Virus genome (UHGV): UHGV-1493261
Source: a virus
Length of the DNA stretch: 64,000 nucleotides
Direction: 5' to 3' (one strand)
Of this stretch, positions 1 to 64,000 are shown one piece after another. A model generated the notes under the pieces. It was not told the origin of the DNA and did no database searches. It saw nothing but the letters and a program-made list of their open reading frames with translations. Every line of letters starts with the position of its first letter. The stretch's first letter is position 1. Both the position numbers and the translations under genes were made by a program.

Positions 1-8
1 GCGAGCTG

Positions 9-437
9 TTGTTTACTGTACCGACTCCAGCTGCTGGCGATACGGACGCGATCTTTGCCGATATGCTGGCCAAGGGGTATCTGGTGTATGACCTCACCCA
101 CGATGTCTACTCCTTTACTTCGCTGAACACCGTGTTTGGATTCACCATCACATCTGAAGCCAACATCCCTGACTGGGGTATCTTGGCATGGGGTGTTGAC
201 GGCCTGGGTGCAACCTACGCATCTTCTGACGTCGGTGCAGTTCTGATTGATGAGGGTGTCACCATGGAGCAGTACCTTGCCCAGTTCCCTCAGCACAATA
301 TCACAGGCAGCGACATCATTTTGGTCCAGCCTGGCGCTATCGCTCTCCCCCGTTTGGTGGGTGGATGGAATCCTCGGCTGAAGGACATCATCGCAGGTAT
401 TCGATCCCACATTCCGGTTGTGAATCCGACGCCGTAA
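9..437 (+). CDS. 3' portion of a gene truncated by the window start; unknown function
   Basis: ORF open from the window edge to the stop at 435-437, followed by a hairpin terminator; no recognisable motif. Confidence 0.4.
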   Translation: MFTVPTPAAGDTDAIFADMLAKGYLVYDLTHDVYSFTSLNTVFGFTITSEANIPDWGILAWGVDGLGATYASSDVGAVLIDEGVTMEQYLAQFPQHNITGSDIILVQPGAIALPRLVGGWNPRLKDIIAGIRSHIPVVNPTP

Positions 438-453
438 AAATAATTCAATAAAA

Positions 454-470
454 GGGGCTTTCGCCCCTTT
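454..470 (+). terminator. Rho-independent terminator-like hairpin (GGGGC-tttc-GCCCC + TTT)
   Basis: 5-6 bp GC stem read at 454-467, short T run; sits after the stop at 437. Confidence 0.45.
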
Positions 471-496
471 ACTTCTTCAATATCCTTCCCTATACT
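468..496 (+). promoter_or_regulatory. sigma70-like early promoter: -35 TTTACT, 17-nt spacer, -10 TATACT
   Basis: Hexamers and 17-nt spacing read directly; same architecture recurs at 7135, 14183 and 33188. Confidence 0.5.
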
Positions 497-523
497 TCAT
501 TCCATAAGCAGTACGACACCAAC

Positions 524-548
524 TTGAAAAGCAGGAACTATATCATGA
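524..548 (+). promoter_or_regulatory. Conserved translation-initiation box TTGAAAAGCAGGAACTATATCATGA
   Basis: Near-identical to 14242-14265; related boxes at 7200-7238, 33227-33262 and 54408-54437 (minus). Confidence 0.4.
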
Positions 549-862
549 CACAACTCAAGAACTTCACAGCCGATGACATGTTTGCCTTCCAGGGTGCTGA
601 GCACTTTGCTGACGGCTCCGTACCTCGCATCTACTACTTCTCCGACGAAGAGATGGAAGCGTTCTTCGACCTGATGGAAAAGGACTACGAACCAGGCGAC
701 TTCGTTTATATCATCCATCACGCTGAAGGACTGACCTTGGGTTGGACGGCCAACAACGAACCAGAAGAAGTAAACTTCCCTGAAGGTATCATGTCAGAGC
801 GCGTCGAATATCTACTGGAAGCCCTGGACCCCACACCCTCCCGCTCTGGGCGATGTCTGTAG
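545..862 (+). CDS. hypothetical early protein (105 aa)
   Basis: ATG at 545 with AGGA 8 nt upstream; the track's TTG start at 524 is probably an extension. Confidence 0.5.
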   Translation: MTQLKNFTADDMFAFQGAEHFADGSVPRIYYFSDEEMEAFFDLMEKDYEPGDFVYIIHHAEGLTLGWTANNEPEEVNFPEGIMSERVEYLLEALDPTPSRSGRCL

Positions 863-884
863 CCCAAGTTCAAAAATAAGATAA

Positions 885-904
885 GGGGGCTGACGCTCCC
901 TTTT
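885..904 (+). terminator. terminator-like hairpin GGGGGC-tgac-GCTCCC + TTTT
   Basis: Inverted repeat with one G-U pair, followed by TTTT. Confidence 0.4.
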
Positions 905-954
905 GGTTTCGCTAATTAGAAGAAACCGCCGTTAATTCAGTCAGGAGATATAAA

Positions 955-3669
955 ATGTCAAAGCTAAGTTTCCTCCAGTTCATGCAGGAAAGAGATCAGT
1001 TGGACGAAGCGTTCAACTCCGCTCCGTATGAGCTGACTATGGGTAAGAAGAACGCAGGCGATGTGTTCTTCACCTTCGTCGACGAAGATGAAAAGGAATA
1101 CCGTATTCAGTTCTATACCCCTCAGGGGCTGGGCAAGAGCGTTCGTCAGGTTTTCATCGGTCAGAAGCGCGGCTCCGTCTATCCTGACGCCATCGCTCGC
1201 TTCAAGAACCCAATGCGCGTTATCGCTTCCATGATCGAAGCGACCAAACAATTCATGGCGACTCCTCTGGGCAAGACCATCGATGGCTTTGCTGTCAACT
1301 TCTCGAAGAAAGCGCTGGATCGCGGTATGACCCTAATTCCTAAGATCATCCGCCAGTCCGGCCTGAAACAAAAACTGAATGTCATGGACCTGACCTACGC
1401 GCCTGTCCCTGACCGTGGTTATGTGTGGCTGGTCCGCAAGGGTAAAGATCCGGCTCAGGTATTCGACGGTCCGAAGATGCAGGGTATCACCTGGGATGAT
1501 CCAGACAAGGTCGGCGACGTTCCGGTTCAGAATAATACTTCGGATGTGGGAGTTGGGGCTGGTTCTTCTGAAATCGAAGTCAACCGCGAGTGGTACAACA
1601 GCTCGGACACTGGTCTGGAGTTGAAGAGCGGGCGAGACCCGATTCGTGGAAACTACGTCCGCCTGATAAGCGGTTCGAAAGAAGTAGCCGCATTCTATGG
1701 TTATGATTTTGACAAATATCCAGACGGGACTGAGGTATCTTGGAATATGAAGCGCGGCTTCACCAACCAAGACTTGGTCGGTGCGTCCATGACCAAACAG
1801 AAGAAAGGCATGTACGATCAGTACACTTTCAAGAAAGGTGCTCAGATAATTCTGGTGGTGGACGTTGACACCAGCAATGACACCAGCAATGACACCAGCA
1901 ATGACAACGGTTGGAAACTCACAAAAGCCGATGCCACTCAACCAATGTTAGTATGGGCGGGGAAAGAAAAAGGTCGCTTAGTCACGGCAAATATCGCTCC
2001 CCACTACAATGAGCCGGGCGTGTATGTTGGCGCATACATGAATGAGAAACCTGTGCGTGGGCAAAGTGCTGATTTCATTGCTCGTCAGTTGAAATTACCA
2101 CAAGTCCCTATCAGTATCCTGAATGATTTCACCACGGCGTCCACAAAATTTTGGAAAGGTTCTCAGCAGAAGTCCGCGCCAGCTGACTCTAACACCACAA
2201 TCGGGGCAACCAGTATCGATCAATTGCGTGACAGCGGTTTCATCGCTCGTGTTCTGGGTATCATTGATGCCAACATTGACCAGAAAGCAAGCCATCTCCC
2301 AGGGGAAAGCATTAAGAAGATCGGACAGGCACGTTATCAAACTAAAGGTGGTCTGGTGATCATCGTCAGCTTCGATTCAGTCGATGGCAAGAATCTGACC
2401 TACAACGTGTTCTCTGAAATCGAAACTCAGCCTGGTGTCATCTCTGGCGATGCTCGTCTGGTGGCAAACAAAATCATGGAAACGATCACACACGTGGCCA
2501 AACATCAGTACACTGGCAAATGGGAAATTAGCGCAGTGCCAACAAGCGCTCCATACCCTATCAAAGCCATTCGCCGTTCTCGGGGCTGGGGTTATGTGGA
2601 AACCGCAAACTGGACTCTGAAAGTGTCCGACGCTGTCCTGAATCGTGTGAAGCCAGGGAACACTGCTCTGCTGGAACTCATCAAAGAACCTCCTCGTGGC
2701 AAGCACCTGCTGGTAATCATCCCAGAGAAGGGCGACAAGACCCTGATGCTGAAAGATCGTATTAGCGGGGCCATCTATGGTTCTATCGACCTGAATGCCC
2801 AGGGTGCTGATATGGTCAACTCTGGAACCCTGAAGATGCCACGCAACGCCATGGTGTTTGGCGAGACTGTCAACGGTATGTCTATCACTTGGTCTGGAAT
2901 CAATTTCCCGAAAACTGGGAAGTATGATGGTGCTGTATTGACCACGAATGTGACCTATTACTACGACAAAGGAAAAGTCGCGTTCACACCGATGATCTCC
3001 CAGAAAGGGCGGCTGCTGAACAATCCGAAGACATATGAACTTCCTTTGAATAAAGACATTGTTCAGGCATTGATCGATGAAATTTCTTCTAAAATGGAAA
3101 TGATATCTCGGAATATGCAAACTCTGAAAAGCACGTCGCATAATCCGAAACAAGTATTTTTGGACGACATTTCTGTTGACAACAACGGTTCAGTCCTTTG
3201 GCGCGGGTACGACATGGCGGATCGCCGCACTAATGATTTTATGTTGGGTATCCTGTCCAAAGAAACCGAGAGACTGGAGAAAGAGTCGAGTACTGCGAAG
3301 AAGACTGGTGCCGACCTTGCGGCATACGCCGACTCCATCCGCGACAACGCACCAAAAGGTCGCGACCTGGATTGGCAGATCTATGCAAGCCGTGATGGTC
3401 AGACTCTGAACGTGGACTGGGATATCACCTTCCGCCGCAACACAACTGAAGGGGCATATCGCGAGTTCAAAGCTCAGATTGACCGCGCCAACCAGTACCT
3501 GCAGACTCTGTACCGGGATGCGAAGTCCAAGGGTTACAACCCGACTGAACCAAACCTGATGACTCTGGCTAGCGCCCAGCAGTCTGACCAGTGGTCACAA
3601 GACAACGGGGAAAGCGCATACAGCGAGTACGAGCAGTCCCTGGGTGGAAACATGCAGATCAAGATCTGA
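955..3669 (+). CDS. large hypothetical protein (904 aa) with internal DTSN x3 repeat
   Basis: Long uninterrupted ORF with SD CAGGAG; no family motif recognised. Confidence 0.6.
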   Translation: MSKLSFLQFMQERDQLDEAFNSAPYELTMGKKNAGDVFFTFVDEDEKEYRIQFYTPQGLGKSVRQVFIGQKRGSVYPDAIARFKNPMRVIASMIEATKQFMATPLGKTIDGFAVNFSKKALDRGMTLIPKIIRQSGLKQKLNVMDLTYAPVPDRGYVWLVRKGKDPAQVFDGPKMQGITWDDPDKVGDVPVQNNTSDVGVGAGSSEIEVNREWYNSSDTGLELKSGRDPIRGNYVRLISGSKEVAAFYGYDFDKYPDGTEVSWNMKRGFTNQDLVGASMTKQKKGMYDQYTFKKGAQIILVVDVDTSNDTSNDTSNDNGWKLTKADATQPMLVWAGKEKGRLVTANIAPHYNEPGVYVGAYMNEKPVRGQSADFIARQLKLPQVPISILNDFTTASTKFWKGSQQKSAPADSNTTIGATSIDQLRDSGFIARVLGIIDANIDQKASHLPGESIKKIGQARYQTKGGLVIIVSFDSVDGKNLTYNVFSEIETQPGVISGDARLVANKIMETITHVAKHQYTGKWEISAVPTSAPYPIKAIRRSRGWGYVETANWTLKVSDAVLNRVKPGNTALLELIKEPPRGKHLLVIIPEKGDKTLMLKDRISGAIYGSIDLNAQGADMVNSGTLKMPRNAMVFGETVNGMSITWSGINFPKTGKYDGAVLTTNVTYYYDKGKVAFTPMISQKGRLLNNPKTYELPLNKDIVQALIDEISSKMEMISRNMQTLKSTSHNPKQVFLDDISVDNNGSVLWRGYDMADRRTNDFMLGILSKETERLEKESSTAKKTGADLAAYADSIRDNAPKGRDLDWQIYASRDGQTLNVDWDITFRRNTTEGAYREFKAQIDRANQYLQTLYRDAKSKGYNPTEPNLMTLASAQQSDQWSQDNGESAYSEYEQSLGGNMQIKI
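1867..1902 (+). repeat. perfect 12-bp tandem repeat x3 (GACACCAGCAAT), in frame, encoding DTSN-DTSN-DTSN
   Basis: Three identical adjacent copies read directly. Confidence 0.9.
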
Positions 3670-3677
3670 TCATCGAA

Positions 3678-3693
3678 AGCCCCTTCGGGGGCT
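3678..3693 (+). terminator. terminator hairpin AGCCCC-ttcg-GGGGCT
   Basis: Perfect 6-bp GC-rich stem immediately after the stop at 3669. Confidence 0.55.
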
Positions 3694-3701
3694 TATAAAT
3701 A
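3694..3701 (+). promoter_or_regulatory. T4-type late promoter TATAAATA
   Basis: Exact TATAAATA octamer 25 nt upstream of the ATG at 3726. Confidence 0.6.
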
Positions 3702-3725
3702 ACTGAAATCCCCGAGGAGATTAAG

Positions 3726-4031
3726 ATGAAACCGTTTATCGAATATTTTAAAGAACAAGCCGCTAAACCTCAGACCCATGCTGGTGTCCAGGGTAAGACC
3801 GTATCCATCACCAAGCAAGCTGACGGCACCCAGTGGTGTTCCGGCGCTACCGTGACCCAGATCACTCCTGACAATCAGGCGGATGTCTACAACCTGGAGT
3901 TAACCAACGGCAACACCATCAAGGTGAAGCTGACCCCAGACCAGACTCACGGTATCTCCCAAGGTCAGGAAGTCGTTGCTGTCCATGACGGTTTCGAATT
4001 CTTCTTTGGCAAGCCTGCCGACAAAGACTAA
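3726..4031 (+). CDS. hypothetical late protein (101 aa)
   Basis: ORF with SD GAGGAG; preceded by a late promoter. Confidence 0.55.
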   Translation: MKPFIEYFKEQAAKPQTHAGVQGKTVSITKQADGTQWCSGATVTQITPDNQADVYNLELTNGNTIKVKLTPDQTHGISQGQEVVAVHDGFEFFFGKPADKD

Positions 4032-4062
4032 GTGAAACCATCAAGATGACTCTTGATCATAA

Positions 4063-4091
4063 TCCCCCTAAATACAGGGGGATTTCTTTTT
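4063..4091 (+). terminator. terminator hairpin TCCCCC-taaataca-GGGGGA + T-rich tail; loop carries a TAAATA late-promoter-like core (4067-4074)
   Basis: Inverted repeat plus TTTCTTTTT. Confidence 0.5.
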
Positions 4092-4105
4092 CTGAGGACA
4101 ACATC

Positions 4106-4459
4106 ATGGTCAATGCGAGTATTTTCATCAACCGTGGACTGCTTGCTATAGCCCACTCTCATGCCTTGCACTTCGTTACAACGTCCTATGCCAAGCACAA
4201 GGCACTCGGGGAGTTCTACGGGGATCTAGAGGACTTGCTGGACACGTTTACCGAAGCATACATCGGTGCAGGTGGTCAGTATGTTCCATCATTCGAGAAT
4301 ATCAAATTGTACAACCCAGACCCTATCTCCTATATTAACAGTGTGGTGATAGACGTCGATGGCATCTACAAGCAGTGTGACTCCCACCTTCAGAGCACTC
4401 TTGACGATATCAAGACACTGTGCTATCAGACGATCTACAAACTGAAGCAGCTGTCGTAA
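4106..4459 (+). CDS. hypothetical protein (117 aa)
   Basis: ATG at 4106 with GAGG 9 nt upstream; the track start at 4046 lies inside the terminator hairpin and is unlikely. Confidence 0.5.
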   Translation: MVNASIFINRGLLAIAHSHALHFVTTSYAKHKALGEFYGDLEDLLDTFTEAYIGAGGQYVPSFENIKLYNPDPISYINSVVIDVDGIYKQCDSHLQSTLDDIKTLCYQTIYKLKQLS

Positions 4460-4516
4460 GTCAATACGAAATAAAGGCATATAATTTTGCTCATTATTCA
4501 CCAAAAGGAAAGGACA

Positions 4517-5128
4517 ATGAGCAAAATCTTTATCCCGTCACACCGCGAAGGATGTGAAATCGCGGCCAACTACCTGCGCGGTCGCATGAACTGCGGCGCT
4601 GTCTTCATCGAGCCAAATTCGTTTGACAACAAAGAATCACCTGATGCCATCGGGTTCCGTTCCGGCGGTTGCTCTATCCTGATGGAAGTGAAGGTGTCTC
4701 GCTCTGATTTCCTTACCGACAAGAAGAAGCCTCATCGCATGGATCCGACGACGGGCATGGGCGCATACCGCTTTTATGTCTGCCCTCAGGACGTGATCAG
4801 GGTTGAAGACCTACCACCGAAGTGGGGGCTGTTCTACTTCACACCCCGCAAGTCCCTGATGCCAGTTCATGTGCCAGACATGCGGTACTCTTTATTGTCA
4901 TCACCAGATCATTATCAGAAGTACCTTGATGAACAGATCAAGAGAGGAAGAACCGTTACTCGGCATATGCGCAGCTACATGGAACTCCTCGAAGGCTTCG
5001 CCCACTTTGAGCGCAACACTGCCGGGGAGCAGAATATCCTGTATGGGGCTTGGCGCCAACTGTGTATAGCTCAAAGTCGTGGTGTAGACTATACTGTGAC
5101 CGAAGTGTTCCAGAGGCCGAAGATCTAA
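4517..5128 (+). CDS. putative PD-(D/E)xK-type nuclease
   Basis: Motif sPDaigf...ilmEvKvS; ATG at 4517 with SD AAAGGAAAGGA; stop overlaps the next start (TAATG). Confidence 0.4.
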   Translation: MSKIFIPSHREGCEIAANYLRGRMNCGAVFIEPNSFDNKESPDAIGFRSGGCSILMEVKVSRSDFLTDKKKPHRMDPTTGMGAYRFYVCPQDVIRVEDLPPKWGLFYFTPRKSLMPVHVPDMRYSLLSSPDHYQKYLDEQIKRGRTVTRHMRSYMELLEGFAHFERNTAGEQNILYGAWRQLCIAQSRGVDYTVTEVFQRPKI

Positions 5129-5784
5129 TGAACTATCAAAAAATTCATGACGCTATAATAACCAGAGCCAGGGATAGAATTTTAACTGGTTACAAGGAAA
5201 AACACCACGTCATCCCTCTATCTCTTGGTGGTGAAGACAGGAACTACAATAAAGTTTCTCTCACAGCATCTGAACATTATATTATTCATCTTCTGTTGGC
5301 AAAAATTCACGGCGGGGTAATGGTCAGCGCATTTAAAAAGATGCGCCACTTGACCTCTAATCCTCCAAACAATAAAGAATTTGCCGCCAGGAGGGAATTG
5401 TTGTGTACGACAGCCGGAGAGAAAGCGAAAGATCCACAAAAACGGAAAAATCATTCTCTGAAAATGAAGGGTAGAAACCATACAGAATCTACCAAATTGT
5501 CAATATCTAATTCCATGACTGGGGAGAATAACCCAATGAAGGGGATACCTGCATGGAGGAATCCGACCAACATCAGCCGAGGAACCCATAAAAATTGGTT
5601 GGCGGCTGGAGAAATTTATGACTTGTACATCACAGGGAAATTTTTAAGAGTTATCGACCTCTTCAATGCTTGCAAATTGCCGACATCATACGGAACGGTT
5701 TCCACCATAAAAACAAAATTGGAATTGGGTTGGAAACCAAGGAAAGACGCGGATTGGTTGCAATTCTATGAGGAACACAAATGA
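5128..5784 (+). CDS. HNH homing endonuclease (free-standing)
   Basis: Motif HHVIPLSLGGEDRNYNKVSLTASEHYIIH; visibly AT-richer than neighbours; translationally coupled on both sides. Confidence 0.7.
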   Translation: MNYQKIHDAIITRARDRILTGYKEKHHVIPLSLGGEDRNYNKVSLTASEHYIIHLLLAKIHGGVMVSAFKKMRHLTSNPPNNKEFAARRELLCTTAGEKAKDPQKRKNHSLKMKGRNHTESTKLSISNSMTGENNPMKGIPAWRNPTNISRGTHKNWLAAGEIYDLYITGKFLRVIDLFNACKLPTSYGTVSTIKTKLELGWKPRKDADWLQFYEEHK

Positions 5785-6839
5785 AATTTCTCGACGAACA
5801 ATTCATAAATTACGTTGCTCCCAGACTCGATAAATTCAAGTGGGAACGTGTTGGGTCTGTCGCAAATTTTAGATGCCCGCTTTGTGGAGATTCTCTCAAA
5901 AGTGCTAATAAGCGACGCGGTTATTTTTTCTTCGATCGAGATAATGATTGCTTTCGGTTCAAATGTCATAATTGCCATAACATGAATGGCTGGTCATTTG
6001 AGTTCTGGCTGAAGAAGTTCGACGAACGCCTCTCAACAGAGTACAACATGGAGAAGTTCCGTCTGCTGGGTGATACTTCGGGCAGACCACTTCCTTCCCT
6101 GAAGCCGTTGCCAAAGCTGACACAGACCGCCCGTATTGGCTCAGTGGCGGCAAAACGCGACGAGAGCCTCCTCGGCAATATGCTACGACTTGATCTGCTA
6201 CCGCCTGACCATAAGGCTCGACAGTACGTACAGTGGCGTGGACTGCCGGATAGCACTTTGTCCCTCCTGTATTACACACAGCACTTCCGCCAGGATCTAC
6301 TCCAGTTCGAAACGAACCCTGAGAAGCAGCTGAAAATTCCCGATGACGAGCGCCTGGTAATCCCATTCTGGACTCAGGATGGTCGCATGAAGATCGTTCA
6401 GGGGCGTGCATTCGACAAGAATGCGACACTGCGCTACGCAACAGTCAAGCCCAAGGATGAAGACACTAAGGTCTATGGTGAAGACCGGGTGAACATTCAC
6501 AAAACCAAGCTGGTTGTGGAAGGTCCGATTGACAGCCTGTTCCTACCCAACTGTCTTGCATCGGCCGACGCTGATCTACTGAGCGTGAAGGGTGACATTT
6601 ATATCCCTGATAATCAGTACCGGAACCCGCAGGTATGTGATGGCATTCAGAAGATGATAGATAAAGGTGTCAAGGTCGTCCTCTTCCCGCCGAATATTCC
6701 GTGGAAGGACATCAATGATATGGTCATGCCTTCGAAGGGTAACATGGCCATACGAGACCTCCTGAAGCTGATCGCCCAGAACGTCTACCAGGGGATGGCT
6801 GCATCACTGCAATTTGCTGAACTGAGGAAAGTGAGATGA
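5781..6839 (+). CDS. 61: DNA primase, T4 gp61-like
   Basis: N-terminal zinc ribbon CPLCGDS...CHNC; motifs VEGPIDSLF and WKDINDM match T4 gp61 as I recall it. Confidence 0.85.
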   Translation: MKFLDEQFINYVAPRLDKFKWERVGSVANFRCPLCGDSLKSANKRRGYFFFDRDNDCFRFKCHNCHNMNGWSFEFWLKKFDERLSTEYNMEKFRLLGDTSGRPLPSLKPLPKLTQTARIGSVAAKRDESLLGNMLRLDLLPPDHKARQYVQWRGLPDSTLSLLYYTQHFRQDLLQFETNPEKQLKIPDDERLVIPFWTQDGRMKIVQGRAFDKNATLRYATVKPKDEDTKVYGEDRVNIHKTKLVVEGPIDSLFLPNCLASADADLLSVKGDIYIPDNQYRNPQVCDGIQKMIDKGVKVVLFPPNIPWKDINDMVMPSKGNMAIRDLLKLIAQNVYQGMAASLQFAELRKVR

Positions 6840-7042
6840 CATTAGAAGAACTGAACAAACTGGACGACGGGGAGATCGTGCGGGGGTACTTGAAATCTCG
6901 TGAGGGGTATGTCCTATCTGGGGAAGAGTCTCCGAGTTTCATCCACGGCTGGAAGAATGGTCAGGTGGACTTCCATGGGGTTCCCATCAGTGCTGAGCAG
7001 GCCGAATTGGCTCGCGAGTTTGTAAGATTTCGCCCGAACTAA
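6836..7042 (+). CDS. small hypothetical protein (68 aa)
   Basis: ORF coupled to the primase stop (ATGA overlap). Confidence 0.4.
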   Translation: MTLEELNKLDDGEIVRGYLKSREGYVLSGEESPSFIHGWKNGQVDFHGVPISAEQAELAREFVRFRPN

Positions 7043-7070
7043 AACTTTTTACTTCACATTACTTCCCTCC

Positions 7071-7094
7071 AGGCCTCGTCGAATGAGGCCTTTT
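7071..7094 (+). terminator. terminator hairpin AGGCCTC-gtcgaat-GAGGCCT + TTTT
   Basis: Perfect 7-bp stem plus T run. Confidence 0.6.
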
Positions 7095-7134
7095 AAAATA
7101 CTTCAAAAATATTTTAAAAAATTATTGAAAAGAC

Positions 7135-7163
7135 TTTACTATTCAATAATAGCGCACTATTAT
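7135..7163 (+). promoter_or_regulatory. sigma70-like early promoter: -35 TTTACT, 17-nt spacer, -10 TATTAT, AT-rich upstream region
   Basis: Direct read; A/T tract 7095-7130 upstream. Confidence 0.55.
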
Positions 7164-7199
7164 AATTCACATAGGGCGGTAACACACCGCCGAATGAAA

Positions 7200-7238
7200 G
7201 TGAAACGCACCAACTACATTATGAGGAATTACATCATG
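7200..7238 (+). promoter_or_regulatory. Conserved translation-initiation box, tandem ACTACATyATG copies
   Basis: caACTACATTATGAGGaattACATCATGg. Confidence 0.4.
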
Positions 7239-7724
7239 GCTACTACCAAAACTCTGATCACCAACGGCACCATCTCTTTCGAACTGAACACCGAAGTTGC
7301 TAAAGTTGAAATGTTCCGCATAGCTCAGGCAGCTGGCTTCACTGGTGGCAAAACTTCCTTCATGAACCTACTGAACGGTAAAGTGAAAGCGACTAACGGC
7401 TTCACCCTGGTAGAGCAGGTTGTGGTTGATAAAGCTGTGGTTGCTAAGACTGCCGACAAAGTTGGTATGCTGAAAAGCCTGGGCCACGACATCCGCATTG
7501 TCGAAGCAAACACCGAAACTTACGGCACCATCGTAGTCGGTAAAGGTCGCATCCAGCTGAACCCGCTGAACAACGGTTCCTTCTCTGTGATGGTCTTCCC
7601 TAAGAAGGGCTACGACAACACCGACATCGTGAAAGCTGCTGGTGGCGAAGCAAAAGCTCAGTACGTCAAAATGGGTAAACTGAGCGCCGACGCAGTTGAA
7701 GCTCTGGTGAGCAAACTGGCGTAA
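7236..7724 (+). CDS. hypothetical early protein (162 aa), probably highly expressed
   Basis: ATG at 7236 with GAGG 9 nt upstream; strong promoter and terminators on both sides. Confidence 0.55.
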   Translation: MATTKTLITNGTISFELNTEVAKVEMFRIAQAAGFTGGKTSFMNLLNGKVKATNGFTLVEQVVVDKAVVAKTADKVGMLKSLGHDIRIVEANTETYGTIVVGKGRIQLNPLNNGSFSVMVFPKKGYDNTDIVKAAGGEAKAQYVKMGKLSADAVEALVSKLA

Positions 7725-7731
7725 CCGGTGA

Positions 7732-7765
7732 CGGGGGAGGTGACTCCCCTCCTTTCAGGTTTTTG
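7732..7765 (+). terminator. imperfect GC hairpin followed by TTTCAGGTTTTT
   Basis: GGGGGAGG/CCCCTCC arms with a bulge, then T-rich tail. Confidence 0.4.
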
Positions 7766-7778
7766 GTAGGAGACCATC

Positions 7779-7967
7779 ATGTCACAAGCAATTATCCACC
7801 CCTCTTCAGGCGCTCTCTGGGTAGCCAGCCGCATTCCTAACAAAGTCTTCCCTCAGTTCCAAGAGGAGCTAGAGCAAGCGATGTTGTCCGTGTTGGAAAA
7901 ATACGGATACGACACTGAAGTTCGTGCTTCCTTTGGTGAAATCATGCCCGTGGTGGTGACCCGATGA
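7779..7967 (+). CDS. small hypothetical protein
   Basis: ORF with SD TAGGAGA. Confidence 0.4.
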   Translation: MSQAIIHPSSGALWVASRIPNKVFPQFQEELEQAMLSVLEKYGYDTEVRASFGEIMPVVVTR

Positions 7968-8164
7968 AACTGACTCTAGATCAGTTGGCCAGAGCCTCTT
8001 GCGCCCATCTCAAAGAAGTGACGGGTAAAGTATGGACACCATCCGTAATCACTTCTGCTGGGATGATCATGCTAACATCTGAGTCTTCCGTTCTGACTCT
8101 GTTTTATAGGGAACGAGAAGGTAGTTGGGCAGCTCGGCCTAGTGACAAAACCAAAGAAGAGTGA
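7964..8164 (+). CDS. small hypothetical protein
   Basis: ORF coupled to the upstream stop. Confidence 0.35.
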   Translation: MKLTLDQLARASCAHLKEVTGKVWTPSVITSAGMIMLTSESSVLTLFYREREGSWAARPSDKTKEE

Positions 8165-8275
8165 ATCCGCTGTTGGTGCTTATAACGCCATGAAGCGTGA
8201 CTTTGGTCCGATGATAGCCAAGTACAACACCATGCTGGAATCTATGTAGTCTCAACCCCTATGAGAGGAAACAAA

Positions 8276-8578
8276 ATGTTACACGGCAGCGAACAATCAA
8301 CCAAGATCGCAAAAGATGCAGCTCAGCAATTGGAAGCCCATACCTCCAAGGAATGGAAGGTCGTGGGTAACTCATTCTCTCAAATCACTCTGATGAACGG
8401 GAACGTCTACGTCGACCACCTGATTTCTACTGGTGCTTGGCGAGCAGGGATTCAGGATTTCTGGATCGAAGACCTCGCTGGCGAGTACCTGAGTTCTCCG
8501 ATTGAGGCTTATGACAGCCTGAAAGTCGCTGTCAAAGAACATCTGAAAGAACTTCAAGAAGTTTCAGACAGTCTGTAG
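8276..8578 (+). CDS. hypothetical protein (100 aa)
   Basis: ATG at 8276 with GAGAGGAA upstream. Confidence 0.4.
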   Translation: MLHGSEQSTKIAKDAAQQLEAHTSKEWKVVGNSFSQITLMNGNVYVDHLISTGAWRAGIQDFWIEDLAGEYLSSPIEAYDSLKVAVKEHLKELQEVSDSL

Positions 8579-8606
8579 TACCGCAATTCCTCAAGTTCAC
8601 TTTCAC

Positions 8607-8639
8607 TTTAAATACCTCTGCATTCATTGTGGAGGTATT
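8607..8639 (+). promoter_or_regulatory. late-promoter-like TTTAAATA (8607-8614) overlapping the 5' arm of a hairpin (8611-8619 / 8631-8639) whose 3' arm contains the endolysin SD GGAGG
   Basis: AATACCTCT pairs with GGAGGTATT; the ATG at 8644 follows. Confidence 0.45.
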
Positions 8640-8643
8640 TCTT

Positions 8644-9438
8644 ATGGCCATTCTAAAACTTGGCAACCGTGGCACTGAAGTGAAGGCACTTCAGAATAGC
8701 CTCAACAAAATCGGCTTCACCCTCGTCGCTGATGGTATCTTTGGCAAGGCAACAGAGAACGCTGTCAAGACTGTTCAGGCGGGTGCGGGGCTTGTCATTG
8801 ATGGTATCGTGGGTCCAAAGACCTCCTATGCTATTCGCAACGCCGGAGACGCCCATCAGGATCATCTAACTGAGTCAGACCTGATTGATGCTGCTAACGA
8901 TCTGGGTGTTGACCTCGCCTCTGTCAAGGCGGTGAATCAGGTTGAGTCACGCGGTACGGGCTTCACCAAGTCAGGTAAGATCAAGACATTGTTTGAGCGC
9001 CACATCATGTATAAGAAGCTGACGGCGAAGTTCGGGCAGGCTCGGGCGAATGCCATGGGACATATGTACCCGACGTTGGTCAGCCCTTCCGCAGGCGGGT
9101 ACACGGGTGGCGACGCGGAGTTGGATCGACTTCATGCAGCGATCAACATCGACGAGGATTGTGCGTACGAGAGTGCCTCATACGGCCTCTTTCAGATCAT
9201 GGGCTTCAACTGCCAGGTCTGTGGGTATGCCAACGCCAAGGAGATGTTCAACGACTTCCTGACAGGCGAACGCGCTCATTTGATGGCATTCGTGAAGTTC
9301 ATCAAGGCTGACGCCAAGCTCTGGCAGGCTCTGAAGGACAAGAACTGGGCTGAGTTTGCGCGGCGCTATAATGGTCCGGCATATGCCAAGAACCAGTACG
9401 ACACGAAGCTCGCTGCTGCATACCGCAGCTTCAGTTAA
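8644..9438 (+). CDS. endolysin: N-terminal peptidoglycan-binding domain plus muramidase-like catalytic domain
   Basis: PG-binding repeat LGNRGTEVKALQNSLNKIGF...DGIFGKATENAV; C-terminal region SYGLFQIMGFN. Confidence 0.7.
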   Translation: MAILKLGNRGTEVKALQNSLNKIGFTLVADGIFGKATENAVKTVQAGAGLVIDGIVGPKTSYAIRNAGDAHQDHLTESDLIDAANDLGVDLASVKAVNQVESRGTGFTKSGKIKTLFERHIMYKKLTAKFGQARANAMGHMYPTLVSPSAGGYTGGDAELDRLHAAINIDEDCAYESASYGLFQIMGFNCQVCGYANAKEMFNDFLTGERAHLMAFVKFIKADAKLWQALKDKNWAEFARRYNGPAYAKNQYDTKLAAAYRSFS

Positions 9439-9442
9439 CTCA

Positions 9443-9466
9443 AAGGCCGGAAACGGCCTTTTCTTT
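9443..9466 (+). terminator. terminator hairpin AGGCCG-gaaa-CGGCCT + TTTCTTT
   Basis: Perfect 6-bp stem plus T run after the stop at 9438. Confidence 0.6.
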
Positions 9467-9539
9467 ATCCAATCCTCAGGTATGCTGGGTTGTCACCTTA
9501 ATTAGAGGTGATGACACCCTGAGATATAGGAAGGTTCCC

Positions 9540-10382
9540 ATGCAATCTGCCACCAAAGTTGTAAGTAAGAAGCCAGCGGGCAAGACCAAGTCAGCACGTA
9601 AGAAGGAGACAATCCAGAAAGAAGATGACTGGATGAAGTTCTCTAAAGGTGACTTCAGAATCGCTCCGTTCAATGGCCTCTCAGAAAATCAGAACCTCGC
9701 GTATCAATCTGCTCTTGAAGAAAACCTCACCATCGCAATCGGTCCGGCAGGCACAGGTAAATCGTACTGTGGTGCCTCAGCCGCCGCCAAGCTCCTGATC
9801 GATAAAGTAGTCAGCAAGATCGTCATCACGCGCTCTCCGCTACCAACAGGCCAGACTGCAGGCTTCCGCCCTGGCGACACATACGAAAAGCTGATGCCAT
9901 ATCTGATGCCCCTGATTCAGACGCTGAAGAAGGTGCTGAAGACTGACACAGGTAGCGACGGTTTCTTCAACTATCTGTGGGAGAAGCGGATCATTGAGAT
10001 CCAGGATCTGGAGACCATCAAGGGGATGACCTTCGACGACACCTTCCTGATCATTGAAGAAGCGCAGGAATGTGATATGGAGCAACTGAAGAACCTACTG
10101 ACCCGCGCATCCGACTCGACTTACATCTTTGTCAACGGTGACATCAAACAGTCTAACAAGCGCCTGCGTGAAAGCGCCCTGGAAAAGTACGTCAGTTCCT
10201 TCCGCGACTTCAACACCAAGCTGGAGGCCGGAACCCTGAAGATCGATGGTGTTGGCGTCGGTGATGAGTACCCTGAATGGGTTCAACCGTTCAGTATCAT
10301 CGAGTTCGACAAGTCTGACCGCAACGGGCGCGGCGACTTCACCCGCCTGATGCTGGAAGTCAACGATCTGTACGACATTTAA
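9540..10382 (+). CDS. phoH: PhoH-like P-loop ATPase
   Basis: Walker A GPAGTGKS and overall PhoH-like layout. Confidence 0.75.
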   Translation: MQSATKVVSKKPAGKTKSARKKETIQKEDDWMKFSKGDFRIAPFNGLSENQNLAYQSALEENLTIAIGPAGTGKSYCGASAAAKLLIDKVVSKIVITRSPLPTGQTAGFRPGDTYEKLMPYLMPLIQTLKKVLKTDTGSDGFFNYLWEKRIIEIQDLETIKGMTFDDTFLIIEEAQECDMEQLKNLLTRASDSTYIFVNGDIKQSNKRLRESALEKYVSSFRDFNTKLEAGTLKIDGVGVGDEYPEWVQPFSIIEFDKSDRNGRGDFTRLMLEVNDLYDI

Positions 10383-10465
10383 GTAACTCGCCAACCCTCC
10401 CCGCCGCCTTCAATCTACGAGGGCGGCGTATAATAAAACCTGCGTAAACAAACCCGAGGAACACC

Positions 10466-12748
10466 ATGATTAACGTTATAAAACGTGACGGATCTTCTGT
10501 CCCATTTGATATTGAGAAACTACACGCAGTCGTAGACCGCGCATGTGATGGCTTGCCTGGTGTATCAATGTCAGAGGTGATCGCTGCATCGAAGATTCAG
10601 TTCACCGACAACATGAGAACAGATCGCATTCAGGATATCCTCATCCAGGCTGCAGCTTCACTGATCTCTGTAGAGAAACCCAACTACCAGTATGTGGCCG
10701 CTCGCCTGAAGTCATATGATCTGCGCAAGGCTGTCTATGGCCAGTACAAGCCGCCTCACCTGCTGGATATCTTCGTCAAGAACATCAAACAGCGCGTGTA
10801 TGATCGTGAGTTCCTTGATCTCTACACGACCGAAGAGTTCAACGAACTGAACGATGTTATCAACCACAAACGTGACAAGAACTTCACCTGGGCGGCCATG
10901 GGTCAGCTGACAGAGAAGTATCTGCTGCGTGACCGTTCCAAGAAGGACAGCAAGATCTTCTACGAAACCCCTCAGGTCATGTACATGGGCATCGCCATGG
11001 CGTTGTTCTCTAACTGGGACAGAGACAGCCGCCTGGAAATGGTTAAGAAGTTCTATGAATATGCCAGCACAGGCAAGTTCAGTCTTCCAACCCCGATTAT
11101 GGCAGGCGTTCGTACTCCTACCCGTCAGTTCAGTTCCTGCGTGTTAATCAAGACTGATGACACCCTGAACTCTATCAACGCAACAGCCAAGACCATCGTT
11201 GACTATGTGTCCAAACGTGCGGGTATCGGCTTCGACGTCGGGGCTATCCGTGGGATTGGTAGTCCTATTCGCGGCGGAGAAATGGTTCACACAGGCCTGA
11301 TCCCGTTCATCAAGTACCTCACTGGCGCACTGAAGTCGTGCTCTCAGGGCGGCATTCGTGGTGGTGCGGCAACAGCATACATCCCTCTGTGGCATTACCA
11401 GTTCGATGACGTCGTTGTTCTGAAGAACAACCGTGGTACTGAAGAAAACCGCGAACGCCGTATCGACTATGGCATTCAGATCAACCGCGTGATGTTTGAG
11501 CGCCTGGTTGCCAAGCAGCCTCTGTATCTGTTCGACCCGAAAGACAACCGCGAAATGTATGAAGCATACTTCGCTGACGTTGACAAGTTCCGTACTCTGT
11601 ATGAGAACATGATCAAGGCCGCTGATGCTGGTTTGGTTCGTGCTAAAAAGTTGCAGGCAGAAGAGGTGTTCCAGATGCTGTTAGACCAGCGTTCAGACAC
11701 AGGCCGCATCTACATCGCATTTGTCGATCACATGAATGAATACAGTCCATTCAACCTAGACACGATTTATTCTTCAAATCTTTGTTTAGAAATCGCCCTG
11801 CCGACCCGTGAGTTTGAGCAGTACAACGATGAAAACGGGCGCGTGGCTCTGTGCACCCTGGCTTCCTTCAACCTGACAGCGTTCGAAGATCCTACGGAAA
11901 TGGAAGACGTGGCGTTCGTGTTGGTGTCTGCGCTGGACATGCTGTTGGAATATCAGGACTATCCAGCGATTCAGGCTCGTAAAGCTGTTGAAGACTATCG
12001 TCCTCTGGGTGTTGGTATCGTGAACGTGGCTCACTTCCTGGCCAAGAACTTCACGGGTTATGGCTCACCAGCTGGTCTTGAAATGCTGGATGCGTGGATG
12101 GCACACCTGCACTTCTATCTGGTCAAGGCGTCCAACCGTCTGGCTATGAAGTTCGGTGCTTGCAAACGCAGAACCATCCACAATAATGGGCAGGTCACCG
12201 CCGACCTTCAGCCGCTTCCACTTGATATCCTACCAAATGGCAAGAAGCCGGAAGGGATGGCATACGGGCTGGATTGGGATGAGTTGAAGGATAATCTGAA
12301 GACCTATGGTATCCGCAACGCCACTCTGCTGGCAGTAGCCCCTACCGAAAGCTCCTCACAGGTCCTCAACGCAACGAACGGTATTGAGCCACCGAAGGGC
12401 TTGGTGAGCATCAAGGGTAGCAAGGACGGCACTTATAAGCAGGTCGTCCCGGACGTTGAGACCCTTGGACCGATGTATGACCTCAAGTGGGACCTGGACT
12501 GTATTGAGTACCTGAAGACCGCTGCTGTCATCCAGCGCTGGGTTGACCAGTCCATCAGTACCAACACGTGGTATGACCCAGAGAAGTACCCTGACAGCAA
12601 GATCCCTCGCGCCAAGATGATGCAGGATATCCTGTCGTTCTATATGTGGGGTGGCAAGACTCTGTATTACAACACAAACAAGGACGCCAAGGAAGACGAA
12701 GAGCTGAAGCAGGCTGAGGAAACTCAGTGCGATAGCTGTGTTGTATAA
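10466..12748 (+). CDS. nrdA: ribonucleotide reductase class Ia large subunit
   Basis: ATP-cone N-terminus; active-site stretch SSNLCLEIALPT...ALCTLASFNL; C-terminal CDSC. Confidence 0.9.
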   Translation: MINVIKRDGSSVPFDIEKLHAVVDRACDGLPGVSMSEVIAASKIQFTDNMRTDRIQDILIQAAASLISVEKPNYQYVAARLKSYDLRKAVYGQYKPPHLLDIFVKNIKQRVYDREFLDLYTTEEFNELNDVINHKRDKNFTWAAMGQLTEKYLLRDRSKKDSKIFYETPQVMYMGIAMALFSNWDRDSRLEMVKKFYEYASTGKFSLPTPIMAGVRTPTRQFSSCVLIKTDDTLNSINATAKTIVDYVSKRAGIGFDVGAIRGIGSPIRGGEMVHTGLIPFIKYLTGALKSCSQGGIRGGAATAYIPLWHYQFDDVVVLKNNRGTEENRERRIDYGIQINRVMFERLVAKQPLYLFDPKDNREMYEAYFADVDKFRTLYENMIKAADAGLVRAKKLQAEEVFQMLLDQRSDTGRIYIAFVDHMNEYSPFNLDTIYSSNLCLEIALPTREFEQYNDENGRVALCTLASFNLTAFEDPTEMEDVAFVLVSALDMLLEYQDYPAIQARKAVEDYRPLGVGIVNVAHFLAKNFTGYGSPAGLEMLDAWMAHLHFYLVKASNRLAMKFGACKRRTIHNNGQVTADLQPLPLDILPNGKKPEGMAYGLDWDELKDNLKTYGIRNATLLAVAPTESSSQVLNATNGIEPPKGLVSIKGSKDGTYKQVVPDVETLGPMYDLKWDLDCIEYLKTAAVIQRWVDQSISTNTWYDPEKYPDSKIPRAKMMQDILSFYMWGGKTLYYNTNKDAKEDEELKQAEETQCDSCVV

Positions 12749-12780
12749 ATTGGTCTAAACCTACTACCGTTATATCATCA

Positions 12781-12803
12781 GGGGTGAGAGATCACCCCTT
12801 ATT
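12781..12803 (+). terminator. hairpin GGGGTGA-gaga-TCACCCC between nrdA and nrdB (weak T tail)
   Basis: Perfect 7-bp stem; tail TTATT only. Confidence 0.35.
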
Positions 12804-12818
12804 AATCAGGAAAGAAAC

Positions 12819-13922
12819 ATGAGCGAACAGAAACAATTCTCCGTATTCGACCCAAGCTCGGACAACACTGGTCTACCGTTCTTCGGTGACCCAGTGAGCA
12901 TCCAGCGTTACGATGTCGTGGCCTGGCCATTCGTACAGAAGTGGTATGAGAAAGGTCTCAGTCAATTCTGGCGTCCTGAAGAGGTGGACATCACCAAGGA
13001 CAAGGCAGACTTCGCTACTCTGAACGAAGCAGAGAAACATGTCTACTTCAGCAACCTGAAGCGCCAGACCATGCTGGACTCTATCCAGGGTGCGGCTCCG
13101 TTCGAGGCGTTTGGTCCATGGGCGTCTACCCCTGAAATGCAGTTTGCTGTCCTTGAATGGACGCGCCAGGAAGCCATTCACTCTTTATCGTACACCCACA
13201 TTTTGCGCAATACTGTGAACGATCCAGGTATCGTGTTTGACCACGTACTGGATGTTGTGGAGATCGTGGACTGTGCTCACCAGATCAGTGTGTACTACGA
13301 TGACATGGTACAGTACAGTGGCATGCGTATGGCCGGACGCATCTTCACCCGAGAAGATCTGATGAATGCCAAACGCGCATTCTGGCGTGCTCTGTTTGCT
13401 GCCAACACACTGGAAGGCATCCGCTTCTACGTGTCCTTTGCATGCTCTTGGGCATTCACACAGTTCCAGAAGAAGATGGAAGGCAATGCCAAAATCATTC
13501 GACAGATCGCCCGTGATGAGCAGGATCACCTGATCCTGACCCAGACGCTGCTAAACCGCCTGCCTGGTATGGACCCCGACTTTGCAATCATCCGTGAGGA
13601 ACTGCGTGGTGAGATGACCCAGATGTTCCTGGACGTGGTCCATCAGGAGAAGGAGTGGGCGAACTACCTATTCAAAGACGGTTCCATCCTGGGGCTGAAC
13701 GCCAAGATCCTTCATCAGATGGTAGACTGGCTGGCAACCCACCGGATGGGCGCTATCGGGCACCCATATCCCGGTGAACCTCGCAAGGAGAACCCAGTCC
13801 CATGGATTAATGACTGGCTAGATAATAAGGCAATGCAGTACGCGTTGCAGGAAGCGGAAGCTCCTGATTATCTGATGGGTGTACTGACTGGTTCGGTATC
13901 CGATGGCCTCAAATTCGCTTAA
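12819..13922 (+). CDS. nrdB: ribonucleotide reductase class Ia small subunit
   Basis: Di-iron/tyrosyl-radical family pattern (EAIHSLSY, RDEQDHL). Confidence 0.85.
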   Translation: MSEQKQFSVFDPSSDNTGLPFFGDPVSIQRYDVVAWPFVQKWYEKGLSQFWRPEEVDITKDKADFATLNEAEKHVYFSNLKRQTMLDSIQGAAPFEAFGPWASTPEMQFAVLEWTRQEAIHSLSYTHILRNTVNDPGIVFDHVLDVVEIVDCAHQISVYYDDMVQYSGMRMAGRIFTREDLMNAKRAFWRALFAANTLEGIRFYVSFACSWAFTQFQKKMEGNAKIIRQIARDEQDHLILTQTLLNRLPGMDPDFAIIREELRGEMTQMFLDVVHQEKEWANYLFKDGSILGLNAKILHQMVDWLATHRMGAIGHPYPGEPRKENPVPWINDWLDNKAMQYALQEAEAPDYLMGVLTGSVSDGLKFA

Positions 13923-13931
13923 AGGTGAGAA

Positions 13932-14156
13932 ATGATTACGATCTATTCCAAACAAGGTTGCGCTCAGTGTGTAACAGCCGAAAATCTGTGCAAAATGAAA
14001 GGGCTGGAACACAAGATCCTCAAGCTGGACAAAGATTACCGGCTGGAAGAACTTCAGCAGTTGACGGGTAAGCCGCGCGTGTCGATGCCTGTAATCGTCC
14101 TCGCTGACCAGACCGTGACCGACGTTAATGGACTCGCCGCCAGCCTTAAACGCTGA
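13932..14156 (+). CDS. glutaredoxin/NrdH-like redoxin (74 aa)
   Basis: CAQC redox motif near the N-terminus; sits directly after nrdB. Confidence 0.6.
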   Translation: MITIYSKQGCAQCVTAENLCKMKGLEHKILKLDKDYRLEELQQLTGKPRVSMPVIVLADQTVTDVNGLAASLKR

Positions 14157-14164
14157 CAAGCCAA

Positions 14165-14185
14165 AGCCCCTCATTGAGGGGCTTT
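14165..14185 (+). terminator. terminator hairpin AGCCCCTC-att-GAGGGGCT
   Basis: Perfect 8-bp stem. Confidence 0.55.
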
Positions 14186-14211
14186 ACTTCTATAATCCCT
14201 GCGCTTATACT
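14183..14211 (+). promoter_or_regulatory. sigma70-like early promoter: -35 TTTACT, 17-nt spacer, -10 TATACT
   Basis: Same architecture as 468-496. Confidence 0.5.
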
Positions 14212-14241
14212 TCCCAGTAATTCATTGGCATTCGCCACAAA

Positions 14242-14265
14242 TTGAAAGCGGGAACTATATCATGA
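14242..14265 (+). promoter_or_regulatory. Conserved translation-initiation box TTGAAAGCGGGAACTATATCATGA
   Basis: Near-identical to 524-548. Confidence 0.4.
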
Positions 14266-14723
14266 CAAACAAAGTACTCACCAACCCACTGCACAACTTC
14301 GGTTACATTCAACTCCCTCTGGTGATCGACACCCTGTACGCCGACGACAAAGAAGAGATCTGCTGGTCACCCACCGCACTGATTGAACGCGAAATCTTCA
14401 AGTCTGTTGTTGATGTCATGTTCCGTATCGGTCGCAATGGACCTCTGGTCTACCTCGGCAAGGTGACTGAGTTGAAGACAAGCCACAACGAACGCTTCCT
14501 TCGTATCGATACAACGGGGTGCTCTCAGCAGGACTTCAACACACTACGTAACTATGTACTGATCAACCGTCCGGTCAGCCAGCACCGCCCGTACCTGACG
14601 TCAATGCACATCGACAATTTCATCACCGACGTGCACCTCCGCGCCGAAACCCTTCATGAAGAGGAAACAGGCCGAGCTATCGACACAGTCTTAAATATGG
14701 TTGTGATCACCCTGGCGGAGTAG
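14262..14723 (+). CDS. hypothetical early protein (153 aa)
   Basis: ORF preceded by the promoter cassette. Confidence 0.5.
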   Translation: MTNKVLTNPLHNFGYIQLPLVIDTLYADDKEEICWSPTALIEREIFKSVVDVMFRIGRNGPLVYLGKVTELKTSHNERFLRIDTTGCSQQDFNTLRNYVLINRPVSQHRPYLTSMHIDNFITDVHLRAETLHEEETGRAIDTVLNMVVITLAE

Positions 14724-14728
14724 TCCTC

Positions 14729-15079
14729 ATGCAAGATTACAAAGAGCTGAGCATGCAGCTGGCAGTCCCCATACCCGACAAAGATTTATACCAGAACCTG
14801 CATCATCTGATGTCTGAAGGACACATGCTGTCATTGCAGTCTGAGGATGGAACTCAGATCGGTTATGCCACCAGTTGCGTGGTCTACGACAAACCAGGAG
14901 ACGAAGAGCGCGGACAGGTCAGTGTGGGTTCCAGATTTGTGTTGAACAAGAAGCTGGAGGGATCAGTGGTTGACGTCAGGCCGATGATTATCCTCTACCA
15001 CTTCAACGGTAAAGAGATGTTCAGGTTATTGAGCCACTTCATGTTAGTCGTGGCTCCGGCATTCAGGACGAAATTCTAA
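14729..15079 (+). CDS. hypothetical protein (116 aa)
   Basis: ORF. Confidence 0.45.
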   Translation: MQDYKELSMQLAVPIPDKDLYQNLHHLMSEGHMLSLQSEDGTQIGYATSCVVYDKPGDEERGQVSVGSRFVLNKKLEGSVVDVRPMIILYHFNGKEMFRLLSHFMLVVAPAFRTKF

Positions 15080-15456
15080 TTCGTCCTTTTCAACCACACG
15101 GTGTCTGTTATTGGATCTGGATTGTTGACCACATAGAATGTGATGGTAACGCCCAGAGAATGGTAATCCTCTGACAGACTCACCGTGACTTCTTCTACCT
15201 CTGCTCTGGGTTCATACAGGGCGATAGCGTCCTCTACTTTGTTCCTCACGTCTACCTGGATAGTCGGTGTCGTGTTTTCGCCCAGCAGCCCATAAAGCCC
15301 CGCGCCGATCCCAGGATAAGTAGGCCAATCCCCAACCGAAGACATGACGATATTCCGCACGGATTGTAAGACAGCATACACACCTGATTTCATGGTGACA
15401 TCTTTGGTCACCGGATGCATGCCGAACTTCAGATCGACATCTTTATACTCTTTCAT
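15076..15456 (-). CDS. 25: baseplate wedge protein, T4 gp25-like
   Basis: Matches my recollection of T4 gp25 (PGIGAGL..LLGE, YEPR, NPDPI). Confidence 0.75.
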   Translation of the reverse strand: MKEYKDVDLKFGMHPVTKDVTMKSGVYAVLQSVRNIVMSSVGDWPTYPGIGAGLYGLLGENTTPTIQVDVRNKVEDAIALYEPRAEVEEVTVSLSEDYHSLGVTITFYVVNNPDPITDTVWLKRTN

Positions 15457-15529
15457 TTCGCGATCCTCTCAGGATGCCTATAAGGAGCAGAGAGACGTGC
15501 TGCCCCTCTGCCACCAAACTTATACCAAC

Positions 15530-17140
15530 TTACTCTTTGGTGCCGAAATTACCACCATTGTCTTTTAATTCTGCCTTGATGTCAATCTCACCCGGACCCG
15601 TAGGGGATGCAGGGGTTGCACCTGACAGAGAAGAAGCGCGACCAGCACCTTCGGCATATATGATGTTACCATTGATCGTCTGAGCGACAGTCAGTTTGTC
15701 AGCGATTATCTCAGTCGTTAGAATCTTAGGAACCTTCAATGTCCCGCCGACCTCCAGAGTCTCGCAGATAATGCGCAGAATATTCTGCGCTTGCATTTCC
15801 GCTAGGTCACTGAATTTCATCAGCGCTGTGCCCGCAACCACATTTGAGTAGTTGTTGGAATGCAAATGATAGACCTCACCTGTCTTGCGCTGAACTTCAG
15901 TTCCTTTGACCGTCAGGTTGTGGTCCCCGCCGACATAATAACGCTTGTTGAACATCGTCAGGTCATAGTGGTCTTTGACGGACTTGTTGACCACATCACC
16001 ATCCGGCAACATTTGCTTGTAAGACCCAGACTTATGCATCCAATGAAGACGTTCACCACCAGGGGTGTCATCCACTTCCATAATATGCCCAGCTCGGGAC
16101 ACCATGACGTTATTGTACGGGTATTTGGAGCCACCCGCAGCCGGAACTATGGTCTCTCCAGTGTTGTCAATATCCCGCACTCGCCCAGTGGGAGCCGGAG
16201 TCGGTTGTTCCTTTGGAGTACGATCTGGGATAGGTTCTGACCATTTACCATTCTGCTGAGCAGGCAAGGCTGTGGCTGTGTTAGCAGGACCAGGCCAACG
16301 ATACCCCAAGACCGAAGAACGTCTGAAACGACTGACCTTCACTGAATCGGATTGGTTGCCACCAATACACCAGACATAGTTTTCATCGAACTTCTGTACA
16401 AACGCCACGTGTCCAAATGTAGGGTTGTTACCACGCCGGAAGACTACGATAGCACCATATTGTGGTGCTGACAGTGGAGTGCCCCATGTAAGGTAAGATC
16501 GGGCAAGAGCGGAGCGTGTAGACGTGTATCCAGCCTGTATCATAACCCAACCCACGAACGCCGCACACCACGACACTTCATCTTCAGAAGCACCAAGGGA
16601 GGTTGTCTTGTGATATTCTATAATGCGCGGGTTGTTGTTGAACTTTCCGGCATACTCCTTGATACCCAATTCGCCACGAGCGATTGTCATCCACTTCTCT
16701 GGATCATACCCACCAACAGGTGGTTGTGGATCTGGTTGTGGTTCGTCTTCTTGTTTCACAGGAACGTCAGTGACAGCGTTGTACGCCTGACGTTCTACAG
16801 ATTGAACGACCTGCCCGAGAGCCAGCGGGTTTGTGTCGGCGCCATCAGTAGGGCTTGAACCAGTCCAAGTCCAGGTGATGCGTAAATTCTGGTATGCTTC
16901 GTCAAGGGCGAACCCCATAACCTCAGTGCCAGGAATGATACCCGTTGGAGACCAACCTAAACCAGCAGAGGAGGCATTTGAAGCAGGCATCAGTACCTTC
17001 GCCCATGGGAGTTTGTCTGTAGGCAGGAGGACGGGATCGTCGGTGTGTACGCCATATATGCGGACGGCGACGCGCCCGTTTTGGTCTGGATCGTTGACAT
17101 CTTCAACGGTGCCGTAAAACCATCTCATATTGTCTAACAT
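15530..17140 (-). CDS. 5: baseplate central spike: gp5-like N-terminal OB domain fused to a CHAP peptidase/amidase domain
   Basis: N-terminus WFYGTVEDVNDPDQNGRVAVRIYGVH...LPWAKVL; CHAP Cys (SWCAAFVGWV) and His (GHVAFV). Confidence 0.7.
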   Translation of the reverse strand: MLDNMRWFYGTVEDVNDPDQNGRVAVRIYGVHTDDPVLLPTDKLPWAKVLMPASNASSAGLGWSPTGIIPGTEVMGFALDEAYQNLRITWTWTGSSPTDGADTNPLALGQVVQSVERQAYNAVTDVPVKQEDEPQPDPQPPVGGYDPEKWMTIARGELGIKEYAGKFNNNPRIIEYHKTTSLGASEDEVSWCAAFVGWVMIQAGYTSTRSALARSYLTWGTPLSAPQYGAIVVFRRGNNPTFGHVAFVQKFDENYVWCIGGNQSDSVKVSRFRRSSVLGYRWPGPANTATALPAQQNGKWSEPIPDRTPKEQPTPAPTGRVRDIDNTGETIVPAAGGSKYPYNNVMVSRAGHIMEVDDTPGGERLHWMHKSGSYKQMLPDGDVVNKSVKDHYDLTMFNKRYYVGGDHNLTVKGTEVQRKTGEVYHLHSNNYSNVVAGTALMKFSDLAEMQAQNILRIICETLEVGGTLKVPKILTTEIIADKLTVAQTINGNIIYAEGAGRASSLSGATPASPTGPGEIDIKAELKDNGGNFGTKE

Positions 17141-17174
17141 ATTGAGTTCCGGTTGTCAAACAAGGATTTGAAGG

Positions 17175-17182
17175 TATTTATG
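17175..17182 (-). promoter_or_regulatory. late-promoter-like CATAAATA, 35 nt upstream of the gp5-like start
   Basis: Minus-strand read of 17175-17182. Confidence 0.35.
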
Positions 17183-17481
17183 CGCAGCTGATTTTGCCTT
17201 ATATACTATAGGAAGCTCTGCTTCCGTTCATTTTATTTGTTTTATTCGATCCTATTCGCTTCGCTCATCAAACCGCCCTATGCGGGCAGCACCATTCCAA
17301 TGCCATGGAGGCATAAGGGCGAGGCAATAACTGTACACCCCAGAACACTCCTTGAAAAATGGTATTTTACTGACAATCTGATTCAAAACAAACAAACACC
17401 AACAAATGACTCGGGAACAAGCCCATTATAGCAATTTCAGGTAAAGAGAGTGCGTGTTAACCGATTTTACAGTTAAGCCAA

Positions 17482-17505
17482 TAAAAATCCCGCCGAAGCG
17501 GGATT
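17482..17505 (-). terminator. terminator hairpin AATCCCGC-ttcg-GCGGGATT + TTTTT (minus strand)
   Basis: Perfect 8-bp stem plus T run downstream of the gene ending at 17653. Confidence 0.6.
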
Positions 17506-17652
17506 ACTGTTTCTTAGACAACCTGACCTTGAGGGCTTCGGTTAACAAGTCAAGATGCCATGGCATCGACTCGTTGATTTCAAATATGCTATAGCCGTGT
17601 AACTTCAATTCATCACACATCACGAAGTAGGATAATAAATCAGTTTCAAACA

Positions 17653-26889: not shown

Positions 26890-27935
26890 TGGAAATCAAA
26901 GCAATAAACAACAATGACATGCTGAAACAGGCTGTCTTGGCTATCCGTGAATTCGGGATCGAATCTGATCCTGGTAATGCTGAAATCAATACTGATAGCA
27001 CCCGCTTCCTTGATGGCGTGACCATAACCGTCGCCGACATCCGTGACCGCTGGCTATCCGTTGAAGGTCGTAACTCATCGGCTATCGCCGCCATCGGCGA
27101 GACCTTCTGGGTTCTGTCCGGGCGCGATGACGTTCGCTTCCTGTCCCGCGTGTTGCCCCGCGCCGCCAACTTTTCCGACAACGGCCACACATGGCGAGCT
27201 GCTTATGGTCCGCGTCTGTACGCTCATGGTCAGCTGGATAGCGTTATCAACCGCCTGCGCAAGAATCCAAACACTCGCCAGGCGTACCTCACCATCTATG
27301 ATCCGGCTCTGGATTCAGATGCTGGTCTGGCGAAGTTCAGTGAGAGTGGCGAAGCAAAGACCAAGGACATGGTGTGTAACCTGGCTCTGTTGTTCGCCAT
27401 CGTTGAAGGTCGCCTGAACCTGACGGTTATCAATCGCTCACAGGATGTTCTGTGGGGTATGAGTTCAATCAACTTCATTGAGTTCTCTATTCTTCAGGAA
27501 GTGATTGCTCGGGTGTTGGATGTTGACGTCGGCCAGTACAAGCTCTTCTCCAACAATCTTCATTACTACAACAATGAAGTCAGCCAGAAGCAGCTGGGCA
27601 AGATCACGAAGGACACCAAAGTAGAAGCTGGGTTCATCAACTCCATGATCCACTTCACGAACGTGACCAACCAGAACCATATCCGCGATCTGTTCACTGG
27701 CGTGCTTGTTCATTGTGACTTCGGTAGCCCTTGGGAAACTGTTGTTGCCTTCCTGAAGGAGTATGATGCGGATCGCGGTCTGATTGTGCAGATGGCATAC
27801 TGCCTGCACTGCAAATTGAATAACAAGCTCATTAACCTGGACCTGATTCAGGATCATGGATTGAACACCGCGCTCACCCATTCTCCGGTTGACCGCAAGA
27901 TCGTTGATCCTAAGTTCCTGGAAGGTGTAGTATGA
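26889..27935 (+). CDS. thymidylate synthase-family enzyme (pyrimidine hydroxymethylase-like), 348 aa with C-terminal extension
   Basis: ThyA-like blocks WRAAYGPRL, YLTIYDP, INRSQDVLWGMSSINFIEF; the conserved Cys is followed by Asn (VCN) where I recall ThyA having PCH. Confidence 0.7.
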   Translation: MEIKAINNNDMLKQAVLAIREFGIESDPGNAEINTDSTRFLDGVTITVADIRDRWLSVEGRNSSAIAAIGETFWVLSGRDDVRFLSRVLPRAANFSDNGHTWRAAYGPRLYAHGQLDSVINRLRKNPNTRQAYLTIYDPALDSDAGLAKFSESGEAKTKDMVCNLALLFAIVEGRLNLTVINRSQDVLWGMSSINFIEFSILQEVIARVLDVDVGQYKLFSNNLHYYNNEVSQKQLGKITKDTKVEAGFINSMIHFTNVTNQNHIRDLFTGVLVHCDFGSPWETVVAFLKEYDADRGLIVQMAYCLHCKLNNKLINLDLIQDHGLNTALTHSPVDRKIVDPKFLEGVV

Positions 27936-28501
27936 TGTACCCAAATCTTGAATTCTTTACGGGGCGCAAGCGTTCCGGTAAGGACTTCTGTTTGGAGTCC
28001 CTCATCAGATATCACCAACTACAGGGTGATATGGACATCCAGCGCCTTTCGTTCTCAGATGAACTGCGCCGGGTTGCCAACTTCATCTATCCATGGCTGC
28101 CAGCGGAGGTAGAGGATGCCGTGAAGGACGTTCCTTACGACCACCCTGATAACCCCAAGGGCTTAACCCCACGGCAGATCTGGCTTCATCTAGGCAGCGA
28201 TACGGGCTTACGTTACGTACAACCCGATCTGTTCCTGGCGTTCTTCAAGCGCTTCCAGCTTCCTCTGGTAGAGCAGAACCCCCACGTCCATTATATCGTG
28301 AGCGATCTGCGTACCCCTCAGGAATATGAATGGGCGCTGAGTACGAAATGTCCTATCACCCGTATTTCAAAGGCCGATCGTGCTGGTATCATAGAGGACG
28401 ATATAGAGGCTTTCATTGACCAAATGAAAGTGGACTACGAATTCCTCAATCCATTTGATGGTTGGGAACCGTTCGTTAAATTCTACGGAGAACGTAAATG
28501 A
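27932..28501 (+). CDS. 1: deoxynucleoside monophosphate kinase, T4 gp1-like
   Basis: GRKRSGKD P-loop matching my recollection of T4 gp1 (GVKRSGKDT). Confidence 0.65.
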   Translation: MMYPNLEFFTGRKRSGKDFCLESLIRYHQLQGDMDIQRLSFSDELRRVANFIYPWLPAEVEDAVKDVPYDHPDNPKGLTPRQIWLHLGSDTGLRYVQPDLFLAFFKRFQLPLVEQNPHVHYIVSDLRTPQEYEWALSTKCPITRISKADRAGIIEDDIEAFIDQMKVDYEFLNPFDGWEPFVKFYGERK

Positions 28502-29052
28502 TCACAGCAGGGCATATCAAAAGCCTGCTCGAACTCCAAAAGGCCACTAACGTGGCCTACTTTGGGGAAGAGTGGAAGAATGTATGGAGTCAGAACGCAG
28601 TTATCAACTCCATCTATCGTGAGTGGGCAGAGTTCCTTGATGAAACCACCCGTGACTGGAAGGTCTATGGCAACGACATCGGGTTTGACCATACGAACGC
28701 AGTTTATGAACTGGTGGACGTGGTACACTTCATGTTGTGCTTCATCCTTGTGGACCGCACCAAAGGTGAGATCGAAGAAGAATTTGAAGTCCTGAGTAAT
28801 CGCGAATTCACCCCATCTGCTTTGGGTGTTGTAGGGCATCGCAATGTTACGTACCGCCTTGGGCAATTCATGAACGATCCTTGCGTTGAGACTCTCATGT
28901 TCTTCCTGTCGTCTGCGTGTTCTTATATGGAGATCGACATTGAGACTTACATACTGGCGCACAAACGCAAGAACGATCGCAATCGTCTGCGTGCTTCTGG
29001 TGGTGCGGATTACGACAAGTCCGCAGAAACCCCTCTGACCCTGGAGTTCTAA
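28498..29052 (+). CDS. all-alpha NTP pyrophosphatase (dCTPase/dUTPase-like, gp56-like)
   Basis: Helical acidic motifs (EWAEFLDE, ELVDVVH); position in the nucleotide cluster. Confidence 0.4.
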   Translation: MITAGHIKSLLELQKATNVAYFGEEWKNVWSQNAVINSIYREWAEFLDETTRDWKVYGNDIGFDHTNAVYELVDVVHFMLCFILVDRTKGEIEEEFEVLSNREFTPSALGVVGHRNVTYRLGQFMNDPCVETLMFFLSSACSYMEIDIETYILAHKRKNDRNRLRASGGADYDKSAETPLTLEF

Positions 29053-29594
29053 TGTTTACAGTCGTCGTTTCATACCATGCGGAGAACGCTGCTCAGGCAT
29101 CCTCCAAATTCGCCGAGCACATCATCGGCGGCGGCCATAATGTATTCCTTACCGAATACAACAGGCCTGTTAAACCGGGCGACGGTCTTTCGGCGACTGT
29201 TACGCATAAGATCGCCAGCGAGCAACCAGAGTCTCTGTTCAGAATGATCGAAGAGTATGCCAGTGGTGGCATCAAGATACCAGATGAACTGGTAGACGTT
29301 TATTTTGAAGGCTCGATCTATTATATCCACGCTATGCCAAAGGATGTAACCATTGAACAGATGATGTATATCCTGAATATAGCACTGAACACTGCGTGCA
29401 TCAACCGCACGAACTACAACAATCTGCGCAATATGTACCTAACCGACCGACATAATGAAGCACCGTCACCTATTGAGACGATGTCCCTGAAGAGCATCCA
29501 AGAGGCGGTTAACATTTTGTCCCAGAAGGTTATGGGTGTAGACTTACTAACGACGATTAACAACAAAGAGGAAGTGAAATGGCCAGTTCATTAA
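29052..29594 (+). CDS. hypothetical protein (180 aa) in the nucleotide-modification cluster
   Basis: ORF; no motif recognised. Confidence 0.45.
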   Translation: MFTVVVSYHAENAAQASSKFAEHIIGGGHNVFLTEYNRPVKPGDGLSATVTHKIASEQPESLFRMIEEYASGGIKIPDELVDVYFEGSIYYIHAMPKDVTIEQMMYILNIALNTACINRTNYNNLRNMYLTDRHNEAPSPIETMSLKSIQEAVNILSQKVMGVDLLTTINNKEEVKWPVH

Positions 29595-30664
29595 TGGACC
29601 GCATGCTGAAGGTTGCTAAGAAACACGATGACCAGGCTTCAGTGCTGTCCCAATCAGACGCTCTGGAACCGTCTATCATCTGTTCTACTGGTATTCCCCT
29701 GATCGACATCGCATGGTCTGGGCGTATTGACGGCGGCCTGATCTCCGGTATCAAGATGATGGTGGGTGATTCCCGTACCTTCAAAACGATGTTCGGTCTG
29801 GTGGACGTCAAGGCGTACATGGACAAGTTCCCTGACGCTATCTGTGTATTTGCTGACTCGGAAAAGGGTGCCAACGCCGATTACTGGACCTCTATGGGCA
29901 TTGACATGGACCGCGTCCTGTACGTACCGATCGACAACGTTGAACAGACCAAGATCCGCTTGCTGCAGATCCTACAGGAAGTCAAGAAAGGCGACCATGT
30001 TATAATCTTCATCGACTCTATCAGCCAACTTCCCTCCACCAAGGAAGTTGAAGATGCGATCAAAGGGAACGACACTCAAGACATGACCCGCGCCCGTGCC
30101 CTCAACAGCTTCTGGCGTGTCATGACTCCCGAAATCAACAGCAAAAATCTCGTGTGTGTTTGGATCAACTCCTATTACGATGAGATCGGCAACCAATATG
30201 CCGAGCCTAACATCAAAGGTGGCAAACAGGGCTTCTTATCCTCCAACTTGATCTGGTTTATCACCCGTTCTCAGGTGAAGGAAGACAAAGATCTGCTGGG
30301 CTGGAACTTCAACATAAGCATCATGAAAGGTCGCCATGTCAAAGAGAAAGCCAAGCTCCCTGTGACGGTACTGTACAACGGTGGTATTGATCGCTGGAGC
30401 GGCCTGCTTGAGATCGCTCGTGCTCTGGGTTATGTTGATATGCCGTCTTCCGGCTGGTATGTGCGTACAGCCAAGGGTGGTTTCGATCCTGAGAAGGAAA
30501 AGAAATATCAGAAGCGTCAGATGGGTGATGATTTCTGGTATCCGCTGCTGGAGAATGTCAACTTCGCCGATGACGTGAAGAAAATGTTCGGTGTTTCTAA
30601 CGGTACTGTTATGCCTGCTAACATGCTGGAGCAAATGGACCATGTTATTAACACAAGCGAATAA
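29579..30664 (+). CDS. uvsX: RecA-like recombinase UvsX
   Basis: Extensive match to my recollection of T4 UvsX (GGLISGI, DSEKGANADYWTSMGID, FIDSISQL, DMTRARALNSFWRVMTP, GGIDRWSGLLE). Confidence 0.85.
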   Translation: MASSLMDRMLKVAKKHDDQASVLSQSDALEPSIICSTGIPLIDIAWSGRIDGGLISGIKMMVGDSRTFKTMFGLVDVKAYMDKFPDAICVFADSEKGANADYWTSMGIDMDRVLYVPIDNVEQTKIRLLQILQEVKKGDHVIIFIDSISQLPSTKEVEDAIKGNDTQDMTRARALNSFWRVMTPEINSKNLVCVWINSYYDEIGNQYAEPNIKGGKQGFLSSNLIWFITRSQVKEDKDLLGWNFNISIMKGRHVKEKAKLPVTVLYNGGIDRWSGLLEIARALGYVDMPSSGWYVRTAKGGFDPEKEKKYQKRQMGDDFWYPLLENVNFADDVKKMFGVSNGTVMPANMLEQMDHVINTSE

Positions 30665-30971
30665 CAGTGGAGGGGGAGGAGACTCCCCCAATAACTACAC
30701 AATCATCGACCCTGGTGCTGATCAGCTGGCGATTATCAAGATCACTTCTGGCAAATTCCGTGGAGTTCAATTCCGGTTCGGCAAGGTGGCCATCAACGAA
30801 GTGGACGGCGAACCCCGCCTGTCTTTCGTGACTGATATATTGAAGAAACCATTGCGTCTGATGTTTGTGAATTTGAAAGAAAATGACTTGTTCACTGAGG
30901 TGTCAGGGGATATCCTTGTAGATCTCATGCAGCGTAATGCTCAGGAATATAATAAATTTTTGGTGGGGTAG
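30642..30971 (+). CDS. small hypothetical protein (start uncertain)
   Basis: Only in-frame ATG is at 30642, overlapping the uvsX end. Confidence 0.3.
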   Translation: MLLTQANNSGGGGDSPNNYTIIDPGADQLAIIKITSGKFRGVQFRFGKVAINEVDGEPRLSFVTDILKKPLRLMFVNLKENDLFTEVSGDILVDLMQRNAQEYNKFLVG

Positions 30972-30977
30972 TGGCCA

Positions 30978-32402
30978 ATGTTACTCGAATCTGTCGTGCT
31001 TTCACAGTTGATTTACAATGAAGATTACCAAAGAAAGATCCTGCCGTACCTGAAAGCCGATTATTTTGACAACGAAGGCGAAAAGGTCATCTTTGGTCTG
31101 ATTGACAGTTATACCTCAGAGTACAATGCCCGCCCGTCTGTCGAAGCACTATCTATAATTCTTGAACGGACAAAGCTGAACGAATATGTGTTTGACCAGG
31201 CGGTATCTGCCCTGGAGAACATCAACGACAACACCTTCAATGAAGAGTGGCTGGCGAAGGAAACCGAGGCTTGGGCGCGGCAAAAGGCCGTACACAACGC
31301 AATCAAGACCGCCGTCAACATCTACGGTGACGAGAAGCGCAAGGACGAGATGAACAACATCCCGACCATGTTGCAGGAAGCCCTGGCGATCCGGTTTGAT
31401 TCATACCTCGGTCACATCTATTGGGAGATGGCGGCAGAGCAGTATGACCACATGAACTCCAACGAGGCCAAGATCCCGTTCGCAGTTGAGATATTCAATA
31501 AGGCGACACGTGGTGGCGTTGGTAAGAAGACACTGAACATCGTAACAGGCGCGATCAACGCAGGTAAGACCACAACGCTGATTGACCTGACCGCAGGGTA
31601 CTCGGAGCAGGGGCTGAACGTCTTTGTCTTCACCCTTGAAGTGGCTGAGAACGTCTGGCGACACCGCCTTGATGCCCGTATCATGCGTCGCGACTTTGAG
31701 TCTTTAGAGAAACTCACAAGGCACGAGTATATTGCAACGATAGAGAAGCTCCGCAGTCGCCAAGATGGTGCGCCCAAGGGTGATATCGTCATCAAGGAAT
31801 ATCCTTCCGGTACTGGACACACAGGTTTATTCCGCCGCGATATCCTTGAGTACATCCAGGCAACTGGTCGTGCTCCCGATGTTATCGTTATTGACTATCT
31901 TGGCGAAGCTGCTTCCTCGCGCCTGCCTGCCCACCTGATGCAGAACACGAACGTCTATTACACGTCTGTGGCTCGTGAGTTTCGTGCGCTGGGATTTGAG
32001 TTTGATGTCCCTGTATGGACTGGTATGCAGTTCAATCGTGAGAATCAGAATAGCACTGATGGCGGAATCAGTGATTTGGCAGATGCTATCGGTATTCCGA
32101 AGGTGGCCGACTTCATCATGGCATTCTATGCTCCTGACGAACTGGCGGCGGTCAAGAAAGCCCGAGCCTCAATACTCAAGAACCGTTATGCCAACAAGCA
32201 GAAGCTGAAATCATTCCTGTTTGGTATGGACCAAGACAAACAGATCCTGTTTGACCTGGACTGGAATGAAGTTAAGAAGGACCTGACTGAGGCTGAGGCC
32301 AAATATGTCGAAAACGTACACATCAAACATGACCTCAACAAGTCCGGGGCTGCTGCCAGCGATGAGCAGAAAGCCCAAACAGTCAATAATTGGAAATTCT
32401 AG
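30978..32402 (+). CDS. 41: replicative DNA helicase, T4 gp41-like (DnaB family)
   Basis: Walker A GAINAGKTT; N-terminus and overall pattern match T4 gp41 as I recall it. Confidence 0.85.
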   Translation: MLLESVVLSQLIYNEDYQRKILPYLKADYFDNEGEKVIFGLIDSYTSEYNARPSVEALSIILERTKLNEYVFDQAVSALENINDNTFNEEWLAKETEAWARQKAVHNAIKTAVNIYGDEKRKDEMNNIPTMLQEALAIRFDSYLGHIYWEMAAEQYDHMNSNEAKIPFAVEIFNKATRGGVGKKTLNIVTGAINAGKTTTLIDLTAGYSEQGLNVFVFTLEVAENVWRHRLDARIMRRDFESLEKLTRHEYIATIEKLRSRQDGAPKGDIVIKEYPSGTGHTGLFRRDILEYIQATGRAPDVIVIDYLGEAASSRLPAHLMQNTNVYYTSVAREFRALGFEFDVPVWTGMQFNRENQNSTDGGISDLADAIGIPKVADFIMAFYAPDELAAVKKARASILKNRYANKQKLKSFLFGMDQDKQILFDLDWNEVKKDLTEAEAKYVENVHIKHDLNKSGAAASDEQKAQTVNNWKF

Positions 32403-32420
32403 GCAATTCAATAAAGCGGG

Positions 32421-32443
32421 TCATAGGGTATAATTCTATGATC
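32421..32443 (+). other. hairpin TCATAG-ggtataatt-CTATGA with TATAAT in the loop
   Basis: Direct read. Confidence 0.4.
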
Positions 32444-32466
32444 TGAATGTAAACCAGGAGCACATC

Positions 32467-32802
32467 ATGTCACACAATGATTTTATGGCTGGCCTGGTGC
32501 AGGCCGCCAAACAGGTGTGCCACACCAAACAAGCGATTGAGCTGAGTCCGGAGCAGACTCTGGAGTTCTTCAACAATCGTAAAATCTGGGAGGAATATGG
32601 AATTGGTATGATATGCCAAGAGGGTGAACTCGTACAGCTGGATCTGCCGTCATTTCCCCTTCCAGTGCGCACCAACACAGTGGAATGGTATACGACGGAA
32701 GATGGTGTAGAGATCATCCCGAAGTTCCAGTATCACTCAATCGTAAACTTCTTTTTACGCCGTTGCGGGACTAATCTGATCCCACAAGGTATGAGATCTT
32801 AA
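32467..32802 (+). CDS. hypothetical protein (111 aa)
   Basis: ORF with SD CAGGAG. Confidence 0.45.
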   Translation: MSHNDFMAGLVQAAKQVCHTKQAIELSPEQTLEFFNNRKIWEEYGIGMICQEGELVQLDLPSFPLPVRTNTVEWYTTEDGVEIIPKFQYHSIVNFFLRRCGTNLIPQGMRS

Positions 32803-32817
32803 CAAGAGGAACACCAA

Positions 32818-33132
32818 ATGTCTGTAGAACAAATCGGCTTTTATGTACTACCATCTGATCCTGAATCCCGTCGCAAGCTGATAGGTGCGATTGAAAACTG
32901 TCGTGCCGCCCAAGTCCGCATCAAGTCGGAACAGACTTTCATTACTGAGACTCTGGCCGAGCTGGCGAAAGACACGGGTATCAAGGCCAGCGACTTGCGC
33001 AAGGTTGTATCCGACCGCGCCAATGGAACTTACCATAAGACGATCGAAACGAGCGAGAAATATCAAGACTTATACGAGTCTCTATTCCCGAACGCCAAGC
33101 CCGATCGAGATCCGAATGCCAGTGGCGAATAA
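32818..33132 (+). CDS. hypothetical protein (104 aa)
   Basis: ORF with SD GAGGAA. Confidence 0.45.
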   Translation: MSVEQIGFYVLPSDPESRRKLIGAIENCRAAQVRIKSEQTFITETLAELAKDTGIKASDLRKVVSDRANGTYHKTIETSEKYQDLYESLFPNAKPDRDPNASGE

Positions 33133-33150
33133 ATCAATAGAACACCAAGA

Positions 33151-33175
33151 AGCCCAGTCAAGTACTGGGCTTTTT
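33151..33175 (+). terminator. terminator hairpin AGCCCAGT-caagt-ACTGGGCT + TTTTT
   Basis: Perfect 8-bp stem plus T5. Confidence 0.7.
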
Positions 33176-33187
33176 AACTTCAATAAC

Positions 33188-33216
33188 TTTACTTTCAAGA
33201 AATAATCGCCTAATAT
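33188..33216 (+). promoter_or_regulatory. sigma70-like early promoter: -35 TTTACT, 17-nt spacer, -10 TAATAT
   Basis: Same architecture as 468, 7135 and 14183. Confidence 0.5.
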
Positions 33217-33226
33217 TTAATCTGTA

Positions 33227-33262
33227 TTGAAGAGTTACAACTACATCATGAGGCTGGAAATG
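33227..33262 (+). promoter_or_regulatory. Conserved translation-initiation box TTGAAGAGTTACAACTACATCATGAGGCTGGAAATG
   Basis: Shares AACTACATCATGA.GCTG...ATGAACGT with the minus-strand box at 54408-54437. Confidence 0.4.
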
Positions 33263-34453
33263 AACGTCAAAACATTCAATATTCCGATCGACAATGAAGG
33301 GTTGGTAGTTGAGCGACTGAAGAAGCTCGAGCGCACTGCCGAAAGGTTGGGTGTTCCGTTTCCGACTGTGACTTATGGTGAACCCTTCAAAACCCACACC
33401 CGCGACTTCACTGGTGAGATCCTTACTCACTGGTGGAAACCTGTCACTCTCGAAGGCGAAGGCATTGACCACCCCATCTCTTATGGTGGCTGGAAGATCA
33501 TCGGTCAGTTCAATCACGAATATCCAAAGGTTATTCTTAACCGCCTGTCCGACAACATCAATCCTGACTTCATCCGTCGCTTCGAGACAGAGAACGTCTC
33601 TTGGTGTCAGCATTGCAATCTAGCCATCCGTCGCAAGAACACGTATGTGATTGAAAATGAGGAAACGCATACCCAGATGCTGATTGGTAGCACCTGTATG
33701 CATCATTATGTGCCTCATCAGAAATCGCTTGACGCGATTATGTCTTACTATCTGGAAATCCAAGAGTTCTTCATGCCAGACGAGGACGACCCAGAGGGTA
33801 TATATCGCGTCCAAAATGAGCGCTTCACCGACACCCACAGTTACCTGCGCGCATGCTTCCAGGTGATGCTGGCAGGCGTGGATATCAAGTCTGAACTGTT
33901 TGACAAAGTACTGGGCTATGTCCGGTCTCATCAGAAACCAAAAGCAGGTTCCGATGAAGAGTATTTCGTAAACAAGGCACACGAATACCGTGAAGATGCC
34001 GAGTCGGAAATGTACCATATGAAGCTTTTCATCAGTGCGCTGTCCGAATCTAATGAGTTCAATGTTCGCCTGAAACGCATGTGTGAACCCGGCTATCACC
34101 TCATCAAGGATAACAACACAGTCTGCTGGGGTGCCAAGAAGTATTACGATTACATCCATCGTCCTCGTACTGACCGCAAGGCGGAGAACAAATGGGTGGG
34201 TGAAGTCAGTGAAATGCTGGAAGTGCAAGTCAGATTCGACAAGCGCACCTTCCTCTTCTCCAATGAATATGGTGATAGTTACCTGTTTACTTTCAAAACA
34301 GCAGAAGGCAATACAATTACCTGGAAGACCTCTTATATGGATACAGAGTTCTTGCAGGGCGATATGATCATCCGTGGTCGTGTCAAAGAACTGACTGAGT
34401 ACAACGGCGTTAAACAAACTCAGGTCACCAGAGCCAAATTGAGGAAATTATGA
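33260..34453 (+). CDS. hypothetical early protein (397 aa) with Cys/His cluster
   Basis: ATG at 33260 with GAGG 6 nt upstream; CQHCN...STCMH. Confidence 0.5.
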   Translation: MNVKTFNIPIDNEGLVVERLKKLERTAERLGVPFPTVTYGEPFKTHTRDFTGEILTHWWKPVTLEGEGIDHPISYGGWKIIGQFNHEYPKVILNRLSDNINPDFIRRFETENVSWCQHCNLAIRRKNTYVIENEETHTQMLIGSTCMHHYVPHQKSLDAIMSYYLEIQEFFMPDEDDPEGIYRVQNERFTDTHSYLRACFQVMLAGVDIKSELFDKVLGYVRSHQKPKAGSDEEYFVNKAHEYREDAESEMYHMKLFISALSESNEFNVRLKRMCEPGYHLIKDNNTVCWGAKKYYDYIHRPRTDRKAENKWVGEVSEMLEVQVRFDKRTFLFSNEYGDSYLFTFKTAEGNTITWKTSYMDTEFLQGDMIIRGRVKELTEYNGVKQTQVTRAKLRKL

Positions 34454-34565
34454 ATTTGATTGAGTTTGTTCTGAAGTCGTTCGCCTTTGGTCTGATAGCA
34501 TGTGGGATGATTACAGCTATGCTTCTCGTCATAGCCCTGGTCATCCCCTTTAAGAGGAAATAGAG

Positions 34566-34766
34566 ATGAAACGTGAAATCATGGATGTGTACGAGCCAGG
34601 ATCTTGTTGTCCTGGCCATGACAAGTATCCATCCGATACTTACAAGAATCGACGTTCCAAAGCGCAACGCTCCAAGAGCATTAAGAAGGAGCATCGCCAC
34701 GCTCGTCGTGTCAAGCGTCTGGGGCTGAAATCTGACCTGAATACCATTACGCGGGAGGACTTTTGA
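34566..34766 (+). CDS. small basic protein
   Basis: ORF with SD AAGAGGAAA; Lys/Arg-rich. Confidence 0.4.
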   Translation: MKREIMDVYEPGSCCPGHDKYPSDTYKNRRSKAQRSKSIKKEHRHARRVKRLGLKSDLNTITREDF

Positions 34767-34978
34767 TGGAATGTTCATGCGGAGGGCAGGGCACAAGTGC
34801 CTACATGCCATTCACCACTGTGAAGGAAGCCGAAGCCGCTGGATTTGCCGTGGACAAGGCTCCCTGTGTAATCGCCACGAAGGATTGCCCGTGCTGTAAG
34901 AGGCACTCTCAGGACGTCTTCTACGCCCCTGATGCGCGTCCGGCTACGGTCAACCTGCTCTCACTGATGAGGAAGTGA
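34763..34978 (+). CDS. small Cys-rich protein
   Basis: CSCGG...CPCCKRH. Confidence 0.4.
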   Translation: MMECSCGGQGTSAYMPFTTVKEAEAAGFAVDKAPCVIATKDCPCCKRHSQDVFYAPDARPATVNLLSLMRK

Positions 34979-35062
34979 CATGATAAAGTTTATCGACTGG
35001 TTGTTCTGTATACCGCCGCTGAGTGCTGAGATCCGTTCCCTGATAATATATTGAAGTCTCTG

Positions 35063-35089
35063 GGGTTATAATAGCATCACATATAACCC
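35063..35089 (+). other. hairpin GGGTTATA-(11 nt)-TATAACCC immediately upstream of the ligase start
   Basis: Perfect 8-bp stem. Confidence 0.45.
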
Positions 35090-35101
35090 TGGAGACACCA
35101 C

Positions 35102-36532
35102 ATGATCCCTATCCTTGAAACAGTCCACCGACTTCGCGAAACCAAAGGCAGCAATGCGAAGAAAGCCGTGCTGACCGAAGCATTCAAGAACAACCCAGAC
35201 TTGGCAGACTTCCTGCAGTATGTCTATGACCCAATGACGTCGTTCTATCGGACTGAGTTGAAGCTCAGCGCGTACCCTCGCATGCTCGTCCGTGAGAAGA
35301 CCGATGACATTAGCGAAGTCTATGGCGTCCTCGACCAGATGGCGCAGCGCCTTGTCGGTGGCCAAAAGGCTGATGCCCTGTTGGCCTCTGTCGCCCTGAA
35401 GATGGATCCCCAATACCACGAACTCATTCAGATGATCCTAGACCGTGATATCAAGGCGGGTATCGCTGAGAAGGGCATCAATGCAGCGTTCAAAGCAGCG
35501 GGTGGCACAGGCCGACTGATCAACATTCTTCCGTATCATCGTTATGACAACATGACGATTGACCTGCTGAAGAAGATGGACTTCAAGCGTGGTGTCTACA
35601 GCCAGCTGAAGTCAGACGGTATGTTCGCCAACATCATATGTCGGTACAATAAAGAGCCTGAGATTCGCTCTCGATCCGGTTCCCTTATCGCAGGCGGTTC
35701 GGTTGACAACCTGTCACTGGTGTTCAAGGACATCATCTACGATGCGGGGATTGGTGAGAGTGTGTTCCATGGTGAACTTCTCGTTGTTGACCTCAAGTCG
35801 AATACCATCCTGCCTCGTGCTGTCGGTAACGGTAAACTCAACAGCGTGATTCAGACAGGAGAACCCCTAGAAGATCGTTATCGGGTGATCTACCGGGTGT
35901 GGGATGTTGTGCCGTATGAACAATGGTTCAACGCCCAGCGCGTGGATACCCCGTATGAGCGCCGCTTCGATATCATCCAGCAACTGTTTGATGAAGACGA
36001 CGGTCTGGTTCAGGTTCAGGAAACTCGTGTTGTTCACTCATTTGCCGAAGCCGTCGACCACTTCAAAGACGCGCTGGCTCGCAAAGAAGAAGGCACGATA
36101 TGTAAGGCCGCAGACATGCCGTGGGAAGATGGTACTTCTTCTGAAGGTCTGAAGCTGAAGATGGAGGTTGAGTGTGACCTTGAAATCGTGGGCTTCAACG
36201 AGGCCGACAAGAAGGGTAAACACGCCAAGACTTTTGGCTCACTGATTTGTAAAACTTCCGACAGCCTGCTTGTTGTTGGCGTATCAGGGATCTCAGATGA
36301 GCTGAGACGCCATATGTGGGAGAACCAGGGCGATTACATTGGCAAGATCGCCGCAGTGCTCTCCAATGGCGTACAGGACAAGACAGACGATGCGATGAAG
36401 TCTTTGTTCCTACCTCGCCTTGTAGAAGTCCGCATTGACAAGAAAGTGGCCAACACACTGGATGAAGTCTATGCGATACAGAAAGCGTACATCGAAAACA
36501 TCGCATTCCTGTTGGAGAAGGGAAATGGGTGA
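35102..36532 (+). CDS. 30: ATP-dependent DNA ligase, T4 gp30-like
   Basis: Adenylation motif QLKSDGM (KxDG); size and layout like T4 ligase. Confidence 0.8.
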   Translation: MIPILETVHRLRETKGSNAKKAVLTEAFKNNPDLADFLQYVYDPMTSFYRTELKLSAYPRMLVREKTDDISEVYGVLDQMAQRLVGGQKADALLASVALKMDPQYHELIQMILDRDIKAGIAEKGINAAFKAAGGTGRLINILPYHRYDNMTIDLLKKMDFKRGVYSQLKSDGMFANIICRYNKEPEIRSRSGSLIAGGSVDNLSLVFKDIIYDAGIGESVFHGELLVVDLKSNTILPRAVGNGKLNSVIQTGEPLEDRYRVIYRVWDVVPYEQWFNAQRVDTPYERRFDIIQQLFDEDDGLVQVQETRVVHSFAEAVDHFKDALARKEEGTICKAADMPWEDGTSSEGLKLKMEVECDLEIVGFNEADKKGKHAKTFGSLICKTSDSLLVVGVSGISDELRRHMWENQGDYIGKIAAVLSNGVQDKTDDAMKSLFLPRLVEVRIDKKVANTLDEVYAIQKAYIENIAFLLEKGNG

Positions 36533-36758
36533 GTACATGAGTTTCTGGTGGGCGAAGTTCTTGGTTGAACTTCAGATATCCGGCATCGTCTTCTTGATCG
36601 CCGTGATCCTAGTTGCCCGTTCGGCGTTCAAGCAATGGCGCTGCAAACACAGCACCTATCGTGAGAACCATGCTTGCCATGCTATCTGCACCCATTGCGG
36701 GAAGGATCTTGGGTTTGTGGGCACTGTTCGCAAGATGAAGAATCACAAAGAGGTGTGA
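36525..36758 (+). CDS. small membrane protein with C-terminal Cys/His cluster
   Basis: ATG at 36525 with SD GGAGAAGG; hydrophobic helix; HACHAICTHCG. Confidence 0.4.
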   Translation: MGEYMSFWWAKFLVELQISGIVFLIAVILVARSAFKQWRCKHSTYRENHACHAICTHCGKDLGFVGTVRKMKNHKEV

Positions 36759-36762
36759 TCTG

Positions 36763-37020
36763 ATGGACGAGCTATTCGCATTGGTGATTGCATTAACGTT
36801 CTTACTGTCCTTGATTATCAGCTCGCTTGTGTTGTTGCTGGTGTGGATAGCTGTTCCCGAGATCAATAACCACAAGGCGCTCGTTGTCGTGATTATCCTA
36901 GGTCTGAGTGCTTCCCTTACTCTTCACTATTCCAAACAGGAGTATAATCCTAACAAATATTACAAGACATTAGCGGACAAGTATCATGAGTTTAAGAATG
37001 AAAGAGCTTCCGGTAAATGA
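36763..37020 (+). CDS. small membrane protein
   Basis: Hydrophobic N-terminal half. Confidence 0.4.
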   Translation: MDELFALVIALTFLLSLIISSLVLLLVWIAVPEINNHKALVVVIILGLSASLTLHYSKQEYNPNKYYKTLADKYHEFKNERASGK

Positions 37021-37240
37021 CAAGAAGTACATGTACAAGGTTCTGCTGAGCCTCGGGGTGTCACAATCTGGGCTGGCTCGTTTATTGGATTGTTCTAATG
37101 TTGTGAACTACTGGGCGAAGGGATATCGTGTTGTCCCCCGCTCATTCCGTCGCTTCATCCTGGTGTTACAGTTCATCAAGAAGAAAGGGCTGATGGAAGA
37201 GTTATTGCAATTTATTAAAGAAGAGGAACGCAAATGCTAA
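36986..37240 (+). CDS. small helix-turn-helix protein (start uncertain, 36986 or 36998)
   Basis: HTH-like LGVSQSGLARLLDCSNVVNYWAKG. Confidence 0.4.
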   Translation: MSLRMKELPVNDKKYMYKVLLSLGVSQSGLARLLDCSNVVNYWAKGYRVVPRSFRRFILVLQFIKKKGLMEELLQFIKEEERKC

Positions 37241-37893
37241 CAGAGTGGCAGAAGATGGAGTTCGAGCGGGCGTTCAACGTTTACTGTGTCTTCATGGCGA
37301 TCAAGCTGCACTTCACCACTAAGGACTTCGATTACAGCTTGTATGGACCTATGAATTACAAGTTCGAGACGTTCTTGGCGAAGGAGGCCGTGTGCAAACA
37401 GTTTGCTCGCCTTGCCCGTCGGTTCGAGTCGTCACAGGGTGAAGTGGTAGAGAACTACATCATTGCCAACTTCATCAAATCACCCAAGACATGGGTGACG
37501 ACATTGCTTACACGCCAGGCTCAGGCCAATTATGATGAATACCGTAAGCTGTACGAGAACTTCACATATAACTTCCTTGAGGAGTTCGAGCGGGAGATGA
37601 TCCCTGCCATAAGGGAGCGCAACTGCACCTTCATTGAGTACATCAAGGGGACGGGTACAGGTCATCCACCGTTGCTAACAGACATCATCATCAAGAAGTT
37701 CCCGATTTGGTTCCTTGTCGGTCTGAACAAGATCGTTGGTTTCATTCATCTATACGATACGATTCTGCGTGATGACATCTACTGGAACTCAGAGGCGTTC
37801 TTGCTCAGGAAGACGAATGCTGTGGTTCCGGATGAGGATACCACATATTCAAAACAGAGACTCCGTGAGCTAATACAAGCCCACGGAATCTGA
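37234..37893 (+). CDS. hypothetical protein (219 aa)
   Basis: ORF with SD GAGGAA. Confidence 0.5.
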   Translation: MLTEWQKMEFERAFNVYCVFMAIKLHFTTKDFDYSLYGPMNYKFETFLAKEAVCKQFARLARRFESSQGEVVENYIIANFIKSPKTWVTTLLTRQAQANYDEYRKLYENFTYNFLEEFEREMIPAIRERNCTFIEYIKGTGTGHPPLLTDIIIKKFPIWFLVGLNKIVGFIHLYDTILRDDIYWNSEAFLLRKTNAVVPDEDTTYSKQRLRELIQAHGI

Positions 37894-39888
37894 TTACCAT
37901 TCCCACAGGATGCGGGAATTATCTGTTTTGTTCTCAGGCTCAAGATATGAGCTGTTGAAGTTATTGGTCGTGTTGATCCTCTTAGAAGCATCCACATTCT
38001 GCTGTACTGGCATCACGACGCTGGCTGGAGGCGGTGAATAGCCGCCTTGTACTTGCTCGATATTAGACAGCGCCCTCCCTTGTGATGGCATGGCCCCACC
38101 CAGAGTACCACCCCCGATAGAACCATACGCAGCTTTCAGCTGAGAGGTGCGGTCATTAGCCATATTCTTGTGATCTGAAGACACACCAGAAGGTATCGGA
38201 GTCAGCGTCTGTGGATCGTTGTTCGGTTTTGGATCGTTGTTCGGTTTTGGTGACGTCTGTGGATCGATGTTCGGTTGTGGTGACGTCTGTGGCTGCGAGG
38301 TCTCTGCCACATTAGGAGACGGATTCTCATCAGTGTCAATCAGCATAGACTGGCGAGCCTCATCCATCTTCTGCTTCGCAGCCTGTCCACCCAGAGCGTC
38401 AGGGATGATGCTGACGAACTTGTCAACGATATCGAACATCGCATTGGTGATTGTGTTCAGCATGTTGAAGAAAGGTTTCTTCACATTTTCGGCAAATCCC
38501 TTCTTGATTTCGTCAATAACCTTGTTGGCCACACCCATGCCCTCGTCGATCACACTACTGATACCCCCTGTGATCCAGTCTACCAGCTTCATCAATTCCG
38601 ACTGAAGGTTGTCTGCCAGCTTGCCAGGGATATCCGTAAGAGACGTGTCTCTCCCGATCCCTGCAAACAAGTCGTTGCTAATCCAGTCGATAATACCATT
38701 CAGCCAACGAGCGGGAGCCTCGGTGATCATGAGGGTGTATTTGCGCAGGGTTTCTCCCGCCTCGGTATCAAAGCCAAAGATCTTGGACACCCAGTCAAAT
38801 ATATCACCAAATCCACCAACCAGTTCTGATATCCCCGCCCGTACTCGGTCAACTATCGTGACAGCACCTTTACCCAGGATCTCCTTCGCATCAATGAAGC
38901 CTTTACCGAAGTCCCAGATCATAGACAGGAGAGCCAGTGGACCGACTTTCAGGAACTTGAACACCTTCCCAAATGGGCCCAGAAGTTTGGTGATACCTTC
39001 TCCCAGCTTGGAGAACATGCCGAGGAAAGTCCCGACAACACCACCGATGATCTTGAACGGCTTGAGCAAGAAGCCCTTCAGTGCATTCAGGCCAAGCATG
39101 GCCGCCACAGCAGCCCCGATACCGGAGGAATCGTCTTTCTGGTCATCGTCTTTGGGTATAACAGAACCCGCCTGAGGATGACCACCCGTTTCTTTGTCGG
39201 TTTCCCCACGGCGCATCTCGTCCTTCTCACGCCACTTCTGGTCTTCATCAAAGATGCGTGTCAACACTCCAACGATATGACCGCCCGTGCGTCCAATCTT
39301 GTTTTCAATGCTAGACAAGCGAGTAAGGGTGTCATCGGAGTTCTTTTTCAGTTCAGCAACATCGTCACGAACCTCGATCATCACTCCGTCGATCATGTTC
39401 AAGAATGATCCCACGCGGACCAGAGACACACTCTGCTCGTCCATGCGCTTGAGGGTGTCATCATTGGCAGACTTCAGCTGGTCTGAGATCAGGTTAAGAT
39501 ACTCCAGGGACGTGTCATCTGTTGGCATGCGGGTGATCTCACCGAGGCGGTCAATCTTGCCTGCGATATTCTCCAGTTCCCGATTGCCTTCGTTACCCAC
39601 ATCGACAGTATCCTTCATCCATACGCTGAAGTCGCGGGTGAAGATCGGAGACATGCGAGCGAATCCCATGACGATCTCATTGACTGTCGGGATACGGATT
39701 TCAAATGGCTTGGACTCGGCCTTGGTGCCCTGTTTAGTGGCAGATTCCAGCTTGGCCAGATTCTTGTTCATCCGGTCAAGCTGTCTGTTGGTTTCATTCT
39801 GAGCGCGGAGTTGTTTGCGCTGCATCATCTCCGCCTTGATCTTGTCTAGAACTTTGACAACATCATTGTTCGTTGCTTCCTGTGCCAT
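37894..39888 (-). CDS. large virion-associated protein (664 aa): coiled-coil N-terminus, Gly-rich hydrophobic segment, Pro-rich repeat C-terminus; possibly tape-measure/hub-like
   Basis: Composition only; lies at the end of a minus-strand structural block. Confidence 0.4.
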   Translation of the reverse strand: MAQEATNNDVVKVLDKIKAEMMQRKQLRAQNETNRQLDRMNKNLAKLESATKQGTKAESKPFEIRIPTVNEIVMGFARMSPIFTRDFSVWMKDTVDVGNEGNRELENIAGKIDRLGEITRMPTDDTSLEYLNLISDQLKSANDDTLKRMDEQSVSLVRVGSFLNMIDGVMIEVRDDVAELKKNSDDTLTRLSSIENKIGRTGGHIVGVLTRIFDEDQKWREKDEMRRGETDKETGGHPQAGSVIPKDDDQKDDSSGIGAAVAAMLGLNALKGFLLKPFKIIGGVVGTFLGMFSKLGEGITKLLGPFGKVFKFLKVGPLALLSMIWDFGKGFIDAKEILGKGAVTIVDRVRAGISELVGGFGDIFDWVSKIFGFDTEAGETLRKYTLMITEAPARWLNGIIDWISNDLFAGIGRDTSLTDIPGKLADNLQSELMKLVDWITGGISSVIDEGMGVANKVIDEIKKGFAENVKKPFFNMLNTITNAMFDIVDKFVSIIPDALGGQAAKQKMDEARQSMLIDTDENPSPNVAETSQPQTSPQPNIDPQTSPKPNNDPKPNNDPQTLTPIPSGVSSDHKNMANDRTSQLKAAYGSIGGGTLGGAMPSQGRALSNIEQVQGGYSPPPASVVMPVQQNVDASKRINTTNNFNSSYLEPENKTDNSRILWEW
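38205..38292 (-). repeat. compound tandem repeat (18-bp unit x2, then 30-bp unit x about 1.5), encoding repeated DPQTSP-KPNND segments
   Basis: GGATCGTTGTTCGGTTTT x2 at 38213-38248; GGTGACGTCTGTGG recurring at 38249 and 38279. Confidence 0.8.
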
Positions 39889-39899
39889 GGGTCACCTCG

Positions 39900-41288
39900 T
39901 TAAACCTTCTGTGCTTGGCCTTTCTCAATCGCCTGAGGAGTAGTGGTGGAAGCAGTTGTCTGATTGGTCTGAGGTGGAAGCACCTGCTCCAGCAAACTGT
40001 CCTTGGCAATCTCAGCGATGCACTGATAATCTTTGGTCAGGCGGGAAATCTTGTGACGCACTTTGGTCACGATATAGTGGCCTGTCGATAGCTTACTTAA
40101 CTCTGCCAGGTTTTCGTTCTTCTTAGGACGGTTGGACTGGTCTTCGACGTAGAACACCTGACCGACGTTCAGGCGGTTATCACCAACGAGCAACACGCGC
40201 ATCACAGTGCTGGCAAGACTGAAGTTGATAACACGACTAGCATAATCAATCTGCTCCGCTCCATCCGGCTGGGCTTCAATGTAACGGACGTTCTGACGAT
40301 TGAATTCATCTGAGAACATCGGGAACGGATCAAGGTGAGCCGTCTCTGCAAACCACTCAGTATAGATGCGCTGTGTTGGGGTGACTGTCTTGGTCTCAAA
40401 GTCGTAGACGCGCTCGTTCACCGCCAGGACATCGCGGTAGTTTGCCATGAACTGGTCACGCGCCAGCTTCTTCTCTGCCTTGATGATCGTGCGCATAAAG
40501 CGCTCAGAGTTGAAGTTGTTATCCTGCATGAGCGGCGCGTCCTGAGGATCACGGAACAACTTGTTCTGTTGAGCTAGTTCCTGCTTCTCTTCTGCTGTCA
40601 ATGACTGGCTACCCTGGTTGAACAACGTCGTCAGGCTCTTGAAGTGATAGCCATTGAAGTCTTCATAGAACACGAATGGCATGAACAATTCGTCATAAGA
40701 ACGGCTCGCCATATAATCAATAGATCGCAGCACAGGCCAGAGAGGGGTGGCGAACCGCTCTTGAATTCCATATGACGGGTCGATGTCTTCGAACTTGGTG
40801 CGCGACTCCAGCTGATTGAAGATTGTCTTCGCCATGTCAGAATACGAACCGTCAAGACCGAGGGAGCATCGGATCATGCTGTCCTTATAGGCATCGGTGG
40901 TCACCATGTGCAACCAGAATGCTTTCTTGGACGAGCTGTTGGACTCATCAGCTACGCGCCCAACACGCGCTACGCGCAGGGAGAGAGTGGTGTAATCCGA
41001 GGCCGCCGGACTCTTGAATGACACCACAACTTCTTCGCCACCCAAGATAGGCATTGTGTCAAGAATGTCCCACCCCTCTTTTATCAAGACATTGGCTGTA
41101 AGCGATGGAGATGACTTCCCTTCAAGACCCAGATCCTGGAAGACGTTGAACTCCTCAAACAACGCCGTCAGGTCATATGGCGTTGGTGATCCGCCCTGGG
41201 GTGTATGAGGGAGTATCGCCATATACTTCAGGTCAAATGTTGTTGACGGTGTTACAATACCGTCTTGGGTCTCTCTGTTTTCGATCAT
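39900..41288 (-). CDS. hypothetical structural protein (462 aa), candidate baseplate hub component
   Basis: Position in the structural block only. Confidence 0.35.
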   Translation of the reverse strand: MIENRETQDGIVTPSTTFDLKYMAILPHTPQGGSPTPYDLTALFEEFNVFQDLGLEGKSSPSLTANVLIKEGWDILDTMPILGGEEVVVSFKSPAASDYTTLSLRVARVGRVADESNSSSKKAFWLHMVTTDAYKDSMIRCSLGLDGSYSDMAKTIFNQLESRTKFEDIDPSYGIQERFATPLWPVLRSIDYMASRSYDELFMPFVFYEDFNGYHFKSLTTLFNQGSQSLTAEEKQELAQQNKLFRDPQDAPLMQDNNFNSERFMRTIIKAEKKLARDQFMANYRDVLAVNERVYDFETKTVTPTQRIYTEWFAETAHLDPFPMFSDEFNRQNVRYIEAQPDGAEQIDYASRVINFSLASTVMRVLLVGDNRLNVGQVFYVEDQSNRPKKNENLAELSKLSTGHYIVTKVRHKISRLTKDYQCIAEIAKDSLLEQVLPPQTNQTTASTTTPQAIEKGQAQKV

Positions 41289-41839
41289 TTCGCCAACTCC
41301 TGCTCCAGCTGATTGACAAACGAAGACACATAATCTGGGTCGAGTACTTGGATGTTCCGTTTGGCTTCATTCTTACTGATTGCATCATCATGATATGAAA
41401 CTGCCGTCAGACCATAGTTAGCAATTATGGACGGCTCATCCAGGTCTAGGTTATATGCAAATTTGATAGCACGGGCGTCGGTCACGTTGTTGAACTGGTC
41501 GACATAATAGGCTGTATCCCACATACCATCGATGCCGTAATCTGCAGTCAGTTCTTCAATAATACGGCGTTCCGGTTTCGGCCAGTCCTTATTGATGTCC
41601 ATGATGCCGTTTATCAGACAAGGTATCCAAAACAACTCGAAGGATCCGTAAACGCGTTCTGCGAAAGACCTTGGGGTTTCCCCCTCTTGAATCGTATACG
41701 GCAGGAGAAGCCCTTCGATGTCCTTAATTTTCTGTAAGATCATCACCCGGCGCGTTAAGTTCTGTAACAGCACCTGATCATTCTCTTGGACATCTTGCAA
41801 TTGATGCCAAACAAGTGGAAACTTCTCAAAATATTTCAT
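41285..41839 (-). CDS. hypothetical protein (184 aa)
   Basis: ORF coupled within the block. Confidence 0.4.
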   Translation of the reverse strand: MKYFEKFPLVWHQLQDVQENDQVLLQNLTRRVMILQKIKDIEGLLLPYTIQEGETPRSFAERVYGSFELFWIPCLINGIMDINKDWPKPERRIIEELTADYGIDGMWDTAYYVDQFNNVTDARAIKFAYNLDLDEPSIIANYGLTAVSYHDDAISKNEAKRNIQVLDPDYVSSFVNQLEQELAK

Positions 41840-41850
41840 GGCATCCTCTC

Positions 41851-42819
41851 TTAGAAGCTATCGCCTTCGGTTTCAAAGCGCCCTTTATGCAGAGGCTCCA
41901 GTTCGATGAAGGTCATGTCAACCTGCGTGGACACGATACCATCATCTTTGTGAACCGCGTATGAACTGTCCGGCGTCTCGTTGACGAACATGTTGGAAAG
42001 TACACAAGTGGAGATGCGGTGCAGCCACTGGTTACGCTCCCCATTGACCATGAACGTAATGTCGAATGTTGAAGGATGCAAGTAAAACGCGCTGGAATTC
42101 TTGTTGTACTTGTACTCTGGGTACATGTGCATCTTGAACATGCGGATGATCTCACGGACCATTTTGGCTTCCTTCTGAGATCGCGGCGTGAATTTGAATG
42201 TAAACGGAATCTCACGGTTGCGTACCCCCTGGAAGATCATCTCCACATACGGGTTGGTCATCGTACCAGTGAACAACTCAAGGGTGTCATGAGCGTTGAT
42301 GGTAGGCATGAACGGGATAGCCTCCGATGCAGACTGAATGGCCTTGGTCGCTGCAAATCGACCCATTTCCTTCCCGACGTTGAGCGCATCACCCAGTTTA
42401 AACTGAGTCATGTCTTGGGCGGCGCGGGAAAGGAACTGTGCCCCCATACCAGCCAGCCCCAGCTCGCTACCGTTCCAGCCAACGCCATAGTTGGTTGTAA
42501 TGGACTCGGGCATACAAAGTACGATAGACTCGTTTGAACGAACGTGACGCGCCCATGCATATTTGGTGATGGAACCAGACTTGGACCCATAGACCACAGG
42601 AGTATTCCCCAGAGGGTTCTGTATTGGGTTCTCGATAGTCTGAGTAGCCGTGTTGCCATAAGATGAACCGGAGATGCGGTTGATGTTGAATAGGACATAG
42701 TGTCCCAAGGTCTTACCCCCAGTGACGTCTAGGGGATAAGACAATTGCTTCTGAGCCTGGGACAATCCCTTCGTGTTCAGAACCTTGATCTTATCGATTG
42801 TCTTTTTGAAGTCGGACAT
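41851..42819 (-). CDS. hypothetical structural protein (322 aa), possibly baseplate/tube-related
   Basis: Preceded by a late-promoter-like CCTAAATA at 42854-42861. Confidence 0.35.
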   Translation of the reverse strand: MSDFKKTIDKIKVLNTKGLSQAQKQLSYPLDVTGGKTLGHYVLFNINRISGSSYGNTATQTIENPIQNPLGNTPVVYGSKSGSITKYAWARHVRSNESIVLCMPESITTNYGVGWNGSELGLAGMGAQFLSRAAQDMTQFKLGDALNVGKEMGRFAATKAIQSASEAIPFMPTINAHDTLELFTGTMTNPYVEMIFQGVRNREIPFTFKFTPRSQKEAKMVREIIRMFKMHMYPEYKYNKNSSAFYLHPSTFDITFMVNGERNQWLHRISTCVLSNMFVNETPDSSYAVHKDDGIVSTQVDMTFIELEPLHKGRFETEGDSF

Positions 42820-42829
42820 AGTCTCAGCC

Positions 42830-42837
42830 CTTAAATA
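42830..42837 (+). promoter_or_regulatory. late-promoter-like CTTAAATA for the gp4-like gene
   Basis: 33 nt upstream of the ATG at 42870. Confidence 0.35.
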
Positions 42838-42853
42838 GATAGAGTGTTATGGC

Positions 42854-42861
42854 TATTTAGG
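42854..42861 (-). promoter_or_regulatory. late-promoter-like CCTAAATA (minus strand) for the gene starting at 42819
   Basis: 35 nt upstream of the minus-strand ATG. Confidence 0.3.
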
Positions 42862-42869
42862 ACTAGATT

Positions 42870-43484
42870 ATGAGCAACTATCTTCAGGGGAAGTACACCC
42901 CAGTTAATCCCAAGAAGTATCAGGGGAATGTGAATAACATCATCTTCCGCTCTTCGCTGGAGTTGGTGGCTTTCAAGTTCTGTGATATGAACTCCGCGAT
43001 AGTGAAGTGGTCTAGTGAGGAGACCGTAATCCCTTACATTTCCCCAGTCGACGGGCGCACCCATCGTTACTTCATGGACCTCAAGGTCTGGACGCGCCGT
43101 GAAGGGCAAGAGGAACTACAGGTCACCCTCATTGAGATCAAGCCCAAAGACCAGATCAAGCAGCCGAAGAAGACTCCGAACATGAAGGAGTCGACATTCA
43201 ACAATGCGATGCGAACCTGGTTGGTCAATTCTGCCAAGTGGGAGGCCACCCGCGAACTGTGTGCCAAGAAGAACTGGAAGTTCATTATCTGGACCGAAGA
43301 GCATCTTGTTCCAGGTGAGGATCCGGATGTTCGTAAACAGTTTGAGCTGAAGTCGAAAAAGAAACGGGATATGGAGATGCAAGATCGCCGACATGCTGAG
43401 CGTGTCAGGGTGCTGAAGGAACAGATGCGGAAGGAGATTAAACCCGCCCCAACGGAGCGGGATGATGGACTTCTATTACCTTAA
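42870..43484 (+). CDS. 4: head completion protein, T4 gp4-like
   Basis: N-terminal third matches my recollection of T4 gp4 (IIFRSS.E...F, EETVIPYISPVDG..HRYFMDL, IEIKPK). Confidence 0.6.
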   Translation: MSNYLQGKYTPVNPKKYQGNVNNIIFRSSLELVAFKFCDMNSAIVKWSSEETVIPYISPVDGRTHRYFMDLKVWTRREGQEELQVTLIEIKPKDQIKQPKKTPNMKESTFNNAMRTWLVNSAKWEATRELCAKKNWKFIIWTEEHLVPGEDPDVRKQFELKSKKKRDMEMQDRRHAERVRVLKEQMRKEIKPAPTERDDGLLLP

Positions 43485-43693
43485 CTTCTTTTGTGGCCAG
43501 GGGCGTAGCAGGTATGCCTGTCGCGCCCGATTTGCCAGCCGTCTGCTCGCGCCTGTTTGACACAATCACCCCAAGTCTCACCAGTGTATTGTTTGAACCC
43601 GCACTTGGGGTGATGCTCTTCCCAAGCCCAACTGCACGCCTTGCAATCTGAGCATTCACAATAAAGATCGATGGTGTAACCTGAAGTGATCAT
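43481..43693 (-). CDS. small Cys-rich protein
   Basis: CECSDCKAC...C...C. Confidence 0.4.
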   Translation of the reverse strand: MITSGYTIDLYCECSDCKACSWAWEEHHPKCGFKQYTGETWGDCVKQARADGWQIGRDRHTCYAPGHKRS

Positions 43694-43695
43694 AA

Positions 43696-44103
43696 TCAGT
43701 CTTCTAGGTGATCGTAGATCTTCTGACGGAACGCATTACCACCAGCACAACCCTTGGCCAGCAGGTGGGTGCCGCCCGTACCGATCACGCTGATTGTTGA
43801 GAAGCCCAAGATACGGCCTGTGATGGACTGATCAACCTTCACTGTCTCCACCTTACCGATGCGCAACTCATCAGCATCACGACGGATGAAACCACGTTTG
43901 ACGATGACGCGCTTGTTAGTCACAGCGAATTCAGTTGTCAATACATTTAAAATTGTTGGTATCAGAAATAACAAGCTGAATCCAAATGTTGGGATAAACG
44001 TTAAAATAACCAGAACGTAAATCCAAAAACCGCTCCACCAAGTCGGGCGGGTGAAGGCAATAACGTGCTCGTCTTTGCCGAGCATACGATCTACATAACG
44101 CAT
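43696..44103 (-). CDS. membrane protein with bacterial PH-like domain
   Basis: Two hydrophobic helices followed by VTNKRVIVKRGFIRRD. Confidence 0.4.
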   Translation of the reverse strand: MRYVDRMLGKDEHVIAFTRPTWWSGFWIYVLVILTFIPTFGFSLLFLIPTILNVLTTEFAVTNKRVIVKRGFIRRDADELRIGKVETVKVDQSITGRILGFSTISVIGTGGTHLLAKGCAGGNAFRQKIYDHLED

Positions 44104-44113
44104 GATAAATTCC

Positions 44114-44623
44114 TTATTTGTCAGGGTTCACTAAAACAGGGGTGGATACCAGTTCGCCGTTCTTCACAGAATGCTGGACTACAACAAACTGATCGACCAT
44201 GCGATATACTTCAATTCCAGCAGCCAGCATGTCAATAATACCGTCTATGATACGATATGGTCGGTCATAGAACACTTTAGCGATCTTGCCACTGTCGATA
44301 ATACGACGGGTGCACTCTGGGCATGGACTATGAGTGACAAACATCACCAGGCCACAACAGTCTTCGGTGTGCTGGGGGAGTTTGCTCAGAGCATTCTCCT
44401 CGGCGTGGATAACACCAACCGATACCAGTTGACCGTCTACTTCCTTCTCACAGACATTAGGAGCGCCAGGAGCAGTCCCGTTCCAACCGATAGACAGGGG
44501 CTGGTCAACACGCGGGTCAACGATAACACAGCCGACCTTCAGGCGCTGGGCATAGCTGGACAGAGCGTATGCATGAGCCGAGCGCATATGCGCAAACAAC
44601 ATACGGGGTTTGATAGCCATCAC
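44114..44623 (-). CDS. cd: dCMP deaminase
   Basis: Zinc-binding motifs HAEENAL and SPCPEC. Confidence 0.8.
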   Translation of the reverse strand: MMAIKPRMLFAHMRSAHAYALSSYAQRLKVGCVIVDPRVDQPLSIGWNGTAPGAPNVCEKEVDGQLVSVGVIHAEENALSKLPQHTEDCCGLVMFVTHSPCPECTRRIIDSGKIAKVFYDRPYRIIDGIIDMLAAGIEVYRMVDQFVVVQHSVKNGELVSTPVLVNPDK

Positions 44624-44934
44624 ATCACCAGTTTCTTTTCAAGGAGGAAGATCATGTCGTCTTGGTCTGCACGACCAAAGATCTGACCCATGGCGACCAT
44701 CTGGTGGACTTCCCTGACAATGATTTCTTTGCCAGGAGTAACTTCATCCAGGTCCATGATAGTGCTGACGCGGTCTACCATGCGCGGCGGGTGATTAATG
44801 TAGCGCTGCAGGTACTTCTCACGAGTGGCGATCAGGTTGTTCAGCTCGGACAGCTCTGTCTCTTCTTCTGAGAAGCGCTTTTCCTTCGCCTGTAGTTCAG
44901 ACAGACGCTCATACATTTCTTTTAATGGGGTCAT
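44620..44934 (-). CDS. hypothetical protein (104 aa)
   Basis: ORF. Confidence 0.4.
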   Translation of the reverse strand: MTPLKEMYERLSELQAKEKRFSEEETELSELNNLIATREKYLQRYINHPPRMVDRVSTIMDLDEVTPGKEIIVREVHQMVAMGQIFGRADQDDMIFLLEKKLVM

Positions 44935-45003
44935 TTCCGGTTCCTCTTAATAAACGAAGGGAAGTATATACTCCCCCTTCTTCAATAACCGCTGAATCTT
45001 TAT

Positions 45004-45333
45004 TCAGAGATAAGATTTACCGAGTTCGGTCAGGCGATAGAACGTCACCTCAGTGTTCGGCCAGTTCACGTAAGAACCGTCATGAACCATTGAGCCAGCT
45101 GGTTCAATCAACCCTTTGGACAACAGGGAAGCCCCAGTGCGGGGGTTGCCTTTGACGGAGGTGAAACCACCAGCGTTCGGGCATACCTGGAACGTCCAGA
45201 CGGTGTTGCCCTTGTCATTGGTCCAGGATTTGGGATGAAAGTACCATTCACCATAACGGCAATGACCTTTCTCAAAGTTCAACATTCCTAAAAGGACGCA
45301 GAGTTGATGTCCTGTGATGCGTGGCTTTTTCAT
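45004..45333 (-). CDS. hypothetical protein (109 aa)
   Basis: ORF. Confidence 0.4.
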   Translation of the reverse strand: MKKPRITGHQLCVLLGMLNFEKGHCRYGEWYFHPKSWTNDKGNTVWTFQVCPNAGGFTSVKGNPRTGASLLSKGLIEPAGSMVHDGSYVNWPNTEVTFYRLTELGKSYL

Positions 45334-45530
45334 GACAATACTCCTTTCAGAGCTAAAACGGAAAGCACACCAATAATCAACACAATCGGCCTGATATAAT
45401 AACCCGTTTTAGTTTGCTTCAAGATACATGGAGAGGAGAAGCGCAGATATGGATCCCCTTTCCGGTAGCCTGTGATTGTAACCTTCTGCACTTTATAAGG
45501 CACTTTTTGACCAGAAAAATAAATTTTCAT
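45330..45530 (-). CDS. small hypothetical protein
   Basis: ORF. Confidence 0.3.
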
Positions 45531-46087
45531 ATTTCAATCCCCAGATTGGTGTATAACAACTCAGACAGGGTTACAGGGCGCTTGAATTGTTCCCAACTAC
45601 AGTTCAGGTATTCACGTTCTTCACGCATTTCACTGTGAAGATGACCATGGATATTATACGCCCAGCGGTCTAATTGATAAGGAACGTGAGTGGTCAACAC
45701 ACGACCAACCGGAGTATCACGCTCATACATCGCACCAAAGGAGCTAATCCATCCCTCTTGATACAGCTGCATCAACATCTTGAAGCTGTCATGGTTGCCT
45801 TGCGCCACCCTGATGATAAAGTTCGGACGCCAGTCATCGGGAACCGGGCGGCGCTTGAACTCATCAATATTCCTCTTGGCACCCTCGCGCATCAGGCGAA
45901 TGAACCCCTCAGCCCCGATGAAGCAGATGTCCCCAGCCAGTTCAAGGACGTCTCGGGACTTCAGCCCCTGAAAGATACTGTCGATAACTGCAGCATCATG
46001 TGCCTCTTGGGTATCGAACCCACGGGGATTGAAGATCTTCTTGTGCCCAAGGTGGGTGTCGCCCAGATACTTTACAATTCCTGCCAT
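45527..46087 (-). CDS. calcineurin-like metallophosphoesterase
   Basis: GDTHLGH and GNHD motifs; start probably the Met at 46087. Confidence 0.6.
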
Positions 46088-46515
46088 TATGGTTTCCTCA
46101 ACCATTCTAAAATCGGTACGTTCACAAACCCTTTATGCCAGCGATGGGGTTTATGGCCTCTGTTGTGTTCGAGCAAACACGTGTCCGGTGGGACACTGAA
46201 GTGGATGCCGTCGATGTCGTAGTAATGCCCATCAATCAGAGTATACACATGACCTTCGGTCTGACTGTAATGGATCTCTGCTTGAGGGTACACGTGCTTC
46301 AACAACAGAGCGACCTGGTAACACTTCCCGTTCTTCCCCACATACTCGACATCCACCTGTTGTGGAAACACATCTTTGACAAGGTTTATCAATCTCGTGA
46401 TGTCATTTACGACAACCGAACGTTTCATATCACCTCTCCCGAGGATTCGTTGGTGAACCAATGATACTCTATCCCGGATATAGAAAAGCCCCTCACGGGG
46501 CTTGATCGTCTTCAT
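46087..46515 (-). CDS. hypothetical protein (142 aa)
   Basis: ORF. Confidence 0.4.
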
Positions 46516-46795
46516 CAGGGAATATACGCCATCGACCTATTCCATACCACTCACCGATAGAGTTCCACGTCCTTTCCCCAGGCCAGCCACCGACCGAGTA
46601 GTAATGCGCCACCAGCCGCCAGTAAGGAAGAGAGGCCGTGTTCACGCCGCCGTCGGCCTTTAGGCAGGCCAAGTACCAATTCGTGAGACTGAACGCCTGA
46701 AATAACGGATGAAGGAACATGAAGTACAGGTAGCCCAATATGGCTGTGAATACCCCAGCTGTTACGATCACACCGATGACAGTGAATACAATCAT
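46493..46795 (-). CDS. small membrane protein
   Basis: Hydrophobic N-terminus. Confidence 0.35.
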   Translation of the reverse strand: MIVFTVIGVIVTAGVFTAILGYLYFMFLHPLFQAFSLTNWYLACLKADGGVNTASLPYWRLVAHYYSVGGWPGERTWNSIGEWYGIGRWRIFPDEDDQAP

Positions 46796-47424
46796 CCCAC
46801 AACCTCCAGTCCCATCAGATCTTCCATGGTCTTCTGAATACGCAGCCAGTCAAGCGCAGCGTCATAACGAGGGTCGTGATAGACCATACCTTCCAGTTCC
46901 CACGCCTTGATGCCAGCATACCGATCCTGCTGTCCAACACCCTTCAGCCAACTCACGATGTCGAACGTGTGGTGGTAATCCCATGGCTCGTTGGAGTCCT
47001 GCTTACACGTCACTTCAATGATGTGCTGAGCCTTGCGTAGATCGAACAAGTTACGGTCACACCAGTCAACCGAGCGCGGGTCTACCCCAAGACGATGACA
47101 ACCCTTGCGGATTTCATCGGCCAATTGGAAGATAGAGATGTCATCTTCCTTGGGATACAGACTGACGGCGCGAGCCGCATCACACGGGTTGCGCTTGCCC
47201 GTGCCCAGCCACCATTCAACTGTCCCAGCGTCCTTCACGCGACCAAGTTCGAGCTGCTCTTTGACATTCAGCTTAATGAACGTCGTGCGCTCCTCAACCA
47301 GCTGCTGAAGAGTATAACGCTTGGTCAGGTCGGCGATGGTGTGTGCCCAAGACAGCATGACTGCATCATCCCAGCGCCCCAGGGTTTCGCTGTCGGCCAC
47401 AGCCAAAAAATTTGATTTATACAT
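46792..47424 (-). CDS. DEDD-family 3'-5' exonuclease (DexA-like)
   Basis: Exo I-like ADSET and Exo III-like YHDPRYDA. Confidence 0.5.
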   Translation of the reverse strand: MYKSNFLAVADSETLGRWDDAVMLSWAHTIADLTKRYTLQQLVEERTTFIKLNVKEQLELGRVKDAGTVEWWLGTGKRNPCDAARAVSLYPKEDDISIFQLADEIRKGCHRLGVDPRSVDWCDRNLFDLRKAQHIIEVTCKQDSNEPWDYHHTFDIVSWLKGVGQQDRYAGIKAWELEGMVYHDPRYDAALDWLRIQKTMEDLMGLEVVG

Positions 47425-47668
47425 GTTTATTCTCCCAACACTTTATTTTGGCTTTTACTGTATAATAATTTTCATCAATGAACTTTTTGTTGACGCGCTT
47501 AATTTCTATCTCTGGGCAAAGTAACCCTATAGTTTCCCTCAAAATCTGGCTCACCCTGGCCTGTGAAATACAATAAATTTCTGATACTTCTTTCGAACTA
47601 GATCCAGACATGACAAGTTTTAGAATATTGACCTTTTTATAAAATTCTTGATCAAACGCGCATATCAT
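47417..47668 (-). CDS. small sigma-70 region-4-like HTH protein
   Basis: EVSEIYCISQARVSQILRETI resembles sigma region 4.2; the gene is strongly AT-rich. Confidence 0.4.
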   Translation of the reverse strand: MICAFDQEFYKKVNILKLVMSGSSSKEVSEIYCISQARVSQILRETIGLLCPEIEIKRVNKKFIDENYYTVKAKIKCWENKHV

Positions 47669-47671
47669 TAT

Positions 47672-48286
47672 TCACCCCTCCTCGTCGATGATTTCTTGCT
47701 CATCTTCGACAATCATGATACCTTCTGTGTCTAGATGAGAAAGTTCCATCAGATCATCATCGAATCCGTCTCCTTCCCTGATATAGAAGACTGGGACGAC
47801 ACGGCGGCGGGTCTCTTCATACACGCTTTCAGAGATTCGATTGATATGGCGCACTACACTGTAGAGGTTCAGGCCACCAATACCACAGCCGATAGCAGGC
47901 AGGCCGACATAGACAGTTTCGTCTTTAGTTGCTTCCACAATTTCATGCACCTGCTCAAACAGGGTCTGAACAGAACTGATGACTGACGGCATTCGAGCGT
48001 TCGGGCCTGGATAAAACTGAGTGTAGAGGTTCGCACCCCAGACACCAGTGCTATGGTCAAATGCATAGGACATGCCACCCAGGCGTTGCTCTGGACCACG
48101 AGGGTCGTTCGCATCGACTTCGCGCAGCGCTGGGAAGTTGTTGCCGATGTGCAGGGCAATACCCGCGCCCATGGTAGACCAACAGTTGGCACCGTGGGCA
48201 AAGATGTCGATCAGATTGAAGCTACAGGCGGCTTTCAGTAAATCGCCGCCATTGATTACATAGGCTGTCATGCGTACTGTCTCCAT
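47672..48286 (-). CDS. macro-domain protein (ADP-ribose binding/processing)
   Basis: Macro-like N-terminal pattern VINGGDLL...FAHGANCWSTMGAGIA. Confidence 0.5.
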   Translation of the reverse strand: METVRMTAYVINGGDLLKAACSFNLIDIFAHGANCWSTMGAGIALHIGNNFPALREVDANDPRGPEQRLGGMSYAFDHSTGVWGANLYTQFYPGPNARMPSVISSVQTLFEQVHEIVEATKDETVYVGLPAIGCGIGGLNLYSVVRHINRISESVYEETRRRVVPVFYIREGDGFDDDLMELSHLDTEGIMIVEDEQEIIDEEG

Positions 48287-48510
48287 TCAATAATGCTGTT
48301 GTCAACACATGACACCTGGATGATGCCTGTGCGGTGGTGATAATCAGTCATCTGCATGATAAAGTTGTTCCCATTGCGGATAATGGTGTTGACAACGATA
48401 CCCTTGGCAGCAAGGCGTATTACAATGGCAGTGCAAAGGCGGTCCATGTAACCGGACACAGAACCTGGTTCGAAGCATCGCTCGAACAGATTTTCAAATT
48501 CTGGGCTCAT
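48268..48510 (-). CDS. small hypothetical protein
   Basis: ORF. Confidence 0.35.
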   Translation of the reverse strand: MSPEFENLFERCFEPGSVSGYMDRLCTAIVIRLAAKGIVVNTIIRNGNNFIMQMTDYHHRTGIIQVSCVDNSIIEWRQYA

Positions 48511-48560
48511 TTGATGTTACCAAACAAGGGGTCGAGGCGGTAATAATACCGCCTTTTTCT

Positions 48561-48971
48561 TCAATAGAGGTCTTCTGAAAAGAGTTCGCGGAAAGGGGTT
48601 GTCTTCAGGCGCACCTGATTGATCTGCCCAGCTTCACGGGCTACGATGCATGCCTCTTCACGAGTGAGGAAGTTGCCCTGGTTGTCGATGAATCCCTGTT
48701 CGCGGGTATGGGTGGATTTAATGACGCCTGCTTCTTTCAGGATCTTGAGCTGGCTGTTCATGAATCGGCTGTGGTGACGGTCGGCAACGACGATTACATC
48801 ACCATATTTGTTGGCAGCAGCGACCACACGGCGCTCCCAGGCACCTTCGACAGGAAGTTCACGAGTGTACAATGGAATCATCGTATCACCGATGTCATCC
48901 CCCTTCACCTGTGAGAACAACTTGCCTTCAGTGCCCGTTGGGAGTTCACGAAAATATCCCAGTAATTTCAT
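48561..48971 (-). CDS. hypothetical protein (136 aa)
   Basis: ORF; start 3 nt after the stop of the frameshifted gene. Confidence 0.45.
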   Translation of the reverse strand: MKLLGYFRELPTGTEGKLFSQVKGDDIGDTMIPLYTRELPVEGAWERRVVAAANKYGDVIVVADRHHSRFMNSQLKILKEAGVIKSTHTREQGFIDNQGNFLTREEACIVAREAGQINQVRLKTTPFRELFSEDLY

Positions 48972-48974
48972 AAT

Positions 48975-49252
48975 CTATTCAATCCAAATTTCAGGTTCAG
49001 AGATGTCAACCATATCCACTGTCTGGTTCTTCAGATCATGGAAACAGTCGCCGAGGAATTGTATTTTGCCGTCGGTCAGGAACAGATGGCAAATGATGCT
49101 GGATCAGTTGCATTCACCAGCAGGCTCGGTGTGAACGTAGGCTCAATAACATTGTTGTTCCACGACCACATCGGACCTTGGGTTTCGCCCTTAATGCGAT
49201 ATAGATGAAGTATACCACACCCAGGACAATGAAAATACAAGGAATCATCCAT
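48975..49252 (-). pseudogene. Cys/His zinc-ribbon-like gene (about 93 aa) split by a single-nucleotide frameshift
   Basis: Frame 1 (49252 down to stop 49076) gives MDDSLYFHCPGCG...PTFTPSLLVNATDPAS; frame 2 (49103 down to stop 48975) gives CHLFLTDGKIQFLGDCFH...; one extra T in the TTT run at 49091-49093 (minus strand) joins them. Confidence 0.5.
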
Positions 49253-49287
49253 AGACAGAAGTTTAGGGCTCAGAAGCTATGTTATGA

Positions 49288-49575
49288 TCAACCATCTACA
49301 GTGGCTTCAGGATCGTAGGGGCGCAGTTCACCAACCAGTTTCGGAAAGAGTGCAAGCCCGAACAGGTTGAAAGAACGCATAGTGCCTACCATTGCAACAT
49401 CTTCCCCTTCCTCGATATCTTTCAGGGCGCACATTGGATAATATTCATCGACCTCTGGGTCTTCCGTCTCACCATAGAGACCAAACGCCACCTCCTCTTT
49501 GATAAAGCGAGGAACCAGGAAATCAAATAGGATAATGATGAATACTATAGGTGCTGCAGAACGGAAATAGAACAT
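49288..49575 (-). CDS. hypothetical protein (95 aa)
   Basis: ORF. Confidence 0.4.
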   Translation of the reverse strand: MFYFRSAAPIVFIIILFDFLVPRFIKEEVAFGLYGETEDPEVDEYYPMCALKDIEEGEDVAMVGTMRSFNLFGLALFPKLVGELRPYDPEATVDG

Positions 49576-49616
49576 AGCACAACCCTCCAGGTGAGGAGGG
49601 GCGAACCCCTCCGATG

Positions 49617-50948
49617 CTATAGGCCAAGAGCCTTTTCAAGGTCATTAAGGTCTTCAGTGTAAAGATCGATGTCCTCTTTCTTACTTAATTCCTTGTGCTG
49701 TGCTTCAAGGTTCTCAATCTGCTTCAGTAGGCGCTCACGGGCGTCCAGAGTAATAGACGACAGAGGCATCTTGAACAACTCGTCAAGATCACCACCAAAG
49801 TCCGGGTAGTCCTGCATGAACAGAGACTTCAGCACGTCAATCTTTTGGCGGAGATCAACACGCGTCGCCCATTCAATGAACACCGCCCGGTCACCCAGCT
49901 TGCGGATCCTGTCTGCCATGTCCTTCAACAGATACTGGCGACGGTCTTCGTACCGTGACAGGCGATAATTGAAGAACGGCAGCAACATGTCCCGCCAACC
50001 AGAATAACGATGAATAACACCGTCTTCATCCCAGGCCGTCCAAACAGGCTTGGTGGCTGAATACAGCTTGAACATCTGCTCAACCTGCTCGTCACTCAGC
50101 TTAGAGAGTTCGCCGCGCTTAAACACAACCGTGATATCCCAGCCATCTTCGGTCGTGTCGTTGGCGTACTCGGTCAGGATACCTGCCTTATACAGAGGCA
50201 ACAACACCTTGGTCTCATAAGTCTTGGCGAACCAACCCACTGGGACTTCGGTGATATGCAGGGTCGTGGCATTGACCCGACGGAAGATACCGCGACTGTA
50301 TGCTCTTCCTTCCTCAGTATAGCCTGTCTCCCCTTTGTAGCCGTTCCAGTACGGTTTTAAGTCTTTCGGGTCTTCGCCACGGAGAAGCGCTCTCAGGGCA
50401 CTGAGCACGGACTTAACGCAATGACACGGGGTGTCGGTAGAATATCCGGTGCCGATACCATTGATCCCATTCACCAGGAACATGGGTAGGATGGGCAGAA
50501 AGAACTTCGGCTCCAGTCTTTCTTCACCAAGGTAGTTGTATTCCAAGATACCCTCATCCTCCTTACGGAAGATCTTGCGGATAACATCAGATACAGCGAC
50601 GGATATGTATCGGGCAGATGAAGCATCACGCCCCATGATAGAACCAAACTGGCCATCGCGGTCAAAGTACGGGATGTTGTTCGTGCCTGGGAACCCCTGA
50701 GCCATGTTCACGATAGTGCCGCTCATGTTCTCACCACCAGACTTGTAGTTGGTGCGAGCGGCGGCGAACATACCAAGGCGGTCAACGATCTCCTCCTTGT
50801 TGTACTCAAGAGCAGCAAAGAGGATCTTGCGCTGGCTTGGCTTGAGGCTGTCAATCAGCTGAGGGATTTGACGGATGCTGTTGACCACAGAAAACTGCTT
50901 ATGGTCAGTGTTGACAAAGTCCGTTACAGTAATGCTCTTGGCAACCAT
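49617..50948 (-). CDS. 52: DNA topoisomerase II medium subunit, T4 gp52-like (GyrA-like)
   Basis: Matches my recollection of T4 gp52 (IDSLKPSQRK, catalytic-Tyr region AAARTNYKSGG); start at 50948 or 51011. Confidence 0.85.
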   Translation of the reverse strand: MVAKSITVTDFVNTDHKQFSVVNSIRQIPQLIDSLKPSQRKILFAALEYNKEEIVDRLGMFAAARTNYKSGGENMSGTIVNMAQGFPGTNNIPYFDRDGQFGSIMGRDASSARYISVAVSDVIRKIFRKEDEGILEYNYLGEERLEPKFFLPILPMFLVNGINGIGTGYSTDTPCHCVKSVLSALRALLRGEDPKDLKPYWNGYKGETGYTEEGRAYSRGIFRRVNATTLHITEVPVGWFAKTYETKVLLPLYKAGILTEYANDTTEDGWDITVVFKRGELSKLSDEQVEQMFKLYSATKPVWTAWDEDGVIHRYSGWRDMLLPFFNYRLSRYEDRRQYLLKDMADRIRKLGDRAVFIEWATRVDLRQKIDVLKSLFMQDYPDFGGDLDELFKMPLSSITLDARERLLKQIENLEAQHKELSKKEDIDLYTEDLNDLEKALGL

Positions 50949-50949
50949 C

Positions 50950-51399
50950 TTACCCACGATAACCTCCCACTTCATATGGATCGACAATGTAGTCCACAAT
51001 CCAAGTTTCAAGTTTTACCGCCAGAGGAGATTTGTCTTCTTCATCCAGGGTGTAATATCTTTTGCCAGTACCCTTCAGTGGGTCGTACACAACAAGTTTT
51101 TCATGACGAGTGTCTAAGATGATCTGGTGCAATAACCCTGGCGTTGCTGGACTTGGCACGCAAAGCAGATAAACATAATCATGATAGATGGTGGCAGTTT
51201 GGTTGATCCCTTTCCCTTGCAAGAACGGAACCCCTTCCATACAAAGAACGTCACCAATCGTGGTTTCCCAATTCGCGAAACTTTCATGCCATATTTCAGC
51301 AACCTCGGCGACCGGACGCTCAAGTAACATCGCCAGGCACGTTGACATACACGTGTCTTTTGTTGGCTGCATCTGATGAGTTAGTGGATATTCCATCAT
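50950..51399 (-). CDS. peptidase C39-like (papain-fold cysteine peptidase) domain protein
   Basis: QMQPTKDTCMSTCLAML (Gln/Cys box) and HEKLVVYDP (His box); ATGA overlap with the gp39 stop. Confidence 0.5.
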   Translation of the reverse strand: MMEYPLTHQMQPTKDTCMSTCLAMLLERPVAEVAEIWHESFANWETTIGDVLCMEGVPFLQGKGINQTATIYHDYVYLLCVPSPATPGLLHQIILDTRHEKLVVYDPLKGTGKRYYTLDEEDKSPLAVKLETWIVDYIVDPYEVGGYRG

Positions 51400-53306
51400 T
51401 CATCCTCGGTTTCAAATAGACAAACATCGCTAAACCAGGTTTTGCGGTAATCGGCGGCCTCATCACCGAAGCCATTCTTCAGTGACTGTTGATAGCCATC
51501 GTCCAGCGTGACCGTCGTAGTATACGCATCCAGGTTGTTTAGAATACGCTTGAAGTCTTCAGTGCTGTTGCCACCCAGACCTTTCAGATATTTCTTCTTC
51601 GTGATCTTCTTGGCATCGGGGGTCTTCAGGAACTCCTCATACTCGGTGTTGTTCATGAACTCATGCATCACCTTACCACACCACACGCGCATATAAGGAG
51701 TACGCAGCAGCTTCAGCCTGCCCTGACGGACGTACTCTGGCCAGAACGTACAATACAGGGTGATCAACAACCCACGGATGTGAATGCCGTCGTCGTCCGC
51801 ATCGGTAGCCACAACAGTCTGTGGGTAACGGCTGATGTCAAGGGGCTGGCCTGGTACTGCACCACCGTGGATGGTACACAGATTCTTGAACTCTTCGTTT
51901 GCCATCACCTTTGAGCGCGGGGCGTTCAAACAGTTGATGAACTTACCACGAAGCGGGAACAACCCGATCTTCTTGGTGTCGCGGGCGTTCAGGATAGGAT
52001 TGGAGGCACTATCACCCTCTGTCAGCAACAGGGAGCATCCGCTGCGGTCACCACGGGCGGTCGCCGGGTAATACTTCTCAATCTCACGATAATCCCGCTT
52101 GCTGATGTCCTTCTTGGCCTTTTCAAACTCAGCATCATCCTGCTCATTGCGCAGGGAAGCCAGTTCTTTACTCAGACCAGCCGTAACGAACTCAAGCGCC
52201 TTGCGGATCAGTTTATCGCTGGGCTTGTACGACGTACCGAACTGGCTGACAGGAGTGGTCATGCGCTCCTTGGTCTGGCTGTCAAAGCGTGGGTTGTTGA
52301 TGTCGGCAGCGATGAACAAGGACATGTGGTTCTTGATCATTGCTGGCTTCAGCTCGGTCTTGAACTTCTTCACCAGCTGGGGACGAATCGCTGCCACGAT
52401 CTGGTCGGCAACATAATCAACGTGAGGACCACCGATGTGGGTGGCAATAGAGTTCACGTATGATGCGTGCATGAACGTACCGGATGAAGGGGCTACAGCA
52501 ACAGACCAATCCCCGGTTTCGTCAACAGCCGAGCCAGCATGGAAGTAATCAACGAAATGGCCAAAGCGGTCAATCCGGATTTGCTTCCCGTTGAGAACAA
52601 TCTTCAGGCGCGGGTTACACGCAGCCACTTCAAACGCGCGGCGATAGATCATCAGCAGGTTGTTCTGGTCAAGTCCTTTGACGCCCAGGCGAGCATAGTC
52701 AGGGATCCAGGCGATGGATGTGCCAGGACTGTTCACGTTGCTGATGACTGGGTTAGATTTCTTGCTCATGTTATCTTCAAACGTCTGAGTATAAGACTTC
52801 TTGCCGTCATTAGTCGTGACGCGGAACCATTTGGAGAACACGTTGACGAGGGACGCCCCTTCGCCATTCTGACCACCGGACTTCTGGTTGTTGTACTCTT
52901 CGTCTTCGTCGTTGAAGTTCGATCCCGCATATAGAGAGCCGAACAACATTTCAGGAAGCCACTCGTTGGTGACGCCATGCTTGACCACAGGGATACCCCC
53001 GTTGTCAGCAACGATGATTTGACCGTTCATCGGGGAAACTGTGACGGTGATTTCCGTCAGGGATTTGCCCTCAGGGGTCTTGCTGTGGTCAACACAGTTG
53101 GTGATGATTTCATCAAACTGTTTGATCAGCGCGGGGGAGTACTCAAAGTTGTCACGGAAGATGACTTTGTCCTTAGTTGGGTCATACACCCACACCGTCC
53201 CCACAGACGAACGAATACTGCCCAGATGACGCTCTGGGCGGAGTAGGATATGCTCAACGTGAGTGAGCTTCTTGTACTTGCGTTCAATATCAATTTTGTT
53301 GGACAT
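51396..53306 (-). CDS. 39: DNA topoisomerase II large subunit, T4 gp39-like (GyrB-like ATPase plus TOPRIM)
   Basis: EHILLRPERHLGS; GHKL ATPase; TOPRIM LLLTEGDSA. Confidence 0.85.
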   Translation of the reverse strand: MSNKIDIERKYKKLTHVEHILLRPERHLGSIRSSVGTVWVYDPTKDKVIFRDNFEYSPALIKQFDEIITNCVDHSKTPEGKSLTEITVTVSPMNGQIIVADNGGIPVVKHGVTNEWLPEMLFGSLYAGSNFNDEDEEYNNQKSGGQNGEGASLVNVFSKWFRVTTNDGKKSYTQTFEDNMSKKSNPVISNVNSPGTSIAWIPDYARLGVKGLDQNNLLMIYRRAFEVAACNPRLKIVLNGKQIRIDRFGHFVDYFHAGSAVDETGDWSVAVAPSSGTFMHASYVNSIATHIGGPHVDYVADQIVAAIRPQLVKKFKTELKPAMIKNHMSLFIAADINNPRFDSQTKERMTTPVSQFGTSYKPSDKLIRKALEFVTAGLSKELASLRNEQDDAEFEKAKKDISKRDYREIEKYYPATARGDRSGCSLLLTEGDSASNPILNARDTKKIGLFPLRGKFINCLNAPRSKVMANEEFKNLCTIHGGAVPGQPLDISRYPQTVVATDADDDGIHIRGLLITLYCTFWPEYVRQGRLKLLRTPYMRVWCGKVMHEFMNNTEYEEFLKTPDAKKITKKKYLKGLGGNSTEDFKRILNNLDAYTTTVTLDDGYQQSLKNGFGDEAADYRKTWFSDVCLFETEDE

Positions 53307-53355
53307 CGGCCTATCCCGTCAATGGTAAACACACAAGATTATGTATGGGGTCGGC

Positions 53356-53937
53356 TTATAGACCAAATTTGCTGCGCCACTTTTCAACCTTGTGTTCAAT
53401 AGCGTGCTCCACTTTAATGCGAGTGGCCATCAAAGAGGAGCCACGGATCGCCCCTTCCCCACACCCCATGCGCGCAGCATGCTTGATTAGGTCATTGACA
53501 AGATGATCCAATCTGTCTTGACTGCGATAAGGCTGGTTGCACAATCGGATAATCCGGCCATGATAATGATGGATAAGATTCAGATGCTTTTGAGGATCAC
53601 GATCAATCAGACGGAACCAGTCTTCTTCCAACAGATTAGAAGAAATATCGTTCACCGTCGCCATGTGGTTGATGACAGAGTCGATCATTTCGACCTTGTT
53701 CAGAGAGCCGCGCATTTGGACGTCGTCATAATCCATGACGTACATAAGGTCAATGGCAGAGATAATGACATCAGCAACTTCGCCATTCAACGGCTCGGAA
53801 GATGCTATGCCATGAAACACATCAGACAGTTCACAGATCTCTTCACCTAGTTTGTTCAGAACAAACACAGGCGAACGGTCTGGGGTATGAGCAGTGCAGT
53901 CATAAGAAGTGTCGACGATAGTGTGTAGAAATTTCAT
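53356..53937 (-). CDS. MazG-like nucleotide pyrophosphohydrolase (tentative)
   Basis: EExxE-like LGEEICELSDV and EVADVIISAID. Confidence 0.35.
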   Translation of the reverse strand: MKFLHTIVDTSYDCTAHTPDRSPVFVLNKLGEEICELSDVFHGIASSEPLNGEVADVIISAIDLMYVMDYDDVQMRGSLNKVEMIDSVINHMATVNDISSNLLEEDWFRLIDRDPQKHLNLIHHYHGRIIRLCNQPYRSQDRLDHLVNDLIKHAARMGCGEGAIRGSSLMATRIKVEHAIEHKVEKWRSKFGL

Positions 53938-54422
53938 TTCAAAGTTCCTTGTATGCGGAGACGATTAATGTGGGCAATGATATAGTCCATAGAGTTTTGA
54001 AAACTGTATTTCCCGTTCCGAACATATGCATGGATCAGGGGTAGGCGACTGTAAGCCAATCTGATCTTCAGACGTTCAGGCATTGTCTGGAGTTTCATGC
54101 TAGTTGCAAATAGGATATTGCGCTTGAATTCTTCGGTAGACGGGTCCAGGACAATGACGCGGGAAGCCGCCAATCCCTGTCCATATTGCTTGGCCTCATA
54201 ACCGTCGAGCAGGCGCAGGTTGTCATCCCTATACTTCAGCCAATACCAGTACCCCTCCATGGAGTTAAACACACCATGTTCATGGGTAGTCATTGGATGA
54301 TGGGTAAAATGCGAGAGGAAGCGCCCGAGTTCCGTCTGGCTCCGGCTGTAGATGTTGAAGTGATTCTTACCCTCTGTTGCAGGGGTCATCTTGTTCTGTG
54401 GAACGTTCATTAACAGCATCAT
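53934..54422 (-). CDS. hypothetical protein
   Basis: ORF whose start region carries the conserved box; start at 54422, 54419 or 54410. Confidence 0.45.
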   Translation of the reverse strand: MMLLMNVPQNKMTPATEGKNHFNIYSRSQTELGRFLSHFTHHPMTTHEHGVFNSMEGYWYWLKYRDDNLRLLDGYEAKQYGQGLAASRVIVLDPSTEEFKRNILFATSMKLQTMPERLKIRLAYSRLPLIHAYVRNGKYSFQNSMDYIIAHINRLRIQGTLK

Positions 54423-54437
54423 GATGTAGTTTCTCAA
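54408..54437 (-). promoter_or_regulatory. Conserved translation-initiation box (minus strand) TTGAGAAACTACATCATGATGCTGTTAATGAACGT
   Basis: Shares ACTACATCATGA.GCTG...ATGAACGT with 33227-33262. Confidence 0.4.
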
Positions 54438-54464
54438 ATCAAAGTATTGCTGTGTGCAGCCAGT

Positions 54465-54662
54465 TTATTTCTTCACACACCCCAAATAGGAGCAGAGTAA
54501 ACCGACAACAGAAAATATAATGGCAAGAAGGTAACGAGTTACCTGCATTTGTGGTGTTGTAAGCAGGCCGATAACGCTTTCGAGCGCCAGGAACAAACAC
54601 ACCCCAGCGACTACACCGAATTTGAACGAATTACGTTCTCTGTTAATTCTGAACTTGTACAT
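54465..54662 (-). CDS. small membrane protein (65 aa)
   Basis: Two hydrophobic segments. Confidence 0.4.
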   Translation of the reverse strand: MYKFRINRERNSFKFGVVAGVCLFLALESVIGLLTTPQMQVTRYLLAIIFSVVGLLCSYLGCVKK

Positions 54663-54711
54663 TGCGCACCTCCTGTTAGGGAAATAGGGGAGGAAACTCC
54701 CCTGTAACTAT

Positions 54712-55212
54712 CTAGCCCAGAAACACTACTAAAGTCAAATTAGTGAGGGCGCTGCGACCTTCCCGCAGCATTTCATGCGCAGATGCAAGGCGCTTGGGGT
54801 CATGCAACGTATCAGAGAACACGATGATGTTTGCTTTATCGATGTCCGTGCCCATGTAATGGGATATGGTTGTCGTGTGCTGTTTCTTGTCTACATCGGG
54901 CAATGATACATCCGCACCTGCTCGGGAGCGGAAGAAAGAATCGCGTTCACTAACGCTATGGAAGACACCCATGATGTTGAGGTTGTTCTCTGTCTGGAAA
55001 TCATAGGACAGAATCTTCTTCAGCGCGGCGGTGTGCCCAGTCTGGCGCAGCATGCGATAGTACAGTATGTTTCCAGGACAGGTGGGGTCCGTCACACCTC
55101 CCCTCGATTGGCGATCTTTCTGGATTTCATACGCATCCAGGATAAGTTGTTGGACCATTTCAATATGGGCAGTCAGGGAGATTTCGACTTTACGTTTGAC
55201 CATGGATTTCAT
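54712..55212 (-). CDS. hypothetical protein (166 aa)
   Basis: ORF with SD GAGGA. Confidence 0.45.
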   Translation of the reverse strand: MKSMVKRKVEISLTAHIEMVQQLILDAYEIQKDRQSRGGVTDPTCPGNILYYRMLRQTGHTAALKKILSYDFQTENNLNIMGVFHSVSERDSFFRSRAGADVSLPDVDKKQHTTTISHYMGTDIDKANIIVFSDTLHDPKRLASAHEMLREGRSALTNLTLVVFLG

Positions 55213-55283
55213 TTGGTGTATCCTCAGTTAGGTTCCGCTCATGGGGAACGAGTCCATTATACACCGAATACCGGAAATGAAAA

Positions 55284-55303
55284 AGAGGCCGGAGCCTCTT
55301 TTG
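55284..55303 (-). terminator. terminator hairpin AGAGGC-cgga-GCCTCT flanked by A run and T run (potentially bidirectional)
   Basis: Perfect 6-bp stem; near-identical core to 57393-57410. Confidence 0.6.
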
Positions 55304-55330
55304 TTAACCCATGATCATCGCGTTCATGGC

Positions 55331-55565
55331 TCATTCCTCTTCGTATTTTCCTGTCCTGAAGTTCCACTTTCGCGCATTCTTCAGGTCCAGGTCTTTGAAG
55401 ATGTTTCCAAAGATCTTTTGGAAGGAGGTCTGCTCTTGTTCTTCCTCAAGATCCTTGGGCTTCTTGACAGGCTCTTTCACCATACCGCCTTCGGGTTTCC
55501 CCACATCGGCGGTCGTGGTTCCAGGGGCTGCCGAGTCTTCAAGGAAGTCCTGGAAGCATTTCATG
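55331..55565 (-). CDS. small acidic protein (78 aa)
   Basis: ATG at 55565, 2 nt after the upstream stop. Confidence 0.4.
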
Positions 55566-55566
55566 A

Positions 55567-56388
55567 TTAGACCGCAGCCATTTCGCAACGAGTAGAGGTC
55601 ACAGAGTGGCCGTCAGCGTCTTCAACAACACACCAGTACTCACCCTCGTTTTCGGCAGCAACTGCAGTGATAACCAGGCTCGCAGTTGCAGCAGTGGGGT
55701 TAGTGCCAGCATCGATCACCTCACCTTCACCACCAGGGACATCAGAGAAGTACCAAGTATGTGTGTATGGGGTAGTGCCGCCTGTAGCAGCGATGGTGAA
55801 GGTTGCGGATTCACCTGTTGTTACATCCTGAGAAGCAGCCAGATCGGTAGACAGAGACAGAGCGCCAGCCACTGTGATGACGGTAGAGTCAGTGTGGTCA
55901 CCTTCAATGGTTACACCGTATACAGTCACTGAACCCGGCGCCAGCAGCTTGAATTTACCACCACCGATGTGCACAGCTTTGGTCAGATCGCCAGAGTACC
56001 AGTTGACACCCTGGTAGGTCGCGTTCTCCGGAGCGACGGCCGCCTTCAGTTCAACAACCTGACCGACTTCACCATTAGCAGTTTCAGGGGTGATGGTCAG
56101 GCCAGTGGTCAGCACAGCGCTTGGGTCGTGGATTTCATAAGACAGCTGGAAGCCAACGGGCTTGGTTGGATCCACTTTGGTGACGCCATCGGCCTGCAAA
56201 TTGCTCTTAGTCAGCAGTGCATCCAGACCTTTACACTCAGTCAGGATCTCGTCTGGGTCTTGGTTAAGACTGGTCTTTTCCCAACCACGAGCAGTACCTG
56301 TTACAGTGTGAAGACGCTCAGTTTCCGGTTTGTTGCGAACAACTTCCGGTGCTACTAATACAGTGATCGTTGGCATGGTTTCCTCCAC
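55567..56388 (-). CDS. Ig-like domain protein (BIG2-like plus Ig-like), candidate virion decoration protein
   Basis: Ig hallmark LVITAVAAENEGEYWCVVEDADGHS; BIG2-like VELKAAVAPENATYQGVNWYSGD. Confidence 0.5.
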   Translation of the reverse strand: MEETMPTITVLVAPEVVRNKPETERLHTVTGTARGWEKTSLNQDPDEILTECKGLDALLTKSNLQADGVTKVDPTKPVGFQLSYEIHDPSAVLTTGLTITPETANGEVGQVVELKAAVAPENATYQGVNWYSGDLTKAVHIGGGKFKLLAPGSVTVYGVTIEGDHTDSTVITVAGALSLSTDLAASQDVTTGESATFTIAATGGTTPYTHTWYFSDVPGGEGEVIDAGTNPTAATASLVITAVAAENEGEYWCVVEDADGHSVTSTRCEMAAV

Positions 56389-56747
56389 TCATCCAAATCG
56401 TTGTTCAGAGCCATCATCAGCTCATTATCTGGTTCGTATGAACCGGAACATAAATCATCGCGCCATACGCCTAATGTCAACAAAGCAGCCTTGAGGCGTG
56501 GCAACTGGGGCTTATCCACCTTCAAAACGAGCATACGGCAAGCGGCCTCTGTTTCGAACGTATTGAAGACAGTAATCAATTGATTGAGAATCAACCGAGG
56601 ACTCTTACCAGGGACAAATCTCTTCAATGATTGATTAATTAGCGAAATCCGCTGAATGTCTACCAACAGTTCATCCCACGAGACAGAATCTACAATATAA
56701 TGCCTCAGTGCATAATCCATCAAGTTGCTTTCGTCAACGATAGGCAT
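56355..56747 (-). CDS. hypothetical protein (130 aa)
   Basis: ORF. Confidence 0.4.
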   Translation of the reverse strand: MPIVDESNLMDYALRHYIVDSVSWDELLVDIQRISLINQSLKRFVPGKSPRLILNQLITVFNTFETEAACRMLVLKVDKPQLPRLKAALLTLGVWRDDLCSGSYEPDNELMMALNNDLDEWRKPCQRSLY

Positions 56748-56777
56748 ATTGAATAAGTTCAGCTGTTGTACATCGGC

Positions 56778-57203
56778 TTATTTAATCTGCAATTTTTCGA
56801 TCAGCTTCGCAATCAGCTGAATGCGATCTTCTTCTGTGATACCCAGCGGCGCAGCCAACAACTTGAGATCGTCAACCCCCAACAGGTTCAGAGTCTCGGC
56901 TGTGATGTTGGTTTCAATCACAGCCCCGGTTTCAAACGGCTTACCGAACTTGTCGCGACCATAACGCTTGAGGGTCGCAGCCAGCCCTGGAAGCTCCTGG
57001 AGGAGTTCCTTCGTGCCGTCTTGGTATTCGCACACCCAACCGTACCCGCCAGCGTAGACGACGCCTCCGTCTCCCCCTGGAGGGATGTTATCGATGGCGC
57101 GTTGTAGGTAAGTGGGCAACACACCTTCCTCCTTCGCCTGGATGTCATCGACTGGGGCTTCGGTTTTGATTTCAACTTTCTTGACTTCAGGTTTCTTCGC
57201 CAT
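56778..57203 (-). CDS. hypothetical protein (141 aa)
   Basis: ORF. Confidence 0.45.
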   Translation of the reverse strand: MAKKPEVKKVEIKTEAPVDDIQAKEEGVLPTYLQRAIDNIPPGGDGGVVYAGGYGWVCEYQDGTKELLQELPGLAATLKRYGRDKFGKPFETGAVIETNITAETLNLLGVDDLKLLAAPLGITEEDRIQLIAKLIEKLQIK

Positions 57204-57392
57204 GTTTGGTTCTCCTATAGACTGTTACGTATTTACCACAGCAATTGCAACAGTATACGTGCATCGCGTATCCTTCGCCTGTGAAGTCGCAACCACCACA
57301 GCGACAGAACAATTTCACGAACTGTTGGTCATGAACTTCACGGGGAGGAAAGTTCTTGTGGGAGTATTCCCTGGTCTCGCCTTCGAACTGAA

Positions 57393-57410
57393 AGGAGGCC
57401 GGAGCCTCCT
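57393..57410 (-). terminator. terminator hairpin GGAGGC-cgga-GCCTCC downstream of rIIB
   Basis: Perfect 6-7 bp stem; minus-strand tail TTTCAG. Confidence 0.5.
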
Positions 57411-57427
57411 TGGTGGATGGGGTTTGG

Positions 57428-58993
57428 TTACTTGTACAGACCTGTCACGTCAATAGACTTGTGCTGGCGATTGTACTCAGCAGTGTAGTCATCCAACACC
57501 AGGTATTCACAGCAGCGGATTTTGCTTGAACCAAAATCATCGGTGACCGACACGATGTCACGCGGGTTCAGCTTACAGCGAACGACACGCTGTCCCACAG
57601 AACCGAAACACTCCTTCAGGTAGGCCAGGGAGCAAACGTGCAAACCGTATGAACACAGGTCAGAGTTGTTGTCGTTCACGAATGAGCGAGCCATCCGCAC
57701 GATAGTGCCTGGGGCGTTGCTGATCGTGTTGCTGTGCTTGTCCATGTAGTTGCCGCGCACCGATTTGTAGAGGATGATGTCACCATCGTCGTCAATTTCG
57801 ATGTCAGAGTACGCCATGAACTCATAGATGCGCCCGGACTGAACCAGAGAAGCTGACGGGTTCTGGAACATTTTGTCCATAAACTTCGCCATGCGGTCCA
57901 GATTGTGGAAGTCACCCTTCAGCATCAGCGCCAGTACACGCTTGGCGATGGATGTGCCTGTGATGTCATGACCGGACCAGCGGACACGGTTGTCAGACAC
58001 GTCTACCAGACCAGCAGCGTACTTCGCGATGGCTTCACGAGGTCGCATCAGCGAGTAGGCCAGCTTCACGTCTTTGTCTTTGATCGCCTGTACGATGCGG
58101 TCGTAGGCCGGGTGTGAAGTGGTGATCGTTTCCGGCTTACCGTCAATCGCGATAACAACGCTGTCAGGCAGAATCAGGATCTGGTGTTCGTTCAGGAACA
58201 CGTCCAGGTCTTTCGCACCGAAGTCCTGCTTGGTCTTCTTGTCATCAGCCACTTCTTCAACGTCTTTGACAGCGACGGTGAATTCTACAGAAGACAGAGC
58301 CAGACGCAGGGTGCGACCGAGGATGCCATCAAAGTAACCAACACGGCGACGGGCATCCAAGGATCCACGGATAGGATAGGTTTCCCCGTCAACCACAACG
58401 CTGATTTCAACGTTACTCGGAACTTTGTCCGCACCTTCTGACAGTGCCACAGAAATTTCTGCCATCTCGCCGATAGCTTCAACATCGAAAGCGCGACTAT
58501 CACCTTCCACAGGAGTCAATTCAGACTTTTCAAAGAAAGCCCCTTTGAAATTGCCGTCGTTAGTGAGACACAGATACTTGTTGTGGTTCGGCAGATATGC
58601 CCCAACATACCATTCTGTGCCATCTTTGTCTTTGGCCGTGCCGCCCGGTTGGACCTCGAATACTTCCTGCTCTTCCGGCTTGATAGGAGAGATCACAGTT
58701 ACCTTGTTTTTCTCCTCGGTAATCCGGACCAACAGGGCACGGGCGATCGTCTTGGCTGACACACCGTACACCTTGGCCAAGAATGCATTGCTGACATTAC
58801 CTGCCGCCGAATCCCTTTGGATATTGGCGATCTGATCTGTTGTCAGGGATTTCAGCGAAGTAGGGTCAACACCGAGTTCCGTGTCGGAAACACGTTGTAC
58901 AGTCGAGCGGGGTATGCCCAACAGAGTAGCAATTGCGCTCTGGCTTTTGCCTTCCTTCAAATACTTCAGGATCTTTTCGTCAATCTTGTTCAT
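57428..58993 (-). CDS. rIIB: rIIB-like protein
   Basis: C-terminus CSYGLHVCSLAYLK..FGS...RVVRCKLNPRDIVSV matches my recollection of T4 rIIB; N-terminal HTH; probable start at 58993. Confidence 0.75.
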   Translation of the reverse strand: MNKIDEKILKYLKEGKSQSAIATLLGIPRSTVQRVSDTELGVDPTSLKSLTTDQIANIQRDSAAGNVSNAFLAKVYGVSAKTIARALLVRITEEKNKVTVISPIKPEEQEVFEVQPGGTAKDKDGTEWYVGAYLPNHNKYLCLTNDGNFKGAFFEKSELTPVEGDSRAFDVEAIGEMAEISVALSEGADKVPSNVEISVVVDGETYPIRGSLDARRRVGYFDGILGRTLRLALSSVEFTVAVKDVEEVADDKKTKQDFGAKDLDVFLNEHQILILPDSVVIAIDGKPETITTSHPAYDRIVQAIKDKDVKLAYSLMRPREAIAKYAAGLVDVSDNRVRWSGHDITGTSIAKRVLALMLKGDFHNLDRMAKFMDKMFQNPSASLVQSGRIYEFMAYSDIEIDDDGDIILYKSVRGNYMDKHSNTISNAPGTIVRMARSFVNDNNSDLCSYGLHVCSLAYLKECFGSVGQRVVRCKLNPRDIVSVTDDFGSSKIRCCEYLVLDDYTAEYNRQHKSIDVTGLYK

Positions 58994-59024
58994 CTTGTAG
59001 TTCCCACGTTGGTTAACAGGACTA

Positions 59025-61781
59025 TTATGCCCTGATAATGGAATTTGAAATAACGTCCAAGTAATCCGAAGAATTTTCAATCGGGTTCAGGGCGCTTGGT
59101 TTGTAATTCTCTTTCAAGAACCGGACAACACGATGACGTTCTACGGTCATGCGGTTCGCCTTTTTCGCGTTCCGTGTTGGCGTCTTCAGTAAATCAAACG
59201 GTACGAATCCGTGAATCCTCAGAACTTCCGATGCGCGACTGAAGATTTGCAACATACGTTGTTCCGCGCGGAACACCCTTTCATCCCGCTCATTGGTATA
59301 CAGATTCAGATTCAGAGTGCTGATCGTATCCTGGAAATGTTTGAAGCGGCGAACCTCATGAAGAGAAACATTACGCTTCGACATCGCCTGATAATGGCGG
59401 ATAGTTTGTTCGTCCAAGATATCGTCAACATAATCCAGCATTTGGTTATACCGATTAACCAGCTGATTATAACGCCCGTCTTCCCCTTCACCGAACGCCT
59501 GTTTTACCAGATGACACCCGTATTTCAGGCGATTAGAACCAAGATGAAGTCTCTGATGAGATTTCAGCAACTGTATCGCGTTGTGGCGTTCCAGCATCGG
59601 CCTGGCATTCTCCAACATGATCTTCAGGATTTCATCGATCGGGATGAAGACCTCTGGGAACTTCTTCATCATTGGCACGGATTTACGGCGAGCCAAGAAT
59701 ATTCTGTCGTGAATGTTGAGCATGTCGCTGATATACACTGGCTTGCCTTCATCGTCGACACTGACTGCGTGCTCATACAGAGATTTGCGAATACCCCGCG
59801 CCGCAGCTGTGGTCAACGTTCTGTCCATCACCTGATGGATACACTCATAGCCAGACACCTCAATATAGACGATGCGCTCGCCCTTGTTGATGATATCTGA
59901 GATCTGGTCGCCCGTCAGTTCTTCATACTGTTTTATGTCGAAGTTTCTGGACGTGAACGGAAACAGACCAGGGTCTTTGGTGACCGGAGGCGTGACATAC
60001 GTCAGTTCGTTCATGAACTTAACTTCAGCAGGCTCCAGCACCGCACTCAGCCAATCGACGAACTTGTCGGCGAAGCACAGATAATCAACCGTCGTTTCTT
60101 CTTTACCAATCCAAGTTTCAAAGAAATCATAGAGAGCCTGAGAATTCTTGAACGCAGGGTTGTCCTTAGATTGGTTGCGCTTGGTGACATAGGATGTGTT
60201 CGGCTTGGCCACGATGACTATCGTCCCTGTATCTTTCAGCTGCTTGATCTTCAGGTTACGAGCACGAACACTATCTTCGATCACCACAGTAACATGCTGG
60301 CCGCGATCAATCCACTTCTGGATTTCTGAAATGGTCAGGGTACTGGACTCACCCCAGTCATAGAAGATCTCCATAGAGAACGGCGATGACAGCTCATTGA
60401 ACGGCGCGGTATGGTCATAATCGCGATCAATCTCAACAGGCAGCGGGTAACGGTAATATGAATCGTGGAAGCGCTTGTCAGCCGGGTATTCCTTTTCAAC
60501 CATCTTGCGGAACCCACTGCCGAACATTTCACTCAGTTTTACCTTCTCCATATACAGGGCAAGAGGACCGCGCTTACACGCCAGCTCCAGGTCACGCATC
60601 TTTTCTGTCAAGATTGCATTGGCGGTGCCCTTAAACTCCTCAGAGAGCGTCTCACGCGTGAATTCGTCATACGACAGGTCTTCACGCGACGGTGGTACGT
60701 TCAGCGAGCCAAGTTCAAAGAATGTATAAGACGACGGGAACTTACTCATGATAGAGGAAGTGTCTGGGTCGAGCTGATTCAGGTCAATCGGGTACGACAC
60801 GCCACCCATTACAGCATAATGGATGTTCCCCTGGCCTTTCGGCTGGATGTACGTGTTGTTGACCTTGAAATCATAACTGATATCTTCCCAGCTGAAGCGG
60901 TATGAAGCGTTCTCAACAATTGGACGTTGTTCAGGGCGCATAACACGACCAAGGCGAACCAGTTCATCGGAGAATGCAGAGAAACGAGCGTTCTTCACCG
61001 GGATCTTCACCGTCATGCCGTTGAACTCATCGGTGTCTTCCGGCTTAGGATCACGGGTTTCAAGATCTTTGGTGATCAGATCAACAGTCGGGATGCGCTT
61101 GGCATTCAGGTACATCAGGAAGCGATGGAGTTTACCGTCCATGCGGCTTTCCACAGTGAACGAATCCGATACCGCAAATGGTGATTTGGAGCCAAGACCG
61201 AATGCCCCAATCTGATCATCATCTTCTTCCTTCGTACTGTGGAAGAGGGTGGTATACAATCCAGGCGTACGAATGATCTCGCCGTCTTCACGACGGAACA
61301 CCAAAGACCCATTGTAGAACCCTGGAATGCCGATGACTCCGGCCGAATCGGGGATCTCATCTTCCTTGACCACCATGTTTCCTTCCAGCAGCACCTCATC
61401 TTCCTGTGCTGGGATAGGCTCGCCAATGATCTTCTCAAGTGGCAGACCGATGCCGTAATCACGTATTTCCAGCCATGGTTCAAAGTCATCAGGTAGATGC
61501 ACAACAACCTGCTTACCCTTCGGTGCAAGGTATTTGCTATGGCGGGCAGGAGGCGGAGTGAGAGGCGCGTAGTGGGACGCCATCACACGGTGCATACGAT
61601 CACGCATGCCATGGGAGTCGATGGCGTTACAGACGGTTTCGCGCAGGGCTGCAGCCTCTTTGTAACGATACAATGATGAGAACAGAGTCTCAAACATCTT
61701 ATCGTTCATCTTCACGTTGAACGCCTGCCCCTGAATGGAAGACGACGAGCGGATAAAGTGCTCGGACTTGCGCATTTTCAT
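59025..61781 (-). CDS. rIIA: rIIA-like protein (GHKL-type ATPase N-terminal domain)
   Basis: N-terminus matches my recollection of T4 rIIA (QAFNV..KMFETLFSSLYRYK, RETVCNAIDSHG, DYGIGLP, GAFGLGSKSPF). Confidence 0.85.
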   Translation of the reverse strand: MKMRKSEHFIRSSSSIQGQAFNVKMNDKMFETLFSSLYRYKEAAALRETVCNAIDSHGMRDRMHRVMASHYAPLTPPPARHSKYLAPKGKQVVVHLPDDFEPWLEIRDYGIGLPLEKIIGEPIPAQEDEVLLEGNMVVKEDEIPDSAGVIGIPGFYNGSLVFRREDGEIIRTPGLYTTLFHSTKEEDDDQIGAFGLGSKSPFAVSDSFTVESRMDGKLHRFLMYLNAKRIPTVDLITKDLETRDPKPEDTDEFNGMTVKIPVKNARFSAFSDELVRLGRVMRPEQRPIVENASYRFSWEDISYDFKVNNTYIQPKGQGNIHYAVMGGVSYPIDLNQLDPDTSSIMSKFPSSYTFFELGSLNVPPSREDLSYDEFTRETLSEEFKGTANAILTEKMRDLELACKRGPLALYMEKVKLSEMFGSGFRKMVEKEYPADKRFHDSYYRYPLPVEIDRDYDHTAPFNELSSPFSMEIFYDWGESSTLTISEIQKWIDRGQHVTVVIEDSVRARNLKIKQLKDTGTIVIVAKPNTSYVTKRNQSKDNPAFKNSQALYDFFETWIGKEETTVDYLCFADKFVDWLSAVLEPAEVKFMNELTYVTPPVTKDPGLFPFTSRNFDIKQYEELTGDQISDIINKGERIVYIEVSGYECIHQVMDRTLTTAAARGIRKSLYEHAVSVDDEGKPVYISDMLNIHDRIFLARRKSVPMMKKFPEVFIPIDEILKIMLENARPMLERHNAIQLLKSHQRLHLGSNRLKYGCHLVKQAFGEGEDGRYNQLVNRYNQMLDYVDDILDEQTIRHYQAMSKRNVSLHEVRRFKHFQDTISTLNLNLYTNERDERVFRAEQRMLQIFSRASEVLRIHGFVPFDLLKTPTRNAKKANRMTVERHRVVRFLKENYKPSALNPIENSSDYLDVISNSIIRA

Positions 61782-61876
61782 AGTATAGAAATCCTATCAA
61801 TGTCAAAGGGGAACATATTGGTTGAGTGGGTATAATACGGTGGGCGTCTTCAATTGAAAAAGCCCTCGGCTGAGGG

Positions 61877-61900
61877 CTTTGTTCAGATCAATCTTCAGTG
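61877..61900 (-). terminator. terminator hairpin AGCCCTC-(4 nt)-GAGGGCT + TTTTT
   Basis: Perfect 7-bp stem plus T5 after the gene ending at 61888. Confidence 0.6.
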
Positions 61901-62235
61901 GCAAATTGCGCCTGGAAGTTGAATGTCGGTCGGGTGGCACCAGGCTCAAGGGTTTCCTCAAGATAGCCCACGACCGTGCGGGTGACTGACACAGTCTCTT
62001 TGCGCGGTTTGACTGGAGTGGCCAGTGCGATGATAGATGCCTTCTCTTCTTCAGTGCGGGTATAATCCACGTTGAAATGATAACGGCTACCGAACGCTGC
62101 CACTTCCACTTTGGTGATCTGTAGATCTTTCAGTTCAGTGCTGTTCAGGGTTCCCACGTTCAACTGTGAGCGCAGGTGCTCAACAATATTGGAGTACACA
62201 TACTGTGGGGTGATCAGCTGTTCAATAGAACTCAT
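61888..62235 (-). CDS. hypothetical protein (115 aa)
   Basis: ORF. Confidence 0.45.
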   Translation of the reverse strand: MSSIEQLITPQYVYSNIVEHLRSQLNVGTLNSTELKDLQITKVEVAAFGSRYHFNVDYTRTEEEKASIIALATPVKPRKETVSVTRTVVGYLEETLEPGATRPTFNFQAQFATED

Positions 62236-62376
62236 AACATATCCTCTACTTTTTGGGTTCGGTTTTACTTAATCGAGCGACCTCTGCTCGAAGGAAGATT
62301 ATCTCGTCGGTCATCAAACATCACCCATGATCTGGCCAACTTTGAAGTGCCTGCAGAAAGATCCTTCAGGCACTCC

Positions 62377-62577
62377 TCACTTACGTTTGCGCTTGTTCTT
62401 TCCATAGGTCTTCGCCTTCTTCTTGCGGGTTACAGACGGGCGACCATGTCCCGGTTCGCCGGGTGTGCCACCCTGAGTGTAACGACGCCCCCACATGTCA
62501 TCACCACGATGCGCGGCGACGATTTCCATTTCTGACAGCGCTAGCATAGCAGCAACAGCCGCAGATGATTTCTTCAT
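62377..62577 (-). CDS. small basic protein
   Basis: C-terminal Lys/Arg tract. Confidence 0.35.
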   Translation of the reverse strand: MKKSSAAVAAMLALSEMEIVAAHRGDDMWGRRYTQGGTPGEPGHGRPSVTRKKKAKTYGKNKRKRK

Positions 62578-63029
62578 TTCGTTTCCCCCTTGGCAGCATA
62601 GGACAGTGCCTGAACAATCATTACAGCCAGATCGATCGGCGAGTAGGTGCTGTTCAGATCTTCTCGAACACTCTGCTCGATTTCTTCATCAGACTGGACC
62701 ACAGGACAGTTCTTCCCCTGGCGACGGCGTTCTGCGTTGATCATATCACGCAGGAGCAGATCGGTGAAGGAGTACTCATCAAAGTTTTCCAGATAATTCT
62801 GAATCCCAGTGGATACAGGGGTTGGCTCCGGCTCCTGTGCCCCAGGATCTTTCAGGGCAGCAACAGTGGCATCAATATCCCACAGAGGGTTCATCAGTAA
62901 CAGAAGATTAACTGTTTCTCCTGACTCTGAAGTCGGGTTATTTCCCAGCACCTTGTAAAGATTCTTCAGGGTGCTGTCAAAGGTCAGAACGGTCTGCGCC
63001 AGTTCTTCATAAGTTGGTTTGGTAGTCAT
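62574..63029 (-). CDS. hypothetical protein (151 aa)
   Basis: ORF. Confidence 0.45.
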   Translation of the reverse strand: MTTKPTYEELAQTVLTFDSTLKNLYKVLGNNPTSESGETVNLLLLMNPLWDIDATVAALKDPGAQEPEPTPVSTGIQNYLENFDEYSFTDLLLRDMINAERRRQGKNCPVVQSDEEIEQSVREDLNSTYSPIDLAVMIVQALSYAAKGETK

Positions 63030-63391
63030 CAGCGTTTGCTCCGGCGTTTGTTCTTCATCTTAGTGGCCTGACGTTTGTGAGCAGCGGCTCCACGCAGGCG
63101 TGTGGGTTCTTGATAGCGGCGGTCGGCATAGAACTCCCGCATATCACATTCAGTGTCTCGTTGTTTAAGTTTGGCAATCAGAGCCTTGGTGTCCGGCATC
63201 TGTTCTAACTCGTCACAGATGATCATGCGCTCACCAGGCTCATTCCGACGCTTCGGGATATCATCGGGAGTGATGTGCACAACCTCAACTCCTGGTAGCT
63301 TCTCTTCCAGTAGAACTTTGATCAACCGAGAACCCAGTCCGGCTCCAACAATCACAATCTTTCTTGGCTTGTCTGTCATGTTCTTGTCCAC
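63029..63391 (-). CDS. hypothetical protein (120 aa)
   Basis: ORF. Confidence 0.45.
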   Translation of the reverse strand: MDKNMTDKPRKIVIVGAGLGSRLIKVLLEEKLPGVEVVHITPDDIPKRRNEPGERMIICDELEQMPDTKALIAKLKQRDTECDMREFYADRRYQEPTRLRGAAAHKRQATKMKNKRRSKR

Positions 63392-63441
63392 GAAAAAGGG
63401 GATAGAGCAATAATACCCTATCCCCTTTTATTGAAGAACGA

Positions 63442-63855
63442 TTAGACTTCAGATTCTACTTTGCCGCCTCGTAGATCCCGAACTGGTTTACCGTCCGGTG
63501 CCATCACATAAATGGTGTTGATTGTCTCAAACCAAGACAGCTGGTCAACACCCTCGGTGTATGGGGTCACCGGAACAGAAGTCTTGACCTCTTTGCCTTT
63601 CGTGTTCGGATGTTCAACCACATCCAAGAACGCACATTTCCCGCTCGGAAGGATCACACCATCAGTAAACAGCACGATCTTCTTGCGAGGGTTGCTGGCC
63701 TCACCCAGGCACACCACCAGATGATGGATCATCTCGGGGCGGGTAATCAACATGTCGTCTTTGATAATCCCTTGCTTGATAGCAGAGATCACCACTTCAT
63801 CCAACAGAGCCTGCTGTTGGTCCAGTGTCAGGGATTCAGTGAGTTTCACGCTCAT
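63442..63855 (-). CDS. hypothetical protein (137 aa)
   Basis: ORF. Confidence 0.45.
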   Translation of the reverse strand: MSVKLTESLTLDQQQALLDEVVISAIKQGIIKDDMLITRPEMIHHLVVCLGEASNPRKKIVLFTDGVILPSGKCAFLDVVEHPNTKGKEVKTSVPVTPYTEGVDQLSWFETINTIYVMAPDGKPVRDLRGGKVESEV

Positions 63856-63859
63856 GACA

Positions 63860-64000
63860 TCAGCCTTTGAAGTTAATCGGTTTCTGAATACCAGCGTCGA
63901 ACGCGGCCTGGGTACGGGTATCGCTCACCACCTGGCAGGTCTTGTCAAGGTCGATGCGCGGGTAGCCGAACATGCCAGCAATCAACGAACCAGGGAACTG
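63860..64000 (-). CDS. 3' end of a minus-strand gene whose start lies beyond the window
   Basis: Open frame from the window edge to the stop at 63860-63862, ending ...GIQKPINFKG. Confidence 0.4.
   Translation of the reverse strand, partial: QFPGSLIAGMFGYPRIDLDKTCQVVSDTRTQAAFDAGIQKPINFKG

Follow-up and report, generated by a model that had tools for sequence, protein, structure and literature searches.

The DNA analysed here, a stretch of 64,000 nucleotides referred to as the window, derives from an Ackermannviridae phage, and the 3.8 kb around the gene under study are 98.2% identical to Escherichia phage AV101. The genes in this part of the window are oriented on the minus strand. The upstream neighbour of the gene encodes a GyrB-like protein of 636 aa, in which Pfam recognizes the domains HATPase_c, DNA_gyraseB, Toprim and TOPRIM_C, and the downstream neighbour encodes a GyrA-like protein of 443 aa with a DNA_topoisoIV domain (PF00521, E 4e-65). 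Judged from these matches, the neighbours encode both subunits of a T4-type topoisomerase II, and the small gene lies exactly between them. The large subunit, gp39 in the following, is much closer to eukaryotic topoisomerase II (E 1e-42) than to GyrB (E 1e-7). The features of the locus are as follows.

49617..50948, minus strand: topoisomerase II medium subunit, GyrA-like, 443 aa, equivalent of T4 gp52 (gp52 in the following)
50946..50952, minus strand: downstream junction TAA-G-ATG, consisting of the protease stop, a spacer base and the gp52 start
50950..51399, minus strand: protease ORF including its TAA stop, 149 aa from the first ATG and probably 148 aa from the second
51394..51396, minus strand: second ATG, the probable true start, with a one-base overlap with the gp39 TGA (TGATG)
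51396..53306, minus strand: topoisomerase II large subunit, GyrB-like, 636 aa, equivalent of T4 gp39+gp60, assigned by Pfam and PDB matches
51403..51407, minus strand: GAGGA, Shine-Dalgarno-like, in the 3' end of the gp39 gene, read directly from the sequence

A sequence-only reading of the window had described an ORF of 149 aa at this place, wedged between the two topoisomerase genes. The ORF listing confirmed it (50950..51399, minus strand, ATG start, 149 aa), together with the two sequence boxes that had been quoted, QMQPTKDTCMSTCLAML at aa 9-25 and HEKLVVYDP at aa 99-107; residues are numbered throughout on the 149-aa version. The first ATG (51399-51397) and the gp39 TGA overlap in the form ATGA, just as that reading had it, and the gene does end immediately before gp52: a single base separates the TAA stop (50952-50950) from the gp52 ATG at 50948. 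The second in-frame ATG (51396), which yields a protein of 148 aa, is nevertheless the more likely translation start, because GAGGA is spaced by 6 nt from the second ATG but by only 3 nt from the first, because phage Se-J has ATA where the protease ORF has its first ATG, and because both the AV101 protein and a metagenomic homologue (P0001) are annotated at 148 aa. The position of GAGGA inside the 3' end of gp39 is consistent with translational coupling. Counts of candidate promoters and terminators that might belong to the protease gene itself were equal to chance expectation.

A phage protein family with a C39-like fold

The ORF has a full-length match to PHROG 4049, a family listed as "unknown function" (E 6.6e-52, aa 5-143 against profile positions 2-142 of 145). 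Because of this match, of homologues with E values down to 1e-92 and of a dN/dS of 0.17 against the Se-J allele, a chance ORF is excluded by a wide margin: the ORF is a real gene, and it is under purifying selection. An exhaustive profile search (E ≤ 1e-3) assigned at least 1277 clusters at 50% identity to the family, nearly all of them stand-alone proteins of 135-160 aa. The median length was 148 aa, and only 5 of the 225 retrieved family sequences exceeded 200 aa. Fusions to other domains were idiosyncratic (YunG-like, zinc ribbon, MazG-like), and no recurrent fusion was found in the family. In tblastn searches, relatives appeared in 194 phage records comprising Ackermannviridae, Queuovirinae (CAjan), Pseudomonas phage SM1, phiVC8-like Vibrio podophages and jumbo Erwinia phages. 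The homologues are nearly always annotated as hypothetical proteins, three automatic labels reading "C39 peptidase", and literature searches on the PHROG 4049 family found no publication. It is a large, phage-restricted family that is experimentally uncharacterised.

Elsewhere, the homologues are encoded in arrays of small early genes or in nucleotide/DNA-metabolism modules. An all-against-all BLASTP comparison of the neighbours from nine phage lineages gave zero matches and hence no conserved partner gene, be it for a substrate, an immunity protein or a regulator, and an ABC transporter was not found near the gene in any context inspected. Such a location in early or DNA-metabolism arrays, with no conserved partner, is typical of accessory host-interaction genes. 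It also bears on the idea that the protein is a cell-wall hydrolase, for instance a CHAP- or PeiR-like amidase or endoisopeptidase acting in lysis or entry. The gene lies in DNA-metabolism or early regions outside lysis cassettes, and signal peptide, membrane segment and wall-binding domain are all absent from the sequence, so that we consider a role at the cell wall extremely improbable.

Searches with the single sequence did not reveal the relationship of the protein. In Pfam, the best that was obtained was Peptidase_C39_2 (PF13529) with 13.4 bits, well short of its cut-off of 24 (E 0.12), covering aa 3-28 only, and neither NCBIfam nor PADLOC returned anything significant. When 91 family members were scanned one by one for PF03412, the profile touched 12 of the 91, none better than E 0.006, and the Pfam gathering threshold for C39 (PF03412/PF13529) was not reached. 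The family profile run with hmmsearch against PDB sequences likewise yielded non-significant matches only (PeiR, E 0.3; Cpe1, E 0.62).

It is the profile-profile and structural results that settle the assignment. With hhalign, the 91-sequence family profile matched a broad C39 profile, made of ComA and seven divergent transporter peptidase domains, at 95.7% (E 9.9e-9, 107 columns), and Q11, C17, H91 and D106 fell in register with ComA Q11, C17, H96 and D112; a narrow profile of ComA only reached 36.5%. AlphaFold2, supplied with the 91-sequence alignment, returned a model with a pLDDT of 89.7 and a pTM of 0.86. In this predicted model, an N-terminal helix begins exactly at Cys17 (helix 17-26) and is followed by a β-sheet, which corresponds to a papain-like alpha+beta fold in which a helix starts at the nucleophilic Cys. 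The best Foldseek matches were to PCAT1 (E 1.7e-3). The earlier suggestion of a C39-like papain-fold protease is thus supported by both profile comparison and predicted fold. The search against C39 profiles that had been proposed as its check failed with the single sequence and succeeded with the family profile. In our view the protein is very probably a C39-like thiol hydrolase. From alignment and model, it is a remote homologue of the C39 'double-glycine' peptidase domain, and its family, which lies outside the Pfam thresholds, is a separate one of free-standing proteins in the C39-like branch of the papain-fold thiol hydrolases.

The codons of the predicted catalytic residues and of the second signature cysteine are located as follows.

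51367..51369, minus strand: Gln11, predicted oxyanion-hole residue (Q in 221/222; hhalign register with ComA Q11)
51349..51351, minus strand: Cys17, predicted catalytic nucleophile at the N-terminus of helix 17-26
51337-51339, minus strand: Cys21, which completes C-x3-C-L-A-M
51127..51129, minus strand: His91, predicted catalytic histidine (invariant, 226/226)
51079..51084, minus strand: Asp106-Pro107, predicted third catalytic residue (invariant, 226/226)

In an alignment of 226 family sequences, Q11 and C17 were each conserved in 221 of 222 non-gap positions and H91, D106 and P107 in all 226. The invariant H91 sits in the motif LHQI, 15 residues upstream of D106, the predicted catalytic Asp. 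H99, in contrast, is unconserved and mostly replaced by D, E or G. The Gln/Cys box recognized in the sequence-only reading therefore holds, whereas its assignment of a His box does not: since D106-P107 is invariant and H99 is not, the stretch named after its histidine really contains the predicted catalytic Asp, and the catalytic His would be H91. Further invariant positions are specific to the family, namely H38, S83 in a (V)PSLN motif and Y116. The signature C-x3-C-L-A-M (C17, C21) is present and is common to transporter C39 domains.

The protein can be compared with the C39 domains of AMS/PCAT bacteriocin transporters (ComA, PCAT1, LahT, CvaB; PF03412/PF13529, MEROPS C39, clan CA), to which the profile-profile match relates it. 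It shares with ComA the layout Gln-x5-Cys ... His-x14/15-Asp-Pro at nearly the same residue numbers and with the transporter domains in general the C-x3-C-L-A-M signature. Unlike these domains, it stands alone as a protein of about 148 aa, neither fused to nor located beside an ABC transporter. It remains below the Pfam gathering scores and has the family's own invariants. It also differs in that no double-glycine-leader ORF, the substrate type of the transporter domains, was found in the 64-kb window among ATG-started ORFs of at least 40 aa.

An exchangeable cassette in the topoisomerase II operon

The 3.8-kb region matched 279 phage records, and the protease gene is carried by 38 of these (about 14%). 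Phage fGh-Ecl02 has an empty site, although its gp39 shares 99.4% and its gp52 99.1% identity with the window proteins; it was the one empty-site phage in which the flanks were compared at the protein level. The empty junction of fGh-Ecl02 reads GAGGATGAA-TAA-G-ATGGTT. Relative to it, the window contains exactly 447 nt extra, after which the same TAAGATGGTT follows, and the TAAGATGG present at the protease-gp52 junction also joins gp39 to gp52 in empty-site phages. LHE287 and YX22 lack the protease gene as well, whereas AV101 and the window phage possess it. In SKML-39, the same site holds a gene for a protein of 190 aa, labelled HNH endonuclease in its annotation and matching an AP2 domain.

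The site is shared by at least three alleles, of which one is that of the window, one the CRW-SP2 type with about 70% amino acid identity and one the Maynard type with 62%. The junctions differ in build among the alleles. In Maynard, the protease gene itself starts with the ATGGTT that in empty-site phages opens gp52, while the N-terminus of gp52 is a new one. Base composition sets the gene apart, with a GC3 of 0.447 for the ORF versus 0.631 and 0.655 for the flanking genes. Compared with Se-J, dS is 0.37 for the ORF, 1.39 for gp39 and 0.88 for gp52, a low value against higher ones in the flanks that points to recent transfer. Compared with Maynard, synonymous sites of the ORF are saturated at 62% amino acid identity, whereas gp39 and gp52 are 96% and 87% identical. 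The divergence of the ORF is thus incongruent with that of its flanks in both directions. That the gene is an accessory insertion, as the sequence-only reading had it, is well borne out by its presence in 38 and absence from the remainder of the 279 related records, the exact 447-nt indel with the empty site of fGh-Ecl02, the deviating GC3, the incongruent dS values and the HNH gene in SKML-39. We therefore hold with high confidence that it is an accessory, exchangeable cassette.

In the simplest reading, the gene rides between two very conserved genes that act as recombination arms. Because an unrelated HNH gene also occupies the site, a hot spot for insertion or recombination explains the location, and it is a more likely reason for the position between the topoisomerase genes than a dedicated function in the phage topoisomerase. 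The protease gene is found inside the topoisomerase II operon in two genera, and this persistence at the same site could reflect a functional link. Since near-identical phages do without it, however, the gene is dispensable for the phage topoisomerase.

These observations also weigh on the possibility that the protease matures or regulates a phage protein, for instance the topoisomerase II subunits, with which it shares its mRNA, or else a peptide carrying a double-glycine leader. The tight translational coupling within the topoisomerase II operon of two genera would fit such a role, and so would the processing of leader peptides by classical C39 domains. Against it stand the absence of the gene from phages whose gp39 and gp52 are 99% identical, the occurrence of homologues in phages without topoisomerase II, the failure to find any neighbour conserved across the family and the lack of a double-glycine-leader ORF in the 64-kb window. 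We regard processing of a phage protein as improbable.

In its placement the cassette resembles the homing endonuclease insertions of T4-like phages. The gene mobA lies between the T4 topoisomerase genes 39 and 60. More generally, free-standing homing endonuclease genes use sites of this kind between conserved T4-like genes (PMC2988022). As with these, a short gene lies precisely between topoisomerase II genes, it is present or absent among near-identical phages, its divergence is incongruent with that of the flanks and the same site carries an HNH/AP2 endonuclease in SKML-39. Unlike a homing endonuclease cassette, the protease ORF encodes no nuclease: neither Pfam nor PHROG nor the fold search detected a nuclease domain. 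It is therefore unable to drive its own homing and must spread by ordinary recombination in the conserved flanks or by hitch-hiking.

Candidate function and targets

The sequence-only reading had named no specific function. We propose that the product of this functional accessory gene is a cysteine peptidase of about 148 aa, free-standing and cytoplasmic. Cys17 at the helix N-terminus would serve as nucleophile and His91 as general base, with Asp106 orienting His91 and Gln11 providing the oxyanion hole. The protein would be expressed from the mRNA of the topoisomerase II operon, without signals of its own, by translational coupling to gp39 (TGATG) and gp52 (TAA-G-ATG), and the conserved flanks would serve as recombination arms by which the cassette is gained, lost and swapped among Ackermannviridae. 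Early in infection, the enzyme would introduce one or a few specific cuts into a host protein at a site of small residues (Gly-Gly-like) and so act as an optional factor in host manipulation or counter-defence. The patchy distribution of the gene, its divergent alleles and its horizontal exchange are in keeping with an optional role in host interaction, and because of this fit we commit ourselves to a cytoplasmic, sequence-specific endopeptidase acting on a host protein; peptidase activity, cytoplasmic site, Gly-Gly-like specificity and host target are what we infer. An intact predicted catalytic tetrad, purifying selection and a patchy, horizontally exchanged distribution together suggest an optional intracellular weapon. 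We judge the explanation as a whole, including the host-protein target, to be moderately probable, and we lean to about the same degree towards a host rather than a phage protein as the target.

An alternative is that the protein is a deconjugase or counter-defence isopeptidase. It would take off a ubiquitin-like modifier or some other Gly-Gly-linked conjugate employed by anti-phage systems of the host, or trim it at the C-terminal Gly-Gly, or it would cut a defence protein directly. In favour of this, Gly-Gly is the motif that C39 enzymes recognise and also the end of ubiquitin-like tails. Counter-defence genes, moreover, are typically patchy in distribution and horizontally exchanged, with divergent alleles and early genes as neighbours, as is the case here. 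On the other side, the PADLOC search gave zero matches to defence-system components, structures resembling deubiquitinases (DUB-like) rank below C39 peptidases in score and a phage precedent was not found in literature searches. This role is possible, though we think it unlikely.

A specific candidate substrate is host type II topoisomerase. Cpe1 and StbD-CT are transporter-free cytoplasmic C39-type peptidases whose cleavage sites are G101-G102 in GyrB and G97-G98 in ParE, within the conserved HAG|GK of the ATP-lid (PMC12136450; bioRxiv 10.64898/2026.05.07.723447). If the phage protease cut the same ATP-lid motif of host GyrB and ParE, maintenance of the host chromosome would be shut down and the phage topoisomerase II, whose genes flank that of the protease, could take over DNA topology. 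These two stand-alone toxins, both of which cleave GyrB and ParE, provide the precedent. When the family profile was compared by hhalign with one for Cpe1/StbD, the probability was 93.0% (E 3.4e-7) and the catalytic residues fell in register, and Cpe1 was among the PDB sequence matches of the family profile, although not significantly so. The gene lies within the phage topoisomerase II operon in two genera, and gp39 reads LYAGSNF at the position of GyrB LHAGGKF, so that the phage enzyme lacks the Gly-Gly. Inhibition of host gyrase by phages also has precedents such as Igy and Gip (review PMC10886550).

Like Cpe1 from an E. coli T6SS and StbD-CT from a Citrobacter CdiA-like protein, the phage protein is an isolated C39-type domain without a transporter, presumably at work in the cytoplasm, and it shares with StbD-CT the same Q/C/C/H/D positions (StbD Q177, C183, C187, H258, D275). 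It differs from both in having no PAAR, VgrG, Rhs or CdiA delivery domain and no entry domain, in lacking an adjacent immunity gene, its neighbours being topoisomerase genes, and in being encoded by lytic phages. Under the gyrase reading only, it would also be comparable to Igy of LUZ24 and Gip of a Corynebacterium phage, which are small early proteins that disable host type II topoisomerase; these are stoichiometric binding inhibitors, non-enzymatic and without a common sequence or fold (PMC10886550).

Several findings tell against cleavage of GyrB and ParE. The toxins are not nearer to the family than the transporter C39 domains are (93%, score 43, versus 95.7%, score 54). Most phages that carry the family have no topoisomerase II of their own: phiVC8 has a homologue but gave zero tblastn matches to gp39 or gp52. 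The ~60-kb Queuovirinae are not known to have a topoisomerase II either. Only about 14% of the Ackermannviridae carry the gene, which for this reason lies outside the core takeover programme, and the insertion site also accepts the unrelated HNH gene, so that a hot spot accounts for the location. Taken with the evidence in its favour, this leaves cleavage of GyrB and ParE distinctly unlikely in our estimation, less so than processing of a phage protein and more so than a deconjugase.

Four arguments for this reading were considered and dropped. The ATP-lid motif of gp39 does not discriminate, because AGS occurs irrespective of the protease and because StbD-CT still cleaves single G-to-S mutants (bioRxiv 10.64898/2026.05.07.723447): AGS is found in gp39 of the window and of Maynard, both carriers, and for the empty-site phage it follows solely from the 99.4% identity of its gp39. 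A closer relationship to the toxins than to the transporters, which the 36.5% obtained with ComA only and the 93% obtained with the toxin profile had seemed to indicate, was abandoned once the broad C39 profile reached 95.7%. The C-x3-C motif was discarded as a toxin-specific link, since CvaB and other transporter domains have C-G-x-A-C-L-A-M. A general link between the family and phage topoisomerase II was given up because phiVC8 has the protease without topoisomerase II. Were the gyrase reading true, it would be the first case in which a virus destroys host type II topoisomerases enzymatically, and a large phage family without a characterised member would be tied to a toxin mechanism discovered only recently.

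Classically, C39 peptidases are leader-peptide processors attached to bacteriocin exporters. Since 2025, they have also been known as interbacterial toxins that cut gyrase and topoisomerase IV. The large free-standing C39-like family in many unrelated lytic phages adds a third setting. Fold and chemistry are already known; what is new is a phage-borne, free-standing C39-like family that has this size and no characterised member. The identity of the substrate of the proposed host-directed peptidase would reveal a new mechanism of counter-defence or host takeover, or else the use of the topoisomerase-cleaving strategy by phages. Natural isogenic pairs make the function directly testable, with AV101 and the window phage carrying the gene and fGh-Ecl02 and LHE287 lacking it.

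Occupants and boundaries of the gp39/gp52 junction

In Salmonella phage SKML-39 (NC_019910), the junction between the genes for the two topoisomerase II subunits, gp39 and gp52, carries a gene in precisely the position taken up by the C39-like protease gene in the window:

L002 (SKML-39) 2849-3421: HNH-annotated endonuclease gene, 190 aa, at the gp39/gp52 junction

The SKML-39 product is annotated as an HNH endonuclease and gave an AP2-domain match that stayed below threshold. Since the HNH-annotated gene and the protease gene are found at one and the same site, we conclude that the gp39/gp52 junction is an insertion hot spot with multiple occupants.

The junction of the window-type protease allele (window 50940-51410) was compared with that of Salmonella phage Maynard (L004 3990-4460). 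The Maynard-type protease gene starts with TAAGATGGTT, and the same TAAGATGGTT constitutes the gp52 start in empty-site phages, in which gp39 is directly joined to gp52. In addition, the gp52 N-terminus reads MTTITV... in the Maynard type versus MVAKSITV.... Judged from this shared start and the altered N-terminus, the insertion points of the two alleles lie one motif apart, an offset which suggests either independent insertion or remodelling of the junction.

The gp52 start itself is annotated differently among the records:

window 50946-50960; L001 (AV101) 3017-4357; L015 (Se-J) 111-1451: gp52 start region

In the AV101 and Se-J records, gp52 is annotated from a GTG located 9 nt upstream, resulting in an 8-nt overlap with the protease ORF, whereas the empty-site phages show that the conserved start is the ATG at 50948 (MVAK...).

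A Maynard-type protease allele is also present in MN871475 ('Pseudomonas phage Pa-sanjiao', 158 kb), which is labelled as a Pseudomonas aeruginosa phage. The identity of this allele equals that of Salmonella Kuttervirus phages. The host label looks doubtful because the record shares its submission series with the Se-* phages.

The protease family and a MazG-like fusion

A second cysteine, four residues past the catalytic one, is kept in the family alignment (211 of 226 members):

window 51337-51351: cysteines of the C-x3-C motif, alignment positions 17 and 21

Its equivalent in StbD-CT, a C39-type toxin cleaving GyrB/ParE, is Cys187, which influences redox-dependent auto-processing (bioRxiv 10.64898/2026.05.07.723447).

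The protease domain also occurs in a fusion protein, P0175, present on five contigs:

L022 (metagenomic contig) 5001-5819: P0175, MazG-like N-terminal region plus protease domain, 272 aa

Its N-terminal region resembles the MazG-like gene product of the window (53356-53937) only weakly (E 1e-4). The neighbouring genes encode an Rv2179c-like exonuclease, dCMP deaminase, PhoH and ribonucleotide reductase, surroundings that recall the window's own DNA-metabolism neighbourhood.

The ATPase domain of gp39

The best matches of the ATPase domain of gp39, the large subunit of the phage topoisomerase II (aa 1-244; gene at window 51396-53306), were eukaryotic topoisomerases II (E 2.5e-42 to 1e-36), while matches to T4 gp39 (~1e-19) and to bacterial GyrB/ParE (~1e-7 to 1e-10) were both much weaker. 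The ATP-lid sequence is LYAGSNF in the window gp39, LLTSSNY in eukaryotic topoisomerase II and LHAGGKF in GyrB.
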